A stretch of 32,000 nucleotides of DNA, taken from NCBI GenBank assembly GCA_030606485.1, contig JAUWGH010000004.1, forward strand, positions 180,001 through 212,000, in the 5' to 3' direction. This document shows, piece by piece, positions 1 through 32,000 of the stretch. The translations under genes and the position numbers were made by a program. How positions within the stretch are numbered: the stretch's first letter is position 1; every line of letters starts with the position of its first letter. This stretch comes from Promethearchaeota archaeon (GTDB lineage: Archaea; Asgardarchaeota; Lokiarchaeia; Sigyniarchaeales; SOKP01). The notes beneath the pieces were generated by a model. It was not told where the DNA came from. It saw only the letters and a program-made list of their open reading frames with translations, and did not search any database.

Positions 1-27
1 TTTCATATGAATCTATTTTTATGTTTA

Positions 28-975
28 TTATAACGTCCCTAAAATCGTAGGTTTTAGTAAAAAGAATATGATTGCAGTGATTATTCCTATAGAAACAGAG
101 GATAAATATACTCGGAAAGTAGATGAATTGGCGAGTTCTCTTATTGCAATTGTCATATTCATTGGGATCCAAACAATTAGCACAATAGCATCAATAATAT
201 CTAACGCCATCCAGGTTGGAGACTGAAAAATTGTATCAAACATAGTGCTGTAAAAAGAAAAGTTAAAGGGGAGGGATATTTGTTGAGTAGGTAATGCAAT
301 TAGGATAATTAATACTTTTATTAATCCTGTAATTATAAGAGGTGTAAAAGCACAGAATAACATATTGTATTTATTAGCTTCTTGTTTTTGCAGTAGAGTC
401 CCTGATTTATATATACTAAATACAGATGCTTCTTCTGCCAATTTAGCCCTTTCTTTTTCATCTCTATCTTTTTTTTTCCCAAAACGGTCTTCTAATCTTT
501 CAGTAAAACCTATAGAGTAATTTGCTCCTTTTATAAAAAAGTAGGACAAAACTACAAGAAGTAGAATGTAATAAACAAAGCCAAAGGCAAAAAATGCTAA
601 ATAAACAGTTAAAAAATAACCAAATAAGATGGTTACATCATAAGGATTAACAGGAGTTCCATTAATATCAATAATTTGAAAATGAGAAAATAAAGCTAAC
701 CCAAAAAGTCCATAAATTAATGAATTAAAAAGTATGATAAAAAAACCAGGGGCGGAATCTCGTTTATGATTAATATCCCAGAATGCTTTCGCAGGATTGG
801 TGATTAAGAGATATAATCTAGCTAAAAAACTCTCTGGATTGCTCCATTCTGCCTCATATCTCTTAAAAAATAAAAATTTTTCAATACGTTCTATACGCAA
901 TCTCTTACCACAGAAAGTACAGACATAAGAATCCCTTGGTGGAGCATTTCCACATCTCGGGCAGCGCATTGACAC
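28..975 (-). CDS. Zinc-ribbon + Yip1-like multipass membrane protein
   Basis: N-terminal CPRC...CTFC zinc ribbon, then LYLLITNPAKAFWDI, typical of the start of Yip1 domains, then about 5 hydrophobic segments. Start is GTG 975 or ATG 969. Confidence 0.65.
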   Translation of the reverse strand: MSMRCPRCGNAPPRDSYVCTFCGKRLRIERIEKFLFFKRYEAEWSNPESFLARLYLLITNPAKAFWDINHKRDSAPGFFIILFNSLIYGLFGLALFSHFQIIDINGTPVNPYDVTILFGYFLTVYLAFFAFGFVYYILLLVVLSYFFIKGANYSIGFTERLEDRFGKKKDRDEKERAKLAEEASVFSIYKSGTLLQKQEANKYNMLFCAFTPLIITGLIKVLIILIALPTQQISLPFNFSFYSTMFDTIFQSPTWMALDIIDAIVLIVWIPMNMTIAIRELANSSTFRVYLSSVSIGIITAIIFFLLKPTILGTL

Positions 976-1184
976 AGATATTCTACTTTTTTTTTAATTT
1001 TTTGTTATATTATAGATATTGTGTTCTATATTTTTATTTTTATTTCATTATTTTTTACCCAGATAATTTTAACTACAAAATAAATTTTTATTGTGAATAA
1101 CCAATAAATGTGAAGATCTTGTGATATTTCAAGAAAAAAATAAAAAAAAAAGAATAGTAACTTAAATAAAAATTAAGTGTTCTT

Positions 1185-1418
1185 TTACCTAGTAGCGTTT
1201 CGAATATCTAAAGCAGTAATACGCTTCCTTTTATCGGCTTTAGTTAATTTTATAGATTCTTTGGTAATATCAGCTGCCGCTTTTTCTAAATATCCAATTA
1301 ATTTATTAAGAGCTTCTGCTGCTACTAATTTAGCACCTTGTGATTTCATTAAGCGTCTAATAGGTGCTTTCGCGATATATACTGCACCTTTTTTCTTTGC
1401 AGGTTCTTTTTTTGCCAT
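1185..1418 (-). CDS. Archaeal histone (HMf-like fold) with short Lys-rich N-terminal tail
   Basis: APIRRLMKSQGA...ESIKLTKADKRKRITALDI aligns without gaps to HMfB, with R10, G16, R52 and D59 kept. GGAGG at 1427-1431 lies 8 nt before ATG 1418, so the real start is 1418, not 1433. Confidence 0.93.
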   Translation of the reverse strand: MAKKEPAKKKGAVYIAKAPIRRLMKSQGAKLVAAEALNKLIGYLEKAAADITKESIKLTKADKRKRITALDIRNATR

Positions 1419-1426
1419 AATATTTT

Positions 1427-1431
1427 CCTCC
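1427..1431 (-). promoter_or_regulatory. Shine-Dalgarno site of histone gene
   Basis: GGAGG 8 nt upstream of ATG. Confidence 0.7.
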
Positions 1432-1688
1432 AATTTTTTTTTATCAAAATACTATTTTTTAAAAAAATTTTTTTCTAAATAAACCTATACCTTTCTAATA
1501 TATAAATTTCACGATTCAAATAGCAATAATCTTTAATTCTATTATATTTTTTTGATTGGTTGCAAATAATTTTAATGTATAAATTCCGACAAAATAAAAA
1601 ATCAAATTTAAAAAAAAAGCATTAAATATAAAAATTGGTTTAAAATTCACATAAAGAAGAATTAATTTTCTTTATTTCATATTTGTTT

Positions 1689-2741
1689 TTATTTCAGTTT
1701 TACTAGAATTCCATTACTCTCTTTTAAAATTTTATATTCCTTCAAATTAAATTTTTTAAGTAATTCTAAATTTGTCTTCAAATGACTTGTTATTTCAGAA
1801 ACTCTTATTCGAGATTCTCCATTAGCTATTGACATAATTGGGATTAATTGATCAGCTAGATAATTATCCACAGGTATATTATTTTTAATATGGGAAATAA
1901 TTGCATTTGCAGCATGTTTTCCTACCTTTTCGGACGAAATACCTCTTTCTCCCAAGATTGTTCCTGAACTAATACAAGCATTTGTATCTGACTCAGACCA
2001 TAAACAAACACCTACTCCAGTACTATATGTTTTTACATATTTTGTAAAAATAGAGGATTCTAAATTTAATTTTTGTTTTAATTCAGTCTCTATGGTTTTT
2101 TTAATACGTTCTGCAACCTGTGGTTTTTTTAAGGGTTCTGCGCATATGATTTGACCTTTTATTTGGTTGATTTTTCCTAAATCAACGATTTCTATTGGTT
2201 TTATTGGTTGTATAGAACCAAATATTGTGAAGTGCAAGTGTGCACCTCCTTTGGGATAAAATCCATGGCGGTGTATTTTCAAATTGATTTTATATCCTAC
2301 CTGTTCATAAATTTTAAAAAGAACATTTGTTAAAAAAGAAGTTCCTGGTGCCCATTTTCCAAAGGTTCCGCCACCTTTTATTTCAATATCAATTTTTTTT
2401 CCGGAACCTAATCTCATACATGCAATTTGAACTGGTTGGAGCAATAAAGCAACATTACCCGCTGTTTCAACCTTTATAATTAAATTTTCCTTAAACTCAT
2501 CCCCAGGAGAAAATTCAATTTCTGTGGTCCCTACTGAAGATTTAGATAAATACCCGTCAGTAAGTTTTTCCAATATTTGTAATCCGCGTAAATGTTGTAA
2601 TCGTAATCCTGGTTTTGGTCTGTTTGCTCTAATTTTTTTAACTATTATTGGGATTTGTTTTAATACAGAAAAGCCTGATGATAACCGTAATATCGATCCA
2701 CCGCCCTCAAGAAGTGATCCATCAATAGCTAACGGTTCCAT
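1689..2741 (-). CDS. rtcA: RNA 3'-terminal phosphate cyclase
   Basis: IDGS-x2-EGGGSILR, IRANRPKPGLRLQHL, GFYPKGG and YLADQLIP motifs. The catalytic His is present in ITSHLKTN, which argues against Rcl1. Confidence 0.93.
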   Translation of the reverse strand: MEPLAIDGSLLEGGGSILRLSSGFSVLKQIPIIVKKIRANRPKPGLRLQHLRGLQILEKLTDGYLSKSSVGTTEIEFSPGDEFKENLIIKVETAGNVALLLQPVQIACMRLGSGKKIDIEIKGGGTFGKWAPGTSFLTNVLFKIYEQVGYKINLKIHRHGFYPKGGAHLHFTIFGSIQPIKPIEIVDLGKINQIKGQIICAEPLKKPQVAERIKKTIETELKQKLNLESSIFTKYVKTYSTGVGVCLWSESDTNACISSGTILGERGISSEKVGKHAANAIISHIKNNIPVDNYLADQLIPIMSIANGESRIRVSEITSHLKTNLELLKKFNLKEYKILKESNGILVKLK

Positions 2742-2745
2742 AGAG

Positions 2746-3870
2746 TTAATTCCTATTCAATTTTTTAATTCTTTCAATTCCATCAAATTTTATAATTAAA
2801 TTAGCAACAGGCTTAGGAACTAATTCAATCCATTTATTATCATTTTTTAAAATTAGTTCTCTAATATAAGCTCCATTAAATTCATCTTTATGATAGTATT
2901 TTGGTTTTATAATATCGCACTTTTTTCCTAAAAAGAGATTTCGCATCCACTCATTTGGAGTATATATGATGTCAAAATCACCGACAATCTTGAAGATATT
3001 ATCAACCCATTTTTTTGCATCATACATATCTGGTATTTCATAGATAATAATTTTTTTTAAATCTATGCCGTTTTTTTTTAAAGATTCAGTAATAAAACTT
3101 TTTCGTTCTTTAAAACTAAAGGGATTCATTTTTGTATTGTATTCTTGAGAACTCCCTATTCCGATTTTCAGTTGTGTATTTTCTTCTACTATTGTTTTAA
3201 TAATATGTAAATGTCCGTAATGAAAGGGTTGGAATCTCCCAATAAATAATGCACATCGATTTTTTTTATCTAATTCAGGTTTTTCTTTAAAAAGGTTGAT
3301 TATATCCATATTTATAAAAATGTTCCATAATTTTTTGGGTATTGGGATAAAATTTTTTGCTTTTAATAATCGATTCAGCTCATCTTTAGAGTAAAATCGA
3401 CTAAATTCAATATCAACTTCATTAGGGTTTAGATGGATATTAGAATCAACTAAAGCAATAAAGATATAACTAATCTCAAATAATTCTTCAAGTTTTTGTT
3501 CTAATGCATAAAATTCGATTTTTTGCGGATATACTCCCATCTCTTCAAATAGTTCCCTCTCAGACTCTTGAATAATATCTTTAAAACTTAATTTTTTCTT
3601 GTAATTAATATGTCCAGAAGCTGAATCCGTATAAAAATTTGGATAAACTTTTTTATTTTTACTTCTTTTTTGGATTAAATATTTAACCGTTCCATTCTTA
3701 TCTACAAAGAAAGCAAAGATACGCACTATAAGATGGTATAGATTCTTTTCATGAACAATTTTTCTTTTTTCCGGAAAAATATAAGGAGATATTTTACCTG
3801 TATGTAGATATTTTATATCTTCTTTTTTAATGCATGCTAAAAGCTCATCTGGATCATCAAATTCTGTCAT
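2746..3870 (-). CDS. Fusion of an IDI-1-like Nudix domain (N-term) and nicotinamide-nucleotide adenylyltransferase (C-term)
   Basis: N-half: HLIVRIF...LIQKRSKNKKVYPNFYTDSASGH...SERELFEEMG. C-half: LFIGRFQPFHYGH, IGIGSSQ, NPFSFKER and NGAYIRELI of archaeal NMNAT (NadM). Confidence 0.85.
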   Translation of the reverse strand: MTEFDDPDELLACIKKEDIKYLHTGKISPYIFPEKRKIVHEKNLYHLIVRIFAFFVDKNGTVKYLIQKRSKNKKVYPNFYTDSASGHINYKKKLSFKDIIQESERELFEEMGVYPQKIEFYALEQKLEELFEISYIFIALVDSNIHLNPNEVDIEFSRFYSKDELNRLLKAKNFIPIPKKLWNIFINMDIINLFKEKPELDKKNRCALFIGRFQPFHYGHLHIIKTIVEENTQLKIGIGSSQEYNTKMNPFSFKERKSFITESLKKNGIDLKKIIIYEIPDMYDAKKWVDNIFKIVGDFDIIYTPNEWMRNLFLGKKCDIIKPKYYHKDEFNGAYIRELILKNDNKWIELVPKPVANLIIKFDGIERIKKLNRN

Positions 3871-3888
3871 GAGATCTAATCCATCTAA

Positions 3889-4761
3889 TTAAACTAAGTT
3901 AAATTGATCTTTTTTAATATAAAATATTTCTCCAACAGAGATATTAAATGTTTGTGCAAAACTTTTCATATTTAGACTTAATTCTAAAAAATTAAAAGAA
4001 TCTCTCTTTAAAAGAGGATTCCTCGACACTTTTAAATAAGATGAGAGTTCTTCATAATAAGACAAAAAAATACATTCCAAATCTTTTCCTTTTAAATTCA
4101 TCTTATAAGAATCTTTATGAAGAAATTGAATTCCTAAATTTTTAGATTTATTTTCATTATCTAATTCAATATTTGTAATACAATTTCCAAAAGAATCAAT
4201 GTATTGAATTATTCCTTTAATTTTATTCTCTTCTTCAATTATTTTTGGAATTAAATTATTTAGTTGTTTTACATTATCGATTTCAAGAGGATTACCAAAA
4301 TCTTCAATAGAGATCCCCTTGGATAAATAAGCACTGACCGGAGCCATAATATCACGTCCATGAAAGGTGTCTGAAACTGGTTCTAAAAAATAATCTTGGT
4401 TAGAAATCTCAATTATTTTCGAAATATCCTCACTATCAATAATATACGTAAATAAACCATTGTCAGGACCAACAAAATAAAAACCTGAAGAAGTTTCAAG
4501 TATGATAATTTTTCTTGCACTTCCAACACCTGGATCAATAACTGCTACAAATATAGTGCCTTTTGGAAAATATTTATATGTCGAATTTAGAATGTAAGCA
4601 CCTTCAAGAATAGAAAACGGAGTTATGTTATGAGAAATATCAATTATTTTTACTATGGGATTAATTTTTAAAATTACTCCTTTCATGCACGCAACATAAT
4701 GCTGACCATTGGAGCCAAAATCAGTGATTAATGCAACGTGTTTATTAATTTTATTAGTCAT
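3889..4761 (-). CDS. SAM hydroxide adenosyltransferase / SAM-dependent halogenase family (DUF62)
   Basis: LITDFG, VIDPGVGSAR, GPDNG, TFHGRDIMAP and YIDSFGNCITN motifs. Likely start is ATG 4761, overlapping the upstream stop codon. Confidence 0.9.
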   Translation of the reverse strand: MTNKINKHVALITDFGSNGQHYVACMKGVILKINPIVKIIDISHNITPFSILEGAYILNSTYKYFPKGTIFVAVIDPGVGSARKIIILETSSGFYFVGPDNGLFTYIIDSEDISKIIEISNQDYFLEPVSDTFHGRDIMAPVSAYLSKGISIEDFGNPLEIDNVKQLNNLIPKIIEEENKIKGIIQYIDSFGNCITNIELDNENKSKNLGIQFLHKDSYKMNLKGKDLECIFLSYYEELSSYLKVSRNPLLKRDSFNFLELSLNMKSFAQTFNISVGEIFYIKKDQFNLV

Positions 4762-5653
4762 TATGTTTATATTTTTTATCAATTTTATGAAATTCGCTTA
4801 AAGCCCGGCTTTTCAATGAATATTCTTCAGATTTTTCGAAATCCATAAGTTTTTCGGATAGATCAGCAGCTTTTCTATATAATGAATAAGCTGTATGGAA
4901 ATCATCGTTTTTAAGGGAATTTCTTGCCTTTAAAGCAACTTCCTCACGTTCTTTTATAATATTTGGGAGTTGTCTTGTATTAATTGCTTTTTCTTCTAAA
5001 GTTTTAGCCAATTTATCTTCATATATTTCAAGAGCCATCTTGGATGCTGTATCATATTTTTTTGCAGCCTTCTCATATTCATGATTTTTTATTGCTTCTT
5101 CTGCACTTTTAGTAATTTTATGCATTTCAATGTGAATTCCATCCTCGATTTTTCCCAAAAGTGCCTGAGCAAGCTTTCTATCTTCGATGTTACCACTTAA
5201 TAATGTCTTGGTTCTTTCTATTATTAATTTTTTTAGATTATCTGAATCAACAATATCTTTTAATTTTTCAATATAATTAATATAAATATGTTCTATTTTT
5301 TCTTCGATATTGAGAGATTTAATATTTGAATAATCTAATTCTTCTAATAATTTTGCTGAAGTTTGTAGGGAAGAAATATATGATTTTGCATCCTCATCTA
5401 TATTTAAAAACAGCCCAACAATTATTCCTTGAAGATACTTTTGAAATTTTGGGTGAAATTTGTATAAAAAAGAGAGAATTATTTGATTTTCAAGAGTAAT
5501 TTTATTTATTTCTTTTGAGTTATGATCAATTCTTATTCTTAATAATAAATCATCAGAAATTGGTGTTTGACGCTTTTGATCTTTAAAAAAGTAACCCAAA
5601 ATCTCAAATTCTGAATTTTTCTTCATAGCAATCAAAAAATAACCTTTAGGCAT
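4754..5653 (-). CDS. Hypothetical protein: longin-like N-terminal domain plus C-terminal helical (MIT/TPR-like) repeats
   Basis: The first 125 aa show a b-b-a-b-b-b-a-a pattern. Two C-terminal repeats: AEEAIKNHEYEKAAKKYDTASKMA and ARNSLKNDDFHTAYSLYRKAADLS. Start ATG 5653 preferred over TTG 5671. Confidence 0.5.
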   Translation of the reverse strand: MPKGYFLIAMKKNSEFEILGYFFKDQKRQTPISDDLLLRIRIDHNSKEINKITLENQIILSFLYKFHPKFQKYLQGIIVGLFLNIDEDAKSYISSLQTSAKLLEELDYSNIKSLNIEEKIEHIYINYIEKLKDIVDSDNLKKLIIERTKTLLSGNIEDRKLAQALLGKIEDGIHIEMHKITKSAEEAIKNHEYEKAAKKYDTASKMALEIYEDKLAKTLEEKAINTRQLPNIIKEREEVALKARNSLKNDDFHTAYSLYRKAADLSEKLMDFEKSEEYSLKSRALSEFHKIDKKYKHND

Positions 5654-5708
5654 TATTGGAAACCGCTTCAAAAGTATTATTAATTACAATGTTAACATAA
5701 AAGGTTTT

Positions 5709-6137
5709 TTATTTATTGGCTTGTAAAGCTCTCCCCATTAATTCACGGATACTTTGAACCACGGAAAGTAATTGAGTATAATATAAAGTATCAGAAACAG
5801 AAGATGAGACCTGCTTTATGATATTAATATTTTTTTGATGTTGTTCAGTAATATGTTCCACGCTTTTTTTTTCCCAGAGTTTTTTTACTTTAGCATTAGT
5901 TTCCTTAGATAATACACCTAATTGTTCATTGGATTTAACCCGAAATTGCCTTAAAACTTCAATTATTAACCGAATATTTTCAGTTAGGCTAACTATTTCT
6001 TTCGAGAAAGTTAAAGTCAGTTTATCAATATCTTCACTCATTTTTCCAACCTTATTTATTGTAACATCCAAACTATTAGTTATTTGATTTATTTTATTTA
6101 ATATCTCATCTATTAAATTTTCAGTCAATTTCTCCAC
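5709..6137 (-). CDS. Small all-helical coiled-coil protein
   Basis: 142-aa ORF with heptad pattern, no TM segment, GTG start; tightly packed in a same-strand gene run. Confidence 0.75.
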   Translation of the reverse strand: MEKLTENLIDEILNKINQITNSLDVTINKVGKMSEDIDKLTLTFSKEIVSLTENIRLIIEVLRQFRVKSNEQLGVLSKETNAKVKKLWEKKSVEHITEQHQKNINIIKQVSSSVSDTLYYTQLLSVVQSIRELMGRALQANK

Positions 6138-6158
6138 CCTTCTTATTTTTAATTAAAT

Positions 6159-6560
6159 TTATGATGGTAATACCTGCTCTTTAAATTTATTAATTGAATC
6201 TAACGCTTCTTTAATTAAGAGGTCAACATTTTCTTGTTTTAATGTTTGTTCCGCGATACTAGAAAATGAATCTAAGTTTTGGATTAATTGCTCAATTGAA
6301 TCAATGGCTAAATTTTTTTGAAGTTTTTCTAATTCAATCGTTACATTTTTACCAATACTTTCTAAAGTGGAAATATGAGCAGTACCTCCATCTTCTATCT
6401 GAAATTTAAGATCACCAAATTGTTTAGAAAGATTGGATATTTTTTCTTCAATATTTTTATTTAAGCCATCTAATGATTCCTTTAAACCTTGAATTGCATT
6501 GCCTAACTGAGCGATTCTTTTATAAATATTTTGTAATAAATCGGTAAGCATTTCCGCCAT
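6159..6560 (-). CDS. Small all-helical coiled-coil protein, probable paralogue of 5709-6137
   Basis: 133-aa ORF with heptad pattern; the N-terminus resembles that of the neighbouring gene. Confidence 0.75.
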   Translation of the reverse strand: MAEMLTDLLQNIYKRIAQLGNAIQGLKESLDGLNKNIEEKISNLSKQFGDLKFQIEDGGTAHISTLESIGKNVTIELEKLQKNLAIDSIEQLIQNLDSFSSIAEQTLKQENVDLLIKEALDSINKFKEQVLPS

Positions 6561-6770
6561 AAATCATCATCACATTATATTAAATATTGAACTTTTTTTG
6601 TATAACCATCTAAGAGTTTTTAAGCTTATTATTTTTTTGTTAAAATTAAAAAGATTGTTATTAAATTTATTTTTATTGATTTTCCTAATTCATTGATAAA
6701 TTCAATAAATCATTGTCTTATGTTAATAAAATTTTTATTAATTTAACAATTAAATTGATAATAGAACAAT

Positions 6771-6786
6771 AAGAAAAGAATTATTA
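6771..6786 (+). promoter_or_regulatory. Possible BRE/TATA promoter of tRNA-Ile
   Basis: Purine run AAGAAAAGAA followed by TTATTA at -27 to -22 relative to G1 (6808). The AT-rich background weakens the signal. Confidence 0.35.
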
Positions 6787-6847
6787 CAAAAAATTTATTT
6801 AAAAAACGCTCCCATGGCTAAGCTTGGTTTAAAGCGCTGGTCTTATA

Positions 6848-6900
6848 AGACATATAGACATACAAAAAAAATAAGAATTCTGTCTATAAGCATTTAGGAG
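6848..6900 (+). other. 53-nt tRNA intron at canonical 37/38
   Basis: BHB central helix C6842-G6898, T6843.G6897, T6844-A6896, A6845-T6895. Bulges TA|A and AG|A. Internal 8-bp stem TATAGACA/TGTCTATA. Confidence 0.85.
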
Positions 6901-6922
6901 AACCAGAGAACGGGGGATCGAA

Positions 6923-6952
6923 AGAAAGAGCCATTTGGACTCATTCTGATAT
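6923..6952 (+). other. 30-nt tRNA intron at non-canonical 59/60 (T-loop)
   Basis: BHB central helix A6917-T6950, T6918-A6949, C6919-G6948, G6920.T6947. Bulges AA|A and AT|G. Flanked by G6916-C6954 and the GAA/TTC, GAG/CTC intron stem. Confidence 0.82.
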
Positions 6953-6998
6953 GCCCCCTGGGAGCACTAATTCTTTAATTCCGATAAAAAAGAAGATA

Positions 6999-7544
6999 TT
7001 ATTTTTTTTTGATAACGCGAGTTAGTGAAGCAGATATTGCCCAACCAATAGTAAAGAAAAGTAAAATCCATTTCATAAGTGCAACCCAAGAGTGAGATAC
7101 TGCCCAAATATCTGGAAAACCTAGTGGATCTGTAAGCATTGCTAATATAAATCCATTTTCAATAGCATCCAAACTCGCTGCAATAATTCCTAAAATAGCA
7201 ATTAAGAAACCTGACTTCCTCCATCTTGTGCTTTCGTTAAATTTTCTAGCAATAATTAAAGCAAGAGAGAAGATTAAAATCCCATAACTAACCATAAACC
7301 CGTAATCGAGTATTTCTGCGATTCTATAGTTATTTATATCCACTGTATTCATTGTATTAAAGTGGGACTTAATAATTTCACCACTAAATGATAGTTGACT
7401 TTCTATATAATTTACTGGATAATTTGATATAATGGAAAAATAAGTCATAATGGGATAAACAATAAACAGAAGAATTATACTAAAAATTAATAATACTCGA
7501 TTTTTTTTAGTAGATGGCCAATCAGATAATTTCTCTAAAAACAT
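6999..7544 (-). CDS. Uncharacterised 4-TM integral membrane protein
   Basis: Four hydrophobic segments, with intramembrane-type motifs LDYGFMVSYG and LDAIENG. Confidence 0.7.
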   Translation of the reverse strand: MFLEKLSDWPSTKKNRVLLIFSIILLFIVYPIMTYFSIISNYPVNYIESQLSFSGEIIKSHFNTMNTVDINNYRIAEILDYGFMVSYGILIFSLALIIARKFNESTRWRKSGFLIAILGIIAASLDAIENGFILAMLTDPLGFPDIWAVSHSWVALMKWILLFFTIGWAISASLTRVIKKK

Positions 7545-7714
7545 TTTTCACAAATGATCTTAATTTTCTAAGTTTATTTTGATTAGAATAATTAATTAAA
7601 AAATTTATTTAATTCTTTTGAGTTTTTTAAATATTCTTAACTTATATCCCTAAACTTCGGATTTTTGACTTAAAAGAGACCTAAACAAAAAAGGAATGTA
7701 AAAATATGAAAAAT

Positions 7715-8401
7715 TTAACCCACTAATTTTACTTTAATTTGTCCAATGAGCCATTTTTTAATTTGGATAAAATTTTTTAACATACCTTTCCCTTGTTCAG
7801 TAGGAAACTCTTGCTCCTGTGGTAGGTTTTGAGTGTATGTCATCCATTTATTTAGAGCGAGCTGTACCAAATTATACCCTTCAGCTTTTTTTATGATCGG
7901 AATTACGGCGAAAGTTTCTCTTGTGTCACCTACAGAGAAGTATATCTTTCTTATAACATCTCCAATCATTACTCCGTTAATTACTTCATCTATTTTCCTT
8001 AGAACAATAATAGATTTTAATATTTGGTTTTTTACGTTATCATCAAGGGCACTAAACCCTTTCTTCCTATTTTCTATTATTTCTTTAATTTTTTCAGTTA
8101 AAGATTCTATCTCTTCTTCGGTATTAGCAAAATAAGTTATATTTACTCCGTCATCTGTTGCTTGAACTTTGCAGAAATATTTTTTAGTTGAATTAAACAT
8201 AATTATTGTGCTTCCTTTTTCTTCTGCAGAGAGTTTAATCCAAATAGCACGGAGTTGGACGTCATTACAGCAATGATATGAAATTTCAAATAATTCTTTT
8301 TTTGATAAAGAATCATAGGGTATAGTAATGATTTTATTTTTCCAGTTTTTCTCAACAATATTTTTATATTGTGATAAAATCTTGTTTTCGACCACGACCA
8401 T
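7715..8401 (-). CDS. Hypothetical soluble protein
   Basis: 228-aa ORF with normal composition that fills the space between genes; no motif recognised. Confidence 0.7.
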   Translation of the reverse strand: MVVVENKILSQYKNIVEKNWKNKIITIPYDSLSKKELFEISYHCCNDVQLRAIWIKLSAEEKGSTIIMFNSTKKYFCKVQATDDGVNITYFANTEEEIESLTEKIKEIIENRKKGFSALDDNVKNQILKSIIVLRKIDEVINGVMIGDVIRKIYFSVGDTRETFAVIPIIKKAEGYNLVQLALNKWMTYTQNLPQEQEFPTEQGKGMLKNFIQIKKWLIGQIKVKLVG

Positions 8402-8492
8402 ATAACACCCACAAAAAGATAAGAAATTTCTTATAATAATTTATCTTTTGCTAACATATAAATATTTATTGTAGTTTTTAATTTTAGTTGGT

Positions 8493-9869
8493 TTATTGGT
8501 TTAAGGATTTACTGAATTGATCATAAGATTTTTGAAATCTTTCAATACTTAAATCGATATCTTTTTTTGTTGCACCTATTGCAGAATTCATAACAATATA
8601 GGCATGTGGATAATGATTACAACACATCCCAAATGATTTTTCAGTTGGATCATATATTCTTGGGCCGGTAACTCGCAGAGTATATAATGCACCTCCTAAT
8701 GAAGATAAATTTTTTCCTTTAAGATTATCTAATGTTAATGCAACAGCCACAGGATTAAACACATTGAGTATTTTTTCTCCAATTTTATCAGCAATTTTGT
8801 TTAATTCAACTGCTAAATATTTTCGATTTTTCTTTTGTTCTTCTATAAGAGCTTGATAACCTTTAATACCTAATGAGAGTATAGAAATTAAAAACTGAAA
8901 AATGGGTGAGGCATTAGCTCGTCCGGCATATGTTCGGCTAATTTTTTCCATTGTATCTTTATGTGGTGTGCATATAATTGACCCACCAACTGGTGTTAGA
9001 AAGTTTTTATCAGTAGATTGAATTATTGCATCAACTCTTCCAGCGTCTATAGCTGATCTTATCATTTTCATCCATTCTTCACTTTGCACTCCATACGCAT
9101 TAACAACTATATGAGCAATATCTTTCTCTTGTGCTAATTTTGCAATTTCTTTAATATTATCTGCTTCACGAGGAGGAAAAAAGCTTGTAAATGATAAGAT
9201 TGAGAAGGTATCTTTATCAATTCCAGCAGATATCTTTTCTATTGGAACACGAACAGCATCTCCATATATTTCTCCTTCAACAATTTTGGGTTCAGCACCC
9301 ATATATTTAATCCCTTTTATTATCGAGGTATGATCTAACCTAGGCACAACTACTTTTCTTTTATAAAGAGTATCATTTTTCCATTCAGGTCTTAATCCAG
9401 CTAAACACAATGATAAGGACATTCCGGTCGCCATTGGAACAACTAGAGTATCTTTGATATTTGGTAGTCCAAACTTAGTCATTGCATATTTTGCTAATTT
9501 ATTAGTTAATTCATGCATGATGGACCCGCCCGGCGCTTTAGGTTGAGGAGCACTAATTTCTCCACTTCTACCAATTCCATGACAAAAACCAGCAGAGTAG
9601 AGATTTAATAATGGTGTTGAAATACGTGCTTCCCTTTCACCCACTCTAGCGGCATCTGAATCTTTATCTGTATCCATTTGAGATAATAATTTTAATAAAA
9701 ATTTTATTTGCTCATCTTCCCAAGGCTCTTCCGGAACTCGTTTTTGTTCTAATAAATTTTTAATTGGCTTTAACCAATTATCAAGAACAATTTGTCCCCT
9801 ATTAATCATATTTTGTGGAATTTTCGAGCCCTTAATTAAATCCTTTATTTTTTTTTCAAACATACTCAT
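8493..9869 (-). CDS. spcS: O-phosphoseryl-tRNA(Sec) selenium transferase (SepSecS)
   Basis: RVPEEPWEDEQI..LSQMDTDKD, VGEREARI, HGIGRSGEISAPQPKAPGGS, PMATGMSL, VNAYG, QSTDKNF (PLP Lys) and YAGRA. Lies 32 nt downstream of tRNA-Sec. Confidence 0.95.
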   Translation of the reverse strand: MSMFEKKIKDLIKGSKIPQNMINRGQIVLDNWLKPIKNLLEQKRVPEEPWEDEQIKFLLKLLSQMDTDKDSDAARVGEREARISTPLLNLYSAGFCHGIGRSGEISAPQPKAPGGSIMHELTNKLAKYAMTKFGLPNIKDTLVVPMATGMSLSLCLAGLRPEWKNDTLYKRKVVVPRLDHTSIIKGIKYMGAEPKIVEGEIYGDAVRVPIEKISAGIDKDTFSILSFTSFFPPREADNIKEIAKLAQEKDIAHIVVNAYGVQSEEWMKMIRSAIDAGRVDAIIQSTDKNFLTPVGGSIICTPHKDTMEKISRTYAGRANASPIFQFLISILSLGIKGYQALIEEQKKNRKYLAVELNKIADKIGEKILNVFNPVAVALTLDNLKGKNLSSLGGALYTLRVTGPRIYDPTEKSFGMCCNHYPHAYIVMNSAIGATKKDIDLSIERFQKSYDQFSKSLNQ

Positions 9870-9901
9870 TCTTTCAATCTATATATGATAAATAAATAAT
9901 A

Positions 9902-10018
9902 TGGCGGCCTCTGAGGGGAATCGAACCCCTACTCCTTCGCAGAGTAAGTGGATTTCTTCAGATCTCTTTAAAGTCTCTTGAAGTCCATTGTCTGAGACCA
10001 CTCAAACCGTCAGAGGCC
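9902..10018 (-). tRNA. selC: tRNA-Sec(UCA), 9/4 fold, with 24-nt intron (9954-9977); CCA encoded
   Basis: 9-bp acceptor GGCCTCTGA/TCAGAGGCC plus G73 and CCA. 7-bp D-stem GTTTGAG/CTCAGAC with TGGT loop. Anticodon TCA at 9981-9979. Long variable arm TACTC...GAGTA. 4-bp T-stem GGGG-TTCGATT-CCCC. Spliced length 93 nt. Confidence 0.95.
9954..9977 (-). other. 24-nt tRNA-Sec intron at 37/38
   Basis: Intron GAGACTTTAAAGAGATCTGAAGAA. Exon CTTC(32-35) pairs with intron GAAG. 3-nt bulges AA|G and AA|A. Outer helix AGA/TCT. Strict BHB. Confidence 0.9.
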
Positions 10019-10124
10019 ATATGATATTGTTTTATTATTTTTTGTATTTATGTTATTAGAATTGATATTAAATAAAAAGAATTTTAAAATAAAAAATATG
10101 TTTTCGATATTTTTTATCATTATC

Positions 10125-10949
10125 TTATTTTCCAATAAATTTCGGTTCTCTTTTTTCTTTTAAAGCATTTAAGGATTCATTAAAATCTTTACTTACTAGT
10201 GTTTTTATCCATCCTTTATTTTCTAAATCTAACTGTTTTTCTATTATATCTTTAAAATAAGCATGCATCGTCTTTTTCATTAATTTAATTGATAAACTAG
10301 GACCCATTGGAGGAATTAATCGTAATGCTTGTTTCCTAACATAAGGTATTAACTCTTTTTTTGGTAAAACTTTATTAATTCCAATGTTTAAATCATAAGC
10401 CTGCCGAGCGGTAAGTTTCTCTCCAAAATAGAATAATTCTTTAGCTCTTTGAAATCCAATAATAAGTGGCAGGAGAAAGGTTGTAGCAAAATCTGGCATA
10501 ACCGCTCTTTTGATAAAAAAAAGTGCAATCCATGCATCTTCTGAAATATAAACTAAATCAGAGCAGACTAAAGGCAATGTAAAGCCACCACCAACAGCAA
10601 GACCATTAATTGCCGTAATTACTGGTTTTGAGAAATTCCAGAATTTTAAACATAATTTTTTAGAAGCCATATCTCTTAAATTAATTTCCTTAATATATTC
10701 AGAAGGAATTTCTTTAAACATATCCTTAGAAAAATAACCTCCTGAACAAAAAGCATTAGCTTCTTCGCAACCGGTTAAAATTATTACCTTAATTTCTTTA
10801 TCTTTCTCCGCAATATCAATTGCATACCATAATTCCAAAAGAGATAGTGCAGAGAGTGCATTTTTTCGTTCTGGCCTGTTTAATGTAATAGTGACTATTC
10901 CATTTGCTTCCTTTTCAAATAAAATATCCTTAAAATCTTTAATATCCAT
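10125..10949 (-). CDS. Enoyl-CoA hydratase/isomerase (crotonase) family, PaaG-like
   Basis: ITLNRPERKNAL, AFCSGG, KPVITAINGLAVGGG and VMPDFA motifs. The two usual catalytic Glu are absent; the Asp of the PD motif is present. Confidence 0.88.
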   Translation of the reverse strand: MDIKDFKDILFEKEANGIVTITLNRPERKNALSALSLLELWYAIDIAEKDKEIKVIILTGCEEANAFCSGGYFSKDMFKEIPSEYIKEINLRDMASKKLCLKFWNFSKPVITAINGLAVGGGFTLPLVCSDLVYISEDAWIALFFIKRAVMPDFATTFLLPLIIGFQRAKELFYFGEKLTARQAYDLNIGINKVLPKKELIPYVRKQALRLIPPMGPSLSIKLMKKTMHAYFKDIIEKQLDLENKGWIKTLVSKDFNESLNALKEKREPKFIGK

Positions 10950-11042
10950 AATAAGTAGAATGGTAAAATAGAATAAAACTTTTCACAACGAAACCAGTTA
11001 AGCTGTTAGAGGATATTCCTTTATTTTTATAATCCATTTATA

Positions 11043-11690
11043 CTATTTAGGAAGTTCTATTGCAGCTAGTTGTTCGACATTAAGGCGTTTTAATCCAGAT
11101 TTGGATAAAGACACCCCATAAACTCTCTCTATAAATGATACTATTAAATGCGCAGTAGCGCCCCATACATTATATTTTGGATAACGGTAAATTGGAAATT
11201 TCTTGGAACCAATTTCAAAATAAGTTTCGGTGAAATTTTGTTGGTCTAAAAAGAAATCCATGGGAATTTGATAAATTTCTTCTACTTCAATATCTTGTTT
11301 TTTCAATTGAGCTCCACTTTGGATTAAACCTACGAAAGGAGTTATAATATATCTTGTAGTGGTTGGTAGATCATCCAAACACCCGAGTATTTTGATATAT
11401 TCTTTAGAAACACCAATTTCCTCTTCAGTTTCTCTAAGAGCTGTATCTAGAAGTGAATTATCGAGATTTGGATCAAATTTCCCTCCTGGAAATGACATTT
11501 CTTTCCGATGTCGTTTTCCTACGTTTGTCCTTTTAATAAGAATCACGTTAAAAGAATTATCAATCTCCATGAACGGGAATAATACAGCAGAGTTTCTAAA
11601 TAAATCGTGCTTAATTTTTAATCTATCAGGAGAATCAAAATTCATTAGCTTGCTTTTAATGATCTGTACATCAATGTGTCTTTTATTCAT
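11043..11690 (-). CDS. Nudix CoA pyrophosphatase (NUDT7/PCD1-like)
   Basis: HRKEMSFPGGK...ALRETEEEIG Nudix box, ITPFVG, VWGATA. Confidence 0.9.
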   Translation of the reverse strand: MNKRHIDVQIIKSKLMNFDSPDRLKIKHDLFRNSAVLFPFMEIDNSFNVILIKRTNVGKRHRKEMSFPGGKFDPNLDNSLLDTALRETEEEIGVSKEYIKILGCLDDLPTTTRYIITPFVGLIQSGAQLKKQDIEVEEIYQIPMDFFLDQQNFTETYFEIGSKKFPIYRYPKYNVWGATAHLIVSFIERVYGVSLSKSGLKRLNVEQLAAIELPK

Positions 11691-11766
11691 GAATAAATAG
11701 TAAAATTTTATTTTTCTTTTTAATTTTATAATATAATTTTAAAGAAATAATTAATGGTATATTTGA

Positions 11767-12090
11767 ATGGTAAAATTGCCTAAAGAATTGCAGCAGAATA
11801 AGAAAGGACCTGGACCAAGTAGGATAAACAAAAAATGTTCAGTTGAAGAGTGCGGAGAAATAGCTATCCGTTCCTTATCAAAACAAAAATGGGAGTCATA
11901 TGCTGAGAGAGCAAATTTAAAATTAAAGAAATCAAAAGATAGGAATTTTTATTTATGTAAAGTGCATTATAAAGCTGCTAATAAATATCGTAAGTCAGCA
12001 GAAAAGCTTACGAGGAAAAATATTTTTACTGAAAATACACGATATGGCATAGCAACTAAAAAGAAAGCAATTAGTCCCTGGGATAAATAA
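11767..12090 (+). CDS. Small basic zinc-finger protein (C-x4-C ... C-x2-H), function unknown
   Basis: KCSVEEC...AIRSL...YLCKVHYK; highly Lys-rich. Confidence 0.7.
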   Translation: MVKLPKELQQNKKGPGPSRINKKCSVEECGEIAIRSLSKQKWESYAERANLKLKKSKDRNFYLCKVHYKAANKYRKSAEKLTRKNIFTENTRYGIATKKKAISPWDK

Positions 12091-12106
12091 GATAAAATAA
12101 AAATGA

Positions 12107-12241
12107 CTAAGGTATATTTGCGATTTGAGCCATTTTATCAAAATAAGAATATATTAAGTCTATTTGGTTTAAACTTAAACCTATAGTAATGAATGTTAAA
12201 GCAACAAGAAGGGCAATAACAGCAACTATTTTTGATCGCAT
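12107..12241 (-). CDS. 44-aa single-pass membrane protein (not in ORF track)
   Basis: ATG 12241 to TAG 12107 gives MRSKIVAVIALLVALTFITIGLSLNQIDLIYSYFDKMAQIANIP. It fills a 220-nt gap and converges 16 nt from the 11767-12090 stop. Confidence 0.6.
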   Translation of the reverse strand: MRSKIVAVIALLVALTFITIGLSLNQIDLIYSYFDKMAQIANIP

Positions 12242-12310
12242 TATTAACTCATAACAAAATAATTTTTGATTTTAAATAAAACTTGTTAATTCGATAATTT
12301 AAATTTATTT

Positions 12311-13213
12311 TTATCTATTTTTAGTATATTTTTTTAGTGTTTCAATCATTAAGTCTTTTTTTCTTATCTTAACTTCTAAATCTTTCTCTTTAGGTTTGAA
12401 TTCATCTTCTTTTATTTCTTTTGAACTTAATCTACCTTTTAAGAATTTTAAATCTCTTTTTAAATCTAATTTCTCAGCTTCTATTCTTGCTGACCATAAT
12501 TTTATGCCTAGTTGTAAATTTTTGAGATTTTGTTTTGCTTCTTCCAATTCTTTCTTATATTCTAACTTTAGGCTTTCATAAATCTCTTTATCTACTTTCC
12601 TGAGTTTGAGATTAGTATGTAAGGTGTTCAACTGATCTTTTTTTTCGGCAATTATCTTTTCATAAGTTAAATATTCAAATTCACCACTTATCTGACCTTT
12701 AATCTCTTGCTCTTTTACTTCTAAATCCGATTTTATTTTTTTTAGCGCGTCAAGTTTAATCTTTACATCTGCCGTATATTCTGCTTCTATTTCATATTGA
12801 TCATCTTCAATTAATTTTTCCACATCATCAAACTTTGCGGCAAGTCTTTTTTTCTTATTTTTAATGTCTCGAAGATCAACCATTAATTCTAATCGCTTTT
12901 TAATCTCATCAGAGAGAGGTAGTATTTCTTTAAATTCTTCTTTATGCTTTTCTTTAACCTTCTTTGCTTTTTTATCCTTTTTTTGTTTCACTTCTTCTTT
13001 TTCTCCCACCTCAATTTGCTCTTTCTCTTCTATTGGCTCATCAATTGATGGAGTCTCCTTTTCATCCTCTTTAAATTCCTCTTCTACCTTAATTTCTTTT
13101 TTCGTTTCTTCTTTTGGTTTGTCAAGTCCAGAAAGCATTGGTTTTCCACAATAGATACAAAACTTATCTGTTGACCTTGCTTTTTTACCACAATAAGGAC
13201 AAAAATTCGTCAT
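12311..13213 (-). CDS. Zinc-ribbon protein with charged linker and long CdvA-like coiled coil
   Basis: CPYCG...FCIYCG, an E/K-rich linker, then a coiled coil containing LHTNLKLRKVDKEIYESLKLEY and LKGRLSSKEIKEDEF motifs. Confidence 0.55.
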   Translation of the reverse strand: MTNFCPYCGKKARSTDKFCIYCGKPMLSGLDKPKEETKKEIKVEEEFKEDEKETPSIDEPIEEKEQIEVGEKEEVKQKKDKKAKKVKEKHKEEFKEILPLSDEIKKRLELMVDLRDIKNKKKRLAAKFDDVEKLIEDDQYEIEAEYTADVKIKLDALKKIKSDLEVKEQEIKGQISGEFEYLTYEKIIAEKKDQLNTLHTNLKLRKVDKEIYESLKLEYKKELEEAKQNLKNLQLGIKLWSARIEAEKLDLKRDLKFLKGRLSSKEIKEDEFKPKEKDLEVKIRKKDLMIETLKKYTKNR

Positions 13214-13329
13214 TTTATTTCACCTAGTCTTCTATATTGATTTCTTTTATAATTCTCAATATTGCAGAATTATTAATATATATTATATATTATTATTTTG
13301 ATTAAAGAACTAATTTTTAAATATTTAGT

Positions 13330-14814
13330 ATGCCAATAGTTAATACTCTTGATATCAAAGATAAAAGCTCAGTTAATGTAGGGTTATTTGGACATATCGA
13401 TTGCGGTAAAACAGCAATCGCCGAAGTTTTGAGCGAATTTGTATCGACTGCTGGAATAGATGCACATCCTCAAAGTAAAGAGAGAGGTATTACCATTGAC
13501 ATGGGTTTTACTTCATTAATTTTAGAAAAATTTTTGGTAACACTAGTTGACTTACCAGGTCATGCAGATTTAATAAGAACTGTTGTAGCTTCAATTGATA
13601 TTATTGATTGTGCTATTGTCGTAATTGATGCAGTCCATGGAGCACAAATACAAACTGGAGAACATTTAATAATATTGGATTCACTTGGTATTAACCACAT
13701 AATTGTAGCACTTAATAAAATCGACCTTATTTCAAAAGAACAATTAAATCCAATGATAGAGAAAGTTTCATCCTTTTTTAAGAGTACCTCATTTGGCTCA
13801 GATGTTCCAATTTTTGCAGTTTCTGCAAAGAATAAAAATGGTTTTGAAAAGTTAAAGAAAGGTTTATTAGATTTATTAAACAAGATAAAAGTGAAAAGAG
13901 ATAAATCAAATGATTTAATAATCCCGATAGATCATCATTTTCCGATTAAAGGAATTGGAACCATAATTACTGGAACAATTCTTCAAGGAACAATTAGAGT
14001 AAATCAAAATCTGAATATTATTCCAATAAACAAATCTGGGCGAGTTAAATCACTCCAAATATTCAAACAAGATGTTGATAAAGCAGAAGCAGGTGATAGG
14101 GTTGGTATTGCAATTAAAGGACTTGATTATAAGGCAGTTTTTAGAGGTTGTTATGTTGTAAGTAATAAAGAAAATTTTATTTCGGGAAATTTGTTTAAAT
14201 CTAAAATTTATATAAATAAGTATTATAAGGCAAGTCTTAAATTTGGCATACAAACACATATTACTTTAGGAATGAATACAATTCCTGCTTATATCTTTCC
14301 ATTTAAAGAAATTAACAACAAATTCATTGCATTTAATCCAGACGAAAATGATGTTAATTTTGATGCAATAATATCTACAATTGAACCAGTTTTAACTAAA
14401 AATTTAGTATTCTTAAAAAATAAGCAAAGCAAAAATTATGAAAAATTCCTTATCAGCCGTTTAGACCTACCAGCAACTACACTCAGAATAGTAGGAATAG
14501 GAGAAATAATAGAAATATATGAACATCCTCCAACACTTCATAAATTTAAAATCAAATATGGTATAGTTAAAAATTCTAACCATCCTCAAGGAATTATCGT
14601 AAATAATTTAGCAAAAAGCCTTACTGGTGCTAAAAAAATTATAGGTAAAAAATTAGAACGACCTTTTGATAAAGTGATTGACACTTTTGGGACAAAAGGT
14701 GGTGTTGTCGTTAGCTTGAAAGAAAAAAAAAATAAAATTTCTAATGGAGATCAAGTAATATTAAAAGAACTGCGTAGTTTTAATATAAAACAAGGGCAGA
14801 CGTCAAATCTTTAA
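13330..14814 (+). CDS. selB: Selenocysteine-specific elongation factor (archaeal SelB/eEFSec type)
   Basis: GHIDCGKT, SKERGITIDMGF, VDLPGH, NKID, DHHFPIKGIGTIITGT, and short domain IV with DTFGTKG. SepSecS and tRNA-Sec lie nearby. Confidence 0.92.
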   Translation: MPIVNTLDIKDKSSVNVGLFGHIDCGKTAIAEVLSEFVSTAGIDAHPQSKERGITIDMGFTSLILEKFLVTLVDLPGHADLIRTVVASIDIIDCAIVVIDAVHGAQIQTGEHLIILDSLGINHIIVALNKIDLISKEQLNPMIEKVSSFFKSTSFGSDVPIFAVSAKNKNGFEKLKKGLLDLLNKIKVKRDKSNDLIIPIDHHFPIKGIGTIITGTILQGTIRVNQNLNIIPINKSGRVKSLQIFKQDVDKAEAGDRVGIAIKGLDYKAVFRGCYVVSNKENFISGNLFKSKIYINKYYKASLKFGIQTHITLGMNTIPAYIFPFKEINNKFIAFNPDENDVNFDAIISTIEPVLTKNLVFLKNKQSKNYEKFLISRLDLPATTLRIVGIGEIIEIYEHPPTLHKFKIKYGIVKNSNHPQGIIVNNLAKSLTGAKKIIGKKLERPFDKVIDTFGTKGGVVVSLKEKKNKISNGDQVILKELRSFNIKQGQTSNL

Positions 14815-14908
14815 GAGAGTTAATCAAAAATTAATCAAAATTATTAAATATGAAATTTATTATAATATTATACTAGACTGATATTTAAAAAAAAATAATA
14901 ATATTGGC

Positions 14909-15337
14909 ATGTCTATTGAAGAAGAGTTAGAAATTGCAAAAGAACTTCAAGTTGAATTAATGCGACAACTAGAAAATTTGGAAACTAAAACTGATCTTGA
15001 GGGGACTGCAATTATTTCTAAAACAGGAATTAGGATAGCTAGCTCAGATACGGCCTCTACTGTTGCAGATCTTTTCAGTGCAAGTCCAGCAACATTAGTT
15101 TCCTTAGGAATAAATATATCTAAAGGTTTAAACCAGGGAGAATTAAGAGATATTGTTATTCGTGGAATCGAAGGGTTCACAATTATTACAACAAGTTCTC
15201 AGGAAAGTAACTTCATGTTAATAACTCATTCCAAAAAGGAGGCGTCTCTTGGATATTACTTTAATAAGATTAATAAATCTTACAGAGAAATTGAAAAATT
15301 ATTAAAGGATGTAAAGCTTAAATCTGCTTTTTATTAA
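14909..15337 (+). CDS. Roadblock/LC7 domain protein
   Basis: LEGTAIISKTGIRIAS, GELRDIVIRGIEGFTIIT and ASLGYYF pattern of roadblock folds. Confidence 0.85.
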   Translation: MSIEEELEIAKELQVELMRQLENLETKTDLEGTAIISKTGIRIASSDTASTVADLFSASPATLVSLGINISKGLNQGELRDIVIRGIEGFTIITTSSQESNFMLITHSKKEASLGYYFNKINKSYREIEKLLKDVKLKSAFY

Positions 15338-15355
15338 ATTTATTTACATCTCCAA

Positions 15356-15970
15356 TTAAAACTCTGAAATTTTAAATAATTTTGAGCTAATTTGAATTAT
15401 TGCTGGAAGCACAAATATGTATAATAATGTATTTGAAACAATATGAATAACTGAAAATGGGATGCCTGCAATAAAAATTGGAATCCAAACTTCAAAACTT
15501 AACTCAACAAAGGGAAGATACCCCCCAATAGTAGCAATTATGTCATAAATGAATGTCCATGAAAAGCCGACCGCTCCAAATAAAATTAAAACTCTTAATA
15601 CGAAAAGATCTTCAGTAGGCCTAAAATACTCTTTATTTTTCAAATATTTAAATGAAAAAAACCCTAAAAGGCTCAAAATTGAGTAGAGTGATATTTGAGT
15701 AGCAAATAATAAAAGATGAGAGGGACCCATAGGATTCAAAAAACAAAAAATGGTGACACTAATAACACTTATGAATAACCCATTTTTTTTACCAAAAGAA
15801 AAACCACAAAAAAACAACATTAAACTAAAAAGTTCAAAATTTGGGATAGCATACAAGAGATATCCAACGAGGACGGTTAATGCAGAAAATACACTGATAA
15901 TTGCTACATTAAACGAATCTCGGTCTAATAGATTGAATTTAGTATCTGATTTTAATGATTCTTTTTCCAT
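15356..15970 (-). CDS. ECF transporter S-component (CbrT-like, possibly cobalamin)
   Basis: About 6 TM segments. VAIISVFSAL...AIPNFELFSLMLFFCGFSFGKKNG matches the S-component N-terminal pattern. Start ATG 15970 preferred over 16039. Confidence 0.75.
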   Translation of the reverse strand: MEKESLKSDTKFNLLDRDSFNVAIISVFSALTVLVGYLLYAIPNFELFSLMLFFCGFSFGKKNGLFISVISVTIFCFLNPMGPSHLLLFATQISLYSILSLLGFFSFKYLKNKEYFRPTEDLFVLRVLILFGAVGFSWTFIYDIIATIGGYLPFVELSFEVWIPIFIAGIPFSVIHIVSNTLLYIFVLPAIIQISSKLFKISEF

Positions 15971-16108
15971 TTTCAAATTAATATAGGATAAGTTACCTAT
16001 AAAATTTATCTTTAATAAAATATTAAAATGCCAAATCAAGTTTAAAACTATGGAGAAACTTGATAATATTTATAATTTCGATTTTAAAAAATCAAATAGA
16101 GGATAAAA

Positions 16109-16846
16109 TTGGAAATATTTTTTGAAATTCATAAGGATTTACCGAGAGAGGGACCAGGTAATAATGAATCAACAAAAAAAGCATTTGAATTTTTAAAACA
16201 ATTACCTCCCAATCCCTACATTTTGGATATAGGGTGTGGTCCGGGTATGCAAACTATACAGCTAGCTAAAATGGCAGATTGTAAAATCATGGCTTTAGAT
16301 ACTCATCAGCCATTTTTGGACGAATTAAATTATCGTGCAAAAAGTGAAAGTGTTCAAGATAAAATTGAAACTGTTAATAGATCAATGTTTTCACTGGACT
16401 TTAAAGATGATTTCTTTGATATAATCTGGTCTGAAGGAGCAATTTATATATTTGGTTTTGGAAAGGGTCTTAAAGAATGGCGCCGATTTTTAAAGAAAGG
16501 GGGATATTTTGTTATATCTGAACTTTCTTGGCTAAAACAGAATCAACCCGAAGAAGTAAAAGGTTTCTGGAATGAATATTATCCAAGTATTAAATTGATT
16601 GAAAAAAATATACGGATTATAAAGAATTTAGGTTTTAATTTTCTACATAATTTCACAATTCCAGAATCAGGTTGGTGGGATGATTATTATATACCTCTAG
16701 AAAATCGTATCAATCTTTTACGAAAAAAGTATAAAGGTAATATTGAAGCTAATAAGGTTTTAGATCAGGAACTGGAAGAAATATTCTTGTATAAGAAATA
16801 TTCTGAGTATTACGGGTACGTTTTTTATATTATACAAAACAAATGA
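16109..16846 (+). CDS. Class I SAM-dependent methyltransferase
   Basis: LPREGPG, ILDIGCGPG (motif I), FDIIWSEGAIY. TTG start with GAGGA upstream. Confidence 0.9.
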   Translation: MEIFFEIHKDLPREGPGNNESTKKAFEFLKQLPPNPYILDIGCGPGMQTIQLAKMADCKIMALDTHQPFLDELNYRAKSESVQDKIETVNRSMFSLDFKDDFFDIIWSEGAIYIFGFGKGLKEWRRFLKKGGYFVISELSWLKQNQPEEVKGFWNEYYPSIKLIEKNIRIIKNLGFNFLHNFTIPESGWWDDYYIPLENRINLLRKKYKGNIEANKVLDQELEEIFLYKKYSEYYGYVFYIIQNK

Positions 16847-16881
16847 ATAGATATAAGTCTTTAAGCTAAATTTTTTATAAA

Positions 16882-17337
16882 TTACATATTGGATGTATAA
16901 TTCCAATTTATTATTGAATCATTGTCTAAAGCATATTTATTACAGCCAATAGGACTTATCGCTCCATTAACCCAAAAATGCCAAGCATGAGTTGAATTCT
17001 GTGAAATTCCATTAATTGAAGTAATTAAATAATCGTCATATATTGCGTAATAATCATATTCTAAATCACAATGCTTATCTAATGCGTGAAAAACGGAAGT
17101 GTTATAGTTATAAAGCGAAAATCCAACCCATCTATCTACGGTTCCATTTCCATAATCCATATATAATGATATATTGCTTAAAGACTCTTTGTACACAATA
17201 GGTTGTCCATTGCTTCCATTACCATTATCATTTGGTGGGATAAAGACACCTATCTGGAATAAAATTAAAAATGTTAAAGAGATTGATGCGATGAGACCAA
17301 TTAATATAAATTTCAGAGTTTTTCCCAAAAAGATCAC
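16882..17337 (-). CDS. Membrane-anchored DUF4430 (transcobalamin C-terminal-like) protein
   Basis: N-terminal TM anchor, then TSVFHAL...YLITSINGI...WHFWVNGAISPIGCNKYAL...INWNY. Confidence 0.8.
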   Translation of the reverse strand: MIFLGKTLKFILIGLIASISLTFLILFQIGVFIPPNDNGNGSNGQPIVYKESLSNISLYMDYGNGTVDRWVGFSLYNYNTSVFHALDKHCDLEYDYYAIYDDYLITSINGISQNSTHAWHFWVNGAISPIGCNKYALDNDSIINWNYTSNM

Positions 17338-17378
17338 TTATTAAAAAAAAAAAATGAAAAAATTAATGTTTAAATATT

Positions 17379-18161
17379 TTATTTTGTATTAAAGATATTC
17401 TTTTTTTTCACCAATACTATCGCTATCACAGCTATAATACTCAATAAACCAAAAATCTCAATAGAATATCCCGGAATATTACCTTCTTTAAGCTGAATTT
17501 CTAAACTATAGAGATTAAAAAAGAGAATTTCAGTTTTTGCATAAATTAGGACTCCAGTATCTTTATTATATATAAGCGTTGTGTTTTGATTCCCAAAAGC
17601 AGGATCTTGTTTAAATACCAACTTAATTTGTGCTTGGTTAGATTCATCGAAAGTTACTGTACCCGGTACCCATCCTGTGGGATCAACGGAATTAATAGCC
17701 AACAATTTTTCATACGTCCAATTAATTGATGTAATAAACCCTGGGTTATAATCATTATAACCTAAAACGAGCATACTACCAATTTCAGTTGTCGATTTAT
17801 TCACGAAAGTAACATTTTTCTTCAAAACACCACCCTCTAAATATTTTGAAGTAATATTACAAAATGGAACTGGATTTAAATTCGATGCCCAAAAAACTGC
17901 TGATTGATCTGCGAAACCTAATAATATTATTGAAATTTCACCATTTTGGTTCGTGTCTAAGTATTTTCCTTCAGTCCACCAATTTACTGGTCCATTAAAT
18001 TCAATCACTTGATAATTATATGTAGTACCAGCTGTTAATGAAGAGGAGTAATGATCAGGAGGTGTTGTTGTAAATGCCGATATTCCGTTGGTTGCTTGAA
18101 ATATAAAGCCAATTCCGAGTAAAATTGAAAAAATTATGCCTATTTTTTTTATTTGCTTCAT
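17379..18161 (-). CDS. Secreted/surface protein with Loki-CTERM-like sorting tail
   Basis: N-terminal signal peptide; C-terminal IPGY + TM helix + KKK. Confidence 0.75.
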   Translation of the reverse strand: MKQIKKIGIIFSILLGIGFIFQATNGISAFTTTPPDHYSSSLTAGTTYNYQVIEFNGPVNWWTEGKYLDTNQNGEISIILLGFADQSAVFWASNLNPVPFCNITSKYLEGGVLKKNVTFVNKSTTEIGSMLVLGYNDYNPGFITSINWTYEKLLAINSVDPTGWVPGTVTFDESNQAQIKLVFKQDPAFGNQNTTLIYNKDTGVLIYAKTEILFFNLYSLEIQLKEGNIPGYSIEIFGLLSIIAVIAIVLVKKKNIFNTK

Positions 18162-18408
18162 TTTTTCATTAAGCCTTTTTTTATTGAAAAAATTTTATGA
18201 ATTATGTCTCTAGGAAAGTATGGCTATTAAAAAATCTTTCGCTAAACTATTTTTTATATAGAACATAGTAATAAAATTTCATAATGTTTTTTATAAAAAA
18301 TTCTAAAAATCTTTAAGAATATCCAAAAAAATTCTTAAAATTTGACACAAGTAGTTTTTCAATAATTTTAAAGAAAATGAGAATAATAAATATTTAAAAT
18401 TTTTTTTT

Positions 18409-18885
18409 TCATTTTTCTAATAAAACAACCTTTCCGCCAGCGGCTTCAATCTTTTTGACTGCTCTTTCACTTGCTTTATTAACAGATATATTAACTTTCT
18501 TACTTATTTCTCCTTTACCAATCAATTTTTGAACGTTCATTTTTGACAAATCAATTGAATATATTTCTCCAGATTTCTCTGCAATATTATTCTCAATAAA
18601 TTTATCCAATTTGAATTCTAAATCTTTAACATTAATGGCATTTACTTTTTCAATACGGTTAATCTTTTGAGGTCGTTTAAAGCCTTTTTTACCCATGCGC
18701 CAATCAGGATCTGGAAATCCTAACTTTTTTTGTTTGTAGTATAAAGATTTTTTACTTTTTTTCCATTGTGTTGTTTTTCCAGCACCAGCGCGTTGTCCTT
18801 TTTTTCTATGCTGACCGACCCTACCATATCCAACTGTTCGTGTTCCGCGCTTTTTTCTTATTTTCTTTTTAAATTTCCTTGTCAT
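18409..18885 (-). CDS. rpl15: 50S ribosomal protein uL15
   Basis: RKKRGTRTVGYGRVGQHRKKG, GKKGFKRP, KIEAAGG. Confidence 0.97.
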   Translation of the reverse strand: MTRKFKKKIRKKRGTRTVGYGRVGQHRKKGQRAGAGKTTQWKKSKKSLYYKQKKLGFPDPDWRMGKKGFKRPQKINRIEKVNAINVKDLEFKLDKFIENNIAEKSGEIYSIDLSKMNVQKLIGKGEISKKVNISVNKASERAVKKIEAAGGKVVLLEK

Positions 18886-18904
18886 TTAATTCACCATATG
18901 GGAA

Positions 18905-19420
18905 TTATAGCATTTTAAATAGAAGTTTATTAATATAATCACCAACATAGCCAAGAGAACCACCAGCTTTATAACTACGTTTAATTGTTCCCCGATATCC
19001 ACCTCGGGGAGGATGCATTCTAAATATTGGTTTTATTTTATAAATATCTTTATACTGAATTTCCCCTTTTAATAAACCGGTTGCTAGAGCATTTAAAGTT
19101 TTATATTTAGTTTTAAATTTGATGTGAGATTCAGTTAAAGGTTCATTTCCTTCGATATAGGCTCTATTTCGTAATAATTTTAAGAGCATTTTTTTATTGA
19201 TCTCACCATAACATACATAATCCTTAACTTTTTGGAGCATTCCAGTATAACTTTTATTTGGAAACACTAATATAGAATGATTTACCTTATGGAGTCTAAA
19301 CATTTTAAGAGTATCTAAAAGCTTTTTTCGCATCCCGGGGGCTCCGCGGATTCTTACAATGAATAACAATTTGGGGGTTTCTTGTTCCACAATTGAATTT
19401 TTGATTTCGGACATGGTCAT
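18905..19420 (-). CDS. rpl30: 50S ribosomal protein uL30 (long archaeal form)
   Basis: IVRIRG, LRLHKVNH-like motif, KVKDYVCYGE, FRMHPPRGG. Confidence 0.97.
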   Translation of the reverse strand: MTMSEIKNSIVEQETPKLLFIVRIRGAPGMRKKLLDTLKMFRLHKVNHSILVFPNKSYTGMLQKVKDYVCYGEINKKMLLKLLRNRAYIEGNEPLTESHIKFKTKYKTLNALATGLLKGEIQYKDIYKIKPIFRMHPPRGGYRGTIKRSYKAGGSLGYVGDYINKLLFKML

Positions 19421-19439
19421 TTTTTACATCTATAATTTA

Positions 19440-20078
19440 TTATTTTGATTTCAATATCATTTTATGTGCATTTTTTAATGCATCAATTGTTGCTTTCACT
19501 AAATTCTCTGACGTGCGTGTATCTCCTCGAGTTTTAGACCAGATATCTTCAATACCGACTAATTTTAATACACTTTTCACATGATCAGCACATGCTAAAC
19601 CGATACCGGCAGGAGCAGGAATTAAAGTTATACGAATACTTCCACATTTTCCTGATACTTTAAAAGGAATTGAATGAAACCCACCACAATCACATTCCCA
19701 TGAACCACACCCTTTCATTACGGGAACTATATTCAATTTTGCCTTGGTTATTGCTTTTCTTATTGCAGGACCCACTTCAGGGCTTTTTGCAGAAGAAAAT
19801 CCAATATATCCTTCACATCCGACGATAACTACTGCTTTAAATCTAGACCTCTGACCTGACCTTGTCATTTGTTGTACCATTTTTATGGTAATTACATCCT
19901 CTTCAAGATTTGGCAAAAGCATCTCAAAAATTTCCTTTTCTCGAACAACTAAATTTTCATTAAAAATTTTATCAATTGTAATTTCACCTTTTTGAACTAT
20001 TTCACCTAACTCAGTTTGAGGTACCCATTCCTTTTCCACTTTTCTTGGTTGTCGTTTATCTCTCCTTGTATCTGACAT
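19440..20078 (-). CDS. rps5: 30S ribosomal protein uS5
   Basis: EWVPQTELG, QQMTRSGQRSRF, GCGSWEC, KVSGKCGS. Confidence 0.97.
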   Translation of the reverse strand: MSDTRRDKRQPRKVEKEWVPQTELGEIVQKGEITIDKIFNENLVVREKEIFEMLLPNLEEDVITIKMVQQMTRSGQRSRFKAVVIVGCEGYIGFSSAKSPEVGPAIRKAITKAKLNIVPVMKGCGSWECDCGGFHSIPFKVSGKCGSIRITLIPAPAGIGLACADHVKSVLKLVGIEDIWSKTRGDTRTSENLVKATIDALKNAHKMILKSK

Positions 20079-20111
20079 TATTTTAAAATTCCCATAATCT
20101 TTTTTTAATTT

Positions 20112-20696
20112 TTATACTGTTCTTTTAATTTCTTTTAAGGTTTTATCTATGATACTGGTTATTTTTAGTGGATCAATCATTTTTAGATAACTTGAAAATT
20201 TTAATTTATATTGCTCATCATCAACTGCCAGTAGTTTGGCATAATTTTGAATATGAGTACCATTTATTCTTTCTTCAAAACCTTGAGGAAAGAAAAATTC
20301 TTTATGGGGAATTTCTATTCCTGCATCTAAAATACCCTTAAAGGCAGCCAGTTGCCTATGAAAATGACTCATTAATCCTAAATCTAAAATTGAATCATTA
20401 ATCTTTTTCTTTTTAGCCCTTATACCGGCAATATACCCAGTTAAATAAGCGGCAGGTAAATTCCCTGTATTTAATTGCCACCCATAACCTTTTACAAGTT
20501 CTTTTGAAAATGCAGAGGTTAATACAAAATCTCCTCCAAGTTTTGATTGTATAAACTGAACAATAATATTTTTGTTCGAAGCTCGTATTATCAATCGATT
20601 TTTTCTAGACATTAATAATTTCTTTCTACTATGATAATTAGTTTTTCCTTCTCTTCTACGTCGAGGAGGTAATTTATAAGTAGGTCCTTTAGCCAT
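20112..20696 (-). CDS. rpl18: 50S ribosomal protein uL18
   Basis: RRRREGKTNY, NLPAAYLTG, ILDLGL. Confidence 0.97.
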   Translation of the reverse strand: MAKGPTYKLPPRRRREGKTNYHSRKKLLMSRKNRLIIRASNKNIIVQFIQSKLGGDFVLTSAFSKELVKGYGWQLNTGNLPAAYLTGYIAGIRAKKKKINDSILDLGLMSHFHRQLAAFKGILDAGIEIPHKEFFFPQGFEERINGTHIQNYAKLLAVDDEQYKLKFSSYLKMIDPLKITSIIDKTLKEIKRTV

Positions 20697-21152
20697 TTAT
20701 CTACCCCTCCTTGTTAAATTTTGTTCTTTAATGTGCCTCTCTAGATGTGCCACACTATGAAACATATTACCCTTTGCTTTTCGGTATAGTTTTCGATAAG
20801 TTGATGTTGTTATAATTTTTCTATCTCTTAAAGTTTTTAATTTCCTTCTAATTGGACGGATTTTTTTAATCCATCGTTGTTTTTTTGGTGTTCGTGCTCC
20901 TTTTTTACCTTTTCGAGATCCATAACCTCGTGCTCTTCCTTTCTTTTTCCTTTCATGAAGTTTTTTCTTTCGAAAGTTACTTATTCCAATTTTATATTTT
21001 TTCTTTATTATTCCTTCTTTAATTAGACTCCTTACATCTTCACGTGTAATTGCCATTTTGATATCTTCAATGAAATATTGATCAAGATAGACTCGGTTCT
21101 CACCGCATTTTAATATTTCAGATGCCATTCTTCTTTGTGCGTTTAGATTCAT
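20697..21152 (-). CDS. rpl19e: 50S ribosomal protein eL19
   Basis: QRRMASEILKCGENRV, AITREDVR, GYGSRKGKKGAR. Confidence 0.97.
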   Translation of the reverse strand: MNLNAQRRMASEILKCGENRVYLDQYFIEDIKMAITREDVRSLIKEGIIKKKYKIGISNFRKKKLHERKKKGRARGYGSRKGKKGARTPKKQRWIKKIRPIRRKLKTLRDRKIITTSTYRKLYRKAKGNMFHSVAHLERHIKEQNLTRRGR

Positions 21153-21169
21153 AATATAATCACCTTTTC

Positions 21170-21739
21170 CTATTTCTTCTTACCTCTTTTTTTCGTTTTT
21201 GAAGCTAATTCTCTTAATTCAGCTAGTTCCTCATCTTCTTCTTCCTCAACTTCTTCTTCCTCAACTTCTTCTTCTTCCTCCTCTAACTCTTCTTCTTCAA
21301 GGATTACACCCCTATCAGCAATTTCTTCTAATGCTTCAAGTTCTTTTTGAGCTGCACCTAGATTAAGTATTCTAAATCCTTTTTCTTCAATGAGTTCAAG
21401 AAGTTTTATTCTTTTCTTCGCACCAAGCCTACTGCTAATTCTTAATGCATGAATTTTTGGATTTAGTCCTTCGAGGTCTTTTGGAGTTATAATATAAGCT
21501 TCGGTAAACCCAGAAGGATGAAGATATCTTACTGCTTTCGGTGTCCTATAGCCAATATTGGGAGATTTTACTCCAGCTTTCCACTTTCTGCGAGTTTTTG
21601 AATCAATACCTCGTGATTTGCGCCAAGAATCTTTAACTCTGACATATCGCCAAGATTCAATTCTCCTAAAAGACGGTCGAACCTTCTGTAGATGTGTTCT
21701 ATAACTCATCAATCTTTTTTTATCTTTATGCATTTTCAT
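21170..21739 (-). CDS. rpl32e: 50S ribosomal protein eL32 with acidic C-terminal extension
   Basis: RPSFRRIESWRY, WRKSRGIDSKTR, IGYRTPK..LHPSG; poly-Glu tail. Confidence 0.96.
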   Translation of the reverse strand: MKMHKDKKRLMSYRTHLQKVRPSFRRIESWRYVRVKDSWRKSRGIDSKTRRKWKAGVKSPNIGYRTPKAVRYLHPSGFTEAYIITPKDLEGLNPKIHALRISSRLGAKKRIKLLELIEEKGFRILNLGAAQKELEALEEIADRGVILEEEELEEEEEEVEEEEVEEEEDEELAELRELASKTKKRGKKK

Positions 21740-21751
21740 AGATACCTTTTT

Positions 21752-22330
21752 CTATTTTATTTGCCAGAGTATATGCTCTCCTAACCATTTTTGATATACA
21801 AAAATTCCATCTTGAAAGACTCGTTTATCTTTCTTTCTTAACCGACAAGCTCTTTGGATATTAGCTGCCATTTGTCCGACAACTTGGTTATCTATCCCTG
21901 TGATTATTACATCATCACCCTCAACTGATATATCTACGCCATCTATAATATTTTGAACCCTATCGGCTCGCTCTCCATTAAAATTTTTTATGTGAATTTT
22001 TTTACCTCGAATTTCGACAGTAATCGGAAAATGTGAATAACATATTTTAGATTTATAAGTATAACCTTCTTGAACTCCTAAAATTAAATTTTTTATTAAA
22101 TTTTTTACAGTTTTTGCTAGAGCAACTGTATTTCCTCTAGGGAAATTTGATGTAAATTTTAATTTAGATTTTCCTTCTAAGTCAATTTTGATTTTTCGTG
22201 CGTGAGAAAAATCTTTTACAATTGGTCCCCCTTTAGGTCCCTTTATCGTAATAATATTCGGATCTTTTAAAGATATCTCCACTTTTTCAGGAATGTCCAA
22301 TGATTCTTCCAAAAAGGCAATTTTCACCAT
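21752..22330 (-). CDS. rpl6: 50S ribosomal protein uL6
   Basis: KGPKG, YSHFP, KNFNGE, KDKRVFQDGIFV. Confidence 0.97.
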   Translation of the reverse strand: MVKIAFLEESLDIPEKVEISLKDPNIITIKGPKGGPIVKDFSHARKIKIDLEGKSKLKFTSNFPRGNTVALAKTVKNLIKNLILGVQEGYTYKSKICYSHFPITVEIRGKKIHIKNFNGERADRVQNIIDGVDISVEGDDVIITGIDNQVVGQMAANIQRACRLRKKDKRVFQDGIFVYQKWLGEHILWQIK

Positions 22331-22356
22331 CTTTTTTATTCACTCTCTTTTAATTA

Positions 22357-22743
22357 TCAATAAATATATGCTAATAAAATTCCTCCTAAATTCTTTGATT
22401 TTGCTTCATTATGAGTTAGAACCCCCTCATTGGTAGACATTATAATCAGTCCAAAATTTTTTGCTGGCAAGAATCTTTTTTCAAAATCTTCATATTGAGA
22501 AACCTTAATATTTAAGCGCGGAATTATTGCTTTACACTCATTTATTTTTCCAAGAAGATTAACTTTAAATTTATTTTGACGACCATCTTCATAGCGTTCA
22601 AATTCACCTATGTATGCGTGGGCTTGGAAGATCCTCAGGATTTTTTGAAGTAAATGTGGAGCTGGAGTTATAATTAAACTTTTCTTCCTTGCCATCTCGG
22701 CATTTTTAATTTGAATGCATGCGTCTCCTAATGTATTTGGCAT
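22357..22743 (-). CDS. rps8: 30S ribosomal protein uS8
   Basis: IKNAE, YIGEFE, LLGKINEC, FLPAKNFG, STNEGVLTH. Confidence 0.97.
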   Translation of the reverse strand: MPNTLGDACIQIKNAEMARKKSLIITPAPHLLQKILRIFQAHAYIGEFERYEDGRQNKFKVNLLGKINECKAIIPRLNIKVSQYEDFEKRFLPAKNFGLIIMSTNEGVLTHNEAKSKNLGGILLAYIY

Positions 22744-22766
22744 TATTAATTACCTTTTTTTTTTCC

Positions 22767-22916
22767 TTATTCAAATCTTTTGAATCCAATATCCTTAGCA
22801 ATTTCTCGAAAACAACGACGACAGATAAATAATCCATAACGTCTTATGATTGCTCTATGTGTGCCACACCTACGACAAACCCGTTGTCCTTTTCCATATT
22901 TTTTGTTGCTAGGCAA
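22767..22916 (-). CDS. rps14: 30S ribosomal protein uS14 (zinc-binding; not in ORF track)
   Basis: TTG start, 49 aa: (M)[48 protein letters not shown]; canonical position between uL5 and uS8. Confidence 0.96.
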
Positions 22917-22949
22917 TTTGATTCACTTTTAACTTTTTAATTCATATTA

Positions 22950-23561
22950 TTAATATTCTATTTCCAATCTTCTAACAATTCGAGCTTTGAAAAATTTTTT
23001 GAGAAAAAATTGTGTTTCCTCTCTCTTAACATAATGATCTTTTTTAATTTTAGTCCGTTTTTTACGTCTAGTTCTAACACGCATTCCTTTCCTCACTATA
23101 CGCCCTGAGGTATTCAATCCCCATATTCCTATTGTGCTATCATATTCTACACCAGGAATTGAAATATGCTCGTCAATACCAAAAGAAAAGTTTCCGTAGT
23201 CATCAAAACTCCTGCGTAAAATTCTGTTATTATATACAATTAATAATCTTTTCAATAATCTTATTGCGGCTTCACCTCTCACAGTTACCATCACCCCGAT
23301 TGGACCTCCTTGTCGTATTCCCCACTCTTTTACAGATTTTTTTGCAAGCCTTCTCACTGGTTTTTGTTTAGTAAGATCTTCCAAAACCTGACTAGCTCGT
23401 TCAAGCTCTTCTCCACCCGTACCAACACCGATATTTAACACAATCTTTTCTAAATAGGGGAATCTCATTGGATTTTTCCAATCTGCTTCAAAATTTTGTT
23501 CCGATTTTTTCAATTTTGCAGCTTTTGCTTTTTTCGAATCCGCAGACACTTCACTTTTCAC
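22950..23561 (-). CDS. rpl5: 50S ribosomal protein uL5
   Basis: NPMRFP..EKIVLNIGVG, FDDYGNFSFGIDEHI. Start is GTG at 23561 or 23549. Confidence 0.97.
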   Translation of the reverse strand: MKSEVSADSKKAKAAKLKKSEQNFEADWKNPMRFPYLEKIVLNIGVGTGGEELERASQVLEDLTKQKPVRRLAKKSVKEWGIRQGGPIGVMVTVRGEAAIRLLKRLLIVYNNRILRRSFDDYGNFSFGIDEHISIPGVEYDSTIGIWGLNTSGRIVRKGMRVRTRRKKRTKIKKDHYVKREETQFFLKKFFKARIVRRLEIEY

Positions 23562-23573
23562 ATCCTTTTATAT

Positions 23574-24326
23574 TTAATTTTTAGGTAATTTTATTTCAGA
23601 TTCCTTATCTCCCAGCAATAGAACGTAATCATATAGTGTTTCGACCGGAGTACCATCTTTTTGGATAATTTCAACGGTACTCGCATTAGGACCAAATCGT
23701 TTGATTATTTTATTTATTTTTCCAACTTTAGCAATATTTTTACCTGCCACAATAATTGCTAATGAATTTTCTTTAAACTTGATATGAGATAAAATTTCTT
23801 GAGTTGGGATTGATAATTTTAAAATGTCCATTCTTTTATATACATCTTCCACTGGTTTTGTAGGATCTTTTACATTAATTTTTATATTTCTCCCATCATG
23901 AAGATTAAGTTGAACATGTCCCCCTTTTAAGGTTGTTTTGCTATTAATCCTACATAATTTAATTTCAGATTCTTTTTTTGGAATTTTAAATAATTTTAAT
24001 TCATGATGTGAATCAGGTATAATTCGATAATATTCTTTTTTCTTTTCAATGGATAGAACATCCATGATCCCTAATGGAAATCCTAAATCTCTTATGATTC
24101 GACCATCAACTTTAAAATAACCTTGACCAATTAATTTTTTTGCATCCCTATAATATGGAACAATTTTTAATAAATCTCTCACAATATGAAGTAAAGGGAG
24201 GCAAAATCTTCTAGGATGTGGGCCCGGTGAAGGATTTACAAAAAACTCTCCATGTTTTCTTTTAATTTGTAGATGTCCTGGCGTTGCTAGCCTTTTTGTA
24301 TGTTTTTTACTACCATGTGAAGTTAT
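23574..24326 (-). CDS. rps4e: 30S ribosomal protein eS4 (apparent ATA start)
   Basis: The frame of the track ORF extends upstream through TSHGSKKHTKRLATP...PSPGPHP...LPL to an ATA at 24324-24326. SD GGAGTGA lies at 24334-24340. Confidence 0.93.
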   Translation of the reverse strand: MTSHGSKKHTKRLATPGHLQIKRKHGEFFVNPSPGPHPRRFCLPLLHIVRDLLKIVPYYRDAKKLIGQGYFKVDGRIIRDLGFPLGIMDVLSIEKKKEYYRIIPDSHHELKLFKIPKKESEIKLCRINSKTTLKGGHVQLNLHDGRNIKINVKDPTKPVEDVYKRMDILKLSIPTQEILSHIKFKENSLAIIVAGKNIAKVGKINKIIKRFGPNASTVEIIQKDGTPVETLYDYVLLLGDKESEIKLPKN

Positions 24327-24333
24327 TTTTTTT

Positions 24334-24340
24334 TCACTCC
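24334..24340 (-). promoter_or_regulatory. Shine-Dalgarno site for eS4
   Basis: GGAGTGA 7 nt upstream of the ATA that matches the conserved eS4 N-terminus. Confidence 0.7.
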
Positions 24341-24757
24341 TTATTTTTTAATTGGTGCTTTTAATTTTTCCTCAACAAATTCATACCCTAATTTCCGTTC
24401 AATTATTTGTCTTCTTAAAGGATCCATTTTTTTCCCCTCTCCCTTTAACTTAGTGATGACTACCTTAGAAATGTGAATTGGCACATAATAAGAAGTGCCA
24501 TCAGGTTTTTCCAGCTTACATTCTTTAATAATAAGTTTCAAATTTTTCTTAATTTCCATAATTTCACCTTCAATATCCACAAAATCTCCCTTTACAACTC
24601 TCACTGAATCACCCGTCCTTATCGGGAGGCGTTTTATTCCATATTCTTCTCGCAAGAAATCAGCTAATCTACAAGAGAGTAATTTAGACCTTTGATGGAG
24701 TTTATAGTGTGCTAATGCTTTTCTCTGTTTGCCTGGTTTCTTACTTTTTATTTTCAT
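24341..24757 (-). CDS. rpl24: 50S ribosomal protein uL24
   Basis: SKKPGKQRK, LPIRTGDSVRVVKGDF, PIHISKVVITKL. Confidence 0.97.
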   Translation of the reverse strand: MKIKSKKPGKQRKALAHYKLHQRSKLLSCRLADFLREEYGIKRLPIRTGDSVRVVKGDFVDIEGEIMEIKKNLKLIIKECKLEKPDGTSYYVPIHISKVVITKLKGEGKKMDPLRRQIIERKLGYEFVEEKLKAPIKK

Positions 24758-24769
24758 GACTTTACTCCT

Positions 24770-25195
24770 TCAAACAATTAAACTTGCAATTGATGCTAAA
24801 CGCGGATATAATTCAGCGACTTCACGTGCGATCGGACCACGAATTTCCGTGCCTTTTGGGTCTCCTTCTCTAGAAATTAATACTGCTGCATTATCTTCAA
24901 AACATAACCTTGTTCCATCAACCCTTCTATAAATTTTTCTTTGTCGAACAATAACCGCCTTCATGATTTGTCCTCTTAGTTCAGGTTTTCCCTTCTTAAC
25001 GGTGCACGATACTACATTGCCAATTGCAGCTGATGGAATGCGATTGAGTCGAGTATGTAATCCGTCCACATTAATTATCTCGATAATTTTTGCTCCTGAA
25101 TTATCAGCTATTTTTACTCTTGAACCATTAAGCAAACCCCTTGAAATCTTATGTCTAGTAGCTATTTTTGTTCCGATTTTTCTTCGAGTACCCAT
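24770..25195 (-). CDS. rpl14: 50S ribosomal protein uL14
   Basis: ADNSGAK, VKKGKPELR, FEDNAAV, KGTEIRGP. Start ATG 25195 overlaps the uS17 stop (TAATG). Confidence 0.97.
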   Translation of the reverse strand: MGTRRKIGTKIATRHKISRGLLNGSRVKIADNSGAKIIEIINVDGLHTRLNRIPSAAIGNVVSCTVKKGKPELRGQIMKAVIVRQRKIYRRVDGTRLCFEDNAAVLISREGDPKGTEIRGPIAREVAELYPRLASIASLIV

Positions 25196-25545
25196 TAACT
25201 TTCCACCTTCCTTTCTAGTTTTTGAACAACACAAAATGCCTTAGTTTTCGAAATCGGCCGAGTTTCTCCAATTTTCACAAGATCACCAACATTAATTTCA
25301 TTTTCTAAACATGGCGGTAAATGAGCAGCAATTCTAGAATTTCTGCGTTCATAACGCTGATATTTTCTAATAAATTGTACAAAATCTCTTCTAATTATAA
25401 CAGAATTCTTCATATTTTTTTTTGCTACGACTCCTTGTAGAATTCTACCTCTGATTCTTAAAGTCCCATGAAAAGGACAATTAACGTCATCACATATTTC
25501 CTTTGGGGCATCCACACCCGGTATTCCAATATTTCTAGCGCTCAT
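25195..25545 (-). CDS. rps17: 30S ribosomal protein uS17
   Basis: RNIGIPG, CDDVNCPFHG, RYERRNS..AAHLPPC, GETRPISKTK. Confidence 0.97.
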   Translation of the reverse strand: MSARNIGIPGVDAPKEICDDVNCPFHGTLRIRGRILQGVVAKKNMKNSVIIRRDFVQFIRKYQRYERRNSRIAAHLPPCLENEINVGDLVKIGETRPISKTKAFCVVQKLERKVES

Positions 25546-25877
25546 TTTTTAAGCCATCTTCTTTTTTTTATATCTTTTATTCGATTTTCGGGGCGTCCTA
25601 CGATTTTATGCCCTTCTACTTCAAGAATAATTGGTTCTTCACCATCATTCTGTGGAAGCATGAACCGAAACTTATGATTTTTTTTTATATACATTTTTTT
25701 ATTATTATTATTGTTTAATGTAATTAGCATATTCTTTGTCTCATCAATTACTGTTCCAATATTTTTCCATTCCTTCCCTCGCTTTTCTTCATCATTCCTT
25801 AATGCTAATACATTTTCTAATCCAATTAAATCGTGATATATTAAATATTTAGGGTTCAATCTCATTTTTCTTTTCAT
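25542..25877 (-). CDS. rnp1: Ribonuclease P protein component 1 (Rpp29/POP4)
   Basis: HDLIGL, GTVIDETKNML, GHKIVGRPENRIK; canonical position. Start may be ATG 25865. Confidence 0.93.
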   Translation of the reverse strand: MKRKMRLNPKYLIYHDLIGLENVLALRNDEEKRGKEWKNIGTVIDETKNMLITLNNNNNKKMYIKKNHKFRFMLPQNDGEEPIILEVEGHKIVGRPENRIKDIKKRRWLKK

Positions 25878-26064
25878 TTATAACTGTTAAAATTCGTGCG
25901 ATTGCACGCCTAAGTTGTTTGGGTTTGGCAGGATTATCTCTTACTCCCCCACCTGTATGAATTGATCTTAACGTCAATAGTTCATGTCTGAGATCAATTA
26001 ATTTTTTCCTTCTCTCTGCATCTGACCAATTTCTTATTTCTTCGGTTTTTATTTGTTTAGGCAT
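25849..26064 (-). CDS. rpl29: 50S ribosomal protein uL29
   Basis: EIRNWS..ERRKKL, NPAKPKQLRRAIARILT. Confidence 0.96.
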   Translation of the reverse strand: MPKQIKTEEIRNWSDAERRKKLIDLRHELLTLRSIHTGGGVRDNPAKPKQLRRAIARILTVINEKKNEIEP

Positions 26065-26109
26065 ATTATTTCACTATAAATTAATTTGTCTTTTGAAAAT
26101 GTTTTATTC

Positions 26110-26946
26110 TTAATCTTTATCCTCTTTTTCTTCTTCCTTAGAAACTTCAACAGTTTCTTCTTTAATTTCAATTTCAGTTTTTTCATCAGGTGTAGTAAGT
26201 GAGATTTCTTTAGTTTCCTCCTCATCTATCTGATCAATTAATTCTAATTCTTCTGCAGTTGGCTCCCTTTCTATTTCTTCAACTTCAAGTTCTCCCACTT
26301 TAACAACTTTTAATTTTCTTATTTCTAATTCATTATTATCCTTCTCAATAAGCTCATGATTTAGATAAAAGCCGTCGCCTTTTTTATATTCAGCCGGCAT
26401 TATTTTAACTGTTATTCCCAACACACCCGACTTTTGAATACATTGAGTCAGTCCCTTATCAACAGCTTCCAAAGCTGGTTGACCACACTTAGCCATGGTA
26501 CCGGCTCGAAATATTTGAGTTCGAGATCTTTGAGATGTAACTTTCCCAGAAACTTTAATTTCTACTCCCTTCGCACCAGCTGCCATGATTTTTCTCAGGA
26601 TATAATATGATGCACGTCTATATTGACGCCCTCTATCAAGACTAAATGCCAGTCTCTCAGCCATTATCTGTGCATTCAATTCTGGATTCGGAATTTCCTC
26701 CACCTCGATTTGCGGAAGATTTAAGTCAAATCTTTGTTGCAGCTCATCAGTCAACTCTCTTATTCGCTTACCACTTTTTCCAATAACAAGGCCTGGTCTG
26801 CTTGTTTTTAATGTGATGCGAACACCTAACGGAGTTTTTTGAATATCAACTCCACTAAATCCAGATCTATTTAATTCTTTACGAAGATATTCATTAATTT
26901 GCATCTGCTTTATTCCACGTTCTATAAAATGTCTCTTTAAAGGCAA
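26110..26946 (-). CDS. rps3: 30S ribosomal protein uS3 with acidic C-terminal extension
   Basis: KTPLGVRI..SRPGLVIGKSG, LNAQIMA, GAKGVEIKVSGK; TTG start. Confidence 0.97.
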   Translation of the reverse strand: MPLKRHFIERGIKQMQINEYLRKELNRSGFSGVDIQKTPLGVRITLKTSRPGLVIGKSGKRIRELTDELQQRFDLNLPQIEVEEIPNPELNAQIMAERLAFSLDRGRQYRRASYYILRKIMAAGAKGVEIKVSGKVTSQRSRTQIFRAGTMAKCGQPALEAVDKGLTQCIQKSGVLGITVKIMPAEYKKGDGFYLNHELIEKDNNELEIRKLKVVKVGELEVEEIEREPTAEELELIDQIDEEETKEISLTTPDEKTEIEIKEETVEVSKEEEKEDKD

Positions 26947-27012
26947 TCTCTTAACCTTGTTTATAATTTTTAATTTTGGTTATAGTTTTTAATTATATAT
27001 TTTATCCTCTAT

Positions 27013-27486
27013 TTATTCTTCAAACACAATAATTTCTATATGACTTAAATTTTTAAATCTCGGGGTAGAGCGTCCATGAGCACGTTCTATATATCGCTTT
27101 ATTTTGCGAGCACGATGAGTAACAGCATGCACAATTCTACACAACTCAACATCTAAACCTCTAAATTCCGCATTAGATTCCACGCTCGTAATAATATCAT
27201 AAATCATACTAGCTGCTTTTATAGGATATCTACCTGCATACCACTTCCACCGTTTAAGACTATTTCTATGAGCTTGCTTTTTTTTATGTCTTTTAAAAGG
27301 AACCGCTTGTTTTAATAGAATAACTTCTTCAAGGAATTTCTTTGCTTGTTCAATTCTCATACCCTTAATTGTATTACAGACTTCTCGACACATTTTGGGG
27401 GATACTCTGAGATCCCTTCCACTTGCTTTCGCAATACGGTCTTTATCTAGATTTAACGCTTCTGCAGAATATCCAAATACCGGCAT
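27013..27486 (-). CDS. rpl22: 50S ribosomal protein uL22
   Basis: RDLRVSPK, AVPFKRH, GRYPIKAA, RAHGRSTP. Confidence 0.97.
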   Translation of the reverse strand: MPVFGYSAEALNLDKDRIAKASGRDLRVSPKMCREVCNTIKGMRIEQAKKFLEEVILLKQAVPFKRHKKKQAHRNSLKRWKWYAGRYPIKAASMIYDIITSVESNAEFRGLDVELCRIVHAVTHRARKIKRYIERAHGRSTPRFKNLSHIEIIVFEE

Positions 27487-27554
27487 TTATTTAACCCATT
27501 TTATTAATTTTATATATTTTTTTATATATTTTTTCGTTCAATCTCTCAGGAAAC

Positions 27555-28103
27555 TCATTTTAAGGGGACATACTTTGAAGACCTTGTCGCTCCTATGCCC
27601 GGGCTTCCATGCGATACGTGAATTGTAGGAATTGAGAATTCCCCCAGGAAGGCCCCAATCATTTCTGGATAAATCTTATATGTGACAAACTCATGTCCGT
27701 TATAAACCCCCACAGTAAGTCCCACCATCTCAGGAAAAATTATCATATCTCTGCAGTGGGTCCTAATAATCAATTCTTTTCCTTTCTTTTTTGCTCTATA
27801 TGATCTTCTCAATCGCTCGAGAAGTTTCTTGTGTCTATTTGGAAGACCTCTTTTAAGACTTCGACGCTGTCTTGCTGGTAAAAGTTGAATAAATTCATCC
27901 ATATTCATCCTTTTTAGCTCGTCAACTGTTTTACCTCTATAAAGAAATTGTCTTTTTGCCAATTCCTCTTCTTCATCTAGTTCTTCTTCTATCTCTAGCT
28001 TATCCTCTTTAATATTACTTTCCTCTTCTTCAATCTTTTCATTATTTTCTTTAGATTCCTCTTGATCATCAACAGTTTTCTCTTGGTTTTCCGGTGGAGG
28101 CAT
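27555..28103 (-). CDS. rps19: 30S ribosomal protein uS19 with acidic N-terminal extension
   Basis: [49 protein letters not shown]. Confidence 0.97.
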
Positions 28104-28322
28104 TATATCTTCAAACCTTTTTATTTTTATTTCTTATTCCAATATTTTCCTTTTTTCAGATATTGAATTCAATAAAACATAATTTAAAATTTTTTTCAAA
28201 AGTAAGCAAAATTTGTAATCAAAATTTCCTTCATTCATTGTTTATTTAATTTTCATTTCGGGTATTTCCCTAAAAAGAAGAGATAATAATTTTTATCGGT
28301 GATGTTTTTCCATAAAGTTAAT

Positions 28323-29033
28323 TTAAAAATATTGATTTGGATTGAATATCCTCTCGATATCCATCTCATCAAAATCTCCATTCCAACTTTCTCTTATTAT
28401 TACCCACTCATCCCTATTTCTATTTGGATTAATTACAGAATGTATAGTACCTATTGGAATTTCAAATTTTTTATGATCCTTTACAAAATAATGGACTTTA
28501 TTTTTATTAATTATGATTGGATTACCTCCTAAAATCTCCCAAAATTCGTTTCTTTTTTCATGTCGTTGCCATGATATGCCCATATTAGGTTTTATAAAAA
28601 TTAAATTATATTTTTCATATGTAAACTTGAAGCTGTACCATTTTGGTAATGTATCGACATATCCATCTGGGATTTTAAAAAATTTTTTGAGTTCCTCAGG
28701 ATTAATATCAACTTTATCAGAATGTTCGTATTTATATGGATCATAAATTTCTTCATCAAGAGATGGATCATGGGAGTAAGTTACAACCAAATCTGAATTA
28801 GATATATTAAAAATCATGTAGTAAGTCTTAGGGTTAATTGTTATAGTAAAATATAAAACATCTTTTACTTCAAATTTTATTAGCTCTTCTCCATTTATTA
28901 CATAACAATTAACTCCTTTTTTTTGCAAAATGTCCATTTGGAGTGTTTCAGAACCATTCTTCTTTAAAATCGAACTACATCCTCTGGAAATAGTTTTACG
29001 AAAGTTCATTTTCATAAATTTAATCAATAACAA
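28323..29033 (-). CDS. Protein with C-terminal type II phosphomannose-isomerase-like cupin
   Basis: FIKPNMGISWQRHEKRNEFW and IPIGTIHSVIN resemble the ManC C-terminal cupin. N-terminal half not recognised; start codon uncertain. Confidence 0.65.
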   Translation of the reverse strand: MLLIKFMKMNFRKTISRGCSSILKKNGSETLQMDILQKKGVNCYVINGEELIKFEVKDVLYFTITINPKTYYMIFNISNSDLVVTYSHDPSLDEEIYDPYKYEHSDKVDINPEELKKFFKIPDGYVDTLPKWYSFKFTYEKYNLIFIKPNMGISWQRHEKRNEFWEILGGNPIIINKNKVHYFVKDHKKFEIPIGTIHSVINPNRNRDEWVIIRESWNGDFDEMDIERIFNPNQYF

Positions 29034-29054
29034 TTTAATTTTTAATAGTTATTC

Positions 29055-30005
29055 TTAATTCTTTATCTTTTTAATTATTTCTTCATAATAAGGCATTGAT
29101 TTTTGGGCTCCCTTTCTTGTTACGGCAATTGAAGCGGCTGCTGTTGCAAACTTGGCTGCTTCTGATATGGTTTTTCCTTTAGAGAGAGCACTTGCTAAAC
29201 ATCCGTTGAAGCAATCGCCAGCTCCAACCGTATCGACTGCTTGCACTTTTAATGCTGGTATAATTTCAAATTTATCTTTATCCCCATAATAAATTAGAGC
29301 ACCTTTCTTTCCTAAGGTTGTAATAATTGTTTTAACACCTAATTTAGTTAAATTTTTGGACGCTTGTTTAATTTTTTCGTTATTAGAACCAGAAAGTTCT
29401 TTTTGAATTAAAAAGGAATGCAACCTTAATAATTCCCCTTCATTGGGGACGATAATATCAATTTTCTTCAGTGTATCCAATGGAATCGGCTTTAAAGGTG
29501 CTGGATTGAATATTTTAATTGATGTTCCCTGTGAAGCAATTCTGAATATTGTATCAATAGTTGCAATTGAAATTTCCATTTGAACAACAATTGCTCCAGC
29601 ATTTTTAATTATGTTAGATTTAATCCTTATCTCGTCAGGAGTTAATCTAAAGTTAGCTCCAGGAGCAACCCCAATCATATTTTGACCATTAGAATCTACC
29701 ATAATTAACGCAACTCCACTTGCTTCATTAGGATCTCTAAAAATATGACTGGTATCTATACCTTCCGCTTTTAAACGAGAGAGCATTTGGTCTCCAAACA
29801 TATCTTTCCCAATCTTTCCGATAAAGACTGTCTTTGCACCAGACCTAACTGACGCAACCGCTTGGTTTGCTCCCTTTCCACCTAAAAATTGCTTATAAAC
29901 ACCTCCAGTTACAGTTTCTCCTTGTTTAGGTAAGCGTTCTAAATAGATATTTAAATCCATATTGGAAGAGCCAATAATGAGAACGTAATTATTACTTTCA
30001 ACCAT
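29055..30005 (-). CDS. rbsK: Ribokinase (PfkB family)
   Basis: GSSNMDL, GGKGANQAVA, NPAP, PNEGE and DTVGAGDCFNG motifs. Confidence 0.93.
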   Translation of the reverse strand: MVESNNYVLIIGSSNMDLNIYLERLPKQGETVTGGVYKQFLGGKGANQAVASVRSGAKTVFIGKIGKDMFGDQMLSRLKAEGIDTSHIFRDPNEASGVALIMVDSNGQNMIGVAPGANFRLTPDEIRIKSNIIKNAGAIVVQMEISIATIDTIFRIASQGTSIKIFNPAPLKPIPLDTLKKIDIIVPNEGELLRLHSFLIQKELSGSNNEKIKQASKNLTKLGVKTIITTLGKKGALIYYGDKDKFEIIPALKVQAVDTVGAGDCFNGCLASALSKGKTISEAAKFATAAASIAVTRKGAQKSMPYYEEIIKKIKN

Positions 30006-30430
30006 AGATTTAACACATTTCTCTTATTTTCTATTCAAATAATATTTTTTCTGTATATTAAATGATAATCTTATTTTATTTCATTATTTATTCGAAATTT
30101 AGATATGGGGGTGTTTAAAATTAAAATATCTTTCAAAATTTTTGTATTATAAAAGCGACCCAAAATATTCAATAAAATACATTATTTCAAAAAGAATTAC
30201 TTAATGTTTTTTTTTAATTAATAGATATTTAAATAGATTTCATTTAAAAACATAATAAAAAGCAGTTCTAAGATTAAAATTTGACTTATAATAACATTTC
30301 CTTCTAATGTAGAAAAAATCATACCTAATACAAAATTAAATGGAAAATAGAATGGTTTTTATTTTAAAATTAAATTATCAATATTATTAACCATTAAAAA
30401 AATATAAAAACTCAAAAAAGTGATAAGAGA

Positions 30431-30760
30431 ATGGCGAAAGATAAAATAATTGGCCTTATTATAATGGTTGTTGGTGTTCTATTAGCCATTGTTTATACTT
30501 TGGGTTCTGTAGTCGATCTATACTTACAATCCAGTATTGGTGGCAATAATCCCGATGGTTTCATCATTCCGATTCCAGGTTTGATTGATTTATTCGATTG
30601 GAGATTATTCGTTGTTCTACCGCTCTGGTTGATAATAATACTTGTATCTATCATTGCAATTTGGATTGGTTGGTCAATGTTAACCACACCTGCCCCCGTT
30701 CCGCTTGAGGAATTAGAGGAAGAGCTAGAAGCGGAAGAAGCTGAAGCGGAAGAAGAGTAA
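30431..30760 (+). CDS. Small 2-TM membrane protein with acidic tail, DPM2-like
   Basis: Two TM helices, WIGWSMLTTPAPVPLEE motif and poly-Glu tail. Shows residue-level resemblance to eukaryotic DPM2 as recalled from memory. Confidence 0.55.
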   Translation: MAKDKIIGLIIMVVGVLLAIVYTLGSVVDLYLQSSIGGNNPDGFIIPIPGLIDLFDWRLFVVLPLWLIIILVSIIAIWIGWSMLTTPAPVPLEELEEELEAEEAEAEEE

Positions 30761-31219
30761 TAGAAACCAAAAGTATTATAAAAATTTTTCTTTTTTTCTT
30801 TTTTTCTTGTTTATCTTTCATTTATTTCATAACCTCATGATTTCGGAAGCAATTTTTTGAGAAATCTATATGGAAAATGAGTAAAATCGGTATCTTCTGG
30901 GTATCACCCAATGATAGCTTCTTTCCCCGTATTATTTCCCATGGACCTTAACTAACCGAGGTACGTTAATTCTATGTATGTGTGGAGTTATATTTCCACC
31001 CTTTATCAAGATTTTATTAGAAATAATTATATTATTCATTATTTTCAGTTCAATTTTAAAAATTCATTTTAAGTTCTATGGCAAGAAATTATGCAAATAA
31101 TAAGTTTAAAATACAATGATTTTAGTTATAAATTTATGAAGATTATAGTTGTAGATATTGGAGTATTGGGAACTTTATGGGCTCAGAACATCCAAAATCT
31201 TAAAATGTATAAAAAAATA

Positions 31220-31225
31220 GGAGGT
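31220..31225 (+). promoter_or_regulatory. Shine-Dalgarno site of the terminal CDS
   Basis: GGAGGT 10 nt before ATG 31236. Confidence 0.65.
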
Positions 31226-31235
31226 ATTTGTTAAA

Positions 31236-32000
31236 ATGAATGATCTTCGAAGTAAATTGAAAATTTCTGAAGAGGCATTAAAAGCCCTAAATGATTTTCT
31301 TCTGGATAAGGATAATCTTATTATTAACGACCTTTTTAAAATTATAGACAAGTATGGTGGGGTTGAAGAGATTAACAAAAAGGCGGAAGAGGCGGGAAAG
31401 TTGGACAATTTAATTCAACAGTTAGAAAAGAAAAATCCATCATATGTAAAAAATATCGATTGGTTAATTGAGCAACGTGATAAACAAGCTTTTATTAGTA
31501 TTCGCGAGTATCGACGGAAGATTCTTGGTGATAAAGCTGAAAAGATGGACTTTGACGATACTTTTGCGGTAACTTTAGAGTTATCTGCATGTCAGTATTT
31601 TCCATTTTTAGTTGATATTATAAAACGAGCTATTGAGCATAAATTATTAGTACCTGGTCGAATAATTCGCGTTAGAAAAATGAAAGAGCAGGAAGAAGAT
31701 GGGGATCTTTTGGCTATGGCTGCTGCTATGCAAATTATTGGTGCATCATATGTAGAGACACTTGATACTAAGGGTACAGCTCCAGGTCCTGATGGACTTC
31801 CTGTAAATGTTCATCTTGGTGGTCCTGAAACCATTACCGGTTATTTCGGAGGCGTTGGTCAACCAAATGACTTTGCCTTGAAATGGGTTGATGAGTATCT
31901 CTACTATTATACAAATTATGGTATTAAACAAGTTCTCAACGTAAATCCCGGCACAGTTCTTCTTGGTTATTTTCTTTACAAACTGGGAATTAATAATGAA
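31236..32000 (+). CDS. Conserved-looking hypothetical protein, truncated by window edge (not in ORF track)
   Basis: Open frame of 255 codons from ATG 31236 to the window end (MNDLRSKLKISEE...ETLDTKGT...HLGGPETITGYFGGVGQPN...), with a strong SD. Confidence 0.85.
   Translation, partial: MNDLRSKLKISEEALKALNDFLLDKDNLIINDLFKIIDKYGGVEEINKKAEEAGKLDNLIQQLEKKNPSYVKNIDWLIEQRDKQAFISIREYRRKILGDKAEKMDFDDTFAVTLELSACQYFPFLVDIIKRAIEHKLLVPGRIIRVRKMKEQEEDGDLLAMAAAMQIIGASYVETLDTKGTAPGPDGLPVNVHLGGPETITGYFGGVGQPNDFALKWVDEYLYYYTNYGIKQVLNVNPGTVLLGYFLYKLGINNE

Follow-up and report, generated by a model that had tools for sequence, protein, structure and literature searches.

A tRNA-Ile(UAU) gene with two bulge-helix-bulge introns as the probable AUA decoder of a Lokiarchaeial genome

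The window, a stretch of 32,000 nucleotides (nt) that was analyzed as a whole (C2:180001-212000), belongs to the genome of a Promethearchaeota archaeon (class Lokiarchaeia, Asgard), which comprises 3.75 Mb on 13 contigs, is rated 100% complete, and has a GC content of 29%. DNA runs containing this stretch originate from metagenomes of cold seeps and marine sediments. An AT-rich gap of 438 nt, bounded by the minus-strand ORFs 6159-6560 and 6999-7544, houses a tRNA-Ile(UAU) gene on the plus strand (6808-6966). An identical copy of this gene is located on a contig of Promethearchaeota archaeon isolate 6H3_1. The precursor contains two bulge-helix-bulge (BHB) introns and has a spliced length of 76 nt. 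The individual parts are as follows:

6808..6847, plus strand: exon 1, comprising the acceptor 5' strand, the D-arm, the anticodon stem 5' strand, and the loop from C32 to A37 with UAU; conserved in orthologues
6848..6900, plus strand: intron 1, 53 nt, at the canonical position 37/38
6901..6922, plus strand: exon 2, comprising A38, the anticodon stem 3' strand, the variable loop AGAAC, the T-stem 5' strand GGGGG, and the T-loop from A54 to A59
6923..6952, plus strand: intron 2, 30 nt, at the non-canonical position 59/60 in the T-loop
6953..6966, plus strand: exon 3, comprising G60, the T-stem 3' strand CCCCC, the acceptor 3' strand UGGGAGC, and the discriminator A73

The acceptor stem is formed by GCUCCCA (6808-6814) and UGGGAGC (6959-6965), followed by A73 at 6966; CCA is not encoded, the genomic bases at this place being CTA. 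The 5' part further comprises U8 and G9, the D-stem GCUA/AAGC, an 11-nt D-loop including GG, and G26. The anticodon stem CUGGU leads into the loop C U UAU A, with the anticodon TAT at 6844-6846 and A37 at 6847, and the loop is completed by A38 (6901) once the transcript is spliced. In the raw gene, the stem partner ACCAG is located 54 nt downstream of this loop, and 37 nt lie inside the T-stem GGGGG/CCCCC, compared to the usual 7. The initial annotation had described a complete cloverleaf with the TAT anticodon, A37, A38, A73, C4-G69, and U12-A23. Re-reading of the window sequence confirmed all of these bases and pairs (C4 at 6811 with G69 at 6962, and U12 at 6819 with A23 at 6833); the cloverleaf, however, forms only after the removal of two introns, which had been left unstated. 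The exons stand out by a GC content of 56% versus 29% for the genome. The spliced T-loop (6917-6922 plus 6953) reads AUCGAAG, with A54 replacing the usual U54, and with G60.

Both introns were examined by the strict hBHBh' criterion, i.e., a helix of 4 bp with a 3-nt bulge at either end, the bulges being on opposite strands, and with an outer and an inner helix beyond them. Each intron passed an explicit pairing test with 4/4 central, 2/2 outer, and 2/2 inner pairs. For intron 1, the central helix is formed by C32 U33 U34 A35 and 6895-6898, the bulges are U36 A37/A and A G/A38 (with the stroke at the exon–intron boundary), the anticodon stem acts as outer helix, and the inner part contains an 8-bp hairpin. 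For intron 2, A54 U55 C56 G57 form the central helix with 6947-6950, A58 A59/A and A U/G60 make up the bulges, and the T-stem serves as the outer helix. Orthologues lacking the T-loop intron encode ...GGG AUCGAAG CCC..., which is identical to the T-loop predicted here after splicing. As several other genera of the order encode this same loop intron-free, AUCGAAG can be regarded as a conserved trait.

Standard tRNA finders did not detect the gene. For the raw window, ARAGORN gave no tRNA call, and Rfam yielded nothing tRNA-like at 6700-7100, neither at the gathering score nor at E ≤ 10. When both introns were removed in silico, ARAGORN called a tRNA-Ile(tat) with a standard cloverleaf. We therefore attribute the failure of ARAGORN and of the Rfam covariance model on the raw gene to the two introns. 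The call after splicing, together with a likeness to the tRNA-Ile(GAU) of the same genome, agrees with the earlier identification as tRNA-Ile(UAU). As a practical warning, automated annotation would declare this genome unable to decode its ninth most frequent codon. The sole Rfam tRNA match in the raw window was a tRNA-Sec on the minus strand (9906-10018), which scored 47.1 bits (gathering score 47). It carries an insertion of about 24-25 nt immediately 3' of the UCA anticodon, and the genome-wide ARAGORN run called it SeC(tca) with a 24-nt intron.

To assess conservation, the precursor was compared with 60 relatives by BLAST, which recovered the 5' exon and the first part of the intron across many genera, and 300 genomes of the phylum were subsequently searched for the 14-nt pattern GCRCNGGTCTTATA (positions 24-37). 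The pattern was present in 85 of 91 genomes of the window's family (f1) and in 7 of 9 genomes of the sister family (f2), nearly always as one copy. Ten matches were found outside the order, and the seven that were inspected represented coding sequence or other non-tRNA contexts. Within the order, all 30 distinct orthologous loci carry an insertion immediately 3' of the anticodon, and many contain extra introns in the D-loop, the variable region, or the T-loop. Compensatory changes occur in the acceptor, anticodon, and T stems of the orthologues. Promethearchaeum syntrophicum MK-D1, which is in culture, encodes an orthologue with a single 50-nt intron on its chromosome (NZ_CP042905.2; L104:5467-5590, minus strand), and this gene is recognized by the Rfam tRNA model with 49.8 bits (gathering score 29). 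Given the GC-rich exons, and since about 90% of the sampled genomes of the order conserve the gene as a single copy with compensatory changes in its stems, it is not a product of chance.

A possible C instead of T at position 6844, which the initial annotation had raised, was checked as well. Two other species-level genomes of the genus contain the stretch with 100% and 98% identity, T34 is present in every orthologue, and a contig from an independent run covers the gene without a difference at 6844. Due to this agreement, the T is not an assembly error. Regarding the additional introns, many of the f1 loci L085-L095, L120, L135, and L159 have a D-loop intron that resembles a partial duplicate of the D-loop (...AGCTTGGTTAAC...GCTTGGTCAAC...). 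One of these loci, L135, is labelled 'Hodarchaeota'; we rejected this label as evidence for Hodarchaeales, as its tRNA belongs to the f1 type and hardly differs from that of a Promethearchaeota MAG.

The intron-1 hairpin (window 6855-6890; alignment columns 19-60) is kept across two families with many compensatory changes. For 20 orthologues, RNAalifold applied to the anticodon stem and intron 1 revealed the anticodon stem and the 8-bp intron hairpin, with double compensatory changes in 10 of 14 pairs. The hairpin loop starts with (A/G)NACA in nearly all orthologues and with AUACA in this gene. A guide RNA of the C/D-box or H/ACA type within the introns was considered and dismissed, since both a C box and a 3' ACA architecture were absent by eye. 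Automatic BHB splicing of the orthologues worked for about one third of the loci, with about 200 candidate BHBs per locus arising from the AT-rich flanks, and many orthologues have relaxed BHB motifs or a 38/39 register.

The genome encodes the enzymes expected for such splicing. We identified two EndA-family genes with a tRNA_int_endo domain (199 and 207 aa; 104 and 67.6 bits) and one gene for RtcB (579 bits). The EndA pair (C10:67064-67297 and C10:670301-670549) is consistent with an alpha-beta heterotetramer, and Asgard archaea have been assigned an alpha-beta endonuclease with an L1 loop that tolerates non-canonical introns (PMC5829648). Introns are frequent in this genome, which applies to 26 of the 38 tRNAs called by ARAGORN. 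With respect to the transcript, the run searches revealed the gene in no run recorded as RNA, and one run labelled 'RNA-Seq' contained a single contig of 311 nt over the gene, which is unspliced, extends into the flanks, and probably represents DNA. Three metatranscriptomes of the same studies contained no match to the gene, which was counted as evidence neither way.

Discrimination between AUA and AUG poses a classic difficulty in the genetic code, which bacteria solve with lysidine, most archaea with agmatidine, and eukaryotes with inosine and a pseudouridylated UAU anticodon. In ORFs of ≥ 300 codons, ATA amounts to 35 per 1000 codons and 33% of the Ile codons, and ranks ninth among all codons, in line with the heavy use of ATA noted in the initial annotation. 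To decode it by the agmatidine route, TiaS and a tRNA-Ile2(CAU) would be needed. Three TiaS queries, namely TiaS_FLD (PF08489), TiaS_TCKD (PF22641), and a full-length TiaS of 442 aa that was taken from a different Asgard genome and includes the four TiaS domains, produced no match in this 100%-complete genome, and matched the archaeal control genomes in 4 of 4 cases. Furthermore, no third CAU tRNA was found in the genome by ARAGORN, the Rfam tRNA model, or two purpose-written scans, a search that a doubly split gene (anticodon loop plus 3' half) would escape. In the scans, an anticodon arm with CAU, UAU, or GAU had to be accompanied by fitting acceptor and T stems, and introns were tolerated in the D region, 3' of position 37, and in both the variable region and the T-loop. 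Only three credible genes emerged, i.e., the UAU gene and two genes with CAU; these two are given below along with the tRNA-Ile(GAU) gene:

C6:44349-44448: initiator tRNA(CAU), with A1-U72 and the anticodon stem CAGGG/CCCUG
C7:37222-37359, plus strand: elongator-Met-type tRNA(CAU), with the anticodon stem CCAGA/UCUGG, about 29 nt inserted in the D-arm, and an intron of 34 nt at 37/38
G000:C2:369030-369125, minus strand: tRNA-Ile(GAU), with a 20-nt intron at 34/35 (BHB 4/1/2), the T-loop UCCAAAU, and C at position 55

The CAU gene on contig C7 is taken to be the elongator Met tRNA. Genomes of TiaS-positive Asgard families contain two non-initiator CAU types each by means of a generic 5'-half pattern, one of which resembles the C7 gene; by the same pattern, a C7-like gene is the only non-initiator CAU type in genomes of the Loki families. 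The C7 gene is located 14 nt downstream of another intron-containing tRNA, and its D-arm is nearly identical to that of the UAU tRNA. We also considered the tRNA-Ile(GAU) gene as a second source of UAU, as it can be read CT...TATAA in another register, and rejected it: that register reaches a BHB of 1/1/0 only, versus 4/1/2 for the GAU register. With neither TiaS nor a third CAU tRNA found, and with no BHB-backed splice turning GAU into UAU, the UAU gene is the sole candidate for reading AUA. The initial annotation had proposed that missing tiaS and tRNA-Ile(CAU) would support a replacement, and this is the pattern we obtained, which argues that the UAU tRNA replaces the agmatidine route.

The distribution of TiaS extends this picture beyond a single genome. 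TiaS was found in none of 106 sampled genomes of the class (0/91 in f1, 0/9 in f2, and 0/6 in the remaining families), whereas other Asgard families retain it in 24/27, 65/71, 19/19, 9/9, and 6/6 genomes. At the level of order and class, the UAU gene and TiaS are thus complementary. TiaS was also not found in 25 sampled genomes of five Asgard families outside the class (f8, f17, f18, f21, and f25). In these families, the Loki-type UAU pattern had no match, and the generic UAU/CAU 5'-half pattern, which is defeated by D-arm introns, revealed no convincing UAU tRNA. In family f12, at least nine TiaS-positive genomes share a tRNA-like 5' half that ends in a UAU loop (stem UUGCU, loop CUUAUA). Two examples are the following:

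G201:C130:18685-18717: UAU-type 5' half
G130:C68:3746-3778: UAU-type 5' half

Because this 5' half is shared by TiaS-positive genomes, TiaS and a UAU tRNA may coexist in f12.

Taken together, we consider it probable (roughly 0.85) that the locus is a functional tRNA-Ile(UAU) gene and the only AUA decoder of the cell, and that it represents a class-wide replacement of the route via TiaS and agmatidine-tRNA-Ile2(CAU). According to this proposal, a precursor of about 160 nt would be transcribed, the EndA pair as splicing endonuclease would cut at both BHB motifs, RtcB would join the three exons, and CCA would then be added. IleRS would charge the resulting 76-nt tRNA; the Ile identity is suggested by the UAU anticodon and the similarity to tRNA-Ile(GAU). 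U34 would pair with the A of AUA, and misreading of AUG would presumably be avoided. The whole class would have abandoned the agmatidine route in favor of the UAU tRNA.

Some features of the locus could also be expected of a decaying or non-functional tRNA-like remnant, with AUA being read otherwise, e.g., by an undetected tRNA-Ile2(CAU) together with an unrecognized enzyme. The gene is missed by the standard finders, A54 takes the place of U54 in the T-loop, and no transcript was seen in the runs examined. Decay is, however, hard to reconcile with two perfect BHB motifs and with a single-copy gene that two families have kept while all of its stems, and the intron helix as well, underwent compensatory changes. 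A54 itself is conserved in several genera, including orthologues without a T-loop intron, and an alternative reader of AUA would have to operate in a class in which the TiaS domain was found in none of 106 genomes, while a third CAU tRNA was not found. We therefore regard a remnant as very improbable.

A different question is whether the gene resembles its eukaryotic counterparts by descent. The initial annotation had suggested a eukaryote-like acceptor stem, based on the start GCUCC, and had stated that a grouping with archaeal GAU/CAU isoacceptors instead of eukaryotic UAU ones would speak against it. The suggestion was not supported, and by this criterion the tRNA falls with an archaeal GAU isoacceptor. 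The acceptor 5' strands of the orthologues include GGUCCAG, GGUCCAU, GGUCCCG, GGGCCAU, GCUCCCG, GGAUCCG, GGAUCCA, GGGAUCG, GGGAGAU, GAGCCUA, and others, and in each case the 3' strand is complementary. Most orthologues begin with GG, C2-G71 is restricted to few genera, and C4-G69 is missing in most of the sister family. Among the tRNAs of this genome, the closest to the UAU tRNA is the archaeal isoacceptor tRNA-Ile(GAU) with 77% identity, compared to ≤ 69% for every other. The two share A73, C4-G69, the T-stem GGGGG/CCCCC, and nearly the whole D-arm. With GCGCCCG, the acceptor of tRNA-Ile(GAU) starts with GC as well, so that this start is a feature of the genome's Ile tRNAs. The likeness of the two sequences would fit a shared synthetase or a descent from the GAU gene, as described for Korarchaeum (PMC6000648).

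To place the anticodon arm in a wider context, a pattern of D-loop and anticodon arm was scanned in one genome per prokaryotic species. The same anticodon arm was found in at least 119 DNA stretches, mostly from Woese-, Micr-, Nano-, and Pacearchaeota (DPANN), but also from Marsarchaeota and others. Among the matches listed, a 37/38 intron is present in most and absent from 11 of 108. The earlier statement that UAU is reported in only a few archaeal lineages holds for the literature searched, whereas the genomes contain the same anticodon arm in these at least 119 stretches. As the anticodon arm and the UAU solution are widespread in TiaS-poor archaea, they are neither a link between Asgard archaea and eukaryotes nor a speciality of these two groups.

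A eukaryote-like AUA decoder by descent would have received its acceptor stem and its 37/38 intron from an Asgard ancestor, and the intron might serve pseudouridylation. This would accord with the insertion right after the anticodon in 30 of 30 orthologous loci, with the pairing of U34 and A35 inside the BHB, and with the covariation that conserves the intron-1 hairpin. Eukaryotic tRNA-Ile(UAU) genes contain introns, too, and yeast Pus1 forms pseudouridine at positions 34 and 36 on the intron-containing precursor only. Moreover, the tRNA-Ile(UAU) of the red alga C. merolae has D-arm, anticodon-arm, and T-arm introns (PMC9602550). Against this, the acceptor stem is variable among orthologues and its GC start is common to the closest paralogue, and an intron is not distinctive where 26 of 38 called tRNAs carry one. 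The combination of a 37/38 intron and the same anticodon arm is common in DPANN archaea, and TiaS is retained by most other Asgard families. Only one gene of the TruA/Pus1 family was found in the genome, as in other archaea, which is uninformative on anticodon pseudouridylation. We consider such a descent unlikely. Equally doubtful is a broader scenario, in which the loss of TiaS and the switch to an intron-bearing UAU tRNA occurred early in several Asgard lineages, including the whole of Lokiarchaeia, the eukaryotic cytoplasmic tRNA-Ile(UAU), together with its obligatory intron and an anticodon modification that depends on this intron, descends from there, and the intron-1 hairpin is recognized by an anticodon modifier acting on the precursor.

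If the gene is the functional AUA decoder, as we favor, an entire Asgard order including MK-D1 decodes AUA with a plain UAU tRNA, while the agmatidine enzyme was found nowhere in the sampled class. In the literature searched, TiaS-independent UAU decoding is reported for Nanoarchaeum, Korarchaeum, and ARMAN-2/-4/-5 among archaea, with no report for Asgard archaea, which turns the way U34 is modified in these organisms into a concrete and testable question. Among the closest known cases are ARMAN-2, -4, and -5 (DPANN), which possess a tRNA-Ile(UAU) and lack TiaS and tRNA-Ile(CAU) (Fujishima et al. 2011; PMC3239211). The ARMAN gene also has a 37/38 intron with a strict hBHBh' motif, which is cleaved in vitro by an archaeal endonuclease, and an intron at 59/60 occurs there in another tRNA (PMC3239211). 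ARMAN, however, belongs to another phylum, the Loki gene combines two introns in one gene, and the endonuclease is probably of the alpha-beta type here, in contrast to epsilon2 in ARMAN. Nanoarchaeum equitans and Korarchaeum cryptofilum use a tRNA-Ile3(UAU) in place of tRNA-Ile2(CAU) (PMC8450103, PMC6000648). In Korarchaeum, the UAU gene has its nearest relative in the tRNA-Ile(GAU) of the same genome, and the UAU copy bears an intron (PMC6000648), both of which parallel the Loki genome. While these papers describe a rare and species-specific gain, the gene is order-wide here, and TiaS was not found across the class in the sampled genomes. The cytoplasmic tRNA-Ile(UAU) of eukaryotes (yeast, human, and C. 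merolae) likewise combines UAU with an anticodon-adjacent intron that pairs with the anticodon, and C. merolae has multiple BHB-type introns (PMC9602550); its anticodon is modified to pseudouridine-A-pseudouridine, and, as a difference, the Asgard acceptor stem varies among orthologues. Direct reading of AUA without an enzyme modifying C34 is also known from the tRNA-Ile(UAU) of Mycoplasma mobile, which is bacterial and intron-free, and where TilS, not TiaS, is the enzyme that is absent (PMC3575796). TiaS-independent decoding of AUA is thus a strategy already known from other archaea, to which the present analysis adds the Loki order including MK-D1.
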